A stretch of 64,000 bases of DNA from Candidatus Krumholzibacteriia bacterium (GTDB lineage Bacteria > Krumholzibacteriota > Krumholzibacteriia > JAJRXK01). Below the pieces are notes generated by a model. The model was not told the DNA's origin. It did no database searches and was given only the letters and a program-made list of their open reading frames with translations. Shown here in pieces: positions 1 through 64,000 of the stretch. The stretch covers positions 32,001 to 96,000 of the forward strand of contig JBGPIA010000015.1 in NCBI GenBank assembly GCA_041484665.1. Direction: 5' to 3'. Made by a program: the position numbers and the translations under genes. The stretch's first letter is position 1. Every line of letters begins with the position of its first letter.

Positions 1-123
1 GGGTTTCAGGACGGCGCGTTCCGCAGCTCGGGCCTGATGCGCATCAACCACCTGACCAGGCTGCGCGAGAAAGGTGTCCTCGACGACGAGCTCCGGTGGA
101 CCAGGAGGATGGCCATCGCCTAG
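1..123 (+). CDS. 3' end of probable NAD-dependent sugar epimerase/dehydratase (partial)
   Basis: Frame 1 reads GFQDGAFRSSGLMRINHLTRLREKGVLDDELRW..* to TAG at 121-123; resembles C-termini of SDR epimerases found beside NDP-hexose C-methyltransferases. Confidence 0.55.
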   Translation, partial: GFQDGAFRSSGLMRINHLTRLREKGVLDDELRWTRRMAIA

Positions 124-232
124 GCTGGTGACTGCGCCCGGTCCCCGCAGGAGACTCCCCAGCGGGTCGCCCTGAGCCCCCGCCGCCGCGACCGGGGGGA
201 TTCCCATCATTCCACGCGCGAAACGTATTCCC

Positions 233-1477
233 ATGAAGAACATCCCTTCCCCTGCGTGCCGGTTCTGTGGCCTCGAGCTGCATCACTCCTTCGTCGACCT
301 GGGAATGTCGCCGCTCTGCGAGAGCTATCTCAGCGCCGATCAGCTCGATCGCAGCGAGGCCTTCTATCCGCTGCACGTACGCGTCTGCTCCGAGTGCTTT
401 CTCGTGCAGCTGGAGGAGTACGTCTCGGCAGACGAGATCTTCACTGAATATGCCTACTTCTCCTCCTACTCCACGTCCTGGATCGAGCACGCCCGCAGCT
501 ACGTCGAGATGATCACGTCTCGGCTCGGGCTGGGCGAGCACAGTCTGGTCGTCGAGCTGGCGAGCAACGACGGATACCTCCTCCAGCACTTCCTGCCGCA
601 CCGCGTTGCGGTCCTGGGCGTCGAGCCGGCCGGCAACGTAGCGAAAGCCGCCGTGGCAAAGGGAATCCCGACGCTCGTGGAGTTCTTCGGAGAGCGGTCC
701 GCCACGCGGCTGCGCGACGAGGGGCGCCGCCCCGACCTGATCATCGGGAACAACGTCCTGGCCCAGGTGCCGGACGTGAATGACTTCGTCAAGGGGATGG
801 CGATCCTGTTGGGTCCCCGGGGGGTGATCACCCTGGAGTTTCCCCACTTGGTACGCCTGATCGACGGGAACCAGTTCGACACCATCTACCACGAGCACTT
901 TTCCTATTTCTCGCTGCACACCGCGGTTTTGATCCTGCAGCACCACGGGCTCGTGGTCTTCGACGTCGAGGAGATTCCTACGCACGGTGGATCGCTGCGC
1001 GTCTACGCGCGGCCGGCGGACGACCTGTCCAAACCGGTCGGGCGCAGCGTCGCCGATCTGCTGGCGCGCGAGGAGGCGCTGGGGATCGCCCAGCTGGCCT
1101 ACTACCAGGCCTTCGGTGAGCGGGTGAAGCAGACCAAGCGCAAGCTCCTGAGCTTCCTCATCTCCGCCAAGGAATCGGGAAAGCGCGTTGCTGGCTACGG
1201 CGCGCCCGGCAAGGGGAATACCCTGCTGAACTACTGCGGGATCCGGACCGATTTCCTGGACTACACCGTCGATCGTAATCCCTACAAGCACGGCAAGTAT
1301 CTGCCGGGCACGCATATTCCCATCTTCGACGTCGACCGGATCGCACAGAGCCGCCCGGACTATCTCCTCATCCTGCCGTGGAACCTGAAGGACGAGATCA
1401 TGGCGCAGACGTCCTACATCCGCGAGTGGGGAGGCAAACACGTGGTGCCCATCCCGGCGGTGGAGGTGTACGGATGA
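233..1477 (+). CDS. NDP-hexose C-methyltransferase (class I SAM, N-terminal Zn-binding domain)
   Basis: CRFC...CSECFLVQ Zn motif, ELASNDGYLL SAM motif, FDTIYHEH, HGGSLR, GYGAPGKGNTLLN, LPWN. Confidence 0.93.
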   Translation: MKNIPSPACRFCGLELHHSFVDLGMSPLCESYLSADQLDRSEAFYPLHVRVCSECFLVQLEEYVSADEIFTEYAYFSSYSTSWIEHARSYVEMITSRLGLGEHSLVVELASNDGYLLQHFLPHRVAVLGVEPAGNVAKAAVAKGIPTLVEFFGERSATRLRDEGRRPDLIIGNNVLAQVPDVNDFVKGMAILLGPRGVITLEFPHLVRLIDGNQFDTIYHEHFSYFSLHTAVLILQHHGLVVFDVEEIPTHGGSLRVYARPADDLSKPVGRSVADLLAREEALGIAQLAYYQAFGERVKQTKRKLLSFLISAKESGKRVAGYGAPGKGNTLLNYCGIRTDFLDYTVDRNPYKHGKYLPGTHIPIFDVDRIAQSRPDYLLILPWNLKDEIMAQTSYIREWGGKHVVPIPAVEVYG

Positions 1478-2001
1478 TCTTCACCGCCACGCCTCTTGCG
1501 GGAGCGTTCATCGTCGACATCGAGCGCAAGGAGGACCCCAGAGGGTTTTTCGCCCGCTCCTGGTGCCAAAGAGAGGCGAAGGAGCTCGGCATCGACGTGG
1601 AGTGGGTCCAGTGCAACATCTCGTTCAATCATCGGCGGGGCACGCTGCGGGGGATGCACTTCCAGTCCCCGAACTGGGAGGCCAAGCTCGTCCGCGTCAC
1701 GCAGGGATCCATCTTCGACGTCATCGTGGATCTAAGGCGCTCGTCGGCCACCTACAAACAGCACCTCGGTGTGGTGCTGAGCGCCGCCGACCGGCGCATG
1801 CTGTTCGTCCCCAAGGGCTTCGCCCACGGCTTCCTGAGCCTCGACGACCGCACGGAGGTCTTCTACCACATGTCGGAGTTCTACACCCCCGAACAGGCGC
1901 GGGGATTCCGCTGGGACGATCCCCAATTCGCGATCGCCTGGCCCGATGGAGAGAAGATCCTCTCCGACCGCGACCGGGACCTACCCTTCTTTGCGCCATG
2001 A
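1474..2001 (+). CDS. rfbC: dTDP-4-dehydrorhamnose 3,5-epimerase family protein
   Basis: DPRGFF, GTLRGMHFQ, FDVIVDLR, VPKGFAHGF, RWDDP, ILSDRD; ATG at 1474 overlaps the upstream stop (ATGA). Confidence 0.92.
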   Translation: MIFTATPLAGAFIVDIERKEDPRGFFARSWCQREAKELGIDVEWVQCNISFNHRRGTLRGMHFQSPNWEAKLVRVTQGSIFDVIVDLRRSSATYKQHLGVVLSAADRRMLFVPKGFAHGFLSLDDRTEVFYHMSEFYTPEQARGFRWDDPQFAIAWPDGEKILSDRDRDLPFFAP

Positions 2002-3311
2002 CCAGCCTCGAGGAGCTCTGCACGCACCTGCCAAAGCAGATCGGCGCCGACATGATGGCGCTGGTCGAGGAGCTCTACCCCATCTGCCGGAGCATCACGG
2101 GCGAGGGGCTGCGCGCTACGCTCCAGATCGTTCGCCGGACGATCCCGCTCGTGATCCACGAGGTTCCCAGCGGTACCGCCGTCTTCGACTGGACGGTGCC
2201 CAAGGAATGGAACATCCGGGACGCGTACGTGGCGAACTCCCGCGGCGAAAAGGTCGTGGATTTCCGCCGATCCAACCTGCACGTGGTCAACTACAGTGTT
2301 CCCGTGCGCGCCAGAATGACTCTGGCGGAATTGCGACCCCACCTTCACACCCTGCCGGATCGGCCGGACTGGATCCCCTATCGGACCACCTACTATGACC
2401 AGAGCTGGGGGTTCTGCCTCCGTCACCGGGACTTTCTCGCGCTAAAGGACGACCAGTACGAGGTCGTCATCGACTCGTCATTGGAGGATGGACACCTCAC
2501 GTACGGGGAGCTGCATCTGCCCGGGCAGCAGGAAGACGAGATCCTGCTGACGACCCACGTATGCCATCCCTCGATGTGCAACGACAACCTGTCGGGCATC
2601 GCCGTTCTGACGAGCCTGGCGAACGCGCTGCTGGGCGCGCAGCGGCGGTATTCCTACCGGATCCTCTTCATCCCCGGGACCATCGGTTCCATCACGTGGC
2701 TGGCCCGCAACCGCCAGGGTGCTTCCCGGATCCGTCACGGGCTCGTGCTGGCGGGTGTGGGCGATCGCGGCGCGATCAGCTACAAGCGGAGCCGACGTGG
2801 CGACGCGGAGATCGACCGGGCGGTGATGCAGGTCCTGCGGGATTCCGGTGCCCAGCACAGGATTCTGGACTTTTCTCCGTACGGCTACGACGAGCGACAG
2901 TTCTGCTCTCCGGGCTTCGACCTCCCCGTCGGACGTTTCTCCCGGTCGGAGTACGGGACGTATCCGGAATACCACAGCTCGGCGGACGATCTGGAATTCG
3001 TGGCGGCCGCGTCCCTGGAGGACTCCTACGCGAACTTGATGCGAGTCCTGTTCGTCCTGGAGTCCAACGAGACGTTCACCAACCAGAATCCCTGGTGCGA
3101 GCCTCAGCTCGGCAAGCGCGGCTTGTACGACAACCCGCAGCAGCGGGCCGACTGGGGACAGATCCGGCTGGCTCTTCTGTGGGTGCTGAACCTCTCCGAT
3201 GGAAAGCACTCCCTGCTAGACATCGCCGCACGGTCGCAGGCCGGGTTCGGGGCCATCTTGGGTGCGGCACGGGCGCTTGAGGCGGCTGGACTCCTGCGGC
3301 GGCAGCTCTGA
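1998..3311 (+). CDS. DUF4910-family aminopeptidase-like protein of polysaccharide loci
   Basis: YPICRSITGEGLR, FDWTVPKEWNIRDAY, HVCHPSMCNDNLSG, YGYDERQFCSPG, YPEYHSSAD, C-terminal winged helix; ATGA coupling at 1998. Confidence 0.9.
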   Translation: MTSLEELCTHLPKQIGADMMALVEELYPICRSITGEGLRATLQIVRRTIPLVIHEVPSGTAVFDWTVPKEWNIRDAYVANSRGEKVVDFRRSNLHVVNYSVPVRARMTLAELRPHLHTLPDRPDWIPYRTTYYDQSWGFCLRHRDFLALKDDQYEVVIDSSLEDGHLTYGELHLPGQQEDEILLTTHVCHPSMCNDNLSGIAVLTSLANALLGAQRRYSYRILFIPGTIGSITWLARNRQGASRIRHGLVLAGVGDRGAISYKRSRRGDAEIDRAVMQVLRDSGAQHRILDFSPYGYDERQFCSPGFDLPVGRFSRSEYGTYPEYHSSADDLEFVAAASLEDSYANLMRVLFVLESNETFTNQNPWCEPQLGKRGLYDNPQQRADWGQIRLALLWVLNLSDGKHSLLDIAARSQAGFGAILGAARALEAAGLLRRQL

Positions 3312-3348
3312 TGCCGACGGACGCGCCCGGGCCTATCCTGCAGGCCCG

Positions 3349-4818
3349 ATGATGGGGATCATGGACGCGGCAAGCAACATCCGCAGAATCGCGCTCTACG
3401 GTCCCTTCGGGTGGGGGAACCTCGGGGACGCGTCCATCCAGGAAGCGATGATGCACAACGTTCGCCTCCGCCTGCGCACGGTGGAGTTCCTGGGAATCTC
3501 GTTGAACCCCGACAACACCGAGGCGATCCATGGCATCCCGTCCATCCCCATCCTGCGGACCTGGACGAGCCGTTCCCAACGGAGCACGCAGCAGGGCCCA
3601 TCGCGCGCAACGCCGCCGGTCGCAGGGGCCGGGGCTGGGATCAAGGCCCGTCTGGCCGGGATCCACGTCCTGCGCCCGATCCTGCGAACGCTGAAGCGCT
3701 GGGCCGAACCGGCGCGGGAGTTCCTCCGCGAGGTCCGTTTCCTGGCGCGCTCGGTCTCGATCCTGCGGCGGGTCGATGTCTTCGTCGTCTCGGGCGGGGG
3801 CCAGATCTCCGACGACTGGGGCGGGCCGTGGGACCACCCCTATTCGCTCCTGAAATGGATGCTCTGTGCCCGGCTGGCCAAAGCCCGCGTCTACGTCGTG
3901 AGCGTCGGAGCCGGCCCCATCCGCCGGCCGCTCAGCGGGTTCCTGTTCCGTGCGGCGCTGCGCCTGGCCCACTACCGCTCGTATCGCGACAGCGGATCCC
4001 TCGCCCTGGTGGCTCCGTTCGGATTCACGCGCCGTGACGACGTCTACCCGGACCTCGCGTTCAGCCTCCCGACCGGTTTGGCACCGCCCGGCACGGACCC
4101 GGGCCATCGTCCGCTCGTGATCGGCCTGAGCCCCATGGCGTACTGCTATCCGAAGGCCGGGCCATGGCCCGAGCAGGACCGCGCTCGGTACGTCCGCTAC
4201 CTGGGCGTTCTCTCCCAGATCACCGCTTCGCTGCTCGCGGCCGGGGACTCCGTCTCCATCCTCCTCTCCCAGATCCGCAACGACCGCTACGCCCTCGACG
4301 ACCTGGCCCGCGCGCTCGCCACCCAAGCCCCGGACGCTTCGAGCGCTCGCCTGCGCGTGGAGCCCACCGAGAGCCTCCCGCATCTGCTCGCCCAGATCGC
4401 GCACACCGACCTCGTGATCACATCGCGGCTCCACGGAGTGATCCTCTCGTACCTGCTCCACAAACCGGTGATCGCGCTGTCTTACGACCCGAAGATCCGC
4501 GCCGTCATGGAGCAATTCGGGCAGACGGCCTACTGTCTGGACCTGGAGAGCGCCACTGCGGAGCTGCTCGGCACGCGGATGGCCTCGCTCCGGTCGGAGC
4601 GCGGGGCCGTCACGGACCGGATCGGCGAGACCCTTGCCGAGCATCGGTCGCAACTGCAGCAGCAGTACGATCGCTTGTTCGGACCGCGCGCCGCTTCGCC
4701 CCGTTGCGAGGATGGCACGGACGACCTCAGCGCACGTGCATCGGGCAGTTCCGACCCACAGCTCGAGGCCGGCCTTCAGCAGCACTCGACCCCGCAGATC
4801 CATGCGGCCGGACACTAG
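3349..4818 (+). CDS. Polysaccharide pyruvyl transferase family protein
   Basis: YGPFGWGNLGD, SGGGQ, SYRD..S, PDLAF, TSRLHGVI, LSYDPKI; start may be 3349, 3352 or 3361. Confidence 0.85.
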   Translation: MMGIMDAASNIRRIALYGPFGWGNLGDASIQEAMMHNVRLRLRTVEFLGISLNPDNTEAIHGIPSIPILRTWTSRSQRSTQQGPSRATPPVAGAGAGIKARLAGIHVLRPILRTLKRWAEPAREFLREVRFLARSVSILRRVDVFVVSGGGQISDDWGGPWDHPYSLLKWMLCARLAKARVYVVSVGAGPIRRPLSGFLFRAALRLAHYRSYRDSGSLALVAPFGFTRRDDVYPDLAFSLPTGLAPPGTDPGHRPLVIGLSPMAYCYPKAGPWPEQDRARYVRYLGVLSQITASLLAAGDSVSILLSQIRNDRYALDDLARALATQAPDASSARLRVEPTESLPHLLAQIAHTDLVITSRLHGVILSYLLHKPVIALSYDPKIRAVMEQFGQTAYCLDLESATAELLGTRMASLRSERGAVTDRIGETLAEHRSQLQQQYDRLFGPRAASPRCEDGTDDLSARASGSSDPQLEAGLQQHSTPQIHAAGH

Positions 4819-4822
4819 CCCA

Positions 4823-5911
4823 ATGTCGACCGCCAACGATCCCGGATCCCAGCCGCTCGTCAGCGTGGTCACACCCGTCTACAACGCCGAGCCCTACCTG
4901 GCCGAGTGCATCGAGAGCGTTCTGGCCCAGACCTACGGCAACTGGGACTACACGATCCTCAACAACTGCAGCACGGACCGTTCGCTGGAGATCGCCCGAT
5001 CGTACGCGGCGCGCGACCCCAGGATCCGGGTCGAGAACAACGGCACCTTCCTTGGCCAGACCGGCAATCTGAACAAGGCGATGTCGTTGATCTCGCCGGA
5101 CAGCAAGTACGTGAAGATGGTCTTGGCCGACGACTGGATGTTCCCGAACTGTTTGTGGGAGATGGTCCGGGTCGCCGAGTTGCATCCGACGGCCGGCATC
5201 GTCAGCTCCTACCGCCTGGACGATCGCCGGGTGAACTGCGATGGCCTGCCCTATCCCAGCACCTTCGTCCGCGGCCGGGACATCTGTCGCGCGACCCTGC
5301 TCGGGGACATCTACGTGTTCGGCACCCCGAACACCCTCCTCTACCGAAGCGTCGACGCGCGGCAACGCGTGCCATTCTTCGATCAGGAGAGCCTGCACGA
5401 GGACACCGAGGTCTGCTACGAGATCCTGATGCATCGTGACCTGGGCTTCGTCCACCAGGTCCTGACGTTCACCCGCCGCCAGAACGAGTCGCTGGCGGCG
5501 GCTCGCAAGGTCCATGACCCGCAACATCTCCTCGACAAGCTCATCGTCACCCTGAAGTATGGGCCCCAATTCCTCGACCCGCAGGAGTACGAGGCCTGCC
5601 GCCGGAGGATCGAGGGCGATTACTACGATTTTCTGGCCGCCCGCAGTCTGCGGGGCGCCAGCTCTTCTTTCTGGGAGTATCACCGGGATGGCCTGAGTCC
5701 GACCCGCTATCGCATCCGGCGGAGCACCCTCGCGCGGCACGTCGCCGGCGCGGTGCTGCGCCAGCTCTTCGACCCCCTGGGCCTGGCCCGCAAGCTCCTG
5801 CGTGCCGTCCGCAGGGCGGTCGAGCGGTATCGCGGCGCGGGGCCCACAGCGGGGAGCCCGGATCGGCTGCAGACCACAGGGTCGGTTCCCGTCGACGCGA
5901 GGAAACGCTGA
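4823..5911 (+). CDS. Glycosyltransferase family 2
   Basis: VSVVTPVYNAEPYLAECIESVLAQTY, NNCSTDRS, ADD (DXD-like). Confidence 0.92.
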   Translation: MSTANDPGSQPLVSVVTPVYNAEPYLAECIESVLAQTYGNWDYTILNNCSTDRSLEIARSYAARDPRIRVENNGTFLGQTGNLNKAMSLISPDSKYVKMVLADDWMFPNCLWEMVRVAELHPTAGIVSSYRLDDRRVNCDGLPYPSTFVRGRDICRATLLGDIYVFGTPNTLLYRSVDARQRVPFFDQESLHEDTEVCYEILMHRDLGFVHQVLTFTRRQNESLAAARKVHDPQHLLDKLIVTLKYGPQFLDPQEYEACRRRIEGDYYDFLAARSLRGASSSFWEYHRDGLSPTRYRIRRSTLARHVAGAVLRQLFDPLGLARKLLRAVRRAVERYRGAGPTAGSPDRLQTTGSVPVDARKR

Positions 5912-6696
5912 TGCTCGGTGCCGTGCGATCGGTGATCCGCCACAAGGATCTGTTGCTCATGCTCACGTGGCGCGACATCCACATCAAGTACAAGCAATCG
6001 ATCATGGGGTTCCTCTGGGCGCTCTTCATGCCCATGATCATCGTGGCCGCCGGGATCATGATCAAGCTGGCGTTCTCGTATATCTCCGCACAGCCGCTCG
6101 CGAAGCAGGGGATCATCACCATATCGGTGAAGTCGTTGCCGTGGGCGTTCTTTGTTTCGAGCGTCCGATTCTCGTCCAATTCCCTCGTTGCCAATCCCAA
6201 CCTGGTGACGAAGATCTACTTCCCGAGGATCATCTTCCCCGTGTCCGCAGTCATCGCCCAATTGTTCGACTTCGTGATCGCCAGCGTTGTTCTGGTGGTG
6301 ATCCTCGCGTTTCTGGGTGTGGGCGCGAGCACCCAGCTCTTGTGGGTGCCGCTGCTCGTCGGCATCCTCATCGTGCTCGTCCTGGGCCTGGGGATCTTCC
6401 TGTCGGCCGCCAACCTGTTCTTCCGGGACGTCAAGTACCTGGTGGAGGTCATCCTTACCTTCGCCATCTTCTTCACGCCGGTCTTCTACGAGGCCGAGAT
6501 GTTCGGACGGCGCGCTGATCTCCTGCTGCTGAACCCGATCGCGCCGATCCTGGAGGGACTGCGGGAGTGTGTGGTCCTGCATCGGGCCCCCGATCCGGGC
6601 TGGATCGGGTACAGCGGGGTCCTTGCTGTCGTGGTGCTGGTTCTCGCGATCAGGTCCTTCGTGAGGTTGGAGCCACGCTTCGCAGAGTCGATCTAG
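5911..6696 (+). CDS. wzm: Polysaccharide ABC transporter permease
   Basis: RDIHIKYKQSIMGFLW, LVTKIYFPR, FRDVKYL, TPVFY, LNPIA; about 6 TM helices. Confidence 0.92.
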   Translation: MLGAVRSVIRHKDLLLMLTWRDIHIKYKQSIMGFLWALFMPMIIVAAGIMIKLAFSYISAQPLAKQGIITISVKSLPWAFFVSSVRFSSNSLVANPNLVTKIYFPRIIFPVSAVIAQLFDFVIASVVLVVILAFLGVGASTQLLWVPLLVGILIVLVLGLGIFLSAANLFFRDVKYLVEVILTFAIFFTPVFYEAEMFGRRADLLLLNPIAPILEGLRECVVLHRAPDPGWIGYSGVLAVVVLVLAIRSFVRLEPRFAESI

Positions 6697-6706
6697 GAGA
6701 CGCCGC

Positions 6707-7903
6707 GTGAGCGACTTCGTTCTCGAGTTCGAGCAGGTATCCAAGAAGTTCCGCCGGGGGCAACTCCACGACTCCCTGCGGGATTTCCTCCCGTCGTTGG
6801 TCAGGACTGCGCTTCGCAGAGCGCGGAGCGCCGAGCTCGGGGAGCGGGAGTTCTGGGCCCTGCGGGACGTGTCGTTCGCCGTACCGAGGGGGACGGCGGT
6901 GGGGATCATCGGGCCCAACGGGGCGGGCAAGAGCACGATCCTCAAGATCCTGACCGGGATCATGAATCCAACCAGCGGCACCAAGAGCGTTCGCGGAAGC
7001 CTGTCCGCGCTGATCGAAGTGGGCGCCGGCTTCCACCCGGATCTCACTGGCCGGGAGAACGTCTTCCTGAATGGGACGATCCTCGGAATGAGCCGGCGGC
7101 AGATCAAGGCGAAGCTCGACGAGATCATCGAATTCTCCGGTTTGAGCGAGTTCATCGACACGCCCGTGAAGCGCTACTCGTCGGGGATGTACGCCCGCCT
7201 CGGATTCTCCATCGCATGTCACGTCGAGCCCGACATCCTGGTCGTCGACGAGGTGCTCAGCGTGGGAGACTGGGCATTCCAGAACAAGTCGATGGAGAAG
7301 ATGAAGAGCATCCTGCGCGGCGGGGCGACCGTGATCTTCGTATCACACAACCTCAAGGCGATCACGGAGCTGTGCGATCGGGCCGTGTACCTCGACAAGG
7401 GCAGGATCCAGAGCACCGGCCGCTCCAGCGAGGTGGTCGACGCCTACATCCGACGGGCCTCGGAAGCGGCTCGCGTCCCGCACGCGCGGGATGCCGAGGC
7501 GGTCATCGATCGGGTCGTGCTGCGGGGCGTGGATGGCGAGGTCGGCGTGTTCCGCCCTGGGGAGAAGGGATTCGTCGACGTGGTCATTTCATCTGCAACG
7601 TGCGACAAGCCGCTGGCCGTCGCCATCGCGCTGAGGGACGAAAACTACAATATGTTCTTCTACATCGACTCGGCGAGGCTCGAGGCCGAGCCGTTCCAGC
7701 TGCGCCCGGGCGAGTCGAAGACTCTGACGTTCGAGCTCGACATGCATCTGGCACCCGGCTCCTACTTCCTGAACGCGGCCTTGACCCGGCCCGATCTCGA
7801 TGTGACCGTGGACCATCGCCCCATGGCCGCAAGCTTCGTCGTGCACTCGGACGTGGACGTACGCGGGGTCGCCAATCTCTACCCGCGGCTCACGCGCTCC
7901 TGA
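6707..7903 (+). CDS. wzt: Polysaccharide ABC transporter ATPase with C-terminal Wzt_C-like domain
   Basis: GPNGAGKST, GFHPDLTGREN, YSSGM, DEVLSVGD, VSH; ~150-aa C-terminal beta domain. Confidence 0.93.
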   Translation: MSDFVLEFEQVSKKFRRGQLHDSLRDFLPSLVRTALRRARSAELGEREFWALRDVSFAVPRGTAVGIIGPNGAGKSTILKILTGIMNPTSGTKSVRGSLSALIEVGAGFHPDLTGRENVFLNGTILGMSRRQIKAKLDEIIEFSGLSEFIDTPVKRYSSGMYARLGFSIACHVEPDILVVDEVLSVGDWAFQNKSMEKMKSILRGGATVIFVSHNLKAITELCDRAVYLDKGRIQSTGRSSEVVDAYIRRASEAARVPHARDAEAVIDRVVLRGVDGEVGVFRPGEKGFVDVVISSATCDKPLAVAIALRDENYNMFFYIDSARLEAEPFQLRPGESKTLTFELDMHLAPGSYFLNAALTRPDLDVTVDHRPMAASFVVHSDVDVRGVANLYPRLTRS

Positions 7904-7912
7904 GGCCGAACG

Positions 7913-9190
7913 ATGGAATCGCGCATCGGCACCCCGATGAGTACCTGCGCTGACAGCACAGCGGCTCTGGATGCGCCGGCCCGGCCCGCGATTGCGCCCA
8001 TGGCCTTGGTGTGTCTCGGGGAGCTTCCGTGGGAGAACTTCTGGAAGCGGAATCAGAGCATGATCTACCACCTGTCCCGGCTGCCGCTCTTCGAGCGCGT
8101 CGTCTTCGTCGATCCGCGGACGGTGTGGGTCCGCGACGAGCTCTTCGCCGGCGCTGGACCGCTCTGGACCCGCACCGTGCGCCTGTTCCGATGCATTCCG
8201 CGGAAGTACGATGACAAGATCCGTGTCTGTTGTCTGACGCACTTCCTCCCGTTCAAACAGCGCTTCCCGGGCGGGGGCCTCTTCGAAGAGTGGATCTTCA
8301 CCACCGTGCTGCGATTCCTGCGGGGCCGGCGACCCTATGTCCTCCTGAACAACAATCCGAACTTTCAGCCCAGGAGTCTTCTCGAGCAGCTCATGCGCGA
8401 GGCTGCGCTGCGGGTGTTCGACCTCTCGGACGATTTCGAGGAGTTCTACGAAGACGAGGCGCGTCGGACGATCTATCGTGACAACATCGAGTTTGCCTGC
8501 ACCCGATCCGAGGTCGTCCTCGCCGTGAACGAGCACGTCCAGCAGAAGTACAGCGTCTACAACCCCAGCACCTACGTCATACCCAACGCGACGAATTTCT
8601 GGAATTTCCGCCGGGACCACTACCGCCCGATTCCCTTTCTCGACAGGATCCGCGCCCAGGGCGGTCCGATCCTCGGCCACACCGGCACCATCAATCGCGT
8701 GCGAGTGGACTACGAACTGCTCGAGTCGCTCGTCCAGCGCAACCCTCGCTGGCAGTTCGTCTTCATCGGAGGCGCCGATCCGAGCTTCCTGTCCATCGTG
8801 GACAGACATCCCAATCTCCACTATCACCCGTCCGTGGCCTACAACGACCTCCCCAATTGGATCCACTACTTCGACGTCGGAATCATTCCTTTCCGGGTCA
8901 ACCAGCACACGAAGGGGAACGACCTCCTGAAGTTCAACGACTACCTCGCCATGGGGAAGGGGATCGTCACGACGAACATGGGGGGTGCGCACAGATACGA
9001 TGGGCTGCTCTGGGTGGCCTCAGACGCGCAGGAGTTCGCCGCTTGCATCGAGCAAGCGCTGGAGGGAACGTCCGAGGAGATGAGGGACCGCAGAATGGAC
9101 GTCGCTCGGCGGAACTCCTGGGAGGCGCGCGCTGGTGCCGTCCACTCCATCCTGGCGAAGCACCTGGAGGCAGGCGCGGCGGATCGCTAG
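7913..9190 (+). CDS. Glycosyltransferase (GT-B, GT4/TuaH-like)
   Basis: WKRNQ, IPNA, FDVGIIPF, LKFNDYLAMGKGIVTT. Confidence 0.85.
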   Translation: MESRIGTPMSTCADSTAALDAPARPAIAPMALVCLGELPWENFWKRNQSMIYHLSRLPLFERVVFVDPRTVWVRDELFAGAGPLWTRTVRLFRCIPRKYDDKIRVCCLTHFLPFKQRFPGGGLFEEWIFTTVLRFLRGRRPYVLLNNNPNFQPRSLLEQLMREAALRVFDLSDDFEEFYEDEARRTIYRDNIEFACTRSEVVLAVNEHVQQKYSVYNPSTYVIPNATNFWNFRRDHYRPIPFLDRIRAQGGPILGHTGTINRVRVDYELLESLVQRNPRWQFVFIGGADPSFLSIVDRHPNLHYHPSVAYNDLPNWIHYFDVGIIPFRVNQHTKGNDLLKFNDYLAMGKGIVTTNMGGAHRYDGLLWVASDAQEFAACIEQALEGTSEEMRDRRMDVARRNSWEARAGAVHSILAKHLEAGAADR

Positions 9191-9256
9191 CGTGGCGGTC
9201 GGATTCGACTCCAGCAGGCAGGGCAGAGTACCGGGCGATCAGGGGGAGACGAGACG

Positions 9257-9913
9257 ATGCTGAACCTGGCTGTCCCCACGGGTGCAACGCGCGCGCTGAC
9301 GATTCTATGCGTAGGGGCGCATTGCGATGACATCGAGATCGGCTGTGGCGGCACGCTTGTCGAGGTGATCCGCAAGCGCCCCGCGCGGGTAACCTGGCTG
9401 ATCTGCGCATCCGATGGTGCGCGCGCGGAGGAGGCGAGGCGATCTGCCGCTCTGTTCCTGCGGGACGCCGCCGAAGTGAAGCTCCTGATCGGGGACCATC
9501 CGGACGGGTTCCTTCCGTACCACGGGGCGCAGGTCAAGGCCGATTTCGAAGCACTCAAGGGGCAGATCGAGCCGGATCTGATCTTCACCCACTACCGTCA
9601 CGATCTCCATCAGGACCATCGCCTCGCCAGTGAGTTGACCTGGAACACGTTCCGGGACCATCTCATCCTCGAGTATGAGGTTCCGAAGTACGACGGCGAC
9701 CTCGGCAATCCCAATGCGTTCTTCCCCCTCTCGGAGGACGTCTGCCGCCACAAGGTGGCCAGCCTCGTGCAGAGCTACCCGTCGCAGGCGAAGAAGAAGT
9801 GGTTCGCCGAGGACCTCTTCATGGCGATGCTGAGACTGAGGGGCATGGAGAGCAACTCGCAAAGCGGTCTGGCCGAGGCGTTCTACTGCAGGAAGCTGCG
9901 GCTCGTTGCTTGA
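9257..9913 (+). CDS. PIG-L/LmbE family deacetylase
   Basis: GAHCDDIEIGCGGT, HQDH, YEVPKYDGD, AEAF. Confidence 0.9.
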   Translation: MLNLAVPTGATRALTILCVGAHCDDIEIGCGGTLVEVIRKRPARVTWLICASDGARAEEARRSAALFLRDAAEVKLLIGDHPDGFLPYHGAQVKADFEALKGQIEPDLIFTHYRHDLHQDHRLASELTWNTFRDHLILEYEVPKYDGDLGNPNAFFPLSEDVCRHKVASLVQSYPSQAKKKWFAEDLFMAMLRLRGMESNSQSGLAEAFYCRKLRLVA

Positions 9914-10029
9914 GGCTGCCGCGCGGCAGCTCGACCGCTCGGCTTGTCCGCGGCCGACCGCCAGAGCACCGCCAGGACGGTGGTCCGCACCCTGGACGGG
10001 CGACCGATGAGCGCAGCCGGGGGGAGAGC

Positions 10030-11535
10030 GTGCAGGGGAACGCGCGACCGCGGCGGGACAGGCGAGAGCGCCGGGTGGAGGTCGCTGGGTTGCTCGGTCT
10101 GTGCGCGTGCCTGCTGGGTGCTCTCAGCATCGCAGCTGCAAGGCGCCCGCTCTGGTACGACGAGCTGTTCTCGTTCTACGTCGCGCGTCTGCCGACGCCC
10201 GGCGCGGTGTTGCGCGCCCTGCTGGCGGGCGCCGACAACGGCCCGCCGATCGACTACTGGTTGCGCCACCTGTCCATGAAGTGCTTCGGGGAGACGGCCT
10301 GGGCCCTCCGCTTGCCTTCCATCCTGGCGCTGTCGTGCACGCTGACATGCATCTGGACATTCGCCCGCAGGTGGGCGTCCGTCGCTGCCGCCACAGCGGC
10401 CGTGCTGCTTCCGCTGGGCACCGTCGCGGTGCACTACGCAACGGAGGGCCGGGCCTATGCCACGCTCCTGGCCCTGGCTTCGCTGTCGCTCTTGGCCTGG
10501 CAACGGGCCACCGAGAATCCCCGTAGCCCTGGCCGCCTCGCCGTGCTCTCGTTGGCTCTGGCGGCCGGTCCGCTCTGCCACTACTACGGCGTGCTCAACT
10601 ACGTCCCGATCGTCGTGGGTGAGGCTGTCAGAGTCTTTCGGCGCCGCAAGGTGTCGGTGCCGATCCTCGCGAGCATCGCGATCTCACTGTCCGCCCTCTT
10701 GCTGCTGCTGCCGTTCGTGCCCCACGCGTTGGAGATGAGGGAGCACTTCTGGGCGAGCCGGTTCGGGTTCAGAACGCTGCGCGACGACTATCGGGAGCTG
10801 ATCCGCACGGAGCTCCTGCCGTTCGTCTCCCTGTGCATCTTGGCGTTGCTGGGTGGGGCGTGGCGCGGCCTGCGCCGCACGCGCAGCGAGGGCTGCGGTC
10901 CGCGCGAGGGGGAGATCGCTGCCGCGGCTTCGCTGGCGCTCACACCCGTATCGGTGTGGGCCTTGGCCCTGCTCTACACGAACGCGATGACCTATCGCTA
11001 TGGGCTCGTCGCCGTTCTCGGCGTCGCGCTGCTCGCTGGTCATGCAGTGCTCGTGCTCGAGCGACTGGACCGTCGTCTGGCGTGGGCCGCGATCCTGGTG
11101 ATCGCGGCGGGGGGGCTCGTCACGGTCAAGCAGACCGTCAGGAGCGGCGGATACGGCCCGCTTGCGGCCGGGCTGGAGGAGTTCGTGATCGAGTCGAAGG
11201 CCCGCATCGCGGTGGACAGCCCGCGCTTATTCTTGGAGACCTTTCACTACCTGCCCGCTGCCTACAAGCCCAAGCTGGTCTACCTGACGGACAGAGATGC
11301 CTCGCGGCGGCGCCTGGGATTCGACAACGATGAGATCGCCATCCCGAAGCTGAAAACCGTCGTCGCGCTCGAGACCGAGCCATACTCCGAGTTTTGTGCG
11401 CGGGAGAGAGGGTTCTACGTGATGGCGGCGCAGAGCCGCTACTGGTTGCTCGAGCAGCTCGCCAGGGACGGCGCCGCGGTGGTTCAGATCGCCCAGTTCG
11501 GCAAGATCCAGGTCTTCCGCGTCGCCCTACGGTAG
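10030..11535 (+). CDS. Integral membrane GT-C (PMT/ArnT-like) glycosyltransferase
   Basis: LWYDE after first TM, PP..Y, ALRLPS, EGRAYA, many TM helices; GTG at 10030 preceded by GGGGAG. Confidence 0.75.
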   Translation: MQGNARPRRDRRERRVEVAGLLGLCACLLGALSIAAARRPLWYDELFSFYVARLPTPGAVLRALLAGADNGPPIDYWLRHLSMKCFGETAWALRLPSILALSCTLTCIWTFARRWASVAAATAAVLLPLGTVAVHYATEGRAYATLLALASLSLLAWQRATENPRSPGRLAVLSLALAAGPLCHYYGVLNYVPIVVGEAVRVFRRRKVSVPILASIAISLSALLLLLPFVPHALEMREHFWASRFGFRTLRDDYRELIRTELLPFVSLCILALLGGAWRGLRRTRSEGCGPREGEIAAAASLALTPVSVWALALLYTNAMTYRYGLVAVLGVALLAGHAVLVLERLDRRLAWAAILVIAAGGLVTVKQTVRSGGYGPLAAGLEEFVIESKARIAVDSPRLFLETFHYLPAAYKPKLVYLTDRDASRRRLGFDNDEIAIPKLKTVVALETEPYSEFCARERGFYVMAAQSRYWLLEQLARDGAAVVQIAQFGKIQVFRVALR

Positions 11536-11606
11536 AACCGGGCTTTGGCTCCGCTGCGGGCGGGCGCGCGGCCCGCTCGTGCGCGGCTCTTTGCGGGGCG
11601 CAAGCG

Positions 11607-12734
11607 TCAGGGGAGGTGCCAGCTCATGGTGAGATGGACGCCGTTCGGGGTCGGGGCGACGGACCAGGCCACCGCCTGCGCCGATGCCTCTGCGAGGTTG
11701 CCGCTCACGAAGGCATCGACGACGCTCCACAGGTAGAAGGACGCAGAGGTGCCGACGAGGATCGAGCGAATGAGGGCTCTGGTGTCCGTGCGGGACTTGG
11801 CATCGTCGATTGCTCCTTGAGCCGTGCGGCGCTCGTCGTCGTTCTGTGCCTCGTCGCGGCGCCGCTGCGCCGCGTAGAAGTCGCGGCGGGCCCCCAGAAC
11901 CGCTTCTTGAGCCAGAACCGCTCCGGCGACGGAGGCTCCGATGGCCGACGAGAAGATCGCGGCACGGGTGCTCCGGCCAAGGTAACGCTGGCCGGCCCCT
12001 GGCACGAGAGCGCTCCGCAGCGCGGCGCTCCGTCTTCCGGCCCGTGGGAACATCGCCGTGTACTCGCCGAGTGTGTCCGACCTCACGGTTGGCTTGGGGG
12101 TCAACAGCCAGGTCTCGACCCCTGCACCGAGCCAGGACGCGGCGAAGTACCCTGCCCAGATGCCCCGGATCCGCCTCTGGTCCCTCTCCTCGTCCTGCGC
12201 ATCGGACAGCTCGCGCGACGCGGCTGCGATCGCGTCGGCGGCGCTGGCTTGCGTGAGTTCCGCCATCGCCCGGGAAACACGGTCCTGCGCGTCCTTCACG
12301 GTCCCAGCGCTCCGCCACCACATGGCTCCCGAGAACGCCCCGGCCCCCAGGTGGTACCACCCGCGCCGCTCCCCCCGCACCAGGTGGACCAGACCGGGCG
12401 GTTTGAGCATGGCGGAGGGGCCCGCCCAGGAGCGGAACGTCAAACCGGTCTGGTCGCGGGTGAAGCGCCAGCGGGACGTTGCCAGCCCGGGCCCACCTGC
12501 AGTCAACCGGTACTTGCCGGGAGACAGGACCGAGAGCGGCACCGGACCGACGCCGAACACCGGGATCGGACCCTGGATGCTGAGGTAGGTGCTGGATGGC
12601 TCGGCCTTCAGCGCCTCCACCGTATCCGGGGATGGAATCGCCGAACGGATACCCTCCACCTGTCCCCACGCCGCGGCGCAGAACAACAGGTCGATCGCCA
12701 TGGCGCATGGGATCGACCGCCATCGCGGTCTCAC
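11607..12734 (-). CDS. Exported/membrane protein with duplicated hydrophobic-helix plus coiled-coil module (DUF5683-like motif)
   Basis: GTG at 12734 with GAGGAG RBS; signal-peptide-like N-terminus; LRSALVPGAGQRYLG motif and a related PPGLVHL copy. Confidence 0.6.
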   Translation of the reverse strand: MRPRWRSIPCAMAIDLLFCAAAWGQVEGIRSAIPSPDTVEALKAEPSSTYLSIQGPIPVFGVGPVPLSVLSPGKYRLTAGGPGLATSRWRFTRDQTGLTFRSWAGPSAMLKPPGLVHLVRGERRGWYHLGAGAFSGAMWWRSAGTVKDAQDRVSRAMAELTQASAADAIAAASRELSDAQDEERDQRRIRGIWAGYFAASWLGAGVETWLLTPKPTVRSDTLGEYTAMFPRAGRRSAALRSALVPGAGQRYLGRSTRAAIFSSAIGASVAGAVLAQEAVLGARRDFYAAQRRRDEAQNDDERRTAQGAIDDAKSRTDTRALIRSILVGTSASFYLWSVVDAFVSGNLAEASAQAVAWSVAPTPNGVHLTMSWHLP

Positions 12735-12813
12735 ATCGGCTCCTCGCGCTCGACCTCGGCCATTGCGGATGCGCCGCAGACACGCCCACGGATGGACGGG
12801 GTATTCCAGAACC

Positions 12814-14331
12814 TCAACGCATTGCCCCCCGTCGTAGACGTTCGGCCTCGCGGGAGGACCAGGCTCCGGTCCGCGTTTGGGGGAAGCGGGTCGCCGCCCG
12901 CTCCAGAAGCGCGACCGCGCGCGACGTGTCGCCCAGCTCGACGGTCGCCATGCGGGCGGCCTCAACCAGTAATCGCAGCTCTCTCGACGAGCCTGCCACG
13001 TATTCGCTCAACGTGACCATCTCGTTGACGGCCTCTTCCTGTCGGTGCTCCAGGGAAAGGGTTCGGATCAGCATCTCCCACGCATCGTACGTGCAGGGAT
13101 TCTCCGGATAGCGATCGAGGAACTCGCGGTACCCACGCTGCGCCTGCTCCAGAGCGCTCATCCTGGCAGCTTCGTTCCCGCTGCGCAAGTAGTGGTCCGC
13201 GATCTCGAGGTGCGTGCGCAACGCAGCGACACTGATGGGGTACTCGGCCTGCAAGGACCGGTAGCTGTCGATCGCTTCACTCCAGCGATCCAGCCGCTCG
13301 AGGATCTGCCCCTTGGCCAGAATTGCCTCGGGAGCGACGATCGCACTGTCGAATTCCCGCAGCAGACGATCGAGGAATCCAAGCGCCTCGTCCGGTCGCC
13401 CTTGCGCGCCAGCCTCGTCGGCCAGCACCAGCAGGGCCCGCGGAGCCGTCTCGCCCTGGGGGTAGTCCGCCAGCAGCGAGTCGATTTCCGCGCGAATGGC
13501 CTGTGGGGGCGAGTGTGCATGCACCCGCGCCATGACGGTCGCGAACCGGACCTCGGCCGGATCACGGGGAGGGGTGTCCATCGAGCGGAGCTGCTGCTCC
13601 AGGCGACGGAGGATCCGCTCGGCCTCGGCCCACTGGCCGAGGTCCGCGGCGATATCGGCCAGGTGGCCGCGCGCGCCGATCACGACCTTCGCAGACGCGC
13701 TCTCGGCAAGCATGCGCCTGTAGTAGCGGCGGCTCTCCGCATACTGAGTGGAGTCGCTGGGATCGCTCGAGGCACTCGCCTGCAACCGAGCGATGCGCAG
13801 CGGAAGAGCCAGGACCGTGCCGGCGATCCCGGGCTGACCCGGGCGAGGCTCGACCTGTTCGACGATGCTCCTGTAGTACTCGATGGCCTGGGCAATCTCA
13901 CCCCTGCTCTCCGCAATCCTGCCGCGCGAGAGAGAGACCTCGCCCGCGATGTTCGGCTGCTGTGAGAAGGTCGTCGCCATTTGCCGGAAGATCTGGTCCA
14001 CGCGCACGGAATCCTGGAGAGCGCCATGGATCTGCGCCGTGCTGAACAGAGCCCGCGCCGCGATTCCCTGGAGCTCAGTCTGGACTGCGGCCGAGCCACG
14101 GCTCCCGGAGCCCGACCCGGACAGGCAACGGCCGGCGATCTCCTCGTATCGATCTGCGAGGGCTCTCCACCGGTCCTCACCCGTATGCCTCGCGCTCGCG
14201 GAGAGTCGCTGGAACTCCCGGTTGGCTCTCCAGCTGTCCCGCTCAGCCCGGTAGCGCTGCCCGATCTCCTGCCCGCTGCAGCTCGCCAACAGCAGCAGGA
14301 GGGCGCCAAAGGCGAACGGGCGCATGCTCAT
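12814..14331 (-). CDS. TPR-repeat lipoprotein
   Basis: MSMRPFAFGALLLLLASC lipobox; repeated YP....A..A TPR-like helices; ATGA overlap with upstream gene. Confidence 0.75.
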   Translation of the reverse strand: MSMRPFAFGALLLLLASCSGQEIGQRYRAERDSWRANREFQRLSASARHTGEDRWRALADRYEEIAGRCLSGSGSGSRGSAAVQTELQGIAARALFSTAQIHGALQDSVRVDQIFRQMATTFSQQPNIAGEVSLSRGRIAESRGEIAQAIEYYRSIVEQVEPRPGQPGIAGTVLALPLRIARLQASASSDPSDSTQYAESRRYYRRMLAESASAKVVIGARGHLADIAADLGQWAEAERILRRLEQQLRSMDTPPRDPAEVRFATVMARVHAHSPPQAIRAEIDSLLADYPQGETAPRALLVLADEAGAQGRPDEALGFLDRLLREFDSAIVAPEAILAKGQILERLDRWSEAIDSYRSLQAEYPISVAALRTHLEIADHYLRSGNEAARMSALEQAQRGYREFLDRYPENPCTYDAWEMLIRTLSLEHRQEEAVNEMVTLSEYVAGSSRELRLLVEAARMATVELGDTSRAVALLERAATRFPQTRTGAWSSREAERLRRGAMR

Positions 14332-15161
14332 CGGCCGGTCCTGGTTGCGGAGACGAACATCCGCGTGATCGAGCCGACCAGCACGAATGTGAGCAGGACT
14401 GTGGCCACGATCCGCAGTCCCACGACGCCGGCGACCAATTCGGGGCGCGGCACGGTGGAGGGGCTTACGCGGCTCAGTACGTACGAGAACGGAGCAAGCA
14501 GCCCTGCCGGAACGGCCACCAGGATGATCGTAGGCGCGAAAACCCAGCGGGCGAGGCCCACGGAGTCGCGAATCGCGGACCACATGGACCGGCCCTTCAG
14601 CACCACGAAGGCCGTCGAGTAGGCCAACAACGCGTGGGCCAAGACGACCAGCAGCGGCTTTCCCGCCAGAGCGATCCACCGCAACAGAGAGCTTTCCAGC
14701 CGCGCCTCCACCGGAAGCAAGCCGAACAGTGCGCTCGCGGCCTGTCGTGCCCCCGCCGCCAGCAGCGCGAGGCCGACGAGAGCGGGGGCGCAACGAGTGG
14801 CGACCGCCCAGGCACTCTCCTCATGCGCGAGGCCGAAGGCCGCGGCGAAGCGGAGCGTGGCGACCCCGGGCACCACCCAGGCGAGGAGAATGTCGATCCC
14901 GGCCGCCACTTTGTCGTACATCGCAGGCAGGGCGAAGAAGTGGAATGGGTAGTGGGTCGCCACCTCACCACCCAAGGCCTGGACCAGCGGGGCAGCGAAC
15001 GGGACGAGGGGCGGTTGGTGGAAAAAGACGAGCAGACACAGGATGGGAGCCTGCACGCTCGCGATCATCAAGACCGGCATCCAGATCGAAGAGCGGTCGG
15101 CGACCCCGACCACGCTCCGCCAGGCCAACGCCGCAACGCCGAGTGGCCGGAACCAGTTCAA
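14328..15161 (-). CDS. Hypothetical integral membrane protein
   Basis: About 6 hydrophobic segments; translationally coupled to the TPR gene. Confidence 0.65.
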   Translation of the reverse strand: MNWFRPLGVAALAWRSVVGVADRSSIWMPVLMIASVQAPILCLLVFFHQPPLVPFAAPLVQALGGEVATHYPFHFFALPAMYDKVAAGIDILLAWVVPGVATLRFAAAFGLAHEESAWAVATRCAPALVGLALLAAGARQAASALFGLLPVEARLESSLLRWIALAGKPLLVVLAHALLAYSTAFVVLKGRSMWSAIRDSVGLARWVFAPTIILVAVPAGLLAPFSYVLSRVSPSTVPRPELVAGVVGLRIVATVLLTFVLVGSITRMFVSATRTGR

Positions 15162-15383
15162 GGTTGGCGCCCCCGGATTCCGCGTGCTCTCCGCAGTTCG
15201 GGACCGGCCAGAGTATAGGATCGGCCGGGAAGATGCGGATCAGCGGGCCATCGGAAGTCCCAGCCGGGGGCGGTGGGCGCCTGCCGCCCTGGTCGCCGCC
15301 GCGCTCTCGAAGAAGGCTAGAGCACCCCCGCTGCGAGCGTCAAGGAGCCGCAAGCCCTGCCTGGGCGATGCTCCGGCAAGTTG

Positions 15384-15830
15384 CTAGAGGGCCTTCAGGT
15401 CCCGCAGGACCTCCTGCGGATGGTCCGCGGGCTTCACCTTCTCGTAGGCGCGGGCGATCTTCCCGGTCTTGTCGATCAGGTAGCTGATGCGGTGGGCGTA
15501 CTGATCGGTGCTCTTCTCGCACGCGCCGTACGCAAGCCCGACGTCGCGCTGGGTATCGCAGAGTAGATCGAACGGGAAGCTGAATTTCTCGGCAAAGGTG
15601 TGGTTGGCGTCGACGGTGTCGAAGCTGATCCCCATGACCGTGCAGTTGAGCTTCTGGAACTCGTGGATTCCGTCCCGGAACCCTTTCCCTTCGGCCGTTC
15701 AACCGGGCGTATCGGCCTTGGGATAGAACCACAGCACGACCGCCTTGCCCTTCAGGTGCGCGAGACGCACGGTCTGCCCTTTGTGGTTCTGCACGCTGAA
15801 CTCCGGAGCTTGTACGCCGACCCTGAGCAT
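15384..15830 (-). CDS. bcp: Peroxiredoxin BCP/PrxQ, probable selenoprotein (Sec44 encoded by TGA)
   Basis: AGGAGG RBS and ATG at 15830; MLRVGVQAPEFSVQNHKGQTVRLAHLKGKAVVLWFYPKADTPG-TGA-TAEGKGFRD... continues in frame into the 83-aa ORF of the track; TGA sits at the peroxidatic Cys position; 148 aa. Confidence 0.9.
15665..15683 (-). promoter_or_regulatory. Candidate bacterial SECIS hairpin
   Basis: GGGUUCCG-GGA-CGGAAUCC, 8-bp stem with one G-U pair and G-led loop, starting 15 nt after the in-frame UGA. Confidence 0.7.
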
Positions 15831-15904
15831 AAGCCCTCCTCTTCTGTGCATGGCCTCCGTCGCCCCGGAGGGGCGCGCCGTCGAGCGCGCAGCCGAAGTA
15901 GACG

Positions 15905-16318
15905 TCAGACACCGAGCACGCGCGCAGCGCGCTCGTATGCGTCGGGCTTCACGTAGACGAGGTAGCCGTAGCCGCCTCGCGCGTCGGTCACACCGTTGCT
16001 CGCGTAGACATTGATCTCCGCGTCGTAGAGCGCGCGGTGGATGTCCACCAGTGCGCCGAGCTGATCGTCACCCTGGATGAGCAGGGCGCGCTGCGGGCCG
16101 GAGAGCTGCATTCCCATCGTTTTCGCCGCCGCGATCAGCAAGTCGACCGACTCGGGGAACAGCTGCAGCTGGGTCTGGGTGGCGCCCATCGGGATGACAC
16201 TGAAGGCCAGCAGGTACACGCCCGCCTCGGCGAGCTGCGAGAGGAACGCATAGGCCTGCCCTGGCTTGTCGGCCACGGTGGCGTAGAAATAATCCACGCG
16301 GCGAATGTGGGCGCCCAT
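15905..16318 (-). CDS. Tandem ACT-like domain protein
   Basis: VADKPG...LSQLAEAGV and DDQLGAL......DAEINV, two ACT-type repeats; GGAGG RBS. Confidence 0.75.
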   Translation of the reverse strand: MGAHIRRVDYFYATVADKPGQAYAFLSQLAEAGVYLLAFSVIPMGATQTQLQLFPESVDLLIAAAKTMGMQLSGPQRALLIQGDDQLGALVDIHRALYDAEINVYASNGVTDARGGYGYLVYVKPDAYERAARVLGV

Positions 16319-16462
16319 CCGGCACCTCCCCCGTGAAAGGGCCTCCTGCCTGCGATTGAACGCCCACGCGAGATCGGCGTCAATGGGGACGGCCCGTGCG
16401 CAGCAACCGGCCCGCGGGCGATAGCCGTCTCAAGCGGCATGCGCTAGATTGGCCCCCCTGAT

Positions 16463-17812
16463 ATGGCCGCGCGCCGCCGCCCGCTCCTCGCCCTCACCCA
16501 CCGCGACTTCCGCCGGCTGTGGCTGGCTCAGCTCGTCTCCCTCACCGGGTCCCAGATGCAGGCGGTGGCCATCGGCTGGCACATCTACCTGTTGACCCAC
16601 TCGCCGCTGGCGCTGGGGATGGTGGGGCTGACGCGCGTGGTCCCCATCATCGTCTTCTCCCTGTGGGGCGGGATCCTAGCCGATCGCCGCGACCGGCGCT
16701 GGGTGATGTTCTGGGCACAGATCGTCATGACGGCCGTGGCCGCCTCGCTCTCCACCTTGACGTTCGTAGGCCACGAGCGGCTCTGGATGATCTACGCGCT
16801 CAACGCCGTCGCCGCCGCCGCCACCGCCTTCGACGCGCCCGCCCGCCAGGCGCTCATCCCGCGACTGGTGCCGATGGCGGACCTGCCGGGCGCGCTCTCC
16901 CTCAATCTGACGGCGTTCCACACGGCCATGATCGCGGGCCCGGCCGCCGCCGGGTTGCTCATCGCCGGCACCGGGCGGTGGTTGGCGCCGGGCGCAGCGC
17001 CCGCCAGGATGATGGCCGAGAGCGCGGTGGCCGCGCACGGCACGGCAGGGCTGGCGTGGATCTACGCGCTCAACGCCCTCTCGTTTCTGGCGGTGCTGGC
17101 CGCGTTGCGAGCGATGGACCCCTCGCTCGGGCGCGCACCCGGCGACCCGCTGCAGCGGGTCAGCCCGCTGTCCTCGCTCAAGGAGGGACTGCGCTTCGTG
17201 TTCGCCACGCCGCTCATGGTGTGGACCATGGCGCTGGACTTCTTCGCCACCTTCTTCTCGGGAGCGATGTCGCTGCTGCCCATCTTCGCAGACCAGATCC
17301 TGAGGGTCGGGCCCGCGGGGTACGGGACGCTGGCCGCGGCGCCCGCGCTGGGCGCCCTCCTGGGCGCGTTGTTCACCTCCGTACACCCACTCCCCAACCG
17401 GCAGGGACGTGTGTTCCTGTGGGCGGTCGCCGCCTACGGGGCGGCGACGATCGCGTTCGGGTTCTCGCGCAGCTTCCTGCTGACCTTCGCCGCGCTGGCG
17501 GGCTCCGGACTGGCCGACCTCGTCTCCACCGTGATCCGGCAGACCCTGCGCCAGCTGATCACCCCCGACGCGCTGCGCGGCCGCATGACCTCGATCAACA
17601 TGATCTTCTTCATGGGCGGCCCGCAGCTCGGAGAGCTGGAGGCTGGTGTGGTGGCCTCGTTGTTCGCCTCGGCGGCCGTGGGCGCAACGGTTTCGGTCGT
17701 CTCGGGCGGACTGGCAACGTTGGTAGTGGTGGCGGTGATCGCCGGCGCCACGCGCATCGTGCGCGAGTACGATCTCCAGGAGCAGCCGCCCCACCAGGCT
17801 CGGGGAGGCTGA
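16463..17812 (+). CDS. MFS transporter (EntS/MefA-like)
   Basis: DFRRLW, GILADRRDRR motif A, PARQAL, LRGRM; about 12 TM. Confidence 0.9.
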   Translation: MAARRRPLLALTHRDFRRLWLAQLVSLTGSQMQAVAIGWHIYLLTHSPLALGMVGLTRVVPIIVFSLWGGILADRRDRRWVMFWAQIVMTAVAASLSTLTFVGHERLWMIYALNAVAAAATAFDAPARQALIPRLVPMADLPGALSLNLTAFHTAMIAGPAAAGLLIAGTGRWLAPGAAPARMMAESAVAAHGTAGLAWIYALNALSFLAVLAALRAMDPSLGRAPGDPLQRVSPLSSLKEGLRFVFATPLMVWTMALDFFATFFSGAMSLLPIFADQILRVGPAGYGTLAAAPALGALLGALFTSVHPLPNRQGRVFLWAVAAYGAATIAFGFSRSFLLTFAALAGSGLADLVSTVIRQTLRQLITPDALRGRMTSINMIFFMGGPQLGELEAGVVASLFASAAVGATVSVVSGGLATLVVVAVIAGATRIVREYDLQEQPPHQARGG

Positions 17813-17870
17813 GGGCCGCCCGTGCGCGGCGTCAGGTCTCCGAGTCTCGTCTGCGCATCCCACCACCGCA

Positions 17871-17940
17871 TCCCCGCAGGGGCCTCCCGCAGGCGACTCC
17901 CGCAGGCGCCTCTCGCCGGCACCTCCCGCCGGCGCCTCTC
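17871..17940. repeat. ~13-bp tandem repeat (CTCCCGCAGGCGC-like, ~5 copies)
   Basis: ctcccgcaggcga/ctcccgcaggcgc/ctctcgccggcac/ctcccgccggcgc read directly. Confidence 0.7.
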
Positions 17941-18139
17941 CCCGCCGCATTCCGGCGCGCAACGGCCGACCCCCGGCCGGGCTGGAACCCGAGTGCGCTC
18001 CCGGGACTTGAAAGGAGCGTGTCGGGTCCCCTGCGCAACGTGGCCCTGCCGCAACGCCGAGTCCCCAGCCGGGTTGCAGCTGGGTGCTTGGCCGCCCGCG
18101 CAGCAGGAGGAAGGAACGGGGGGTGCATGACCCGGGCGC

Positions 18140-18394
18140 GTGGTCTGCAGAGAAGGCCGCAGCGGGATCGTGGAGTCCGGCGGGGACTACTTTACGGTGA
18201 CGTTCGCGGGGCTGCCGGAGGCCCACGCGGGGCAGCTCGTCCGAGTCGAGGACGGCCGGGCGGTGGAGGTCTGGGTCTCCCTGGGTGCGGACCCGCAGCC
18301 TGGCCCGGCACCCGCTCCAGGCACTGGCTGGGCATCGGGCAGCTTGCCTTCGAGAGCAGCAGCTGACGCGTGGTGCGAGGAGTGGTTGGGATAA
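18140..18394 (+). CDS. Small hypothetical protein
   Basis: 84-aa ORF with protein-like composition (GDYFTVTFAG...WCEEWLG); start uncertain. Confidence 0.4.
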   Translation: MVCREGRSGIVESGGDYFTVTFAGLPEAHAGQLVRVEDGRAVEVWVSLGADPQPGPAPAPGTGWASGSLPSRAAADAWCEEWLG

Positions 18395-18529
18395 GGCCCG
18401 CCCTCGTGGGTCGCCCCCCCTCCGAGCCCCGGCGCTGGCGGTCCCGTTCTCGGGATCCTGGCTCCGCGGCGGCGCTCGACCCGGGACGCGGTCCGTCCCG
18501 TCTACGTTGGCATTGCTGTTGCACCAGGC

Positions 18530-19045
18530 ATGGGCATGGCCTACCTCAGGACCAGCTCTGCCTCCGGCGTCCGCGGCGCGTTGCTGGCGGGGATTGGCGT
18601 CGTCGCGGCGCTGGCCGTCGTCGTCGGTCTGGTGCGCCATCCCTCGGGAACCGATCGAGCGGACGCCACTTCGCCCGAGCAGGCTGCCCTGCTGGCTGCC
18701 CAAGCGCTCGCCGGGCACGACTGGCCGGCGTACCGCCGGCTCTCCGTCACGAGCGTCGACCTCCTGCACGCCGAGGCCGTCAGCCATGGCGGGCGAGGCA
18801 GCTCGTTCGAGGACGCGTTGCGCCCCGCTGCCGAGGCGCGGCTGCGCGCCGAGTTCGATGCGCTGGTGCAGCAGAGACTGCTGAACGAGCGCGACTTGGA
18901 CGGGCTGCAGGTCGTCGCGGCAAAGCCGGGTCCCGATGAATGGCAGTTCGATCTCCAGGATCGCGCCGGCCGGGTGCTCCCCGTCAGCATCTACGTGACC
19001 CGTCTGGACGGACGGTTCCGCGTCACCGCCCTCGAGCCGCACTAG
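18530..19045 (+). CDS. Hypothetical protein with N-terminal membrane anchor
   Basis: One TM helix followed by a soluble domain; GC3-rich codons. Confidence 0.6.
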   Translation: MGMAYLRTSSASGVRGALLAGIGVVAALAVVVGLVRHPSGTDRADATSPEQAALLAAQALAGHDWPAYRRLSVTSVDLLHAEAVSHGGRGSSFEDALRPAAEARLRAEFDALVQQRLLNERDLDGLQVVAAKPGPDEWQFDLQDRAGRVLPVSIYVTRLDGRFRVTALEPH

Positions 19046-19267
19046 TCGTAGCCTCAAGGCAAGGTGCAGTGCAGCCGCGCACCCCGAGCGGCTTGGCGCG
19101 GGGGGCGACCGTAGCCTGGCGCGGGTGCGGGCGTGGCGCTATTCTTGCCAGCCGCAGCGGCACGGGGTCGTCGATCGGCCAGCTCGTGCGGATGGCCGCG
19201 CGCGCCGGCGGCCCGGTCGCCCGGCGGGCCGAGGCCCAACCCAAGCTCCACCTGGAGGTCTTCCCCC

Positions 19268-19834
19268 ATGATCCCTGCGACCCAGCTGCGCGTGGGCATG
19301 GTCATCAAGTACAACGGCGATCCCTACCGGATCATGAGTGTCCTGCACGTGACACCGGGGAACTGGCGCGGCATGGTCCAGACCAAGATGCGCAACCTGC
19401 TGACGGGCAACCAGACCGAGAACCGGTTCCGCTCCGAGGACAAGGTGGACCGTGTCACCATCGAGCAGCACCAGATGGAGCACCTCTACCACGATGGTGA
19501 GGGGTACCACTTCATGAATACCGAGACCTACGAGCAGACCCGGCTCACCGACGACGATCTGGGGGATGCCGCCCATTACCTCCTGCCCAACGGCAAGATC
19601 GACGTCGAGTTCTACGAGGGGAACCCCATCGGGGTCTCGCTGCCCAAGACGGTCGACCTCAAGGTGACCGACACCGCTCCCACGCTGAAGAACGCCACGG
19701 TCACGCAGGTGCTCAAGCCCGCCACCCTCGAGACCGGGTTGGTGGTGCAGGTTCCGGGCTTCGTCAACCTCGGCGATGTCATCACCGTCGACACCGACTC
19801 CGGCGAGTACCTGTCGCGGCGCAAGGGCAGCTGA
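19268..19834 (+). CDS. efp: Elongation factor P
   Basis: HVTPGNWRG loop, FMNTETYEQ, KPATLETGLVVQVPGFVNLGD, DTDSGEYLSR; GGAGG RBS. Confidence 0.96.
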   Translation: MIPATQLRVGMVIKYNGDPYRIMSVLHVTPGNWRGMVQTKMRNLLTGNQTENRFRSEDKVDRVTIEQHQMEHLYHDGEGYHFMNTETYEQTRLTDDDLGDAAHYLLPNGKIDVEFYEGNPIGVSLPKTVDLKVTDTAPTLKNATVTQVLKPATLETGLVVQVPGFVNLGDVITVDTDSGEYLSRRKGS

Positions 19835-19912
19835 TTCCGTTCGGCGGCACGGCCGCACGGTCGGCGCGGCTGGAGCACGCCTCCCGTTCCCGCTGTGCAC
19901 CGGGGTAGCGTC

Positions 19913-20635
19913 ATGAGCGCAGTTGACGCCCCTTCCTCTCCTCCCCCTGGCGCGCCGATGATCCGCGTGCGCGGTCTGAGGAAGCGATTCCACGACGGCC
20001 AGCGCGCGGTTCCGGTACTGGGCGGCGTCGACATCGATGTGGCCGCTGGCCGTTTCGTGGCGCTGCTGGGGCGCAGTGGGTCGGGCAAGAGCACCTTGCT
20101 CAACTGCATTGCCGGCATCGAGACGGTCGACGCCGGTGAGGTCCGGGTGGACGGGACCGACCTGGCGCGCCTCCCCGACCGGCAGCGCACGCTGTTGCGG
20201 CGCGACCGCATCGGCATCGTGTTCCAGTTCTTCAACCTGCTGTCCACCCTGCCGGTGCGCGACAACGTCGCGCTCCCGGCGCTGCTGCGCGGCGATTCGC
20301 CCAAGCAGGCGCTGGCGCGGGCCGACGCCTTGCTGGCCGAGCTGGGTCTGGAGGGGCGCGGCGGCGAGTGGCCCGACCGACTGAGCGGCGGGGAGCAGCA
20401 GCGCGTCGCCACGGCGCGCGCCCTGATCAACGGCCCGCGCGTCCTGCTCGCCGACGAGCCCACGGGCAACCTGGATACGGCCACGGGCGCGCGGACACTC
20501 GCGCTGTTGCGCGACGTGAACCTGCGGCTGGGCGTCACCGTGCTCATGGCCACCCACAGCCGCGAGGCTGCAGCCGTCGCCGACGCCATCGTCAGCCTCG
20601 TCGATGGGCGAATTGCGGACCCAGCGCCGCGCTGA
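19913..20635 (+). CDS. ABC transporter ATP-binding protein (LolD-like)
   Basis: GRSGSGKST, FQFFNLL, LSGGEQQRVA, ADEPTGNLD, ATH. Confidence 0.92.
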   Translation: MSAVDAPSSPPPGAPMIRVRGLRKRFHDGQRAVPVLGGVDIDVAAGRFVALLGRSGSGKSTLLNCIAGIETVDAGEVRVDGTDLARLPDRQRTLLRRDRIGIVFQFFNLLSTLPVRDNVALPALLRGDSPKQALARADALLAELGLEGRGGEWPDRLSGGEQQRVATARALINGPRVLLADEPTGNLDTATGARTLALLRDVNLRLGVTVLMATHSREAAAVADAIVSLVDGRIADPAPR

Positions 20636-20659
20636 GCGGGCTGCCGCCGCAATCGTGCC

Positions 20660-23404
20660 ATGATTCCGCTTCTGCGTCTGACCCTCCTGCCCTACTGGCG
20701 CCGGCATCCAGTGCTGGCGTTGCTGCCTGCGTTGGGTGTGGCGCTGGGGGTGGCCGCCATCGTCGCCATCGACCTGGGCAGCAGCAGCGCCGTGGAGGGG
20801 TTCCGCCGCACGGCGGAACGGCTGGAGGGCCGCGCGACCCTCCAGATCCTCCCCGGAACCGCTCACCTGGACGGTCGGCTGGCCTGCGAGCTGGCCGAGC
20901 TGCCGGGAGTCGAGGCCGCCGCGCCGGTGCTGGAGTGTTTCGCGCTGGTGCGCCCACGCGGCACTGGCGCGCGCAGCGCAGCGGGCGCTCGTGGCGAAGC
21001 AGGCGAGCGGAGCAGCCTGGCCGCGCACGGCGAAGCGGGCAGCGCAACGCGCGTCGAGGAGGGCGAGCCGCTGCGCGTGCTCGGCATCGATCCGCTGGCC
21101 GAGGCGCGCGTCCGAGCGCTGGGGCTGCCGCAAGCGCAGCAGGGGGAGCTCTTCGCGCGGTTCCTCGGCGAGCCGGGAGCGCTGGCGGTCTCCGATCCGT
21201 TCCTGCGGCGGCACGCACTGGCCGCCGGCGACACGCTCCAGCTGGCGGTGGGGGCCCACGCCCGCACGGCCTTCGTGCTCACCGCGTTGCCGCGTGACGT
21301 CGACGGACTGCGCGTGCCCGACAACCTCGCACTGTGCGACCTGGCCACGGCGCAGGAGCTGGCCGGGCGCGACGACGTCTCCCGGATCGATCTGGCGCTG
21401 GAGGAGCCCGGCCGCGCGCGCGCGTTGGCCGCCATCACCGCGCGGCTCCCGCCCGGCGTCGAGCTCGTTGCGGCCGGCGGCCGGGCGCAGCGCCTGGCCG
21501 GGATGCTCGCCGCGCTGCGCACGAACCTGACCGCGCTCAGCTACCTGGCCCTGTTCGTCTCGCTCTTCTTGATCTACGACTCGATGCTGCTCGCCGTGCT
21601 GCGCCGCCGCCGCGACATCGGCATCCTGCGCTGCCTGGGCGCCACCCGCCGGGACGTGATCGCCGCCTGGACCGCGGAAGCGGCGCTCACGGGCGTCGCG
21701 GGAACCGTGGTCGGCTTCGCCCTGGGGATCGCCGGCGGCGGCCTCGCATTGCGCGGCGTGGCCCAGACTGCCAGCGACCTCTACGGCTACGTGCGCGGCG
21801 ACGCGTTGATGCTGTCCCCTTGGACGTTCGTGAAGGCCGCGGTGGCGGGGCTCCTAGCGACGCTCGTCGCCGCCGCATTGCCCGCGGGCGAGGCGGCGCG
21901 CACGACGCCCGCGCACACGTCGCTGCGCAGCGAGGTGGAGTCCGCCGCCGCGCGGCGCAGTCGTCGCGCGCCGTGGCTCGCGCTGCCGCTGAGCGCGGTG
22001 TTGGCGGGGTGTCTGGCCTGGCCCAGCCGCAGTCCGGTGCCCGGTTACGTCGCGGCGGTGGCGCTGGCGCTGGCGGGCGCGCTGCTGGCGCCCCTCGCAG
22101 GCGACGCGCTGCTGCGCCTGGGCCAGCCGTTGCTGCGCGCCACGCTGGGGATCCTGCCAGCGATGGCCGCGCGCAACATCCGCGCGTCGATGAGCCGCAC
22201 GGCGGTCGCGCTCGCGGCGCTTTCGGTGGCGCTGTCGATGTCGTTGGCCATGGGCACGATGGTGGCGAGCTTCCGTACCGAGCTGCAGGACTGGATCGCC
22301 GACGCGGTGCGCGCCGACGTCTACGTCACGCCCGCCACCGCCCGTCTCGACCGCTTCGACGCCCACCTGGATGCCGCCCTGGTGGATGAGCTGCGCGCGC
22401 GCCCCGAGGTCCTGGACATGGACACATTGCGCGGGCTCCCGGCCCAACTGCTCGGCGCGCGTCTCGCAGACAGCGGCGGGGACGTCGGCGCAGGAAGTCG
22501 CCTGGGCAGCGGCACGGCGGGCGGCGTGGACGGCGCGAGTGCCGCGCCCGAGACCTTGAGCACCGCCATCGTGGGCGTGGAGACCGACGTCTATCGCACG
22601 CGCGCGCGGCCAAAGCTCCTGTCGGGCCCCGCTCCCGAGGAATTCTTCCGACGGCTGCGCGCGGGCCAGGCGGGCATCGCCGAAAGCCTCATGCGCAAGA
22701 CCGGGCTTGCGGCGGGCGACCACCTACGCGTGCGTGCCGCGGGGCGCCTGGTCGAGCTCACCGTGGCCGGCGTCTACCGCGACTACTCCAGCGACCGCGG
22801 GGTGGTGCTCATGGACCGCGCGCCCTGGGAAGCGCTCTTCGGGGCGCGGCAGCCCAACTCGATCGCGCTCTACCTGGATGCCAAAGCGGACGTGGACACG
22901 GAGGTTACGGCACTGCAGCACGACCTGGGCAGCCGCTACCAGCTCCTCTTGCGCAGCAACCGCGCCCTGCGCGAGGAGGCGCTGCGTGTGTTCGATCGCA
23001 CCTTTGCTGTCACGCGCGCCCTGGAGATCATCGGGATCGCCGTCGCGGCGATCGGCGTGCTGGCAGCGCTGTTGGCGATGCTGCTGGAGCGCCGCCGCGA
23101 GCTGGCCACCCTGCGCGCGCTGGGTCTGACGCAGCGCCAGATGGACGCGTTGCTGCTGGCGGAGTCGGCGCTCCTGGCCGTGCTCGCGTGGGCCTTCTCG
23201 CTCGTGTTGGGCACCGCTCTGGCGGAGATCCTGCTGCGCTGGATCAATCTGCGCAGCTTCGGCTGGTCGCTGCCGCTGCGCTTGCCGCTCGGCCAGTGGA
23301 TGGCGAACCTGGGGCTGGCCCTGCTGGCGGCCGTGCTGGCGACCGTCTACCCGCTCGCGCGCGCCCGGCGCGAGAGTCTGGCACTGGCGCTGCGGGAGGA
23401 GTGA
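20660..23404 (+). CDS. ABC transporter permease with two FtsX/MacB-type repeats
   Basis: GVALGVA, RRRDIGILRCLGA, ERRRELATLRALG; two periplasmic domains. Confidence 0.88.
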   Translation: MIPLLRLTLLPYWRRHPVLALLPALGVALGVAAIVAIDLGSSSAVEGFRRTAERLEGRATLQILPGTAHLDGRLACELAELPGVEAAAPVLECFALVRPRGTGARSAAGARGEAGERSSLAAHGEAGSATRVEEGEPLRVLGIDPLAEARVRALGLPQAQQGELFARFLGEPGALAVSDPFLRRHALAAGDTLQLAVGAHARTAFVLTALPRDVDGLRVPDNLALCDLATAQELAGRDDVSRIDLALEEPGRARALAAITARLPPGVELVAAGGRAQRLAGMLAALRTNLTALSYLALFVSLFLIYDSMLLAVLRRRRDIGILRCLGATRRDVIAAWTAEAALTGVAGTVVGFALGIAGGGLALRGVAQTASDLYGYVRGDALMLSPWTFVKAAVAGLLATLVAAALPAGEAARTTPAHTSLRSEVESAAARRSRRAPWLALPLSAVLAGCLAWPSRSPVPGYVAAVALALAGALLAPLAGDALLRLGQPLLRATLGILPAMAARNIRASMSRTAVALAALSVALSMSLAMGTMVASFRTELQDWIADAVRADVYVTPATARLDRFDAHLDAALVDELRARPEVLDMDTLRGLPAQLLGARLADSGGDVGAGSRLGSGTAGGVDGASAAPETLSTAIVGVETDVYRTRARPKLLSGPAPEEFFRRLRAGQAGIAESLMRKTGLAAGDHLRVRAAGRLVELTVAGVYRDYSSDRGVVLMDRAPWEALFGARQPNSIALYLDAKADVDTEVTALQHDLGSRYQLLLRSNRALREEALRVFDRTFAVTRALEIIGIAVAAIGVLAALLAMLLERRRELATLRALGLTQRQMDALLLAESALLAVLAWAFSLVLGTALAEILLRWINLRSFGWSLPLRLPLGQWMANLGLALLAAVLATVYPLARARRESLALALREE

Positions 23405-23408
23405 GGCG

Positions 23409-24821
23409 ATGGGTCCCACGCGCGCACCCGCCTGCGCCTGGAGGATCACGGCGGGCGTCGCAGTGCTGCTGGGCGTGGCCGCGGGCAACGCTACGCCTCG
23501 GACTGCTGGGACCGTGGCAGGCGCCGGAGGACGGGTGGTTGCAGGGGCGGCGACGGTCGTGCGGACGTCGACGGTCGTGGGGGCGGCGACGGTCGTGCGG
23601 ACGGCGACCGTTGCGGGGGCAGCCGTGGTCGCGGGGGCGGCGGCGCGCGCGATACCGGTCGCCACCGCGGCGTCCTTCCAGCAAGCTCTGCGGCCGCGCG
23701 CATGGGTGTTCCCACGCGATCACGGCGCCCATCCCTCGTTCCAGACCGAGTGGTGGTATTTCACCGGCATCGTACGGGACCAGGATGGCAAGACGCTGGG
23801 TTACGAGCTCACGTTCTTCCGCTTCGGGCTGGCGGCGCAGCTGCCGCCCGGCGCCTCGGCCTGGCGGGCGCGCGATCTGATCCTGGCCCACCTCGCGGTC
23901 ACCGACGTGCAGGCCGGGCGCTTTGGGATGGAGGAGCGGGTCCAGCGCGCGGCGCTCGCGCTGGCCGGCGCGGATACGGCGGGCCTGCACGTGTGGCTGG
24001 GCGACTGGCAGGCGGTAGAGCGCGGTGGCGGCTTCGCGCTGCAAGCCACCCGCGGCGACCTCGCCGTCGACGTGGAGCTGGTCTCTGCGACCGCGCCCGT
24101 CCTGCACGGCGAACAGGGTCTCTCGCGCAAGACCGAGACGGGCGACCAAGCCAGCTACTACTACAGCCTGCCGAAGCTGGCCACGCGCGGCCGGATCCGG
24201 GTGGCGGGCAGCGAGCGCGCGGTCGAGGGCATGACGTGGATGGACCACGAATTCTTCACCGGCGCAACGCCTGAGGCCGGCCTGGGGTGGGACTGGTTCA
24301 GCGCGCGCCTGGACGACGGCCGCGACGTCATGCTCTACGTCGTCGTCGACTCGCGCGGGGACCGTCACGCGAGCGGGACGCTCATCGAACGTGACGGCGC
24401 GAGCCGTCCCCTCGACGTTACCGGGCTCGTGGCACAGCCGCTCCGCACCTGGCGCAGCCCGCGCAGTGGCGCGACCTATCCGGTCGCCTGGCGTCTTGAG
24501 CTGCCAGTAGAGGGAGCGCTGCTCGCCGTCGATGCGGCGCTGGATGCTCAGGAGGTCCTCGCCGAGCGCTCCGCCGGATTCGCGTACTGGGAGGGGCTGA
24601 GTCGCTTCCGCGGAACGTGGAGGGGGCAACCCGTCGCCGGCGAGGGCTACGTCGAGCTTACCGGCTACGACCGCGGGCGGGCGGGCACCGTGGCCGCTAC
24701 CGCTACGGTCGAGCTGGGTGGAGCCGCGCCGGGTACGATCCGGACGAACCAACCCGCCCCAGTCGGTTCGCAAGGGGAGACATCACCAAAGGTGCCCGCG
24801 AAACCGCCCCCGCCGAAATGA
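23409..24821 (+). CDS. Secreted CrtC/AttH-like lipocalin-fold protein
   Basis: FPRDHGAHP.F.TEWWYFTG, SYYYS, WMDHEF, GWDWFS, SPRSGATYPVAW, YWEG, GYVELTGY. Confidence 0.88.
   Translation: MGPTRAPACAWRITAGVAVLLGVAAGNATPRTAGTVAGAGGRVVAGAATVVRTSTVVGAATVVRTATVAGAAVVAGAAARAIPVATAASFQQALRPRAWVFPRDHGAHPSFQTEWWYFTGIVRDQDGKTLGYELTFFRFGLAAQLPPGASAWRARDLILAHLAVTDVQAGRFGMEERVQRAALALAGADTAGLHVWLGDWQAVERGGGFALQATRGDLAVDVELVSATAPVLHGEQGLSRKTETGDQASYYYSLPKLATRGRIRVAGSERAVEGMTWMDHEFFTGATPEAGLGWDWFSARLDDGRDVMLYVVVDSRGDRHASGTLIERDGASRPLDVTGLVAQPLRTWRSPRSGATYPVAWRLELPVEGALLAVDAALDAQEVLAERSAGFAYWEGLSRFRGTWRGQPVAGEGYVELTGYDRGRAGTVAATATVELGGAAPGTIRTNQPAPVGSQGETSPKVPAKPPPPK
23545..23643. repeat. 18-bp in-frame tandem repeat encoding GAATVV/RTSTVV units
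   Basis: ggggcggcgacggtcgtg/cggacgtcgacggtcgtg repeated. Confidence 0.65.
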
Positions 24822-25105
24822 TCCGGCCCCCGCTGCAGGGGGAGCGCACTCGCAACTCCCGTCCCCGCTTGGAGCTGCGGCCACGACCAGCAGGGCGCCC
24901 CGGCGGATTCCGTCGCGTAGGAGGCAGCCGCGTCCGGACCGGTGGGCGGGCCGGGAGTGGGTGGGTTGGAGCCGCAGGGGCATGGCCGCGCGCAGGGGAT
25001 CGGTCCCCCTGAGGATAATCCTGGAAACTGTTTATTGACAATCGATTGTGTCCGCCCAGCGGCCCGCCCAGGCCCCCTGCACGGACTCGCCTTCAGCTGC
25101 GGCCC

Positions 25106-25135
25106 TTGACACCGAGCTGCTACGTGTGGGATAAT
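25106..25135 (+). promoter_or_regulatory. Sigma70-type promoter
   Basis: TTGACA, 18-bp spacer ending TGn, then GATAAT; 300 bp upstream of the large secreted protein. Confidence 0.6.
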
Positions 25136-25435
25136 GCCCCTGCGACTCTAGGCAGTAGGCACACGGGCGACCGTGTTATCCCTGAACTCGCCGATCCACT
25201 CTTTCAGACCGAATCCATACTCGACGCCGCGAAAAGCCGCTGCTCCTGCTTGCAGGGTTCGTGCTTTTCGCATCCGGTCCTGAGTCCCGCAATTCTGCGG
25301 GGAGCGGACACGTGCAGACTGCCGCCCCGGAAGTTGGCTGTCAGGTGGAGCCGCCCCTTGCAGGCGCTCGGCCGAGCAACCGACTCACCTGATCACATAA
25401 AGACCTTCGTCTTTTTCAACGATGGGGGACAATCC

Positions 25436-28400
25436 ATGAAGAGATACCTCTCTCTCGCCTTGTGCCTGGTCGTCGTAGCGACCTGGTCCGGCATGGTCTG
25501 GGCCACGGACGGCACGGCGGGCGCTGTAGCCAGGGACTACAGCGGGTACCAGATCGCAGAGCCTTCCGTAGCCGGCGTGCTCCACGGGGGCGCCGCCACG
25601 GGGCTCAGCAAGGCCGCTCTGGACACGGTCTTCCTCTACGGAGGGCCGGGTTCGCTCAACGGCAAGTTCCAGACGTCCACCCTGCAGCCGGATCGGCAGG
25701 GGTGGGCGGGTGTGGACCTGACCGGATTGGCGCCGCACTGGCACATCGACGCGTTCAATGCGGCGAACATGGCCGCACGACCCGCCTACTGGACGGGCTC
25801 CTACACGGTGCCCGCTACGAACCACGCGATCTGGGCTGGTCTTCTGGCGGGGCCCGCGGGCTTTGTGACCACGGGCTACGGCAACAATTGGCACGATCAG
25901 CTCGACCACAGCTTCACGGTGAGCAACACCGCCGATAGCACGGTCATCAGCTGGGACCTGCAGTTCAACCATGACAGCGAGGACGGTTACGACTTCTTCC
26001 ACGTCCAGTGGGACTCGGCGGGGTCGATGATCAACCTCGCGGATTACACCGGATTCAACGCCGGCGGAGTCGCGGTCGACTTCCATGGCGATATCACGTA
26101 CCACTCGGGCGATTACGTTGGGGCTGGTCACGACCAGGTCCACATCCGCGGCCGGTTCGACTCCGACGGCGCCGCGTCCGACGAGGACGGCCTCAACGCG
26201 ACCGGTGACGGCGCGGTCCAGCTGGACAACATCCAGGTGAACGGCACCAACGGTGTGGGCCTGAGCCAGGCCACCTTCGAGGGCGGCAGCCTCGGCGGCT
26301 GGGCGCTCGTCCAGCATGACTTCGCTGGCGATTTCTCGAAGGTGTACGGCCGGGTGGAGGACACCGATCCGTGCCGTGACAACATCACGCCGCAGATGAC
26401 CTTCATCGACGACAACACCGCTCCCAACAACGATCCGGCGCACCGGACCACCGGCGGCAGCACGTCGCCGACCAATACGTACGGCGTGCCCGGTGGCTGG
26501 GTCGTCAACTATACGGGCGGCCTGACCCTCGGTGAGTCGCCCTGCAGCAACGAGGTATGGTCGCCGGAGCTCAACTGGGATCTGCCCGGCACGGCAGATG
26601 ACCTCGTCGACGGCGGCGCTTTCATCCGCTACGGCGTGTGGCAGCACCTGCCGCTGAACAACGGCATCTTCTGGGTGTGGCACGTGCGCAGCTTCCCGGC
26701 GGCTACCGGTGGCTGGACGGGCATGAAGGATCGCAACTTCGTCTACTACGGTGGCGGCGTTGCGCTCTACACCAACGTACAGAACGAGATTCGCGACCTG
26801 CTGGTGTCATCTCCCACAAAGGTGCAGTTTGCGCTGGGCATGACCGACCTCGCAGATCTGTTCAACTTCCCGGGCAACGACGCCTCGATTTCGCCGACGT
26901 TCGACAACGCCGGCTTCGCGAAGTACGCGGGGGTCGGGCCTGGCGAAGTGACGCGCGAGATCGACCTGTTCAATGATGGCTTCCCGACCACGGGCGCCAT
27001 CTCCTGCACGAGCGCCAGTGATAATGACCTGGCGATCCGCCTCGACATGGCCCGCGACATTCGCGCGAGCTCGCAGCCGAGGAACGTGCCGGGCGACTCC
27101 ATCATCTGCGACTTCGTGGCCCGCAAGCCGGGGTCCTCGGTGGTTGCAAGCTCCATCCACATGGAGTTCCTGCTGGTCGCCAACCCCTGTTTCGACGCGG
27201 AGCGCGCGGGCGGCATCGCGGCTCTGCCGGGCATCGTGCATGAACCCCTGGCATCGACGAACAGGTGGCGCGGCTCCGTAACTGGCCAGCAGTCCAGGAC
27301 GGCTTCCGGCTCGGCCGTTGCCAACCGCTACTTCTTCGACCTGCCGGACGGCCCGGTCACGCTGGCTGCCTACGAGTCTGCGGAAGCCGCGCTGTTCTTC
27401 CCCGGCGATCAGATCCGCTACTACCTCACGGCCTCCACGATCAACCCGGCGGAGACCTCCACGCTGCCTGCCGACACGAGCGGCTTCGGCAGTGGCACCG
27501 GTTACAACCGTGTCTTCACGGTTTACGGCCTGCCGACCTTGACCTGTGGCGCGACGGATACCTCACCTTGCACGCAGCCCAGCATTCTGTTCTGGAACGA
27601 CCAGCCAGATCGCGGTGGCAACGACGAGTGGGGCCAGGCATTCGGCCAGAATGGGTTGGTGTTGCACCAGCAGTACGACACGTACCGGACCAATGGGCCG
27701 AGCTCGCTCGTGTCCGACGGTCTGGGCTCGGCGGGCGCCCACGGCGCCAACTCGGGCCAGCTGGCGGGCTACAACACCCTGTTCTATGACGCCGCTAATC
27801 TCGCCAGCGGGCTGATCAGCGATGGCAGCAGCACGGGGACCAACGACAAGGGCAACGACGTCGCTGCCCTGACAGGCTGGTTCGCGCAGGCTGGCAACCG
27901 GTACGCCGCGTACTGGGGCGATAACATCGCGAACGGCCTGGGTGGCGGCGGCGTCACCTACCGCAGCAACGTGATGGGTGTTACGCTGCGTGGCGACAAC
28001 GTTCGTCCGCGCATCGGGAACCAGACGGCTCCCGAGATCGGTCCGACGGGTGCTGTTGCCGGCTTCAGCCAGCACTTCATCGCGTTCGGTGGATGCTTGT
28101 CCATCAACCTGTTCGACGACATCGTCCCGGGTGCTGCGACCGCCGTGAGTTCGCATCAGTTCCTCCCGGGCCCGTACGCTACCACTCCGTCCGCCTGCGT
28201 GTATAACGCGAGGCAGGACACGATTGCGGGCACGGGGTACGACCGCGTGAACATGACGTTCCCGTACGGGTTCCTGTTCGTTCAGGACGTGTTCCCGAAG
28301 ACCGGCGGCCGGTCGGCGCGTGCGGGGCTCACCCGCGAGGCGCTGACCAGGTTCGGTCACAGCGGGGACCTCGACCAAGGGGTCGTCGCTACGGACCCGA

Positions 28401-28687
28401 TTGCCAGCCGCAGGCTGGTCGTCGACCAGAACCGCCCGAACCCGTTCAACCCGGTCACGAACATCAACTTCGCCGCCCCGGCCCGCGGGCACGTGTCGGT
28501 GAAGATCTACAACGTGCGCGGCGAGCTCGTGACGAAGCTGCTCGATGGCATCGTCGAAGCTGGCCAGCAGTCGGTAACCTGGAACGGGACGGACACCCAT
28601 GGTCGCTCGGTGGCCAGCGGCGTCTACCTGTACGAGGTATCCGGCTTTGATCAGTCCGTGATCAAGAAGATGGCGCTGGTCAAGTAG
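25436..28687 (+). CDS. Large secreted protein (1083 aa) with C-terminal FlgD-Ig/T9SS-type sorting domain
   Basis: Signal peptide MKRYLSLALCLVVVATWSGMVWA; DSEDGYDFF jelly-roll-like motif; tail QNRPNPFNP..KIYNVRGELV..WNGTD..VASGVYLY..KKMALVK. Confidence 0.85.
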   Translation: MKRYLSLALCLVVVATWSGMVWATDGTAGAVARDYSGYQIAEPSVAGVLHGGAATGLSKAALDTVFLYGGPGSLNGKFQTSTLQPDRQGWAGVDLTGLAPHWHIDAFNAANMAARPAYWTGSYTVPATNHAIWAGLLAGPAGFVTTGYGNNWHDQLDHSFTVSNTADSTVISWDLQFNHDSEDGYDFFHVQWDSAGSMINLADYTGFNAGGVAVDFHGDITYHSGDYVGAGHDQVHIRGRFDSDGAASDEDGLNATGDGAVQLDNIQVNGTNGVGLSQATFEGGSLGGWALVQHDFAGDFSKVYGRVEDTDPCRDNITPQMTFIDDNTAPNNDPAHRTTGGSTSPTNTYGVPGGWVVNYTGGLTLGESPCSNEVWSPELNWDLPGTADDLVDGGAFIRYGVWQHLPLNNGIFWVWHVRSFPAATGGWTGMKDRNFVYYGGGVALYTNVQNEIRDLLVSSPTKVQFALGMTDLADLFNFPGNDASISPTFDNAGFAKYAGVGPGEVTREIDLFNDGFPTTGAISCTSASDNDLAIRLDMARDIRASSQPRNVPGDSIICDFVARKPGSSVVASSIHMEFLLVANPCFDAERAGGIAALPGIVHEPLASTNRWRGSVTGQQSRTASGSAVANRYFFDLPDGPVTLAAYESAEAALFFPGDQIRYYLTASTINPAETSTLPADTSGFGSGTGYNRVFTVYGLPTLTCGATDTSPCTQPSILFWNDQPDRGGNDEWGQAFGQNGLVLHQQYDTYRTNGPSSLVSDGLGSAGAHGANSGQLAGYNTLFYDAANLASGLISDGSSTGTNDKGNDVAALTGWFAQAGNRYAAYWGDNIANGLGGGGVTYRSNVMGVTLRGDNVRPRIGNQTAPEIGPTGAVAGFSQHFIAFGGCLSINLFDDIVPGAATAVSSHQFLPGPYATTPSACVYNARQDTIAGTGYDRVNMTFPYGFLFVQDVFPKTGGRSARAGLTREALTRFGHSGDLDQGVVATDPIASRRLVVDQNRPNPFNPVTNINFAAPARGHVSVKIYNVRGELVTKLLDGIVEAGQQSVTWNGTDTHGRSVASGVYLYEVSGFDQSVIKKMALVK

Positions 28688-28713
28688 CCAGCCTGTCTTC
28701 GGATCTGCGACCC

Positions 28714-28760
28714 GTCCCCTGAACGGGGACAGCGACCGGCGGGGCGAAAGCCCCGCCGGT
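28714..28760 (+). terminator. Tandem hairpins after the secreted-protein gene
   Basis: GTCCCC-tgaac-GGGGAC, then ACCGGCGGGGC-GAAA-GCCCCGCCGGT (11-bp perfect stem); no strong U tract. Confidence 0.6.
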
Positions 28761-28779
28761 TCGCGTTGGGAGACGTGCG

Positions 28780-29367
28780 ATGCGCCGCTGGGGCAGAGCG
28801 ATCCTCGTCGCACCGTTGCTGGCGCTCTGCGCCTTGCGCGCAGCGCCGGCTGCGGCCCAGCCCCCGTCGAGCAGTATCGGGATCTTCTTCGACCCCACCG
28901 CCACGACCCACACCGCGCAGGTCGTGGTCGGCCAGCCGTTCGATGCCTACGTGATCGCGCTGCAGCCTCTGGGTGGAATCTACGCGTTCGAGCTGGCCGT
29001 GGTGGTCGACCCTCGGCTGAACGTTCTTTCGCGAACCGCAGCGCAGAACAGCGACGACGTCCTCCCCGGCGACGACAACTGGGCCGTGGGGTTGCGCAGC
29101 GAGTGTCTGCTGGGCTTGGGGCCGTTCGTCCTGCTCACCTACAGGCTCGCGGCACGGGAGGCGGCGGCCGACCTCACCCTATGCCTGACCGGCTCGACGC
29201 CCTCCAGCTTCGATCCGGCGGTTCCGGCGCACCTGGACTGCAATCTGTCCGGCCCCTACCCCTTCACGCTCGCGTACACGGGGTGCGCCGCCGTGGGCGC
29301 GACGCCGACGCCTGCCGCCGCCGCGAGCTTGGGCACGATCAAGGCCCGCTACCGCGGCGCTCCTTGA
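28780..29367 (+). CDS. Secreted hypothetical protein with C-terminal SLGTIKARYR tail
   Basis: Signal peptide, IGIFFD beta domain, several Cys, Pro/Thr/Ala linker; GGGAG RBS. Confidence 0.75.
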   Translation: MRRWGRAILVAPLLALCALRAAPAAAQPPSSSIGIFFDPTATTHTAQVVVGQPFDAYVIALQPLGGIYAFELAVVVDPRLNVLSRTAAQNSDDVLPGDDNWAVGLRSECLLGLGPFVLLTYRLAAREAAADLTLCLTGSTPSSFDPAVPAHLDCNLSGPYPFTLAYTGCAAVGATPTPAAAASLGTIKARYRGAP

Positions 29368-29433
29368 GGCCGCTGATCGCCCGCGCTCGGCTGTGGCCGC
29401 GCGACGCGACGAAGCGCGAAGGAGGCCCAGTCT

Positions 29434-30297
29434 GTGACCCTGGGACGGCGGAGCCGATCGGCACGCGCTGTTGTCCGGGCCGCGCCGTCCATCGTGGCCG
29501 CCTGGATCGTGGCCGCCGGGTTGCTCCATGCAGCGCCCGCGCGGGCATCGGCTGCGTCCCCGCCTTCGGCGCATACGGTGGCGGCGCCAAGCGCCGCCGA
29601 TCCGCAGGTCCACGCTGCGTTCGGCCGGCTGCTCGCCCTCTACGCCGTCGACGGCCGCGTGCGCTACGCCGCGTGGGCCGCGAGCCGGCCCGACCGACAG
29701 GCCTTGCACGACTACCTTGCCCGGCTGCAGGCGTTGGATCCGGCGGGGCTGCCGCGCGACGACGCGCTCGCCTACTGGATCGACCTGTACAATGCCGCGA
29801 CGCTGAGCCTGGTGCTGGAGCACTATCCCGTGAGGAGCATCCGCGAGATTGGCGCCTTGGCCGGCTCGCCGTGGAAGAGCGAGCTCGTGCGCGTGGCCGG
29901 CCGCGAGCTGTCCCTCGACGCCATCGAGAACGAGATCCTCCGCCCCGCGTTCCACGATCCACGCGTCCACTTCGCCCTCAACTGCGCGTCGGTCAGCTGC
30001 CCGCCGCTGGCCGGTCAGCCCTTCGTGGGGGCGCGCATCGACGAGCAGCTCGACGGCGCGTGCCGCCGCGCGCTCACCGACCCCCGGTGGACCGATCTGC
30101 GCGTGGACCGCATCCGTGTGACGCCGATCTTCGACTGGTACGCCGCTGACTTCCAGCAAGCCGGCCTTACGGTGCGAGAGTTCATCGCGCGCTACCGTCC
30201 GGCCGACCGCGCGGCGCTGCTCGCGCCCACGCGCCCACTGGAATTCGCCGACTACGACTGGAGCCTCAACGACGCGCCGGCCGGGGCGGCGCGCTAG
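29434..30297 (+). CDS. DUF547 domain secreted protein
   Basis: LAYWIDLYNA, SLDAIENEILR, DPRVHFALNCASVSCPPL, IFDWY..DF, YDWSLN. Confidence 0.9.
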   Translation: MTLGRRSRSARAVVRAAPSIVAAWIVAAGLLHAAPARASAASPPSAHTVAAPSAADPQVHAAFGRLLALYAVDGRVRYAAWAASRPDRQALHDYLARLQALDPAGLPRDDALAYWIDLYNAATLSLVLEHYPVRSIREIGALAGSPWKSELVRVAGRELSLDAIENEILRPAFHDPRVHFALNCASVSCPPLAGQPFVGARIDEQLDGACRRALTDPRWTDLRVDRIRVTPIFDWYAADFQQAGLTVREFIARYRPADRAALLAPTRPLEFADYDWSLNDAPAGAAR

Positions 30298-30496
30298 CCG
30301 CCTCGGCGTCTGCGGCGAGTCGTGGCTGGCGCGGCGCGGTGCCCGGCCCGCTCGGGTGCGGCGCCTGGTCACGACGCCGTGCGCGCCGTTACACTTGCAG
30401 GACCCTCGTCCTCGATCCGGCATGCAATTTGCGGCCTGGCGGGGCGTGCGTCGTTGGATCCCCGTGCGATCGATGTCCCGTTCCCCACCGGTGCCC

Positions 30497-31393
30497 ATGG
30501 ATCGAGAATCCGACGCCGATGTCGGCGCCCGCGCCGCCCGCTCCGGCGACGCGTCGCCATCCCCACCGCCGCGGGCGCATGCCGGCGGCGCGGATGAGCT
30601 CGTCGTGCTGGACCCCGACCACCCAGGGTTCCGCGATCTGGCGTACCGCGCGCGGCGCAATGCCATCGCGCGGCTGGCACTGGAGTACCAGCCGGGCGAC
30701 CCGGTCCCCGCGGTGGAGTACACAGCGGACGAGCTGGAGGTCTGGCGCACCGTCTGGCGGCAGCTCGCGCCGCTGCACGAGCGGACTGCGTGCCACGCGT
30801 ACCGCCAGTGCTCGCTGCGGCTCCCCTTGCCTGGCGACCGCGTTCCGCAGCTGGCCGAGATCAACGCGCGGTTGGGGCCCGCAACCGGATTCACCATGCT
30901 GCCGGTGGCCGGCCTGGTCTCCGCCCGCACGTTCCTGGGCTATCTGGCGCGTGGCATCTTCCTGTCCACGCAATACATGCGACACCACAGCCGGCCGCTC
31001 TACACGCCGGAGCCGGACGTTATCCACGAGCTGGTCGGACACGCCGCGACGCTGATCGATCCCGAGCTCGCGCAGCTCAATCGGCGGTTCGGCGAGGCGA
31101 TGCTGGCGGCCGATGGGACATCTGCCGTGCGCATCGAGCGTGTCTATTGGTTCAGCCTCGAGTTCGGCGTCGTGCAGGAGGCGGGGGGGCTCAAGGCCGT
31201 GGGCGCAGGCCTGCTGTCGTCGTTCGGCGAGTTGGAGCGCTTCGCCTCACAGGCCCGCCTGCTGCCATTCGATCTGGAAGCGATCGCGGCGGCCCCGTAT
31301 GATCCGACCGGCTATCAAGAGCGCCTCTTCGTGGCGCCGGGCTACCACGAGCTGATCGAGTCGGTGGGTCGATGGCTCTTGCAAGCAGGTTGA
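30497..31393 (+). CDS. phhA: Phenylalanine-4-hydroxylase (pterin-dependent aromatic amino acid hydroxylase)
   Basis: LDPDHPGF, PVAGLV, STQYMRH, YTPEPDVIHELVGH (Fe ligands), YWFSLEFG, GAGLLSSFGE. Confidence 0.92.
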   Translation: MDRESDADVGARAARSGDASPSPPPRAHAGGADELVVLDPDHPGFRDLAYRARRNAIARLALEYQPGDPVPAVEYTADELEVWRTVWRQLAPLHERTACHAYRQCSLRLPLPGDRVPQLAEINARLGPATGFTMLPVAGLVSARTFLGYLARGIFLSTQYMRHHSRPLYTPEPDVIHELVGHAATLIDPELAQLNRRFGEAMLAADGTSAVRIERVYWFSLEFGVVQEAGGLKAVGAGLLSSFGELERFASQARLLPFDLEAIAAAPYDPTGYQERLFVAPGYHELIESVGRWLLQAG

Positions 31394-32679
31394 GGGCGGC
31401 GTGGCGCTTTGCGGCGCTGCTGCTCGTCGTAGGGCAGCGCGGCCCGGCGGCATGGGCGCAGCAGCCAGCGTCCGGTCGAAGGCCCATCCTGATCACCGTG
31501 GACGATCTGCCCATCGCCGCCGGCAGCGTTCATCCAGAGCCGGACGATCGCGCGGCCATTACGCGCGGGCTGCTCGCCGCGCTGCAGAAGCACCGCATCC
31601 AGGCCGTGGGGCTGGTCGCCTGGGGCAAGGTGTCGCGCCCGGGTGACCGGGAGCTGCTCACGCAATGGCTGCGCGCCGGGCACGAGCTGGGCAACCACTC
31701 GCACTCGCATCTCGACTACACGCATACGCCCGCAGAGACTTACGTCGCCGACGTCGAGCGGGGCCGCGCGGCGCTCGCGGAGCTGCTCTTTGCCGATGGC
31801 AAGACGCTGCGTTTCTTCCGGTACCCGTTCCTGTGCGAGGGCGACACCGAATCCAAGCTCGACACCATGCGCGCATACCTGGAGCGGACCGGCCAGCGCA
31901 ACCTGCCCGTCAGCATCGACAACCAGGATTGGTCGTTCGAGGAACCGTGGGTGAAGGCCGCTGCCGCGGGCGACGGTGCGGCGCTGGAGGAGATCACCCA
32001 GGACTACGTGGCCGCGCTGCGTATCGCGGTGCGCCACCACGAGAGCCGGGGCGACCACCTCGCCGGGCGGACCCTGCCGCAGATCCTGCTGCTGCACGCG
32101 GGAGCGGTGGGCGCCGCGCACTGGGACAGCTTGTTCACCTGGCTGGAGCGCACGGGTCACCGCTTCGCCAGCGCTGACGAGGTGCTGGCCGACTCGGTCT
32201 TCGCGCGGCCCTGCCGTTACGTGGGCGACTTCGGCTGCGGCCTGTGGGACCGCCTCGCGCACCAGCGCGGCGAGATCCAGGCGCGCGCGGAGGTGGAGAC
32301 ACTACTGCGTCAGCAGGCGGCGGCCTGGAGCCGCGGGGACCTCGATGCGTTCTGCGCGGTGTATGCCCCGGACGCGCTGTTCCTGTCGCCGTCGGGGACA
32401 ACGCGCGGGCGGCAGGCCGTTCTCGAGCGCTACCGCGCGCGCTACCCCGGCAAGGAGGCCATGGGCGCCCTCACGTTGGAGCTGCTCGAGCTGCGCACGG
32501 CCTCCGGGACGGAGTTCACTCTGCTGGGAGATGCGGTGCCCAGCCGCATCCACGGCGCCTCAGCAGCCGCGCGCTGGACCCTGAGCTATCCCGACCGACC
32601 GACCGCGTCGGGGCTGACGCTCCTGGTGTTGCACCGCCGCGATGATGGCTGGGAGATCGTGCAGGACTCTTCGATGTAG
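31372..32679 (+). CDS. Polysaccharide deacetylase (CE4) fused to C-terminal NTF2/SnoaL-like domain
   Basis: ITVDDLP, HELGNHSHSH, FFRYPFL, ILLLH; then AWSRGDLDAF...WEIVQDSS; start uncertain. Confidence 0.82.
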   Translation: MALASRLRAAWRFAALLLVVGQRGPAAWAQQPASGRRPILITVDDLPIAAGSVHPEPDDRAAITRGLLAALQKHRIQAVGLVAWGKVSRPGDRELLTQWLRAGHELGNHSHSHLDYTHTPAETYVADVERGRAALAELLFADGKTLRFFRYPFLCEGDTESKLDTMRAYLERTGQRNLPVSIDNQDWSFEEPWVKAAAAGDGAALEEITQDYVAALRIAVRHHESRGDHLAGRTLPQILLLHAGAVGAAHWDSLFTWLERTGHRFASADEVLADSVFARPCRYVGDFGCGLWDRLAHQRGEIQARAEVETLLRQQAAAWSRGDLDAFCAVYAPDALFLSPSGTTRGRQAVLERYRARYPGKEAMGALTLELLELRTASGTEFTLLGDAVPSRIHGASAAARWTLSYPDRPTASGLTLLVLHRRDDGWEIVQDSSM

Positions 32680-32728
32680 TGCCCGGGCGCTGCTGGCCGA
32701 GCGGCCGAGCGGGCCTAGCCGCGCGGGT

Positions 32729-33100
32729 CTACTGGAAGTCGGCGGCCTCGCGCTCGATCTCCACGGCCACGGTGCGCGCAGCGCGCAATGCCTCCGGCTT
32801 CTCCACGCGCACGCGGACGCGCTGCACGCCGGGCGCGTGCAGGCACAGGCGCGCGATGTCCCCGGCCAGCGCCTCGAGCGTGAAGCGGTGCGCGTGCTGC
32901 ACGTGCGCGGTCACGGTCCGGGCGAGAGCATCATAGTCTGTCGTGTCCGCCAGCGCGTCGCTCGCCCCCGCGGCTCGCTGGTCGCCGTAGAGCATCAAGC
33001 TCACCAGCACGTCCTGCGGATGGATACGCTCCTCCTCGTGCACGCCCACGATGGCGCGCACTCGCAGGTCGCGGATTTCGATGCGATCCTGGGAGGCCAT
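32729..33100 (-). CDS. folB: Dihydroneopterin aldolase/epimerase (FolB/FolX family)
   Basis: DRIEIRDL, IVGVHEEER..PQ, DYD, TLEALA, VEKP. Confidence 0.88.
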   Translation of the reverse strand: MASQDRIEIRDLRVRAIVGVHEEERIHPQDVLVSLMLYGDQRAAGASDALADTTDYDALARTVTAHVQHAHRFTLEALAGDIARLCLHAPGVQRVRVRVEKPEALRAARTVAVEIEREAADFQ

Positions 33101-33318
33101 CACTCCATCCATCCTCGCTCGCGACCGGCCGGATCCTCAACAATCCGCGCGGCGCACCTGCGGCCTGCGACCGGCAGCGCCCAACACGAGTGCCCAGTCT
33201 GGCACGCCGCACAGGGGGCGACAAGCAGCGGGCACGAGCGCGCTGGCCCCCGGGCCGCCGGATCCACTGTACGGGTCGGGGGTAGGCCAAAGCCAAGGTC
33301 ATTGGGGAGGTCGGGGGC

Positions 33319-33390
33319 AGGGTCAGGGTGCGGGTGAGGGCCTGGATCAGGGTGAGGGTGCGGGTGAGGGCTTGGGTCAGGTTGAGGGCC
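33319..33390. repeat. G-rich hexamer tandem repeat (AGGGTG-like, ~12 copies, 30-bp higher-order period)
   Basis: agggtc agggtg cgggtg agggcc tggatc agggtg agggtg cgggtg agggct tgggtc aggttg agggcc. Confidence 0.75.
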
Positions 33391-34435
33391 GCGGTGCGGG
33401 CGCCAGCTCCTGGGGGTAGGGCGACAGCAACAGCTGCCGCTCCAGGTCGCTCTCGTGGAGGTGCGCCGCCCACGCGCGCAGCGTCGCTGCCGGCGCAGAG
33501 CGCGGCACTCGCTCCTGCCGGCACGCCTCCAGCTGCGCCAGGATGCGCGCGCGCTCGGCCACGGGAAGCCGCGCCTCGATCCCGCTGAACGCGCGCTGCA
33601 AGGCGTCGGCCGTGGCCGGCGCGCTCGCCGGGGCGGCCAGCGCAGCCGCCAGCTCGCGCCCGTACGCGATGGTGAGCTCCGCCCGCGGCACACCGTCCGC
33701 CCGCGCCAGCAGCCGCTCCATCGCCCGCAGCCGTCCGCGATCGTAGGCGAACAGCAGCAACTGGGCGCGGGCATGGAACACGGTCAAGCCCTGCAGCGAC
33801 GCTTCGCGAGCGACCGACCCTCGGCCCGCGGCGGACCCTCCATTTGCGGCGGATGCTGCGCCCGTCACCGGCCGTTCATTCACGGCGGCGCGGAAGGCGG
33901 CGAGCGTGAACAGCTTGATCAGGAAGTGATCCGCGTGGACGGGGTCGCCGAGACGCTCTTCGTCCTCGACCGCCAGGCCAGAGAAGCGCGCGAGCACAGC
34001 GCGCGCGAATCGCCCGGGCCCAAAGCGCACGAGCGCGCCTTGGGGCTGGTCGAGGACCTTGGCGTCCGCGATCCCGCACGAGGGCGAGCGGCTCTTGAGC
34101 AGGAAGCCGTCAACTGGCGGCAGCGCGTCCAGCAAAGCGCGTGCGGTGCGCTCCATCGCGTCCGTCAGGTCGCGTCCGGTGGAGGGCTGCACCAGGCGTT
34201 CGCTTCTGGCGCCACCCGCCACGAGCAGGATGGGGTCGCGCGGGATGCCCAGGCCGAGCGCCACCTCCGGGCAGAGTGGCAGGCAGCGCGCGTGCACACG
34301 CAGCCGTCGCACCAACCCGTTTTCGATGCGTTGGCCGTCGTACCGGCAGGCGTCGAATTCCAGACATTGGCTGATCACCAGCGTCGGCGTGGCGCGGGCT
34401 GTCACGGGCGCGCCCGCTTCCCCGAGGGCGTACAC
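33377..34435 (-). CDS. DUF523 (2-thiouracil desulfidase-like) plus DUF1722 protein
   Basis: ISQCL....RYDG, CPEV..GLGIPR, KSRSPSCG, VEDEERL, FH...LL.A; start may be GTG 34405. Confidence 0.85.
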   Translation of the reverse strand: MYALGEAGAPVTARATPTLVISQCLEFDACRYDGQRIENGLVRRLRVHARCLPLCPEVALGLGIPRDPILLVAGGARSERLVQPSTGRDLTDAMERTARALLDALPPVDGFLLKSRSPSCGIADAKVLDQPQGALVRFGPGRFARAVLARFSGLAVEDEERLGDPVHADHFLIKLFTLAAFRAAVNERPVTGAASAANGGSAAGRGSVAREASLQGLTVFHARAQLLLFAYDRGRLRAMERLLARADGVPRAELTIAYGRELAAALAAPASAPATADALQRAFSGIEARLPVAERARILAQLEACRQERVPRSAPAATLRAWAAHLHESDLERQLLLSPYPQELAPAPRPST

Positions 34436-34635
34436 CAGGCCTGGGCGGTCCGTGCGTCACCCACGATCACCTCCGATGGCGCTGCACTGCCCATGCCGAC
34501 CACCTCCTCCGCGCGACAGCCTGCACTTTCCCGTGGCACCGCCCCCCGTACATTGCCTAAGCTCTTGGATTTCAACCGGTTCGCCCCCGCTCCCCACCTG
34601 CAGCCCGGGCTGGAGTGTCCATGACTCACACTAAC

Positions 34636-37600
34636 ATGCGGTCGCATCGCTTCACGCTGCCGATCTGCGCGGGGCGTATCGGGGCGCTCGACTTCGCCGC
34701 CACACCCGCCACGATTGCCATGGTCGCTGTGGTCACCGCGATCTCCGCGATCGCCGCGGCCGCCATGGTCGCTGTGGTCACCGCGATCTCCGCGATCGCC
34801 ATGGCCGTCACCGCCGCTGTCGCGGCCCCTGGCGCCATCGCGGCAAACCCGGCTCCTTGCGTTCCCAGCAGCACTCTCGCCGGCGCGGACGCTGCGGGGT
34901 GGGCCGCCCTCGGCGGTGATGTGCCCGCGCTCGTGCCCGGGGACGACGACGTCGGCGGCTCCGCCCTGCTGGACGACCAGGACAACAGGAGCGGGATCAC
35001 GCAAGAGACCCAGGACGAAGCGAAAGACGAAGACAAGCAGCAGGACGAGGAGAAGAAGGATGACAAGCAGGACGAGAAGAAGGATGAGAAGTGGGACGTC
35101 AACGTGGCCCACGGGCCACACCACACCGTCTGCTTCAGCACGGACGAGGGAACGTGGATGAGCGTGGATGTCTCGCCCGATGGCAAGACGGTGTCTTCGA
35201 TCTGTTGGGCGACCTCCACACCGTGCCCATCACCGGCGGCGCGGCGAAGCGCATCCTCGGCGACCGCGCCTGGGACTACCAGCCACGCTTCTCTCCCGAC
35301 GGGACGAAGATCCTGTTCACCAGCGACCGCGGCGGGACCGACAACATCTGGATCGCCAAGGCCGACGGGAGCGATCCCGAGAAGTTCACCGGGGAGAAGG
35401 ACAAGGTCACAAACTGCGGCGCCTGGAGCCCCGACGGTGACTACATCGTGGCCAAGCGGCGGCTCACCGACCACAGCTCGATCGGCACCACGGAGCTGTG
35501 GCTGTACCACCGCACCGGCGGCAGCGGGCTACAGGTGACGAAGAAGGATGACCTGGCCGAGGTGAGCGAGCCGACCTTCCACCCCGGCGGGCGCTTCATC
35601 GACTTCAGCGCGCGCCCGTCGCGCTTCGCCTACGACCGCGACGCCAACAAGGGTATCTACCAGATCCGTCGGTTCGATCGCCAGACGGGCCAGGTCACCC
35701 AGGTCACCAGCCGCTTCGGGGGCGGAGGCCGCCCCACGATCAGCCCCGACGGGAAGCTGCTGGCGTACGTCTCGCGCGAGGGCTTGGCGACCATCCTGGT
35801 GGTGCAGGACCTCGAGAGCGGCGCCGAGCGCAAGGTCACCGAGGGGCTCACCCACGACCTGCAGGAGAGCTTTGCCTGGGCCGGCGTGCATCCCGGCTTC
35901 GACTGGATGTCGGACGGCAAGTCGGTCGTGATCAGCGCGAAGGGCAAGCTCTGGAAGGTCGAGGTGGCCGGCGGCGGCTGGACGCCGATCCCCTTCACCA
36001 CGACCGTGGAGCTGGAGGTCGAGGAGGCGCTGCGCTTCAAGCCCGACGTGACCGGTGAGACGCTGCGCCTGCGTATCCTGCGCTGGATCCACCAGCCCAC
36101 GCTCGAGGGGCCGATCGTGTTCAGCGCCATCGGGCGCCTGTACGCCACCGGACCGGACGGCTCCCATCCCCACCTCCTGCTCGAGGACGACGACGGCTCG
36201 TTCGAGTACGCCCCACGTTTTTCTCCTGATGGAAAGTGGTTGGCCTACGTCACGTGGAGCGACGCGGACGAGGGGCATGTGTGGAAGGTCAAGATCGGGG
36301 CGGGCGGGGTGGCCGCCGGCAAGCCGGTGCGCCTCACCTCCGTGCCCGGCCAGTACGTCAACCCGAGCTGGTCGCGCGACGGCAAGCGCATCGTGTACCT
36401 GCGCGGCAGCGGCGTGACGCTGCGCGGGGGCGACCTGGGTGACGAGCTCTGGCATGAGATCTACGTCGTGGGCGCCGATGGCGGCACGCGGTTGTACGTC
36501 GTGAGCGTCAACTCGCGCGGCTCGGCGCGGCGCATGCCCGCACCCGTCTTCGACCAGAGCAGCGAGCGCGTCTTCTACCTGGAGGACAGCAGCGAGAAGG
36601 AGAGCAAGTTCGTCTCGGTCAAGCTCGACGGCACCGACAAGCGCGAGCACCTGGTGATTCCCTGCGGGGAGGAGGTGGCCGTCTCCCCCGACGGCAAGTG
36701 GGTGGCCTACAAGCACCTCCATGACGGCTACGTGGCGCCCTTCCCGTTCGCGGGCAAGGAGCCCGTGAATGTCTCCGATTCGGACGGCGGCCTGGTGGCC
36801 AAGCGGCTCACCAAGGAGGGCGCCGACTGGCTCTGCTGGCTCGACGCGCGGACGGTGACCTGGGGCGCGGGGCCCACGTTCTATCGCCAGACCCTCGAGC
36901 AGATCTTCGCCAAGCCGCCCAAGGACGACGAGAAGAAGGACGGCCAGAAGAAGGAAGGTGGAGAGGGCGCGGGCGAGCAGAAGGATGGCAACAACCCGGA
37001 CGGCGAGCAGAAAGACGCTGGCGCCAGCGCCGCCCCACCGGACACCAGCAAGGGCCAGCCGAAGGACCGCGTGAAGGCAGCACCGAAGCCAGATCCCAAT
37101 GCGCCGCAGGAGATCGAGATTCGCCTGCGTGTGCCGCGGGCGAAGCCCACCGGGACCCTGGTGCTCGACGGCGCCCGCCTGGTGACCATGCGCGGCGACG
37201 AGGTGATCGAGACCGGCTGCGTCGTGATCGAAGACAACCGAATCAAGGCGGTCGGCCGCGGCGGCGATATCCCCATCCCGGCCGGGGCAAAAGTGATCGA
37301 CGCCTCGGGTATGACGGCCATGCCCGGCATGTGCGACGTCCACTCGCACATGGGGTACGGCGAGATGGACATCTTTCCGCAGAAAGAGTGGCGTTATTAC
37401 GCCAACCTGGCCTACGGGGTCACGACTACCATGGATCCTTCGGCCAGCACGCATCTGGCGCTGGGCCAGAGCGAGATGGTGGAAGCCGGAGTGGCGAAGG
37501 GACCGCGCGTGTACTCCACCGGATTCACCATGTATGGGGCGGACCAGCCGGGCAAGGCACCCACCAACAGCAAGGAGGACGCCGAGCACCACGTACGCCG

Positions 37601-38390
37601 CATGAAGCGGCTGGGGGCATTCGCAGTGAAGAGCTACATGCAGCCCCGCCGCGAGCAGCGCCAATGGTACATCGAGGCGGCGCGCGCCGAGTCGATGCTG
37701 GTGTTCCCCGAGGGCGGCGGCAACTTCGAGATGAACATGAGCATGATCGTCGACGGCCACACCGGCATCGAGCACGCCGTGCCGGTGACCCCGCTGTACA
37801 ACGACGTCATCCAGATGTGGAGCCAGACCCACGTGGGTTACACGCTGACCTTGCTGGTCGCCTACGGCGGGCTCTCCGGGGAGCACTGGTTCTACCAGCA
37901 TGCGCAGCCCCCCGTCTGGCAGGACGAGAAGCTCTTGCGCTTCACCCCGCGCGCCGTGATCGACAGCCGCTCACGACGCCTGCCCCTGATGGCCTACGAC
38001 GGCGACTGGCATCACATCGAGGTGGCCCAGTCGGCCAAGAAGTTCCTCGATGCCGGCGGAAGCGTGCAGCTGGGCGCCCACGGGCAGCTGCAAGGGCTGG
38101 GGGCCCACTGGGAGCTGTGGAGCATCGGCCAGGGCGGTATCAGCAACCACGAGGCCCTGCGCTGCGCGACGCAGCGTGGTGCCTGGTACACCGGCCTGGG
38201 CGACGAGCTCGGCAGCTTGGAGCCGGGCAAGCTCGCCGACGTGATCGTGATGGCGAAGAACCCGCTCGACGACCTGCACAACAGCACTACGCTGGTGTAC
38301 GTGGTCAAGAACGGCGAGCTGTTCGATGCCAACACGCTGGACGAGCTGTACCCCGTGGCGGTGCACCGCCCCGACTTCTTCTGGCGCTGA
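34636..38390 (+). pseudogene. TolB/PD40 beta-propeller plus amidohydrolase, frameshifted at ~35192 (pseudogene or sequence error)
   Basis: First frame ends DEGTWMSVDVSPDGKTV, second continues VFDLLGDL; many SPDG repeats; PGMCDVHSH, GVTT, GSLEPGKLAD; start uncertain. Confidence 0.8.
34717..34800. repeat. Perfect 39-bp direct duplication (45-bp period)
   Basis: gccatggtcgctgtggtcaccgcgatctccgcgatcgcc at 34717-34755 and 34762-34800. Confidence 0.85.
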
Positions 38391-38493
38391 CGAGTTCTTC
38401 TGGCACGGGCGAGCCGGCCCCCGGGGCGCCCTGCCGTCGCGGGGGCCGAGTCTGGCCACCGCAAGCTTTCCCGCGCCGCGCGCGCCAGGGGGG

Positions 38494-39819
38494 TCAGCCC
38501 ATGGCCGCCTGGGAACGGGGCGTGGTCGCAGGTGCGGGGTGCTCCGCCGCGGCCTGCGCCAGGAGCAGCGGGCGTCGGCGTAACCAACCCAGGGCCAAGA
38601 GCGCCCAGGTCGCCTCGAGCGCTCCCGAGGCGATCAGCACCGCCACCACGCCGAAGCGCTCGGCCAACAGCGCCCCCGCTCCGATCGAGCCGACCGACAG
38701 GGGCCCGAAGACCGGCCCCAGCCAGCCGAAGGCGCGCCCGCGCGCCTGCTCGGGTACGCGCTCCTGGAACAGGCTGACGACATGCACCTCGATCAGGCCG
38801 CCCAGCAGCCCGAACACCGCGACCAGCACGAGCGCCGGCGCCAGTGTGCGCATCAGGGCGAACAGCACGAGCGCCGCTCCGTCGGCCGCGCACGCCACCG
38901 GAATCAGGCGCAGAGGCGAGATGAAGCGGCGCAGCGGCTGCGCCAGAACGCTGCCCAGGATCCCGCCCAGGCCGGCCATGGACATGACCAGCCCCAGCTC
39001 GGCCGACCCGGTTCGCAGCACCTGTTTCACGAACAGCACCAGCATCGGCTGCTGCAGGCTCGTGATCAGCACGGTGAGGGCGAAGAAGCCGATGGCGAAG
39101 CGCAGCGGCCGGTCGCCCCACACCAGGGTCGCGCCCTGGCGCGTCTCGGCCAGGAAGGCGCGCACCGGATGCCCGCCGGGGGCGATCCCACCGTGCAGCG
39201 GCGGGGGGACGCGGCCCACGCCCAGCAACAGGAGCGCGCTCGCCACATAGGTGCAGGCATCGATCTGGAATGCAGCGGTCGTGCCCAGCGCCGCGATCAA
39301 GAGCCCGCCCACGGCCGGGCCGATGAGCAGCAGCAGGTGCAGCGTGGCCACCGTCAGTGCGTTGGCCCGCATGATCTGACGCGGCGCGACGATCGAGGGC
39401 AGCACGGCCATGCGGGCCGGCTCGTGGAACTGGCGCGCCACGGACAGCAGGGCGGCGATAGCCAGGATCTGCGGCAGGCTCGTGGCGGTAGGCACCAGCA
39501 GCACGAGCCCGCAGCGCAGCACATCCATGTAGGCCATCATGCGACGGCGGTCCACGCGGTCGATCAGCCATCCCGAGAAGGGCGCGAGCAGCGTGGCGGG
39601 CAGCACCTGGGCGATGGCCAGCGCCCCGATGTCCAGGGCGCGCCCGGTGAGGTTGAAGACCAGGATGTAGAGCGCGAGCGCGTGGACGCGGTCGCCGAAA
39701 GCGCTGACGGTGTCGGCGAGGTAGAGGCTGGCGAAGCGGCGGTTGCGCCGTAGCGGCAACGCGGCGGAGGCAGGTTGGGCAGCGCCAGGCGCAGAATCGG
39801 CAGGGGGGTCGGCGCTCAC
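38494..39819 (-). CDS. MFS transporter
   Basis: GWLIDRVDRRR, EPARMAVLP, RGRAFG; about 12 TM. Confidence 0.9.
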   Translation of the reverse strand: MSADPPADSAPGAAQPASAALPLRRNRRFASLYLADTVSAFGDRVHALALYILVFNLTGRALDIGALAIAQVLPATLLAPFSGWLIDRVDRRRMMAYMDVLRCGLVLLVPTATSLPQILAIAALLSVARQFHEPARMAVLPSIVAPRQIMRANALTVATLHLLLLIGPAVGGLLIAALGTTAAFQIDACTYVASALLLLGVGRVPPPLHGGIAPGGHPVRAFLAETRQGATLVWGDRPLRFAIGFFALTVLITSLQQPMLVLFVKQVLRTGSAELGLVMSMAGLGGILGSVLAQPLRRFISPLRLIPVACAADGAALVLFALMRTLAPALVLVAVFGLLGGLIEVHVVSLFQERVPEQARGRAFGWLGPVFGPLSVGSIGAGALLAERFGVVAVLIASGALEATWALLALGWLRRRPLLLAQAAAEHPAPATTPRSQAAMG

Positions 39820-41177
39820 ACGGGGATTCTACCCCGCCGCCGCCGCCGCGCCACCTCCAGGATCTGCAGGCCGGGCAGGCGCACCACGCGCCCGTAGTTG
39901 GGTCCGTCGACGCGCAGCCGCACGTGGGCCTGGTCGTGGTCGTACTCCACCGAGAGCACCTCGGCCAGCGCGTGGAGCTGCGCGAGCGTACGCGACTGCG
40001 AGGTCTCCACGGCCACCAGCAGCTCGCGCTGCTCGCCGCGCAAGCGTGACCGCACTTCCTCGTGCAGCGCCGCAATCCCGGTGCCGGCGGTCGCGCTGGT
40101 GAAGAGCGCATCCGGATAGCGCTGCGCCAGCTCTTCCAGTCGCTGCGGCTCCGCCACCAGGTCGATCTTGTTGAAGACCAGCACGGTGGGTTGCGGTTGT
40201 GGGCAGACCTCTGCCAGTACGGCGTCGACCGCCAGGATCTGGCCTTCCAGATCGGCCGCCGAGGCGTCCACGATGTGGAACAACAGGTTGGACTCGTTGA
40301 TCTCGCTCAACGTGGCGCGGAAGCTCTCCACCAGATCGTGGGGCAGCTTGCGGATGAACCCCACGGTGTCCGTCAGCAGGAAGTCGTGGCGGTCGTCCAG
40401 GCGCACCCGCCGGGTGGTGGCGTCCAGCGTGGCGAACAGCTGGTCGCGGACGTACACGCCGGCCTCCGTGATGCAGTTCATGATGGAGCTCTTGCCGGCG
40501 TTGGTATAGCCCACCAGGGTCACGCGGTAGTAGCGGTCGCGCTGCTTGTGTTGTGTCGCCATCTGGCGCTGGACCGCCGCGAGCTCGCGCTTCAGCTGCG
40601 CGATGCGAGTGCGGATGATGCGGCGGTCGGTCTCCAGCTGCGACTCGCCGGGTCCACGCGTGCCGATGCCGCCGGCCTGCCGCTCCAGGTGCTCCCACAT
40701 GCGCGTGAGCCGCGGCAGCATGTACTCGTACTGTGCCAGCTCCACCTGCAGGCAGGCCTGACGGGTGCGGGCGTGGCGGGCGAAGATATCCAGGATCAGC
40801 TCGGTACGGTCGATCACCCGCACGCCGAGCTGCTTCTCCAGATTGCGCCCCTGGGCGGGGGCCAGGGTGTTGTCGAAGACGACGAGGTCGGCCGTGACGC
40901 TCTCGATGAGCTGCTTGAGCTGCTCGACCTTTCCCTTGCCCAGGAGGCTGCGGACGTCGGGACGGGCGCGCCGCTGCTCGACGCGGGCCATCACCACGGC
41001 CCCGGCGGTCTCGGCCAGCCGCTCGAGCTCCTCGAGGTCGGCCCACTCCTGGCGCGCCCCAGGGGAGCCGCCGGTCAGGTGCACGCCTACGAGAACGGCG
41101 CGCTCGCGGGTCGGGCCGGTGGAGGTGGGGTGGGATCGCGGCTCAGTGCGGCGGCGCTCGGACTTGGTCTTGGCCAA
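39816..41177 (-). CDS. hflX: GTPase HflX
   Basis: GKGK, LILDIF, GIGTRGPGESQLETDRR, GYTNAGKS, LFATLD, DTVGF, NKID. Confidence 0.96.
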   Translation of the reverse strand: MAKTKSERRRTEPRSHPTSTGPTRERAVLVGVHLTGGSPGARQEWADLEELERLAETAGAVVMARVEQRRARPDVRSLLGKGKVEQLKQLIESVTADLVVFDNTLAPAQGRNLEKQLGVRVIDRTELILDIFARHARTRQACLQVELAQYEYMLPRLTRMWEHLERQAGGIGTRGPGESQLETDRRIIRTRIAQLKRELAAVQRQMATQHKQRDRYYRVTLVGYTNAGKSSIMNCITEAGVYVRDQLFATLDATTRRVRLDDRHDFLLTDTVGFIRKLPHDLVESFRATLSEINESNLLFHIVDASAADLEGQILAVDAVLAEVCPQPQPTVLVFNKIDLVAEPQRLEELAQRYPDALFTSATAGTGIAALHEEVRSRLRGEQRELLVAVETSQSRTLAQLHALAEVLSVEYDHDQAHVRLRVDGPNYGRVVRLPGLQILEVARRRRRGRIPV

Positions 41178-41271
41178 AGGGCCTCGCTGGGCTGAGGTGC
41201 AGATCGGCGGAGCGGCAGCCGGGGGCAGGGGGGCGCTCCGCGGGGAGTGTACCAGACCGCGCGCAGGCGCG

Positions 41272-42738
41272 TCAGCGCAGCGAGATGGTGCCCATCCGCG
41301 AGGAAGCGATGGTGCCGCCGCCGTGCAACGCCACCACCTGCCACAGGATCAAGCTATCGGTCGCTCCCGCCGCCCCGAGCTGGTCGCGGCCGACCACCAG
41401 CGACTGGATGGCGACCGGGTTGGTCTCGGCAAGCTGCTGCTTGTCGCGGCCGTAGAACAGGACCTGGTAGGCGTCGGCGCCGTCGACCGGATCCCAGTGC
41501 AGCACCCAGCGGTCCGTGCCCAGCGACTCGGCCGCGGAGGCGGGGAAGCTCGCCTTGCCCGCGAGCTCGTCCCCCGGGTGGGCGGCCGGGCCGCTGCGGC
41601 GGACCGCCTGCGCCAGACGCGTCCGCTGGTCGTCACCCCAGAGCACGAGGCCTCCGCCCTCACCCTTGGGCGTGTTGCGGTGCAGCAGCGTCATTGCGGC
41701 GATCACGCCGGCGACCAGCATCAGCAGCCCAGCCGAGCTCCACGCCACAGCCTGTGGCACCCGTCCCAGGCGGCGGTGCGGGCGGCGCGCGAGGCGCTCC
41801 GCCGCGGGTCCGCCGCCGGTCCACAACACCCGCTCGCTGCGCAGGCGGGTCGTCAGTGCCGCCGCTAGTTGCTTCTCCGCGCCGCGCGCCTGGGCGGCGG
41901 CCGGCAGTCGGCCAGGGGCCGCCTCGAAGGAGGCGAACTGCAGCGCCAGCGCCCGGCAGCGGGGGCAGGTGGCGACGTGCTGGCGCAGGGCCTCCTGCTC
42001 GGGAAGCGCCAGCACCTGGGGCACGCGCGCTGGCTCGATGCAGGGCTGCGCGGTCGCAGCCACCGGCCCGGTGTTCGCGGCTTCGCAGGGCGCGGTTGCG
42101 GCGCTGGCCGGGACCGCGGCAGCCGCAGCCTCCGCCTCCTCCAGTGCCGCGCGCAACTTGGCGCGGGCAGCGCGCAGCACCTCGCGGGCGGCGCCGGGCC
42201 CGCCGGGGATGCGCAGCAGCCGAGCAACCTCCACCACCGGGGCCCTTTCCAGACAGCGCAGGGCGAGGGCGTCCTGCTCGCGCGGCTCCAGCGCGTGGCG
42301 CATCCGCCCGAGCATCAGCGGTTCGAGCCCCTCGCCGGCGAGCCGCGGCGGCCCGCTGCCCCCCGCTTCTACGACGTGCCACTGCGGCTCTTCGTCGTCC
42401 ACCAGCAGGGCTGGGGCCCGCGCTGCGCCGTGCACGCGGCGCCGCGTCAGCGCGAAGAGCCAGCCGGAGCTGCGCACGCCCTCACCCACGGTGCCGGTGG
42501 TCCCCGTGACCCCCGTGGCGCCGGTCAGCGCGCGTGCGGCCTCCAGCAGCGTGCTGCGGGCCAGCTCCAGCGCCGCATCGCGACCCCCCGTGATCCGGAA
42601 GCAGAAGGCGTAGACCCGCCCCGCCCAACGACCCAGCAGCTCGAGAGCGGCGTCCGCGCCCGGCGGGGTCGTGGCATGCTCCAGAGCCAGACGCAGGAGC
42701 TCCTCGTCGTCGTGGTGGCGCAGCGTGTTCTTCGCCAT
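41272..42738 (-). CDS. ECF sigma-factor-like domain fused to zinc anti-sigma motif, TM helix and extracytoplasmic domain
   Basis: Region 2-like RVYAFCFRITG..DAA.E.A...WLF; region 4-like LEPREQDALALR...EVARLL...RAARAKLR; HVATCPRC; TM; WDPVDGADAYQV. Confidence 0.72.
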   Translation of the reverse strand: MAKNTLRHHDDEELLRLALEHATTPPGADAALELLGRWAGRVYAFCFRITGGRDAALELARSTLLEAARALTGATGVTGTTGTVGEGVRSSGWLFALTRRRVHGAARAPALLVDDEEPQWHVVEAGGSGPPRLAGEGLEPLMLGRMRHALEPREQDALALRCLERAPVVEVARLLRIPGGPGAAREVLRAARAKLRAALEEAEAAAAAVPASAATAPCEAANTGPVAATAQPCIEPARVPQVLALPEQEALRQHVATCPRCRALALQFASFEAAPGRLPAAAQARGAEKQLAAALTTRLRSERVLWTGGGPAAERLARRPHRRLGRVPQAVAWSSAGLLMLVAGVIAAMTLLHRNTPKGEGGGLVLWGDDQRTRLAQAVRRSGPAAHPGDELAGKASFPASAAESLGTDRWVLHWDPVDGADAYQVLFYGRDKQQLAETNPVAIQSLVVGRDQLGAAGATDSLILWQVVALHGGGTIASSRMGTISLR

Positions 42739-42816
42739 GACGCAATCCTATCCGTCGCACGCCGTTGCAGCAAGGCGATGCGCTACGGCGCGGTGAACGC
42801 GGCTATACTGGCCGGC

Positions 42817-43395
42817 ATGGAATCCGATCCGTACGCGCTCCTGGAGCGATGGTACGACGAGGCGGTGGCTGCTGGGGCGCCCCAGCCCGAGGCGATGGGT
42901 CTGGCGACGGCGACCTCCAACGGGCGCCCGTCGCTGCGCACGGTGCTCTATAAGGGCGTCCGCGATGGCCGGATCTGCTTCTACACGAACTACGACAGCC
43001 GCAAGGGGCGCGAGCTGGCCGCCAATCCGCACGCCGCGCTCTCGCTCTACTGGGAGGCGCTCCGGCGGCAGGTGCGCATCGAAGGTACGGCAGCGCCCCT
43101 CACGCCCGGGGAATCCGACGCATACTGGCGCACGCGCCCGCGCGAGAGCCAGCTCGCGGCGTGGGCCTCGCGCCAGAGCGCGGTGCTGGGAAATCGCGCG
43201 GAGCTGCTCGCGGAGTTCGCCTACGCCGGCATGCGGTTCGCGGGCCGTCCGGTGCCCCGCCCGCAGAACTGGGGCGGCTTCGGGGTTCTCCCCGAGCGCT
43301 TCGAGTTCTGGATCAACGCCGAGCACCGGCTGCACGACCGGCTGCTCTACGAGCGCGACGGCGACCGTTGGCAGGCCGTGCGGCTGGCGCCCTGA
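42817..43395 (+). CDS. pdxH: Pyridoxamine 5'-phosphate oxidase
   Basis: AMGLAT, PSLRTVLYK, FYTNYDSRKG, RQVRIEG, RPRESQL.AWAS.QS, EFW.....RLHDR. Confidence 0.95.
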   Translation: MESDPYALLERWYDEAVAAGAPQPEAMGLATATSNGRPSLRTVLYKGVRDGRICFYTNYDSRKGRELAANPHAALSLYWEALRRQVRIEGTAAPLTPGESDAYWRTRPRESQLAAWASRQSAVLGNRAELLAEFAYAGMRFAGRPVPRPQNWGGFGVLPERFEFWINAEHRLHDRLLYERDGDRWQAVRLAP

Positions 43396-43685
43396 CCGCA
43401 GCGCCACGGCGGAGGGCATGGCCAAGCGCGCGGACCCCGCGCGCCGCTGGCCCCCCGTCCGTATGCCCCCGGCTGCCGCCCCGGAATCCACGGAGCGCTG
43501 TCCACGGGGCGCGGTGGGGGCGATGGTCCGCACGCGCACGCGCCGCGGCATCACGAGGAGCGATGCGCCGCGAGCGTCGCGCTGCGCGATGGAGCGCTCT
43601 CGCGCTTGTTCCCCCACGCGCAGCGCTCATCCTGTAGACTTGATGTGGAGGGGGGCGACGTCTCCAATTCGCTGGAGGCCCGCCG

Positions 43686-43973
43686 ATGTCGAAGATGCGC
43701 AACGCTCGCCGGTCCCTGCTCGCCCGCTCGCGCATGGCTGCGCTGCGCTCTGGCGCGCGCCCCCGCCTCGCGCGCGCCGTCACCAGCCTGCTCAAGCTCA
43801 CCCGCGCTCCGCTGCGCTCGCGTTCGCTGGCGCTGTACCCGGGTGTCGTGGAGCCGTCGGCCGATACGGCCCTCGAGATGGACGCGTGGTATACGCCCGT
43901 CCCGCAGCCCGCGTCCCTGGATCCGGCCGCGCGCGCAAGCCCGGGCGCATGGTGGCAGGGCCGCGCGCGCTGA
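43686..43973 (+). CDS. Possible small hypothetical protein
   Basis: GGAGG upstream of ATG; 95 aa, basic N-terminal half; no recognisable motif. Confidence 0.3.
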   Translation: MSKMRNARRSLLARSRMAALRSGARPRLARAVTSLLKLTRAPLRSRSLALYPGVVEPSADTALEMDAWYTPVPQPASLDPAARASPGAWWQGRAR

Positions 43974-44043
43974 CGAGCTGCCGCCGGTCAGTGCGGGGTT
44001 ACGCGCTCGTGCCGGCCGAAACGGGATCACGAGCTCCCGCTGG

Positions 44044-45819
44044 TTAGAGCGGGGTCACGCGCACTTCGTCGAACCAAGCCTGCGAGTCTGACCACAGCCG
44101 GAATCCGACGGTGCCGGCGGTGAAGACGCTGTCGTGCACCTCGACCACCAGCACGCCGTCCACCCAGGCGCGCAGCCAGTCACCCTGGACGGCCACGCGG
44201 CAGTGGCGCCACGTGCCGTACCAGGGAGCGTTGGCGAGCGCGCTGATATTCCTCTTTTCGACGAAGGCCAGCGGGGTGGTCTCCTGCCCGTCGTGGATCC
44301 GGCGGAACATGAACGAGCCGCTCTGCCAGCCCGGATCGTACTGGAACACGTACGAGTCCTGCTTGGTGTCATCGAGAACGTCCTGGGCGCGGAAGTAGAT
44401 GCCGTAACCCTTGCCCTGGTCCAGGTAGGCCACGACGTCGACCTGCACGTCGGACCACATGGCCTCGTTGTTCCAAAAGACCCGGCGGTCGGCCGGATTT
44501 CCCGCGACCGGGCAGGTAAACGTGCTGCGCCCGTCCTTTTGCGCGACGAGCCAGTGGCCGTAGACCTGGGTCCAGGGGTAGGGCACGAGCAGCTTGCCGC
44601 TGAAGTCGTCGAAGATGTCGTACTGGAAGGCGCCAATCAGCACGCCGCCACGGCCGTCGCCGCTGAACCAGACGTGATTGCCCACCGCCACGCTGTTGGA
44701 CGAGCCGGCGTTGGCCAGGTCGAGGGTGCCCAGCGCGGTGTACACGTCGGCCGCGCTGTGATGGGCGAGCTGCAGGCCGGCCTCGCCGTTGGCCCGGAAG
44801 AACAACAGACCGTCATCGGTCGCGAGCCCGTTGGGAGTGCCGTCTGCCCAGGGCATGGCCAGGCGGGCCTCGTGGTTGATGAGGTCGACGGCAACGATGC
44901 CGTCGCTGCTGTTCACGTAGTAGACGTCGCCGACCACCACGCCGCGGGTGGGCGCCATGGGCGGCAAACCGGCGATCGGCACCAGATCGATGCCGCCGTC
45001 GGTCTGGACGAAGACGACGCCCTGGCCGGTGAGCACGGCCACCCCGCCCGGAGCGCGGGCGAGGTTGCGCGCGTCGGCGAGCTCCACCAGCCCGGTCTCG
45101 GCCGGCGCCAGCCCGTCGCTGGCGTCGAGCAAGAAGAGTCCGCCGTTATCGCCCGTCACCACGGACAGGTGCGAGCCGGACGCCAGCGCCGCGAGCGCAG
45201 TGTGCGCCCCGAGTGCCACGCGCGACGCGAGCCGCGGGGATGCCGGGTCGCTGACGTCATAAGCGTCCACGATTGCCCCCTGGCGATCGTTGCCCAGGAC
45301 GTAGGCGACCGTCCCCGCGAGCACGGCGCTGTTGTACTCGGCGTCGGCGAAGAGCACCTCCGCGGTCATCACGGGGTTATACGGATCCGAGACGTCGAAG
45401 AGCTGTAGGGCTCCCTTGGCCACCTCGCCGGCGTAGTTGGCCGTCGCCACGCCGAGCTTGCCGTCGGAGTCGATCACCATGTCGGTGATCTGGACCGCCT
45501 CCCCTGCGACTTGCGGCGGGGCGACCACGGCGCGCCCCTCGAAGGTCACGCCCGTGTAGCCGTCCAGCGCCTGCGATTCGAATGTGAAGATGGGGAATTT
45601 CGGGCCGGGCGCGTTGCCACGGCCGGGCGGCAGCACGAAGCGGCGGACATTGCCCGATTGCGCGAAGCTCAGCGCCTGCACGCCGCGGTGCTGCAGGAGT
45701 GAGCCGTAGGGACCATTCACCGCCCCGCTGCTGTCCGTCGGGGCGGTCGAATCGTTGCTGCAACCGGCAATGGCGAGCGTGGCGCACGCGCACGCTGCGA
45801 GGGCACGACGGGGAAGCAT
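44044..45819 (-). CDS. Lipoprotein with LVIVD-like propeller repeats and C-terminal DUF1080/lectin-like domain
   Basis: Lipobox LAIAGC; FDVSDP and YDVSDPASP repeats; WRHCRVAVQGD..RAWVDG...D....GTVGFR..WFDEVRV. Confidence 0.75.
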   Translation of the reverse strand: MLPRRALAACACATLAIAGCSNDSTAPTDSSGAVNGPYGSLLQHRGVQALSFAQSGNVRRFVLPPGRGNAPGPKFPIFTFESQALDGYTGVTFEGRAVVAPPQVAGEAVQITDMVIDSDGKLGVATANYAGEVAKGALQLFDVSDPYNPVMTAEVLFADAEYNSAVLAGTVAYVLGNDRQGAIVDAYDVSDPASPRLASRVALGAHTALAALASGSHLSVVTGDNGGLFLLDASDGLAPAETGLVELADARNLARAPGGVAVLTGQGVVFVQTDGGIDLVPIAGLPPMAPTRGVVVGDVYYVNSSDGIVAVDLINHEARLAMPWADGTPNGLATDDGLLFFRANGEAGLQLAHHSAADVYTALGTLDLANAGSSNSVAVGNHVWFSGDGRGGVLIGAFQYDIFDDFSGKLLVPYPWTQVYGHWLVAQKDGRSTFTCPVAGNPADRRVFWNNEAMWSDVQVDVVAYLDQGKGYGIYFRAQDVLDDTKQDSYVFQYDPGWQSGSFMFRRIHDGQETTPLAFVEKRNISALANAPWYGTWRHCRVAVQGDWLRAWVDGVLVVEVHDSVFTAGTVGFRLWSDSQAWFDEVRVTPL

Positions 45820-46108
45820 GGGCAAGGACCTCCCGCGCAGCGCCCCGGCTCCCCCCAGTGCTGTGCCGGGCCGTTGCGACGCTGCGTAGAGCCCTGCGAA
45901 GGGCATGCCGCACCCGACACTGCGCGGCAGCGCGTGCGATCACTGCGGACGGTTGCGCAATCGCTTTCGGGGAGCCAGCCGCCCGGACCGGCGGCCACAA
46001 AGCCCTGGACGGCACGGATGGCAGGAGAGGGCCAAGGATCGGAGCTGACAACACGCGGGCGAGGCGGTGCCGACGGCGCACGGTGGCAGGGCCGTGCGCG
46101 CTGACCAC

Positions 46109-47446
46109 TCAAAACGTGACGGTGAACTCCGCCCCCCCGTCACGCCCCTCCAGTGCGAACTCGAATCGATGGGCGACGAGGATCTCGCGCACGAGCGTGA
46201 GGCCGATCCCCTGACCGTTCTCCTTGGTGGTGAAGAACGGAGCGAAGAGCTGGTCGCGCACCGCCGGCGGGATGCCGCCGCCCGAGTCCTCGATCGCCAC
46301 CCGGGCGCGCCCGCCCACCCGCGCCAGGCGCAGGGTGATCGTCCCCCGCTCGCCGATCGCCTCCGTGGCGTTCTTCAGCACGTTGAGGAACACCTGCTCC
46401 ATCTGGGCCGGATCCATCAGCAGCTCGGGCGGCTCCTGCTCGACCGCCCAGCGCAGCTCGATGGCCCGGCGGCGCGCGTCGATGGCCAGCAGCGCGACGA
46501 CGCCCTCCAGCAGCCGCCGCAGGTCGGTGGGACGGCGATGTGGCGGCGGCAGGCGCACCACGTCGGCAAACCCCTGCATGAAGTCGCTCATGCGGCGCGT
46601 GCGGCCGATGGCGACCTCCAGCGCCTGGGCGAACTCGCCGCGGTCGGGCTCGCGCAGCTGCCCGCCGTAGGAGAGGCAGGCGTGCAGCAGCGACGCCACC
46701 GCACCGGTGGTGTTGTTTACCTCGTGGGAGAGCATGCGGATGAGCTTCTCGTAGGCGGCCTTCTCGGAGCGCCGCAGCTCCTCGGTGAGCTCCTCGAGCA
46801 TGAGGAAATCGCGCGGGAAGCCCCGGTCCATGAAGCGGGAGCGCTGGCACTTCACACGGCGGCGGCCTTGCAGCGGGAGGACCTGCGGCTCGTCCAGCGG
46901 CAGCTCCTGCAGCCGTCGCGCGAACGAGCTGCCGAGCTCGTCCAGGCGCACCCCCTGCAGAGCGGGACCGGCCGCGCCCACCAGGCGCTCCGCCGCCGGG
47001 TTCGTTGCGGCAATGCGCCCGTCGAAGTCGAGGACGACCACGCCCGATGGGGAGGCCGCGAGGATGCGATCGAGGAATAGGTGCTGCTCCTGCTGGCGAG
47101 TGCGCTCCTCGCGCAGGTGATCCACCATCGTGTTGTAGAGGTCGACGAGTTGGTCGACCTCGGGCTGGCCCACGGGGCGCAGGCGGCTGGTGAAGTCGCT
47201 CTCCCGCAACAGCTCGGCGCCGGAGCGTGCCAGCTCCAGTGGGGCGATGGTCGCGCGCAGCAGTCGCAACGCCGTGACGAAGGACACCGCGAAGAGCGCC
47301 TCGACGGCCAGCAGCCAGACGCGGTGGCCGCGCAGGAACGCCACGCTCGCCGCAGCAAACACCAGATGGAGCAGCACGAGGTAGAGCAGGAACCGGCGGC
47401 GCAGGCTGCCACCCCTGCTGCGAGTTCGGCTGGGGCGTGCGCTCAC
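46109..47446 (-). CDS. Sensor histidine kinase (PAS, NtrB/NtrY-like)
   Basis: 2 TM, LSHEVNN, NVLKNA, DSGGGI, FFTTK.NGQGIGL; GTGA overlap. Confidence 0.9.
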   Translation of the reverse strand: MSARPSRTRSRGGSLRRRFLLYLVLLHLVFAAASVAFLRGHRVWLLAVEALFAVSFVTALRLLRATIAPLELARSGAELLRESDFTSRLRPVGQPEVDQLVDLYNTMVDHLREERTRQQEQHLFLDRILAASPSGVVVLDFDGRIAATNPAAERLVGAAGPALQGVRLDELGSSFARRLQELPLDEPQVLPLQGRRRVKCQRSRFMDRGFPRDFLMLEELTEELRRSEKAAYEKLIRMLSHEVNNTTGAVASLLHACLSYGGQLREPDRGEFAQALEVAIGRTRRMSDFMQGFADVVRLPPPHRRPTDLRRLLEGVVALLAIDARRRAIELRWAVEQEPPELLMDPAQMEQVFLNVLKNATEAIGERGTITLRLARVGGRARVAIEDSGGGIPPAVRDQLFAPFFTTKENGQGIGLTLVREILVAHRFEFALEGRDGGAEFTVTF

Positions 47447-48816
47447 GATCGCAGGCCGTACTTCTCCAGCCGCCGGTAGAGTGCCGCGCGGCTGAGCCCC
47501 AGGGCAAGGGCGACCTTGCTGACGTTGCCCCCGTGGTGCTCGAGGCTCTTGCGGATCATGGCTTTCTCGAGGGCCTCGATGGTCATGCTGCCAACGGCGG
47601 GCAGGCGAGGGTCGCCGTGCTCGGTGGACTCCATCTGCAGGCCCACCTGCAGGTCCTCCGCCGCGATCTCGCAACGGTCGGAGACCAGCACCGCCCGCTC
47701 GATCAGGTGGCGTAGCTGCCGCGCGTTTCCCGGCCAGGCATACCCGCGCATCCACCGCTGCGCCGCCGCGCCCAGCAAGAGCCCCGCGCGGCCGTAGGTC
47801 GCGGCCGCCTGGGCGAGGAAGTGGCGCGCCAGCAGCGGGATGTCATCGGGGCGCTCGCGCAGCGGTGGCAGGTGGAGCGCGATCAGGTTGAGCCGGTACA
47901 GCAGATCCTCCCGGAAGCGCCCCTCCTCGACCGCTGCCTTCAGGTCGCGATTGGTCGCTGCGATCACCCGCAGATCCAGACCGACGGGACGGCTGGAGCC
48001 CAGCGGCTCCATCTGGCGGTCCTGCAGCACGCGCAGCAGCTTGACCTGGCAGCTCGCCTCCAACTCCCCCACCTCGTCGAGGAAGATCGTCCCGCCGATC
48101 GCCAGCGCGAACCGCCCCACCCGGTCGCGGCGCGCGTCGGTGAAGGCGCCCTTCACGTGCCCGAACATCTCGCTCTCGAACAGCGCCGGCGGAACTCCAC
48201 CCAGGTTGACCTTCACGAAGGGGCCGGCGTGGCGCAGGCTGTTGCGATGGATCGCCGCGGCCACCAGCTCCTTGCCCGTACCGCTCTCGCCCGTGATGAG
48301 CACCGAAGCGTCGGTGCGGCTGACCCGCCCCGCCACCTCCAACATCGCGAGCAGCCGAGGGTCGCGCCCAAGGATCTCGCGGAAGTCGTAGGCCAGGTCG
48401 AGCTCCTCGCGCGTGCGCGTGCGCGCCTCGCGCGCGCCGCTGCGGGTGGCCGCCAGCCCCAGCGTCGTGCGCACCGACTGCAGCAGCTGCTCGTTGGTCC
48501 ACGGCTTAGTGATGAAATCGGCGGCTCCGGCCTTCATGCCGGCCACGGCCAGGGCGATGGAGCCCCAGGCCGTGATCAGGATCACCGGGAGGTCGGGCCG
48601 GCGCGCGCGGATGCGCTCGAGCAGCGCCAGACCCTCCGCGCCGGTGGTGCCCCGGGAGAAGTTCATGTCCTGCAGAATCAGCGCGAGCTCGGGCCGGGAG
48701 AGCTCGGTCAGGGCCGCCTGCGGGCCGGCCACCGGCAGCGGCGCGTAGCCCGCCTGCTTGAGGACGAGGCCCAGCGAGTGGCGGACCGAGGCGTCGTCGT
48801 CGACGATCAGGATCAT
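47443..48816 (-). CDS. Sigma54-type response regulator (REC-AAA-Fis HTH)
   Basis: LIVDDD, QDMNF, GESGTGKE, ESEMFGHVKGAFTDA, FLDE, WPGN.RQL, ALYRRLEKY. Confidence 0.93.
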   Translation of the reverse strand: MILIVDDDASVRHSLGLVLKQAGYAPLPVAGPQAALTELSRPELALILQDMNFSRGTTGAEGLALLERIRARRPDLPVILITAWGSIALAVAGMKAGAADFITKPWTNEQLLQSVRTTLGLAATRSGAREARTRTREELDLAYDFREILGRDPRLLAMLEVAGRVSRTDASVLITGESGTGKELVAAAIHRNSLRHAGPFVKVNLGGVPPALFESEMFGHVKGAFTDARRDRVGRFALAIGGTIFLDEVGELEASCQVKLLRVLQDRQMEPLGSSRPVGLDLRVIAATNRDLKAAVEEGRFREDLLYRLNLIALHLPPLRERPDDIPLLARHFLAQAAATYGRAGLLLGAAAQRWMRGYAWPGNARQLRHLIERAVLVSDRCEIAAEDLQVGLQMESTEHGDPRLPAVGSMTIEALEKAMIRKSLEHHGGNVSKVALALGLSRAALYRRLEKYGLRS

Positions 48817-48846
48817 GATCCCCCGTCCGCCAGCGCGCGATATCGT

Positions 48847-50058
48847 CTAGTCGTGCTGCAGGGCCGCCGCGGGTTGGACGCGCGTGGCCATCCAGCTGGG
48901 ATAGAGCCCGCACAGCGCCACGAGCCCAAACAGCAGGGCCACGGCCTCCGCCAGACCGTACACGTAGACCCGCGCGGGGAGGAAGTCCAACACGCGCAAG
49001 ATCGGCAGCTGGACGAAGAGCAACGCGCCCAGGCCCATGGCCAGAGCCGCGATCATGAGCACCTCGCCCAGCACCTGCCGCTGGACCGCGCGGCTGGTGG
49101 CCCCCAGCGCCCGTCGCAGCCCCAGCTCGGCCGTCCGGCGCGTCACATTCTGCCACAGGACGCCTGTGAGGCCGAAGCCCACCATCAGCACGAGGAAGCC
49201 GGCGAGGGTCGCCAGGATCACCAGCGGGAGCAGGTAGAAGCGCAGCCGGACCTCGCGCTCGTGCTCTAACGTGTCGGCCCGCAGGCTCCAGGTGGGGACG
49301 ACGCGCTGCAAGCTCGTCAGCAGCTCGCGCTCGAAGCTCGCCGTGGTGCCCGGGCGAACGCGCACCAGCAGCTCGCGGGGCGGCAGATCCGCGATGTCAT
49401 CCATCCGGGCTGGATAGTACCCGACGAAGGGTGCCGCGAGGACCTCGCCGTGGCGCCGGTAGTCCTGGAACACCCCGACCACTCGGAAATCGGTCCGGGT
49501 CGAATCCGCATCGGCACGGGTCCGCAGCCGCTCGCCCAGGGGAGCCGCGTTGCCGAAGCGGGCCAGCGCTAGATTGCGCGAGATCACCACCGGTACCCAT
49601 CCCAACCCCCGGTCGCCCTCCCCGAACCAGCGGCCTGCGAGCAGGCGCAGGCCCAACGCGCGCGGCAGGTCGTCGGTCGCCGGACCGAACTGCACGTCCA
49701 TTTCCTGGCCGGCGATATCGAAGGTCCAGGAGCTGGTGCTGGTCGAGTAGGGAGAATTGTCCATCAACGCTGCGGCCTCGACGCCTTGGAGCTGGCGGGC
49801 CTCCTCCAAGACGCGGCGCAGGCCCTGCAGGACATCGCGTCGCTGCTCCTGCGGTGCCCGGTAGTATTGCCAGGAGCCGACCTGCACGTGCCAGGTGTCC
49901 CGGTACTCAAAACCCCGCGGCCGGTGCCAGTTGTCCAGCATGAAGGCCACGCCCGTGCCGACGGCGCAGAGCACCAGGAAGCAGACGAGCATCTCGGCGA
50001 AGATCAGCGCGCTCGAGCGCTTGCGGTTCCAGACGAGACGGAAGAGATGACGGATCAC
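48847..50058 (-). CDS. ABC permease (MacB/FtsX-like)
   Basis: RRTAELGLRRALGA, 4 TM plus periplasmic domain, PAAALQHD. Confidence 0.88.
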   Translation of the reverse strand: MIRHLFRLVWNRKRSSALIFAEMLVCFLVLCAVGTGVAFMLDNWHRPRGFEYRDTWHVQVGSWQYYRAPQEQRRDVLQGLRRVLEEARQLQGVEAAALMDNSPYSTSTSSWTFDIAGQEMDVQFGPATDDLPRALGLRLLAGRWFGEGDRGLGWVPVVISRNLALARFGNAAPLGERLRTRADADSTRTDFRVVGVFQDYRRHGEVLAAPFVGYYPARMDDIADLPPRELLVRVRPGTTASFERELLTSLQRVVPTWSLRADTLEHEREVRLRFYLLPLVILATLAGFLVLMVGFGLTGVLWQNVTRRTAELGLRRALGATSRAVQRQVLGEVLMIAALAMGLGALLFVQLPILRVLDFLPARVYVYGLAEAVALLFGLVALCGLYPSWMATRVQPAAALQHD

Positions 50059-50080
50059 GGTCGCCTCCCAAGACGATGGG

Positions 50081-51319
50081 CTAGTGGATCTGCAGCGCGG
50101 CAACGGGATGCAGGCGTGACATGCGCCACGCCGGATAGACGCCCGAGAGCACGCCGAAGAACACGGCCAGCACGAGAGCGCCGGCGAAGACGCGCACGTT
50201 CAGGGTGAACCGCGCGTAGGGGACCAGACCCGTGTGGCCGATCCAGTTCAGGATGAAGAGCGACACGACGAGCCCGATGGCTCCGCCGACCAGGCACAGC
50301 AGGACGTTCTCCAGCACGAACTGGCGCACCAGGGTCGCCGGCGATGCCCCGAACGCCTTGCGCACCCCGATCTCACTGCTACGCTCGTAGATGCGGCTCA
50401 TATTGATGCTGACGAGGTTCATGGTGGGCAGAAGCATAAACAGCAGCATCCCGACCCCCAGCAGCCCGATGAACTGCCCCAGCCGGCTCTCGCCGGGGCG
50501 CGCTCCCAGCAGCTCGGAGGGCAGCTGCTCGTAGGACGTCAGCAGCGCCCCGCGCATGGAGTCGTAGGCCTGGGGATCGGGGAGCTCGACGCGGAGCAGC
50601 CGCTGCTGGAACTCCTCCTTCAGCCGCGGGAAATCGCGGCGGTCCTTGGCGAGCACCATGGCCTGGAAACCGTGCATGAACTCGCTGCGGTACTGCTGCG
50701 AGGGGGACGTGCCGATGGGAACCCATATGTCGGAGAATGCGATGGCCCGGTCGGCCGGCACGTTCTCCACCACGCCCACGACCCGGAAGCTGCGGCCGCC
50801 CAGATCGATGCTTTGACCGACCGCCGGGGCGCCGTCGCCGAGCAGGCGGTGGCGGGTTGCGGCATTGATCACGGCGACCGGGTTGGCGTCGTGATCGTCC
50901 TGGGCGCTGAAGGGCCCGCCTTCCAGGAAGCGGAAGCGGAGGATCCGCCAGAAGTCCCCGTCGGTCCGCTTGAGCTTGCACTCCACCCTCTGCTCGCCGA
51001 CGTAGGAGACTGCAGTGGCCTGCTCGCTGAGAATCGATACCGCTTCGACGCCCGGCAGCGTTCGTACGTAGCGGTCCAGGAACGCGTAGCCTGGATTGCC
51101 GGAGGTGCGGTTGTCCGGGCCCGACATCTCCACGGAGGTCAAGCGCAGCGTGCGGTCCAGGTGATTCTCCGGCGGCAGCGGGGCGACGGCGTGGTCGAGC
51201 AGCGCCACCAGCACCGTCAGCACGACGAGCGTGAAGCTGATGCAGGAGAGACTGACGGCGGCGAAGAACTTCCGCCGCATCAGCACGCGGAATCCGATCT
51301 TGATGATGTTGCCGAGCAT
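50081..51319 (-). CDS. ABC permease (MacB/FtsX-like)
   Basis: ERSSEIGVRKAFGA, GVYPAWRMSRL. Confidence 0.88.
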   Translation of the reverse strand: MLGNIIKIGFRVLMRRKFFAAVSLSCISFTLVVLTVLVALLDHAVAPLPPENHLDRTLRLTSVEMSGPDNRTSGNPGYAFLDRYVRTLPGVEAVSILSEQATAVSYVGEQRVECKLKRTDGDFWRILRFRFLEGGPFSAQDDHDANPVAVINAATRHRLLGDGAPAVGQSIDLGGRSFRVVGVVENVPADRAIAFSDIWVPIGTSPSQQYRSEFMHGFQAMVLAKDRRDFPRLKEEFQQRLLRVELPDPQAYDSMRGALLTSYEQLPSELLGARPGESRLGQFIGLLGVGMLLFMLLPTMNLVSINMSRIYERSSEIGVRKAFGASPATLVRQFVLENVLLCLVGGAIGLVVSLFILNWIGHTGLVPYARFTLNVRVFAGALVLAVFFGVLSGVYPAWRMSRLHPVAALQIH

Positions 51320-51358
51320 GCGATCCTCCCGGGCGGAGTGTGCGCCGCGACGGCCGCC

Positions 51359-52110
<752 letters not shown>

Positions 52111-52114
<4 letters not shown>

Positions 52115-53367
52115 CGCAGGGCCACCTCCTCCTGATGCAGGTGATCGCTCATGTCCGAGACGATGACTTCGTCTCCCTCCGCCAGGCCGGAGACGACCTC
52201 GTACTGCTCGAAGCTGGCCAGCCCCAGCTCGATGCGCGTGCGCAGCGCGCGGTCGTGGCGGATCACGAACGCGACCGTGGTGCCGTCGGGGGCCCCGAAG
52301 CTCCCGCGTGGGAGCAGCAGCACGCCGGGCTTGCTTGCCACCACCGCGTAGACGTCCACGCGCAGGTTGGGCCGCAGGTGCGGGTTGCGTCCGTTCCGCA
52401 GCGCCACCTCGAAGGTGATCGCTCCATTGTCCACGGCGGGATGCACGCTGCTGATCTCGCCCGGCTCGATCGCATCACCGATCCGCACCCGGGCGGGCAT
52501 GCCGGCGCGCAGGCTGCCGGCGTGTACATCCGAGACCGTGGCCTGTACGCGGAAGGAGCCCAGGTCGGCGACGCGGGCCAGCACGTCTCCCTTGCGCACG
52601 GCTGCGCCCTCGCTGGTCACGACCCAGGTGAGCACGCCGTCGCGGTCGGACACGGCCGCGGCCAGCTGCAGCTCGTGCTCGGCTTCCGCGCGCTGCTTGC
52701 GCAAGATCTTCATCTCCAGGGCGAGCCCCTCTCTGCGCACGGCGTGATCGCGTTCGGCCGTGGTCAACGATGCCTGCAGCTGCTCGAGCTCGATGCGCGC
52801 CCGGTCGACGTCGGTATCCGACTTGCGCGCCGCGTCCTCGGTAGTGAGCCCGCCCTCGAACAGCGTGCGGTTGCGCGTGGCGGTGAATTGCAGCGACTTC
52901 AGCTCCAGGGCCTTGATGTCACACTGGCGGTGGAGGCTGCTGCGGGTGCTCTCCAGCTCGAGGGCGATGCGCTGCTGCTCGTTGGCCTTCAGGGCGATCT
53001 GGTCATCGAGGGTGTCGACCGCCAGGCGGGATGCGCCCACGTCCAGCTCGACGATCGGCTCCCCCTTGGCGATGGTGGCCCCGGGCTCCTTGAGAATGCG
53101 CGTGATGCGCGTGTCGACCGGGCTGGCCAGGATCTGCTCGAACTGCGGCACGATCACACCGGTGGCGCTAAGCGTCGCCTCGATCGGGCCGCGCACGACG
53201 CGGGCGGTGCGGATGCGGCTGCGGCGCACCGAGGGCTGCATCCAACCCGCGGCCAGCGCCAGCAGCGCGATCGCCACCAGCGATCCGCCCAGGACGAACG
53301 AGCCCGTGCGCAGGCGCCGCTGCAGGAGCAGGCGGGAATCGAGGGGCCGGTCCATTGCGTCGGTCAT
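52111..53367 (-). CDS. Periplasmic adaptor/membrane fusion protein (HlyD/MacA-like)
   Basis: N-terminal TM, lipoyl halves, long coiled coil, SGLAEGDEVIVSD. Confidence 0.88.
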
Positions 53368-53380
53368 GATCCAGTGCTAC

Positions 53381-53396
53381 AGCAACGACCGTGCTC
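53381..53396 (-). promoter_or_regulatory. Sigma54-like -24/-12 element with non-canonical AG in place of GG
   Basis: Minus strand GAGCACGGTCGTTGCT versus consensus TGGCACG-N4-TTGCW. Confidence 0.45.
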
Positions 53397-53449
53397 GGAC
53401 GGAACTGGTTGATTGCGTAGAAGTTGCGAGGTTGGGCGCGTGGCGCTGC

Positions 53450-53486
53450 TGTTCGTCTTCGCACACGCGCTGTCCGGAGACGGACA
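53450..53486. promoter_or_regulatory. Tandem palindromic activator-binding sites
   Basis: TGTCCG-gaga-CGGACA (53471-53486, perfect) and TGTTCG-tctt-CGCACA (53450-53465), 21 bp apart. Confidence 0.6.
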
Positions 53487-53749
53487 GCCGACGGTGGGCC
53501 GTGCGGCGGGGATACGGTAGACTCACCTGCCACGTCCGGGGTGCGCGGGATCAGCGCCGGGTCAGCGCGGCGCCAGCGAGGGAGGCGCTAGCAAGGGACC
53601 GACGCGGGGCCGCGCACTGCCAACGCAGAGCCAGCGCGGGCCGGCGTCGAGCCCCCCGGACAACCAGCGGCGGACTGGCGTCGAGTCCGTGACGGCAGCC
53701 CTGCGGCCGGCGACTCCCCCCGTCCCATTGCGCCCGCGGGCGTTTCCCG

Positions 53750-56191
53750 ATGCGTGAGAAGCTCGCCCACTACCAGATCGTCCGGCTGCTCGGCGAGGGC
53801 GGCATGGGCGTGGTGTACGCGGCGCGCGACGAGCGCCTGGGCCGCATGGTCGCCATCAAGACCATCCGCGAGTCCACCTCCGACACCCAGGCGCGCCAGC
53901 GCCTGTGGCGGGAGGCCCGCGCCGCCGCCAGCGTCAACCACCCCAACATCTGCCAGGTCTACGAGGTCGGCGAGGAGGACGGCGAGCTCTACATCACCAT
54001 GGAGCTGCTGGAAGGAAGCCCGCTGGCCGCGCGCATCGCCCAGGGCCCCCTGCCGCCCGACGAGGCGATCGAGCTGGCGCTGGGAATCCTCGCGGCCCTC
54101 GAAGCGCTGCACCAGCGCGACGTCATCCACCGCGACCTCAAACCGACCAATGTCTTCCTGACGCCGCATGGTGTGAAGCTCCTGGACTTCGGGCTGGCGC
54201 GGCCGGTGCGCGCCGACCTGCTGCACACCGACGTGCGCCTGACCATGCCCGGCGTCGCCGTGGGCACGCCGCGCTACATGGCACCCGAGCAGTGGACCGA
54301 TGTGGAGGCGGCCCCCGCGTGCGACCTGTTCGCCGCCGGGGCGCTGTTGTTCGAGATGCTCACGGGCAAGCCCGCCTTCGGCGGCCAGACGCTGCTGGAG
54401 GTCTACCACGCCATCGTCCACGAGGAGCCGCCCGCATTGGCCGGAGGGCAGGAGGTCATGGCGCTCGACCGCGTGCTGCAGCGCGCGCTGGCCAAGCGCC
54501 CGCAGGACCGCTACCCCAGCGCGGCGGCCATGGCGGACGAGCTGCGCTCAGTCTCGCGGCGTCTCGAGTTCGCACCGGTGCGACAGGTGCGGGCCATGAA
54601 GCGGCTGATCGTGCTGCCCTTCCGCCTGCTGCGGCCCGATCCCGAGATCGAGTTTCTGTCGTTCAGCCTGCCCGACGCCATCACCGTGTCGCTCTCGGGC
54701 GTGGACGGGCTGATCGTGCGCAGCAGCGCCACCGCCGCGCGCTTCGCGGCAGACAGCCCCGACCTCAAGCTGATCGCGTCCGAGGCGGGCGTCGATGCCG
54801 TGCTGTGCGGCACGCTCTTGCGCGCGCGCGATCAGGTGCGCGTGACCACGCAGCTCGTGGAGACCCCGGGCGGGACGCTGCTCTGCTCGCGCGTGTCCCA
54901 GGTGGCGCTGCGTGACATCTTCCAGCTGCAGGACGAGATGGCGGCGCAGATCGTCCAGTCGCTGGCCGTTCCGCTCGGGACGCCGCAGCCGGGCGGCGCG
55001 CGTTCCGATCTGTCGCGCAGTCCCAGCGGCGAGCGGCCGGGCGACTTGGCGCAGGAGGCCCGCCGGCAGCGGGACTCGAGGCGGTCGTTGGATCCGGACG
55101 GGCAGCGCGACTCGAGCGAGCCGTTGGATCCGGGTCGGTCGCAGGGCCCCAGTCACCCGCCGGAGGGTCACCCGCCGGAGGGAGCGCACCTTGCGCTGCC
55201 ACAGCGTGACGTGCCGGCCAGCTCCAAGGGCTACGAGCTGTACCTGCGCGCAAACCAGCTCGCCTACAACATGCGGCTGCTGGCGGAGGCGCGCGACCTG
55301 TATGTGGGCTGTCTGAAGGAGGATCCGGGATATGCCCCGGCGTGGGCCCGCCTGGGGCGCGCGTACCGGGTGATGGCCAAATACGGCCACGGAGAGCCGG
55401 ACGAGTACTACCGGCTGGCGCAGGAGGCCTTCGACCGGGCGTTCGCGCTCAATCCCGACCTGACCATCGCGCACAACCTCTACACCAATTTCGAGGTGGA
55501 GGCGGGACGCGCGACGCAGTCGATGGTGCGCCTGCTCGCGCGGGCTGCGGCCAGCCCCGCCGACCCCGAGCTGTTCGCGGGCCTGGTGCTGACGTGCCGC
55601 TTCTGCGGGCTGTTGCAGGCCTCCGTCGCCGCGGACCGGCGCGCTCGCCGTCTCGACCCGGGCGTGCGCACGAGCGTCGCGTTCACGTATTGGATGCTCG
55701 AGGACTACCCGAACGCCATGCACTATGACGACGAGCACGAGCGCTTCGTGCTCCACTACTCGATGCCGATGATCGGCCGTGAGCAGGAGGCCATCGCGCG
55801 CTACCGCGAGCAAGAGCTGAGTGGGACCGGACTGGCGGGCACCATTGCGCGCGCGACCCGCGCGGCGCTGGAGCACAACCGCGAAGAGTGCGTGGAGGCC
55901 GTGCACGTCATCCTGGGCTCGGGATTCCGCGATCCCGAGGGGCTCATGTTCGCGGCGCGCGGAGTCGCTCGAGTGGGAGACGCGCCGCTGGCGCTGGACA
56001 TCCTGGGACGCGTCGTCGCAGGCGGGCTGTTCTGCGCGCGGACGCTGCGTACCGATCCCGGGCTGGAGTCGCTGCGGGGCGAAGCCCGGTTCGCGGCCAT
56101 TACTCAGCGCGCGGAGGCCGGCGTACGGGAGGCGGCGGAAGCCTACGAGCGGGCGGGCGGGGAACGGCTGCTGGGGATGGGAGCGAGCTGA
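53750..56191 (+). CDS. Hanks-type Ser/Thr kinase with TolB-N-like and TPR regions
   Basis: LGEGGMGVVY, VAIK, HRDLKPTN, DFGLA, GTPRYMAPE; LIVLPF; helical repeats. Confidence 0.92.
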   Translation: MREKLAHYQIVRLLGEGGMGVVYAARDERLGRMVAIKTIRESTSDTQARQRLWREARAAASVNHPNICQVYEVGEEDGELYITMELLEGSPLAARIAQGPLPPDEAIELALGILAALEALHQRDVIHRDLKPTNVFLTPHGVKLLDFGLARPVRADLLHTDVRLTMPGVAVGTPRYMAPEQWTDVEAAPACDLFAAGALLFEMLTGKPAFGGQTLLEVYHAIVHEEPPALAGGQEVMALDRVLQRALAKRPQDRYPSAAAMADELRSVSRRLEFAPVRQVRAMKRLIVLPFRLLRPDPEIEFLSFSLPDAITVSLSGVDGLIVRSSATAARFAADSPDLKLIASEAGVDAVLCGTLLRARDQVRVTTQLVETPGGTLLCSRVSQVALRDIFQLQDEMAAQIVQSLAVPLGTPQPGGARSDLSRSPSGERPGDLAQEARRQRDSRRSLDPDGQRDSSEPLDPGRSQGPSHPPEGHPPEGAHLALPQRDVPASSKGYELYLRANQLAYNMRLLAEARDLYVGCLKEDPGYAPAWARLGRAYRVMAKYGHGEPDEYYRLAQEAFDRAFALNPDLTIAHNLYTNFEVEAGRATQSMVRLLARAAASPADPELFAGLVLTCRFCGLLQASVAADRRARRLDPGVRTSVAFTYWMLEDYPNAMHYDDEHERFVLHYSMPMIGREQEAIARYREQELSGTGLAGTIARATRAALEHNREECVEAVHVILGSGFRDPEGLMFAARGVARVGDAPLALDILGRVVAGGLFCARTLRTDPGLESLRGEARFAAITQRAEAGVREAAEAYERAGGERLLGMGAS

Positions 56192-56277
56192 GAGGCGCGG
56201 CGCACGAAGAGCGGTTGGTGCCGGTGACAACGGAAGGCTCGGCGCCGACAGCGCGGTGAACGGTCGCGGAGCGGATG

Positions 56278-57338
56278 CTACGGGACCATGTTGTTCGCCA
56301 GCAATTCCCTGTAGATGACGTCCGCGATCACATGGTACCCAGCCGGACGGCAGTGGCCGTCCTTCTCGTAGTACATGCTCTCCGTCTTCGAAGCCTCTTG
56401 CAGCGCGGGCAATGTACTGATGACGAGGACCTGGTTGCGTTTTCCCCACTCCGCCAATCTCTGTCCCGGGTAGGCGTGCTCCGGCAACCATGGGCCGGCC
56501 TGCGGGATGTGCACGATCACGAGGCGAGCTCCGGCAGACTCCGTGAGCTCCTTGATACGCCCGAGCTCCGCCTCGGCCTTCTGCCACTCCTTCTCGTGGA
56601 AGCCGTTCGCCCGGTAGACTTGCTCGAAATCGGGCGGAATTTCCTTGAGGCGTTGGCGTTCGAGGTACTTGGCCAGAATGACGCGAAAGAAATGGGAATG
56701 CAGGTAGAGCTGCGCCCCAATCGGGCCCATGCGCGCGGCGTCCTTCGTGACCAGGTAGCCGGACGGATCTACTGAGACCGCGTCCAGCCCCAGGTAGGTG
56801 TCCACGATATCGTTGGGAAGGAACCCGACCAGCACCAGATCGGGTCGATATCGCACGCCGTAGTGCTCCAGGAGCATCCGCTCAGGTTCCGGGAAATAGC
56901 GACCGACCCCCGTCTTGATGATCTCCACGCGAGGGTGTCCCCCCCCCCCCCCCGCGCATTGAGCGTCTCCTCGAGCCTGGCCAGATACGTATCCTCGAAC
57001 AACGCGCCGGCGCCGTAGGTGAAGCTGTCACCCAGCCCTACGATCCGGAAAGTCCCCGGCGGCTTCTCGTACGTGTGCTCGACGTCGCGGAAGCCGAAGC
57101 TATTGTGCGCATAGACGTAGTCGAACTCGTCGGTGGGCGAGTGGCCTCGATGCGTGATCGAGGGCTTGGGCTTGTACGGCAAGTAGGGATCGGAGACGTG
57201 ATCGCCGTACTGGTTGTCCAGGCGCGGCGCCTGGTGCCGCGCGCGCGTGGTGATTTCCAGGACACCGAAAATGAGCGCCACCGTCACCAGCAGGTACGCG
57301 AGGAAGAAGAGTCCGTGCTTGAGGCGACGTGGGATCAT
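56278..57338 (-). pseudogene. SGNH/GDSL hydrolase-family protein split by a G15 tract (56939-56953)
   Basis: N-part: TM, NSFGFRD, GLGDSFTYG; C-part in another frame: PDLVLVGFLPND, DGHC...GY; frames join with G13 or G16. Confidence 0.8.
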
Positions 57339-57636
57339 GAGCGGTTGAGCGATCAGCAGGTCCTTGACCGCCAGCGACTCAAGCGGCCGTCATTCGTCGT
57401 TCCAACCAAGGGTGCGAGCCCGCGCTGTGCGCAGGCAGCGCATATCCTAAGCGTGAGCAAGCACCGTACAGCCGCAACGCACGCTGGAGACGTGCGCAGG
57501 CGGAGTGCGCAGGTGGTATGCACGAGCATCGCACACTCCCGGTGCACGCAATCATCGCACGTCCGCAACGTACGCCCGCCGATGGGAACGGTCAAACGCT
57601 TTGGCATCCTTCGCTTCTGGGCGTTGAAGCGATGCG

Positions 57637-58725
57637 CTAGCGTTTCCCGTGGGCGCCCGCCGCCGCCAGCCGCTCGCGCGCCTGCCTCATGGCCGCTTCG
57701 TGCGGATCGATGTCCTCCGCGCGCGCCCGCGCGAGGACCGCGCGCAGCGTCGTGGCGATCCCGCGTACCCGCTGCTGCGCCTGCTCCGCAGACCACCCCA
57801 AGGCCTCCATGCCGGTGATCGCGACCGCGCCTCCACTGTTGATGGCGAAGTCGGGCGCATAGAGGATGCCGCGCTGGCGCAGCGACTGCGCGTCGGACGG
57901 CTGGGCAAGCTGGTTGTTGGCCGCGCCCGCGATTGCACGGCAGCGCAGGCGCGGGATCGTCTGGGCGTTGAGCGTGCCGCCCAGCGCGCACGGTGCCAGG
58001 ATGTCGCAGGCGAAGTCCGGCACGGCGTCCGGGGCAACGAACGTGACGCCCCGGCGGCGCCGCCAGAGGTCGACGGCCACGGCGTCGATGTCGGCAAATG
58101 CCGCGCGGGCGCCCGCTTCCAGCAACAGCTCGATCAACTGGCTCCCGACGCTGCCCGCGCCCTGCACCAGCACGCTGCGTCCACGCAGCGAGGGCTCGCC
58201 GAACAGCTCCTCGGCCACGGCTTGCATGGCGCTGAGCACGCCCAGCGCCGTGGCCCAGGCCGAGTCGCCGGCGCCGCCTTGCTGCGGCGTGCGGGAGAAG
58301 ACCCATGGCCCCGCGGTCTGCGCCACGATGTCCATGTCGGCGGGGCCGGTGCCCACGTCGGGTCCGGCCTGGTACCTTCCGCCGAGCTCGTGCACGATGC
58401 GGCCGTAGCGCTGCAGCAGGCCGGCGCGCTCGGCGGAGGACAGTGGGCGCGTCAGGCCGAGCACCGCTTTGCCCCCGCCGCGCGGGAAGTCGGCCAGCGC
58501 GAACTTCCAGGTCATCATGGCCGAGAGCTGGAGCGCGTCGCGCAGCGCTGCGTGGAAACTGGCGTAGGGCATCAGGCGCGTGCCGCCCGTGGCCGGGCCC
58601 AGGCGCGAGCTGTGCAGCGCGATGACGATCCAGGCTTCGGTCGGCCGGTCGACCTGCGCGAGAAGGCGCTCGCCGCCCCAGGCCTGCACCGCCGCCGAGT
58701 CGAGGATCGCGTCGTCGCCGCTCAG
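57637..58725 (-). CDS. Glu/Leu/Phe/Val dehydrogenase (leucine dehydrogenase-like)
   Basis: LGPATGGTR, MTWKFA, GGGK, GPDVGT, QGAGSVG, PCALG, GAANNQL, APDFAINSGG; start uncertain (CTG 58725 or GTG 58689). Confidence 0.9.
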   Translation of the reverse strand: MSGDDAILDSAAVQAWGGERLLAQVDRPTEAWIVIALHSSRLGPATGGTRLMPYASFHAALRDALQLSAMMTWKFALADFPRGGGKAVLGLTRPLSSAERAGLLQRYGRIVHELGGRYQAGPDVGTGPADMDIVAQTAGPWVFSRTPQQGGAGDSAWATALGVLSAMQAVAEELFGEPSLRGRSVLVQGAGSVGSQLIELLLEAGARAAFADIDAVAVDLWRRRRGVTFVAPDAVPDFACDILAPCALGGTLNAQTIPRLRCRAIAGAANNQLAQPSDAQSLRQRGILYAPDFAINSGGAVAITGMEALGWSAEQAQQRVRGIATTLRAVLARARAEDIDPHEAAMRQARERLAAAGAHGKR

Positions 58726-59246
58726 AGGTAACGCTCCCGCAGTACCGCGACGTGGTGGCGCTCGTGGCCGGCGATGATATAGGGAATCGCGCGGGCGGTG
58801 ATGGCGCGGTTGTTGGCGGTGCCGCGATGGTCCCAGGCCTGCGGGGCAACGCTCTCGAACAGCGTGACGTTGGCAGCGCGCAAGTGCGACCACTCCTCGG
58901 CCAGGCTGCGCAGGGAGCGCCCGTCGAAACCGGCGCCGGCCACGTAGGCATTCTCATCGAATCCGGGTAGCGGCCCGGTCTCGCCGCGCGCGATGGCCAG
59001 TGCGCGGTACGCGAAGATGCGCTCGGTATCGATGACATGGCCGACGACTTCCTTCACGCTCCACTTTCCGGGCGCGTAGCGGTAGGCCGCCTTGGCGTCG
59101 GGCATTGCGGTCAGCAGCGCGAGCGCGTCGTGCAGCTGCGAGCGCAGCCTCTGCAGGATGTCTCCGGCGGGGACGCGCGCGATGTAGCCGGAATAGTACG
59201 GAGGGTACTCGGTGGGCAGGGGGCGGACGGGTCCTGGAATGGGCAT
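58722..59246 (-). CDS. DinB/YfiT family protein
   Basis: YAPGKWSVKEVVGH..DTER, LPGFDEN, AGHERHH. Confidence 0.9.
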   Translation of the reverse strand: MPIPGPVRPLPTEYPPYYSGYIARVPAGDILQRLRSQLHDALALLTAMPDAKAAYRYAPGKWSVKEVVGHVIDTERIFAYRALAIARGETGPLPGFDENAYVAGAGFDGRSLRSLAEEWSHLRAANVTLFESVAPQAWDHRGTANNRAITARAIPYIIAGHERHHVAVLRERYL

Positions 59247-59508
59247 GGCGGTGGATCCTGCCTGTGGCGTGCTGGAGCGGCCCGGCCGAGCCGCGACCTG
59301 GAGCCGAAGGAGCCATGATAGGGCACGACGCCCGGGGGTTCCAGGGGGCGCGTTGAGCCGGGCGGGCGCACGATTGGGCAGGCGCGTGCACGGGCTCGCG
59401 TCCGGCCGGGCGCGCGGGTGGGTGGGCCCCCGCCGGCCCAGCCCGGTCAGGCGTCGGGCGGAGACCTGCTGTCTCCGGCCCTCCGGTGCGCTTTCGCGGT
59501 TCGGGCTG

Positions 59509-59810
59509 GCGACGTGCGCGCGTGCGGGGTGGCAGCATCTCAGGAACCTCCCGGTCGGCCGTTCGCAGTCGGCCTAGGTCCCGTGGGCCCACCGTCTCCC
59601 CTTGCCGACGTTCGCATCCGCTCGTTGGGGACACCCCGCGGGCGATCGATCCGGCCGTTCGCAGTCACGTGGGTACGACGGACGGCCCGGATGCGTTCAC
59701 CGACGTTCGCCGCCTCCTCCATTGCGCGCCCAGTCCACGCATCCACACGGACGTTCGCCGCCGAGCGCACTCCCAAGCTCTGCTGCGCGAATGGTTCGAT
59801 ATTCGCAGTC
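59509..59810. repeat. Regularly interspaced ~15-bp repeat array with unique 32-34-bp spacers (CRISPR-like architecture, no cas)
   Basis: Repeats start at 59509 (degenerate), 59556, 59605, 59652, 59700, 59748, 59796; consensus C(C/G)G(A/C)CGTTCGC(A/C)G(T/C)C. Confidence 0.75.
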
Positions 59811-59954
59811 GGGATCGCCGGGCCTGACCCAGGCCGGCACCGTGAGTCCCTACAGTTGCCCACCGCTTTGATCACGACCGACGACATCGTAGGCCCCCAA
59901 CGCGCCATGGCATGGCGCGTGCCGAACACCATGAGAAGAATTGCAATCAGCGCG

Positions 59955-59972
59955 CGCACAAGTATTTGTGCG
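59955..59972. promoter_or_regulatory. Inverted repeat in AT-richer flank of the array
   Basis: CGCACAA-gtat-TTGTGCG. Confidence 0.45.
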
Positions 59973-60184
59973 ATAACGAGTTGCCAGGGCGCGGCTGAGC
60001 GGCTCAGAAGTCAGTGCCGCCCCGCTGCCCGGGAGACAGGACACATCCCGGGAAACAGGACACCTGGTGTCAACAGGGGCGACACTACACGGTGATACTG
60101 CGCGGTGCCTGATGCGCCAGCGCATGGGGCGCCGCATCCGTCACCCCGCTCGCGCGTGGGGGCGGGTCAGCGCTCCCCTCGGCC

Positions 60185-60955
60185 TCAGCCGCCCGAACGC
60201 GTCCCCGGCTTCTCCACCCAGAACCTCAGCCGCACGTAGTCCGCGATCCAGACGCCGTCGGAGCTGCACAGTTTCGGCCGCAGCTCGTCGCAGACCTCAC
60301 GCAGCATCGCCGCTCGCTCACCCTCCGGCACCGCCGCCGCGAAGCTGCCCGCAAATGTCTCTAGCCAGCCCATCAGATCCCCCGGCAGCCGCGTGGGCCG
60401 CGGGAAGTACTCCATCGACCTCACCACGAAGCCCTGTCCCTCCAGCAGCGCGCGGTACTCTCCGGGTTTGGGGAAGGTCCACGGAACGGCCGTGCGCGGG
60501 TCGACGCTGCGGCGCCTCAGGGCCCTTTCCAGAGCCGCGACGATCGTGGCGATGTTGCCGTCGCCGCCCATTTCTGCGACGAAACGGCCGCCGGGCCGCA
60601 GCGCCCGCCACACCCCGGCGTGCACTGCGTCCTGCCGGGGCATCCAGTGCAGGGCCGCATTGGAGAAGACCGCGTCGAACTCGGCAGCAAACGGCAGCGC
60701 GTGGGCGTCGACCACGCGGGCATCGAGGCCCCGCCGTCGCGCCACCTCGACCTGGGCGGCGCTGCCGTCGACCCCGACGACGACGCACCCGGGCGCGACG
60801 AGCTTCTCCGTCAGCGCGCCGTCGCCGCAGCCCAGGTCGAGGATGCGCTCGCCGCGCCGCGGAGCGAGCAGCTCCACCACGGGCTGGCCGAGCTCCGGCA
60901 CGAAGCGCCCGTGATCGGCGTAGCGACGCGGGTCCCAGTCCTGGGTGGAGGTCAT
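60185..60955 (-). CDS. Class I SAM-dependent methyltransferase (Tam-like)
   Basis: WDPRRY, ILDLGCGDG, FDAVFSNAALHW, LRPGGRF, DYVRLR. Confidence 0.9.
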   Translation of the reverse strand: MTSTQDWDPRRYADHGRFVPELGQPVVELLAPRRGERILDLGCGDGALTEKLVAPGCVVVGVDGSAAQVEVARRRGLDARVVDAHALPFAAEFDAVFSNAALHWMPRQDAVHAGVWRALRPGGRFVAEMGGDGNIATIVAALERALRRRSVDPRTAVPWTFPKPGEYRALLEGQGFVVRSMEYFPRPTRLPGDLMGWLETFAGSFAAAVPEGERAAMLREVCDELRPKLCSSDGVWIADYVRLRFWVEKPGTRSGG

Positions 60956-61015
60956 GTCAGCTGCGTGCCCCGAAACGCATTGATCGGGAAACAGCACTCC
61001 GTCGGGAGAGAGCCT

Positions 61016-62491
61016 TCAGTCGAGATCCGTCAACCCACCCGGGACCTGGTCGCGCCCGGCTGCCACGCGGTCGTTCCAGGTCTCCGCCTGCGGCGCCCGC
61101 CGCCGCTCGACCATGGTGATGCAGCTGTCCACCGGGCACACCAGCGCGCACAGGTTGCAGCCGACGCACTCGTCGACGTCGACCCAGGGGACGTGGAGGG
61201 CGCCGTCCCCGTTCCCGGAGCGGGCCGGGGCCGGCGGCTTCGCAGCACCTTTGGCTCCCGCCACCGTGTTCGCCACGGCCGCTGCCGCTGCCGCCGCCAT
61301 CGTCGCCGCCGCCGAGATCGCACCACGCGACGCGCGGGGTGCCGCAGCCGCTGTGGCACCCGGTGACGCCCCTGACGCCACCCCCAGTGCCGCGCCGGAC
61401 GCCTCCCGTGGGTAGATGCACTGGTGGGCGCCGTCCCAGCACGCCACGACGCACAGCTGGCACCCGATGCACAGACTTGCGTTGATCTCGGCGATCACGT
61501 GGTAGTTCAAGTCGAGCTCGCCCCACTCCTTGAACGCCGGTACGGCGCGGCCGATCAGCTCGCGCACGCTGCGCATCCCCTTCTCGGCGAGATACCCATC
61601 CAGCCCGTCGATCATGTCCTCCACGATGCGGTAGCCGTGGTGCATCACCGCGGTGCACACCTGCAGGCTGCTGGCGCCCAGCGCCAGGAACTCCGCCGCG
61701 TCGCGCCAGGTGGCGATCCCGCCGATGCCGCTGATCGGCAGGCCGAACTGGGGATCCCGCGCCAGCTCGGCGACCATCCGCAGCGCGATCGGCTTGACGG
61801 CCGGCCCGCAGTAACCCCCGTGCGTCCCAGCGCCGGCGACGCGCGGCAGCGGCGCGAAGCGGTCCAGGTCGACTCCGATCACGCTCTTGATGGTATTGAT
61901 CAGCGAAACCGCGTTGGCCCCGCCCGCCTTGGCCGCCAGCGCGGGCTCACCGATCTCGCTGACGTTGGGCGTGAGCTTGGCGATGACCGGGATCGAGGTC
62001 GCCTCCATCACCCAACCGACCAGCTCGGTCAGGACCTTGGGCTCCTGCCCGACTGCCGAGCCCATGCCGCGCTCGCACATCCCGTGCGGGCATCCGAAGT
62101 TCAGCTCGAGCCCATCGGCACCCGCGTCCTCGCAGCGCTTGATGATGTCCACCCACTCCGCGCGCGGCCCGAACATCAAAGAGACAATCACCGCGTGTCT
62201 CGGGTAGCGCCGCTTGACAAGGGCGATCTCGCGCAGGTTGTCGCGCAGCGACCGGTCCGTGATGAGCTCGATGTTGTTGAGCCCGACCACCCTGCGGTCC
62301 GCCACGTCGACCGCCCCGAGCCGGCTGCTGACGTTCACGATGGGATTGCCCAGCGTCTTCCAGACGGCGCCGCCCCATCCGGCATCGAAGGCCCGCATGA
62401 CCTGATCGCCGCTGTTCGTCGGCGGTCCCGAGGCCAGCCAGAATGGGTTGGGGCTCTTGATGCCCGCGAAGTCGATGGACAGATCCGGCAT
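61016..62491 (-). CDS. preA: Dihydropyrimidine dehydrogenase subunit PreA
   Basis: NPFWLASGPPT, GLNNIELI, ELNFGCPHGM, KLTPN, GGYCGPAVKPIAL; CIGCQLC and CVGCNLC ferredoxin motifs. Confidence 0.94.
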   Translation of the reverse strand: MPDLSIDFAGIKSPNPFWLASGPPTNSGDQVMRAFDAGWGGAVWKTLGNPIVNVSSRLGAVDVADRRVVGLNNIELITDRSLRDNLREIALVKRRYPRHAVIVSLMFGPRAEWVDIIKRCEDAGADGLELNFGCPHGMCERGMGSAVGQEPKVLTELVGWVMEATSIPVIAKLTPNVSEIGEPALAAKAGGANAVSLINTIKSVIGVDLDRFAPLPRVAGAGTHGGYCGPAVKPIALRMVAELARDPQFGLPISGIGGIATWRDAAEFLALGASSLQVCTAVMHHGYRIVEDMIDGLDGYLAEKGMRSVRELIGRAVPAFKEWGELDLNYHVIAEINASLCIGCQLCVVACWDGAHQCIYPREASGAALGVASGASPGATAAAAPRASRGAISAAATMAAAAAAAVANTVAGAKGAAKPPAPARSGNGDGALHVPWVDVDECVGCNLCALVCPVDSCITMVERRRAPQAETWNDRVAAGRDQVPGGLTDLD

Positions 62492-62505
62492 GATCCGCTC
62501 CCGTG

Positions 62506-63825
62506 CTAGCTGCGCCGCAGCATCGCGTCGATCGCCCGCGCCGCCCGCTGCCCCTCTGCCGCTGCGTTGACGACTTCCTTGCCGCCGTTCATGCAGTCGC
62601 CGCCGGTGAACACGCGGGAGTTGCCCGTGGCCCCGGTGGCCGGGTTGGCGACGACGTGACCGTCGCGATCGCACTCGACGCCTTGGAACTGCCGCGCCAG
62701 CTGCATCATGCGCTCCTGCCCGGTCGCCACCACCAGCAAGTCGGCGGGCAGAGTGTGGAACACGCGGTCGGTGGGGCGGCCCTCCTCGGTCTCCACCAGC
62801 ACGACGCCCTTCACGCGCCCCGCTCCGTCGCGCACGACCTCGCGAATGGTGGCGTTCTCCAGGAACACGACGCCCAACTTCTTGGCCCCATCCAGCTCGT
62901 GCGGGTAGCCGGGCATCTCGCGTCGCGAGCGGCGGTAGACCAAGTGCACCGTGGGAACGGCGAGGCTCGCCAACTCCTGCGCCACGTCCAGCGCGGTGTT
63001 GCCGCCGCCCACGACCACCGCGTGCAGCACGCCGGCGAGCTTGAGCTGCGGGTCGACCTTCATGCGGCGGATCCAGGCCACCGCGCCCACCACGCCTTCG
63101 CCGCCACCGCCGGGGATACCCCGCAGCGAGTCGTCCCCCAGGCCCAGCCCCAGGAATGCGGCGTCGTGGCGCTCCAGCAGCTCGGCCGGCGTCAAATCGT
63201 GGCCGATGTCGATGCCGGTATGGATCTCCACGCCCAGCTCGCGCACGAACTCGACTTCGGCCAGCGCCGCCTCGACCGCCATCTTGTAGGGCGCAACGCC
63301 CGTCGTATTCAGCCCGCCCGGCAGCGGGGATCGCTCGTAGACCACGGCCTGGTGGCCCAGCAGCGCGAGCGTGCCGGCGCAGGCGAGCGAGGCCGGCCCG
63401 CCGCCCACGAGCCCCACCGAGAACCCGCTGGGGGGCGCCTTCGCAAGCAGGTCCACCGCGGCGCCGTGATCCATGGCGTAGCGTTGCAGGCGTCCGATCT
63501 CGATCGGCTTGCGCCCCCAGCGTACGTAGACGCAGTCACCCTCGCACAGCACTTCGACGGGGCAGACACGCGCGCAGCTTGCCCCCAGCAGATTCGCCTG
63601 CAGGATCGTGCGCGCCGAGCCACGGAGATTGTCCGTTGTGATCTTGCGGATGAAGGTGGGAATATCGATCGCCGTCGGGCAGGCGCTGATGCACGGGGCA
63701 CCCGAGCAGTACAGGCAGCGACTGCCCTCCGCCAGCGCCTCGCCGCGCGTGAACGCCGGCTTCTTCTCCCCGAACTGCGATTCGAGGCGTCCCGGCGGGA
63801 CCGGATAGGAGCTGGACGTTGCCAT
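62506..63825 (-). CDS. preT: Dihydropyrimidine dehydrogenase subunit PreT (GltD-like)
   Basis: RCLYC..APC..ACP, CARVCP...LCEG.C, GGGPA, GGGNTA.D, GD; adjacent to preA. Confidence 0.9.
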   Translation of the reverse strand: MATSSSYPVPPGRLESQFGEKKPAFTRGEALAEGSRCLYCSGAPCISACPTAIDIPTFIRKITTDNLRGSARTILQANLLGASCARVCPVEVLCEGDCVYVRWGRKPIEIGRLQRYAMDHGAAVDLLAKAPPSGFSVGLVGGGPASLACAGTLALLGHQAVVYERSPLPGGLNTTGVAPYKMAVEAALAEVEFVRELGVEIHTGIDIGHDLTPAELLERHDAAFLGLGLGDDSLRGIPGGGGEGVVGAVAWIRRMKVDPQLKLAGVLHAVVVGGGNTALDVAQELASLAVPTVHLVYRRSRREMPGYPHELDGAKKLGVVFLENATIREVVRDGAGRVKGVVLVETEEGRPTDRVFHTLPADLLVVATGQERMMQLARQFQGVECDRDGHVVANPATGATGNSRVFTGGDCMNGGKEVVNAAAEGQRAARAIDAMLRRS

Positions 63826-63838
63826 AGCGTGCGCTTGC

Positions 63839-63910
63839 GACTTGGGGACTTCGGGGCTGGGGGCTTTGCGGCTTCCGGGATTTCGGGACTTGGGGATCCA
63901 GGGATTCGGC
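63839..63910. repeat. Degenerate 8-bp tandem repeat, 9 copies (GACTTSGG-like)
   Basis: gacttggg gacttcgg ggctgggg gctttgcg gcttccgg gatttcgg gacttggg gatccagg gattcggc. Confidence 0.7.
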
Positions 63911-63912
63911 GA

Positions 63913-64000
63913 TCACAGCTCCAGCGTGGCGAAAGACTCCCGCAGGATCCGCAGCGCGTCGTCCACGTGGGCGGCCTGCACCGTGAGCGGCGGCGAGATG
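63913..64000 (-). CDS. 3' end of class III aminotransferase (partial)
   Basis: ISPPLTVQAAHVDDALRILRESFATLEL*; typical class III C-terminus; fits the pyrimidine catabolic context. Confidence 0.65.
   Translation of the reverse strand, partial: ISPPLTVQAAHVDDALRILRESFATLEL

Follow-up and report, generated by a model that had tools for sequence, protein, structure and literature searches.

Repeat-spacer array of a Krumholzibacteriia bacterium as a probable cluster of putative recognition sites for HTH-HNH nucleases encoded elsewhere in the genome

What does a regular array of short repeats and unique spacers represent, when no recognisable effector gene is found near it? The question is raised by a 938-bp gap between two genes in the window, as we call the whole stretch of 64,000 nucleotides that was analysed from a Candidatus Krumholzibacteriia bacterium (source genome G000; 5.4 Mb, 93.65% complete). 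A sequence-only reading had described the gap as containing an orphan array of one degenerate ~15-bp repeat and had offered three explanations: a guide or ncRNA array acting in trans, an eroded CRISPR, or phased protein-binding sites. The repeats are three types of word and not a single degenerate repeat, and the array is not an orphan, as the same words are clustered elsewhere in the same genome. The likely partner, which a reading of the window alone could not reveal, is a family of HNH genes elsewhere in the genome. The features in and around the gap are:

58722-59246, minus strand: DinB_2-family gene, a flanking bystander
59509-59523, strand not assigned: possible decayed word with 6 of 15 mismatches, not significant alone
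59556-59570, minus strand: word of type A, GACTGCGAACGGCCG on this strand (the sense of the HNH genes)
59605-59619, minus strand: word of type B, with the core GCGAACGTCGG on this strand
59648-59666, minus strand: word of type A with a GATC extension, the full 19-mer
59700-59714, minus strand: word of a B/C hybrid type
59748-59762, minus strand: word of type C, GGCGAACGTCCG on this strand
59796-59810, minus strand: degenerate word of type A
59956-59971: AT-rich near-palindrome, where other arrays have an AT-rich box (by eye)
60036-60077: companion module, a direct pair of CAGGACAC (60036-60063) and GTGTCAAC
60185-60955, minus strand: SAM-dependent methyltransferase gene, a flanking bystander

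The six main 15-mer copies start at 59556, 59605, 59652, 59700, 59748 and 59796, exactly where they had been read and with the same period of 47-49 bp. The successive spacings are 49, 47, 48, 48 and 48 bp, which leaves spacers of 34, 32, 33, 33 and 33 bp. In a motif-free test of the gap, a 9-mer (at most one mismatch, period 45-51 bp) forms a chain of six, whereas the longest chain in 200 dinucleotide shuffles was one in 32, two in 164 and three in 4 of them, none exceeding three. In pairwise alignments the five spacers showed no similarity (z between -1.3 and 1.3 for the 10 pairs), confirming that they are mutually dissimilar, and a decayed tandem duplication of 48 bp is thus rejected as the origin of the array. 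The program TRF did not report the array. A decayed copy at 59509 is possible, yet with 6 of 15 mismatches to the closest word and less than 5 bits it is not significant alone, and the in-register remnants suspected near 59468 and 59853 found no support, with 10 and 7 mismatches, respectively. Elsewhere in the window, a run of 15 C at 56939-56953 coincides with a frame change between the ORF pieces 56769-57338 and 56278-56928 (minus strand). These pieces seem to be one GDSL/SGNH-like gene, and the run is possibly a phase-variable tract or an assembly error.

A weight-matrix scan of the source genome, one of the checks that had been suggested, returned 17 clusters with more than one hit. The word family accounts for 13 of these, distributed over 12 loci; the other four were low-scoring and were set aside. 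The three window words (consensus cores of 15-19 bp) cluster at ten intergenic loci and at two loci inside DUF222-like HTH-HNH genes, and within every cluster they are on one strand. Their spacing is mostly 43-88 bp and becomes wider at degenerate copies; it is frequently not a multiple of three at the intergenic loci and is 60 and 69 within the HNH genes. Although genes make up 84% of the genome, 38 of 48 strict words are outside predicted genes, as called by a custom hexamer model and not by a standard annotator. Three single words are inside other genes and one is in dnaE2. The dnaE2 gene (G000:C34:374-5347) has several low-complexity in-frame stretches, one of them with the type A word, and an integron-type integrase directly after it. 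Spacers of the same word pair showed weak homology across loci (mean z 1.51, n=74, vs 0.12, n=355), and the array at the end of contig C14 is a 183-bp tandem repeat.

Outside the source genome, the type A 18-mer was found in 0 of 200 genomes of the class and as two single matches, with no array, in viral contigs, and the two-word pattern had no matches in genome contigs. Two matches of that pattern in metagenome contigs, within apparent coding DNA, were rejected as chance. Searches for related loci with protein P0001 and with A2 confirmed no relative, and a comparison of the gap DNA with 60 relatives gave a single marginal 31-bp match and no orthologous locus.

The two clusters within genes, on the strand reading GCGAAC, are in a gene for a 783-residue protein (G000:C14:62927-65278) and in a truncated paralogue on contig C43. 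The window word at 59556 is identical to both the linker word and the Leu-Arg-Thr-site word of the C14 gene, and the type B core is present twice in the linker of the C43 paralogue; for the type C word, no cognate HNH paralogue was found in the source assembly. The family is multi-copy in this genome, with several copies broken at contig ends, and its A1 profile matches 119 of 208 genomes of the phylum. The HNH domain (PF01844) is C-terminal and was matched, at E<=1, in 14 of the 17 members (E 4.3e-08 for the best of them and 0.25 for the C14 protein), with the C, H and N columns invariant in the family alignment. We call the family only DUF222-like because DUF222 (PF02720) matches few members, and weakly (2 of 17, best E 0.0045); one neighbouring Atlas cluster is 13% DUF222.

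These HNH genes carry a 14-19-bp word in their own reading frame at a fixed codon position, often again in the inter-domain linker, and the in-gene word recurs in non-coding same-strand clusters of the same genome. The first linker of the C14 gene contains four copies of the type A word, spaced by 60 bp, and one more copy is at the conserved Pro-Pro-x-Asp-x-x-Leu-Arg-Thr site. When the 14-mers of this gene with at least 28% A+T were ranked by their copies outside HNH loci, the one at the Leu-Arg-Thr site was first of 1,387 (14 copies vs a median of 0). At 12 bases the word was not first, with 16 copies vs 33 for a common coding string, and in the C43 gene the type B 14-mer was second (7 copies vs 8). 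From a single protein, P0002, we infer that the type B word also stands at the Leu-Arg-Thr site. Where this site has Arg, the residue is encoded by CGA every time (17 of 17), compared to 199 of 1,647 Arg codons (12%) elsewhere in the same 19 genes, which points to constraint at the DNA level. Fragments of HNH genes are also scattered in the source genome (C14:120925-121497, C12, C1 and C7). One of them, at G000:C14:120925-121600, is 571 bp long and matches an internal part of the C14 HNH gene with 97% identity. It follows, in antisense orientation, a promoter-like stretch that has the same GCCTCCCAG leader as is found before HNH genes, and it is possibly an antisense regulator. At G000:C12:6300-8280, a 3-prime HNH gene fragment adjoins an apparent group II intron with a reverse-transcriptase ORF.

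A coupling between genes and arrays predicts that the word in a genome's HNH gene recurs in the arrays of that genome, and this prediction was tested in the relatives. Homologues have different words at the same Leu-Arg-Thr site, and gene, word and arrays are coupled. Copies of the first word number 9 in G001, 11 in G008, 10 in G006, one in G002 and none in G000, and the second has eight in G002 and none in four other genomes. A third, the linker word of a sister clade, has 24 and 16 copies in G026 and G011 and none in three others, and a fourth has 14, 9 and 3 in its host genomes G006, G009 and G004, one in G002 and none in 204 of 208 genomes. A further word has four copies in G004 and one in G006, and a second array word, with three copies in G001 and five in G008, sits in the second paralogues of these genomes. 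Reversed-pattern controls gave 0-1 copies. The 28 word loci examined in the relatives comprise five HNH genes, three single words and 20 clusters without HNH similarity (23 of the 28 loci thus lacking it), and these 20 clusters represent 19 distinct places with 2-8 same-strand words each. The arrays combine words of co-resident paralogues, and those of G002 carry also the variant word of a paralogue in which Gln replaces Arg. G003 has the word in its single HNH gene only, with no array copies, and in the HNH loci of G021, G031 and G036 no repeated word was seen. As the words track protein clades, the codon count of 17 of 17 and the gene-word matches correspond to roughly six or seven independent lineages. 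One array in G026 is a plain tandem duplication with a 73-bp unit.

The shape of the word is associated with the architecture of the protein, as paralogues with one module have perfect palindromes and those with two modules have asymmetric words. In the source genome, the palindromes of the C24 and C8 genes each have three more copies. One shared palindrome is found in 7 of the 15 genes examined from families f2 and f6; it has 75-296 copies in 8 of 8 genomes of genus g5, at most 18 elsewhere and none in G000, and is so abundant in g5 that it could have invaded the gene. Some copies of this 14-bp palindrome are in arrays of 38-bp period downstream of genes (L158 and L162), and its very large expansion is limited to this one genus. 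The homodimer prediction for a one-module protein had a score of 0.74 against 0.00 for the best control (contacts agreeing by at least 91% between runs, pLDDT at least 68), with a predicted interface formed by the long helix and the strand-helix part; among solved pairs, 20 of 30 come up to the mark set for this score, as does 1 of 23 single chains, counts that are approximate with the custom alignment. In the AlphaFold model of the C14 protein (mean pLDDT 69.7, pTM 0.67), a unit of long helix, HTH, linker, strand and helices is present twice and is followed by the HNH domain, and the words are in or beside the linker after each HTH. The structural neighbours of the HTH part are ParB, Spo0J and KorB domains, a weak match (Z 6.0-7.3, rmsd 2.8-5.4, 91-114 residues aligned) of which the best, a ParB domain with Z 7.3, rmsd 5.4 and 114 aligned, is below the level that the tool calls distinctive. 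Foldseek had no match at E<=0.001, Noc being found with E 0.3 at best, and Pfam detected no ParBc family in the 17 members. The HNH part is similar to phage and IscB HNH domains (Z 7.0-7.3). The pairing of a dimer with a palindrome, and of a two-module chain with an asymmetric word, is what direct readout of duplex DNA should produce.

The intergenic arrays of the source genome have also a companion in their surroundings. The direct CAGGACAC pair of the module was found 225-562 bp from the last word in six of the nine arrays tested, the tenth being left out as it ends at a contig edge; the module was near 0.4% of 5,000 random intergenic positions (span of 700 bp). Single companion halves are present upstream of the C43 HNH gene, and the module is in G000 only among 208 genomes. 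More than 120 matches to a companion 16-mer in genome contigs were treated as chance, since the second half was present in none of the 80 examined. The module is also on G000:C21:62513-62684 without nearby words, and at the contig end C35:1-264 in a layout identical to the region upstream of the C43 HNH gene.

In three of the relatives (G004, G006 and G009) the arrays have another kind of neighbour, as 7 of 7 distinct non-coding arrays checked are ~190-330 bp downstream of a promoter-like stretch that carries a CAAAC-N4-TTTG-type box. In the source genome, two perfect CAAAC-N4-GTTTG boxes are in the promoter of a dinB-(imuA-like)-lexA operon (G000:C2:752291-752334), and the sequence is a probable lineage-specific LexA box; a literature search for it as a known SOS box gave nothing relevant, and the LexA assignment is our own. 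SOS control of the arrays in G004, G006 and G009 is therefore plausible, and no CAAAC-N4-TTTG-type box was found at the arrays of G000. Two of the boxed loci, L064 in G006 and L121 in G009, have the word array ~330 bp downstream of a boxed promoter that diverges from an apparent integron integrase gene, and the non-coding stretch between promoter and array looks similar in both genomes by eye.

Taken together, the array in the window is probably a cluster of double-stranded, putative recognition sites for the host DUF222-like HTH-HNH nucleases encoded elsewhere in the genome. Protein-binding sites are thus the part of the sequence-only reading that is best supported, whereas their helical phasing is not, as the spacing varies between 43 and 88 bp across loci. 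The HTH modules would read the word, one-module proteins as homodimers on palindromes and two-module proteins (C14, C43) as single-chain pseudo-dimers on asymmetric words. With a copy of the word in its own gene, the protein could dock there and damp its expression, a probable self-repression. Binding and occasional nicking by the HNH domain beside the word may then lead to repair by local duplication and by conversion from other copies, a process that would multiply the words and scramble the intervening DNA into word-spacer arrays. The resulting arrays may act as sinks for the nuclease, and the spacers would be filler and not guides. More tentatively, the system may represent a widespread class of elements, selfish or domesticated, that is so far undescribed: an HTH-HNH nuclease would have its recognition word within its own coding sequence and would actively multiply this word over the chromosome, to as many as ~300 copies. 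The tandem-duplicated members would have moved past the palindrome rule to asymmetric specificities of 14-19 bp, and the arrays, as non-autonomous products, would serve several paralogues as a common sink, perhaps SOS-controlled in some lineages.

The multiplication of the words could also be more direct. A nuclease that takes the word from its own gene or transcript and copies it into DNA breaks at a fixed distance from an existing word, leaving old local DNA as the spacers, would explain the near-constant period with unrelated spacers in the window, and the type A word in a low-complexity stretch of dnaE2 resembles an in-frame insert by eye; the scattered HNH gene fragments are consistent with it as well. 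We nevertheless consider such copying unlikely, as spacings of 43-88 bp are seen at other loci, several arrays consist of plain tandem duplications (the 183-bp unit on C14 and the 73-bp unit in G026) and spacers of the same word pair are homologous across loci. Moreover, the contigs of four DNA sequencing runs (24 listed), at a depth of ~2-5 and with partial cover of the array, contained neither an empty allele nor a variant inside the array. An apparent joint at 59575-59646 in these contigs was the linker of the C14 HNH gene mis-laid, and not an array variant.

Should the word act at the level of RNA, it could be a guide derived from the nuclease mRNA, or array transcripts could use it as a protein-binding handle and titrate the nuclease in an antitoxin-like manner. 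The words of a cluster are all on one strand, the arrays of G004, G006 and G009 are behind the boxed promoter-like stretch, with the box found twice before the dinB-lexA operon of G000, and an mRNA guide would account for the joint change of gene and arrays. Still, the perfect palindromes of the one-module family suit a dimer on duplex DNA, no conserved RNA fold and no box were found at the G000 arrays, and the predicted structure has HTH modules and no known guide-binding domain. Action through RNA is therefore improbable.

It is improbable, too, that the words are maintained by another host protein, such as a regulator or nucleoid protein, or by an unrelated repeat process, and are only collected by the HNH genes in tolerant linkers. 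Every paralogue carries a word of its own at a single conserved codon position, the arrays contain the words of the resident paralogues including the Arg-to-Gln variant, and no Y1/RAYT transposase was found in G000. On the other hand, REP elements are known inside genes, as outlined in PMC3733652, and the word in dnaE2, the three single words in other genes and the g5 palindrome with its hundreds of copies are compatible with such passive collection.

The 32-34-bp spacers had suggested a heavily eroded CRISPR or a non-canonical guide array acting in trans, and we find both very improbable. CRISPR repeats are roughly 23-47 bp, near-identical and of fixed period, and orphan CRISPR arrays exist. 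The regular period, short repeats and mutually unrelated spacers of CRISPR length are seen at the window locus alone; in contrast, three alternating word types of 15-19 bp are found over the 12 loci at 43-88 bp spacing, also inside ORFs, with weak homology between spacers of the same word pair. Searches of the window spacers against phage and plasmid sequences, in databases sparse for this lineage, gave no significant match (best E 0.3), and the host genome had no near-full-length match. The RNA fold of the array region did not exceed shuffles (z 0.06 and -1.19), Rfam gave sub-threshold noise only, and a scan of the gap for sigma-70 promoters and terminators found none. The spacers are also identical in the covered parts of the four sequencing runs. 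No match to Cas1 (PF01867) or Nop (PF01798) was found in the 93.65% complete source genome, although the Pfam Nop profile may miss distant Tas proteins. A CRISPR-like array on contig C42 (G000:C42:1-950; 16 copies, first two spacers identical) has a different, longer repeat and a period of 61. TIGR-Tas systems, according to the outline in PMC12045711, are built of 36-nt units in which edge and loop repeats alternate and two spacers of 8-12 nt are present, unlike the single 32-34-bp spacers at a period of 47-49 bp in the window, which has DinB_2 and methyltransferase genes as neighbours and no adjacent Nop-domain Tas gene.

Finally, a coding origin, either a 16-residue repeat of a conserved protein in the 139-codon ORF 59540-59959 (minus strand) or a decayed HNH gene, is largely refuted and hardly credible: four words are in one frame of this ORF and the gap has the best HMM score of ten array gaps (E 0.075), but the five ORFs crossing the array all score as non-coding in the genome-trained model (-16 to -40 vs +42 to +70 for neighbour genes) and have no Pfam match, intergenic spacings are often not multiples of three, and none of the ten gaps has a significant HNH remnant.

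Compared to known systems, the word system belongs to neither REP/RAYT nor ParB-parS, and it is not CRISPR or TIGR. REP/BIME elements with RAYT proteins (REPtrons) are described in PMC3733652, as far as its outline goes, as short repeats that are specific to a genome and cluster between genes, often immediately downstream of a gene and sometimes within one, and that are tied to a repeat-specific nuclease or transposase. The words are likewise genome-specific repeats coupled to a nuclease gene. Unlike REP, whose tagged and hairpin-forming repeats often come as inverted pairs, they are direct and on the same strand, with no GTAG/CGTC tag in the consensus and no hairpin beyond shuffles, and their partner is an HTH-HNH protein instead of an HUH Y1 enzyme, PF01797 (Y1 transposase) giving 0 candidates in the 93.65% complete G000. 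The word is also inside the reading frame of the partner and does not flank it.

The second comparison concerns the likely mode of recognition. Direct duplex readout by a dimer on a palindrome is established for ParB-parS in the summary of PMC7383237, and the short multi-copy words, as putative duplex sites, resemble those of ParB-parS and Noc-NBS, to which the HTH domain has the weak structural match given above. The source genome has a true parS cluster, in which 10 sites are directly upstream of parA-parB (G000:C20:42202-43066) and the first five are spaced by 55, 54, 54 and 53 bp; with a fixed word and unrelated spacers, it has the same anatomy as the window array. Thus, a binding-site array can resemble repeats with unique spacers. 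Unlike ParB and Noc, the HTH-HNH proteins have no N-terminal CTPase domain by Pfam, a fused HNH domain, a site in their own gene, sites over many contigs, where ParB has its sites near the origin, and two-module members with asymmetric words, and the true parA, parB and parS are separate, on C20. The REP13E12 or DUF222-HNH loci of mycobacteria are multi-copy genes in which a helical N-terminal part precedes the C-terminal HNH domain. In PMC13061034 they are presented as gene-conversion hotspots, and both there and in PMC10589994 they are said to lack a defined function. Our family resembles them in being multi-copy with a C-terminal HNH that has putative zinc-binding Cys/His columns. It differs in that DUF222 matches few of its members, and a self-encoded word and companion arrays are not mentioned for REP13E12 in the account of PMC13061034. 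In the literature, mostly open access and at abstract level, there was no description of self-encoded words or of such arrays, and the gene-word system is apparently undescribed.

It seems that repeat-spacer anatomy alone does not indicate a guide RNA, which is a warning for pipelines that mine genomes for arrays. DUF222-type HNH genes are common, as the match of the A1 profile to more than half of the phylum genomes indicates, and their mycobacterial counterparts are without defined function in the available account (PMC13061034). If the in-gene word is a binding site, the target of each member could be read from its own sequence, which would make the function directly testable. In case this is true, the family would amount to a natural catalogue in which compact single-chain proteins are paired with asymmetric sites of 14-19 bp, and it would provide a non-RAYT route to genome-specific intergenic repeats.
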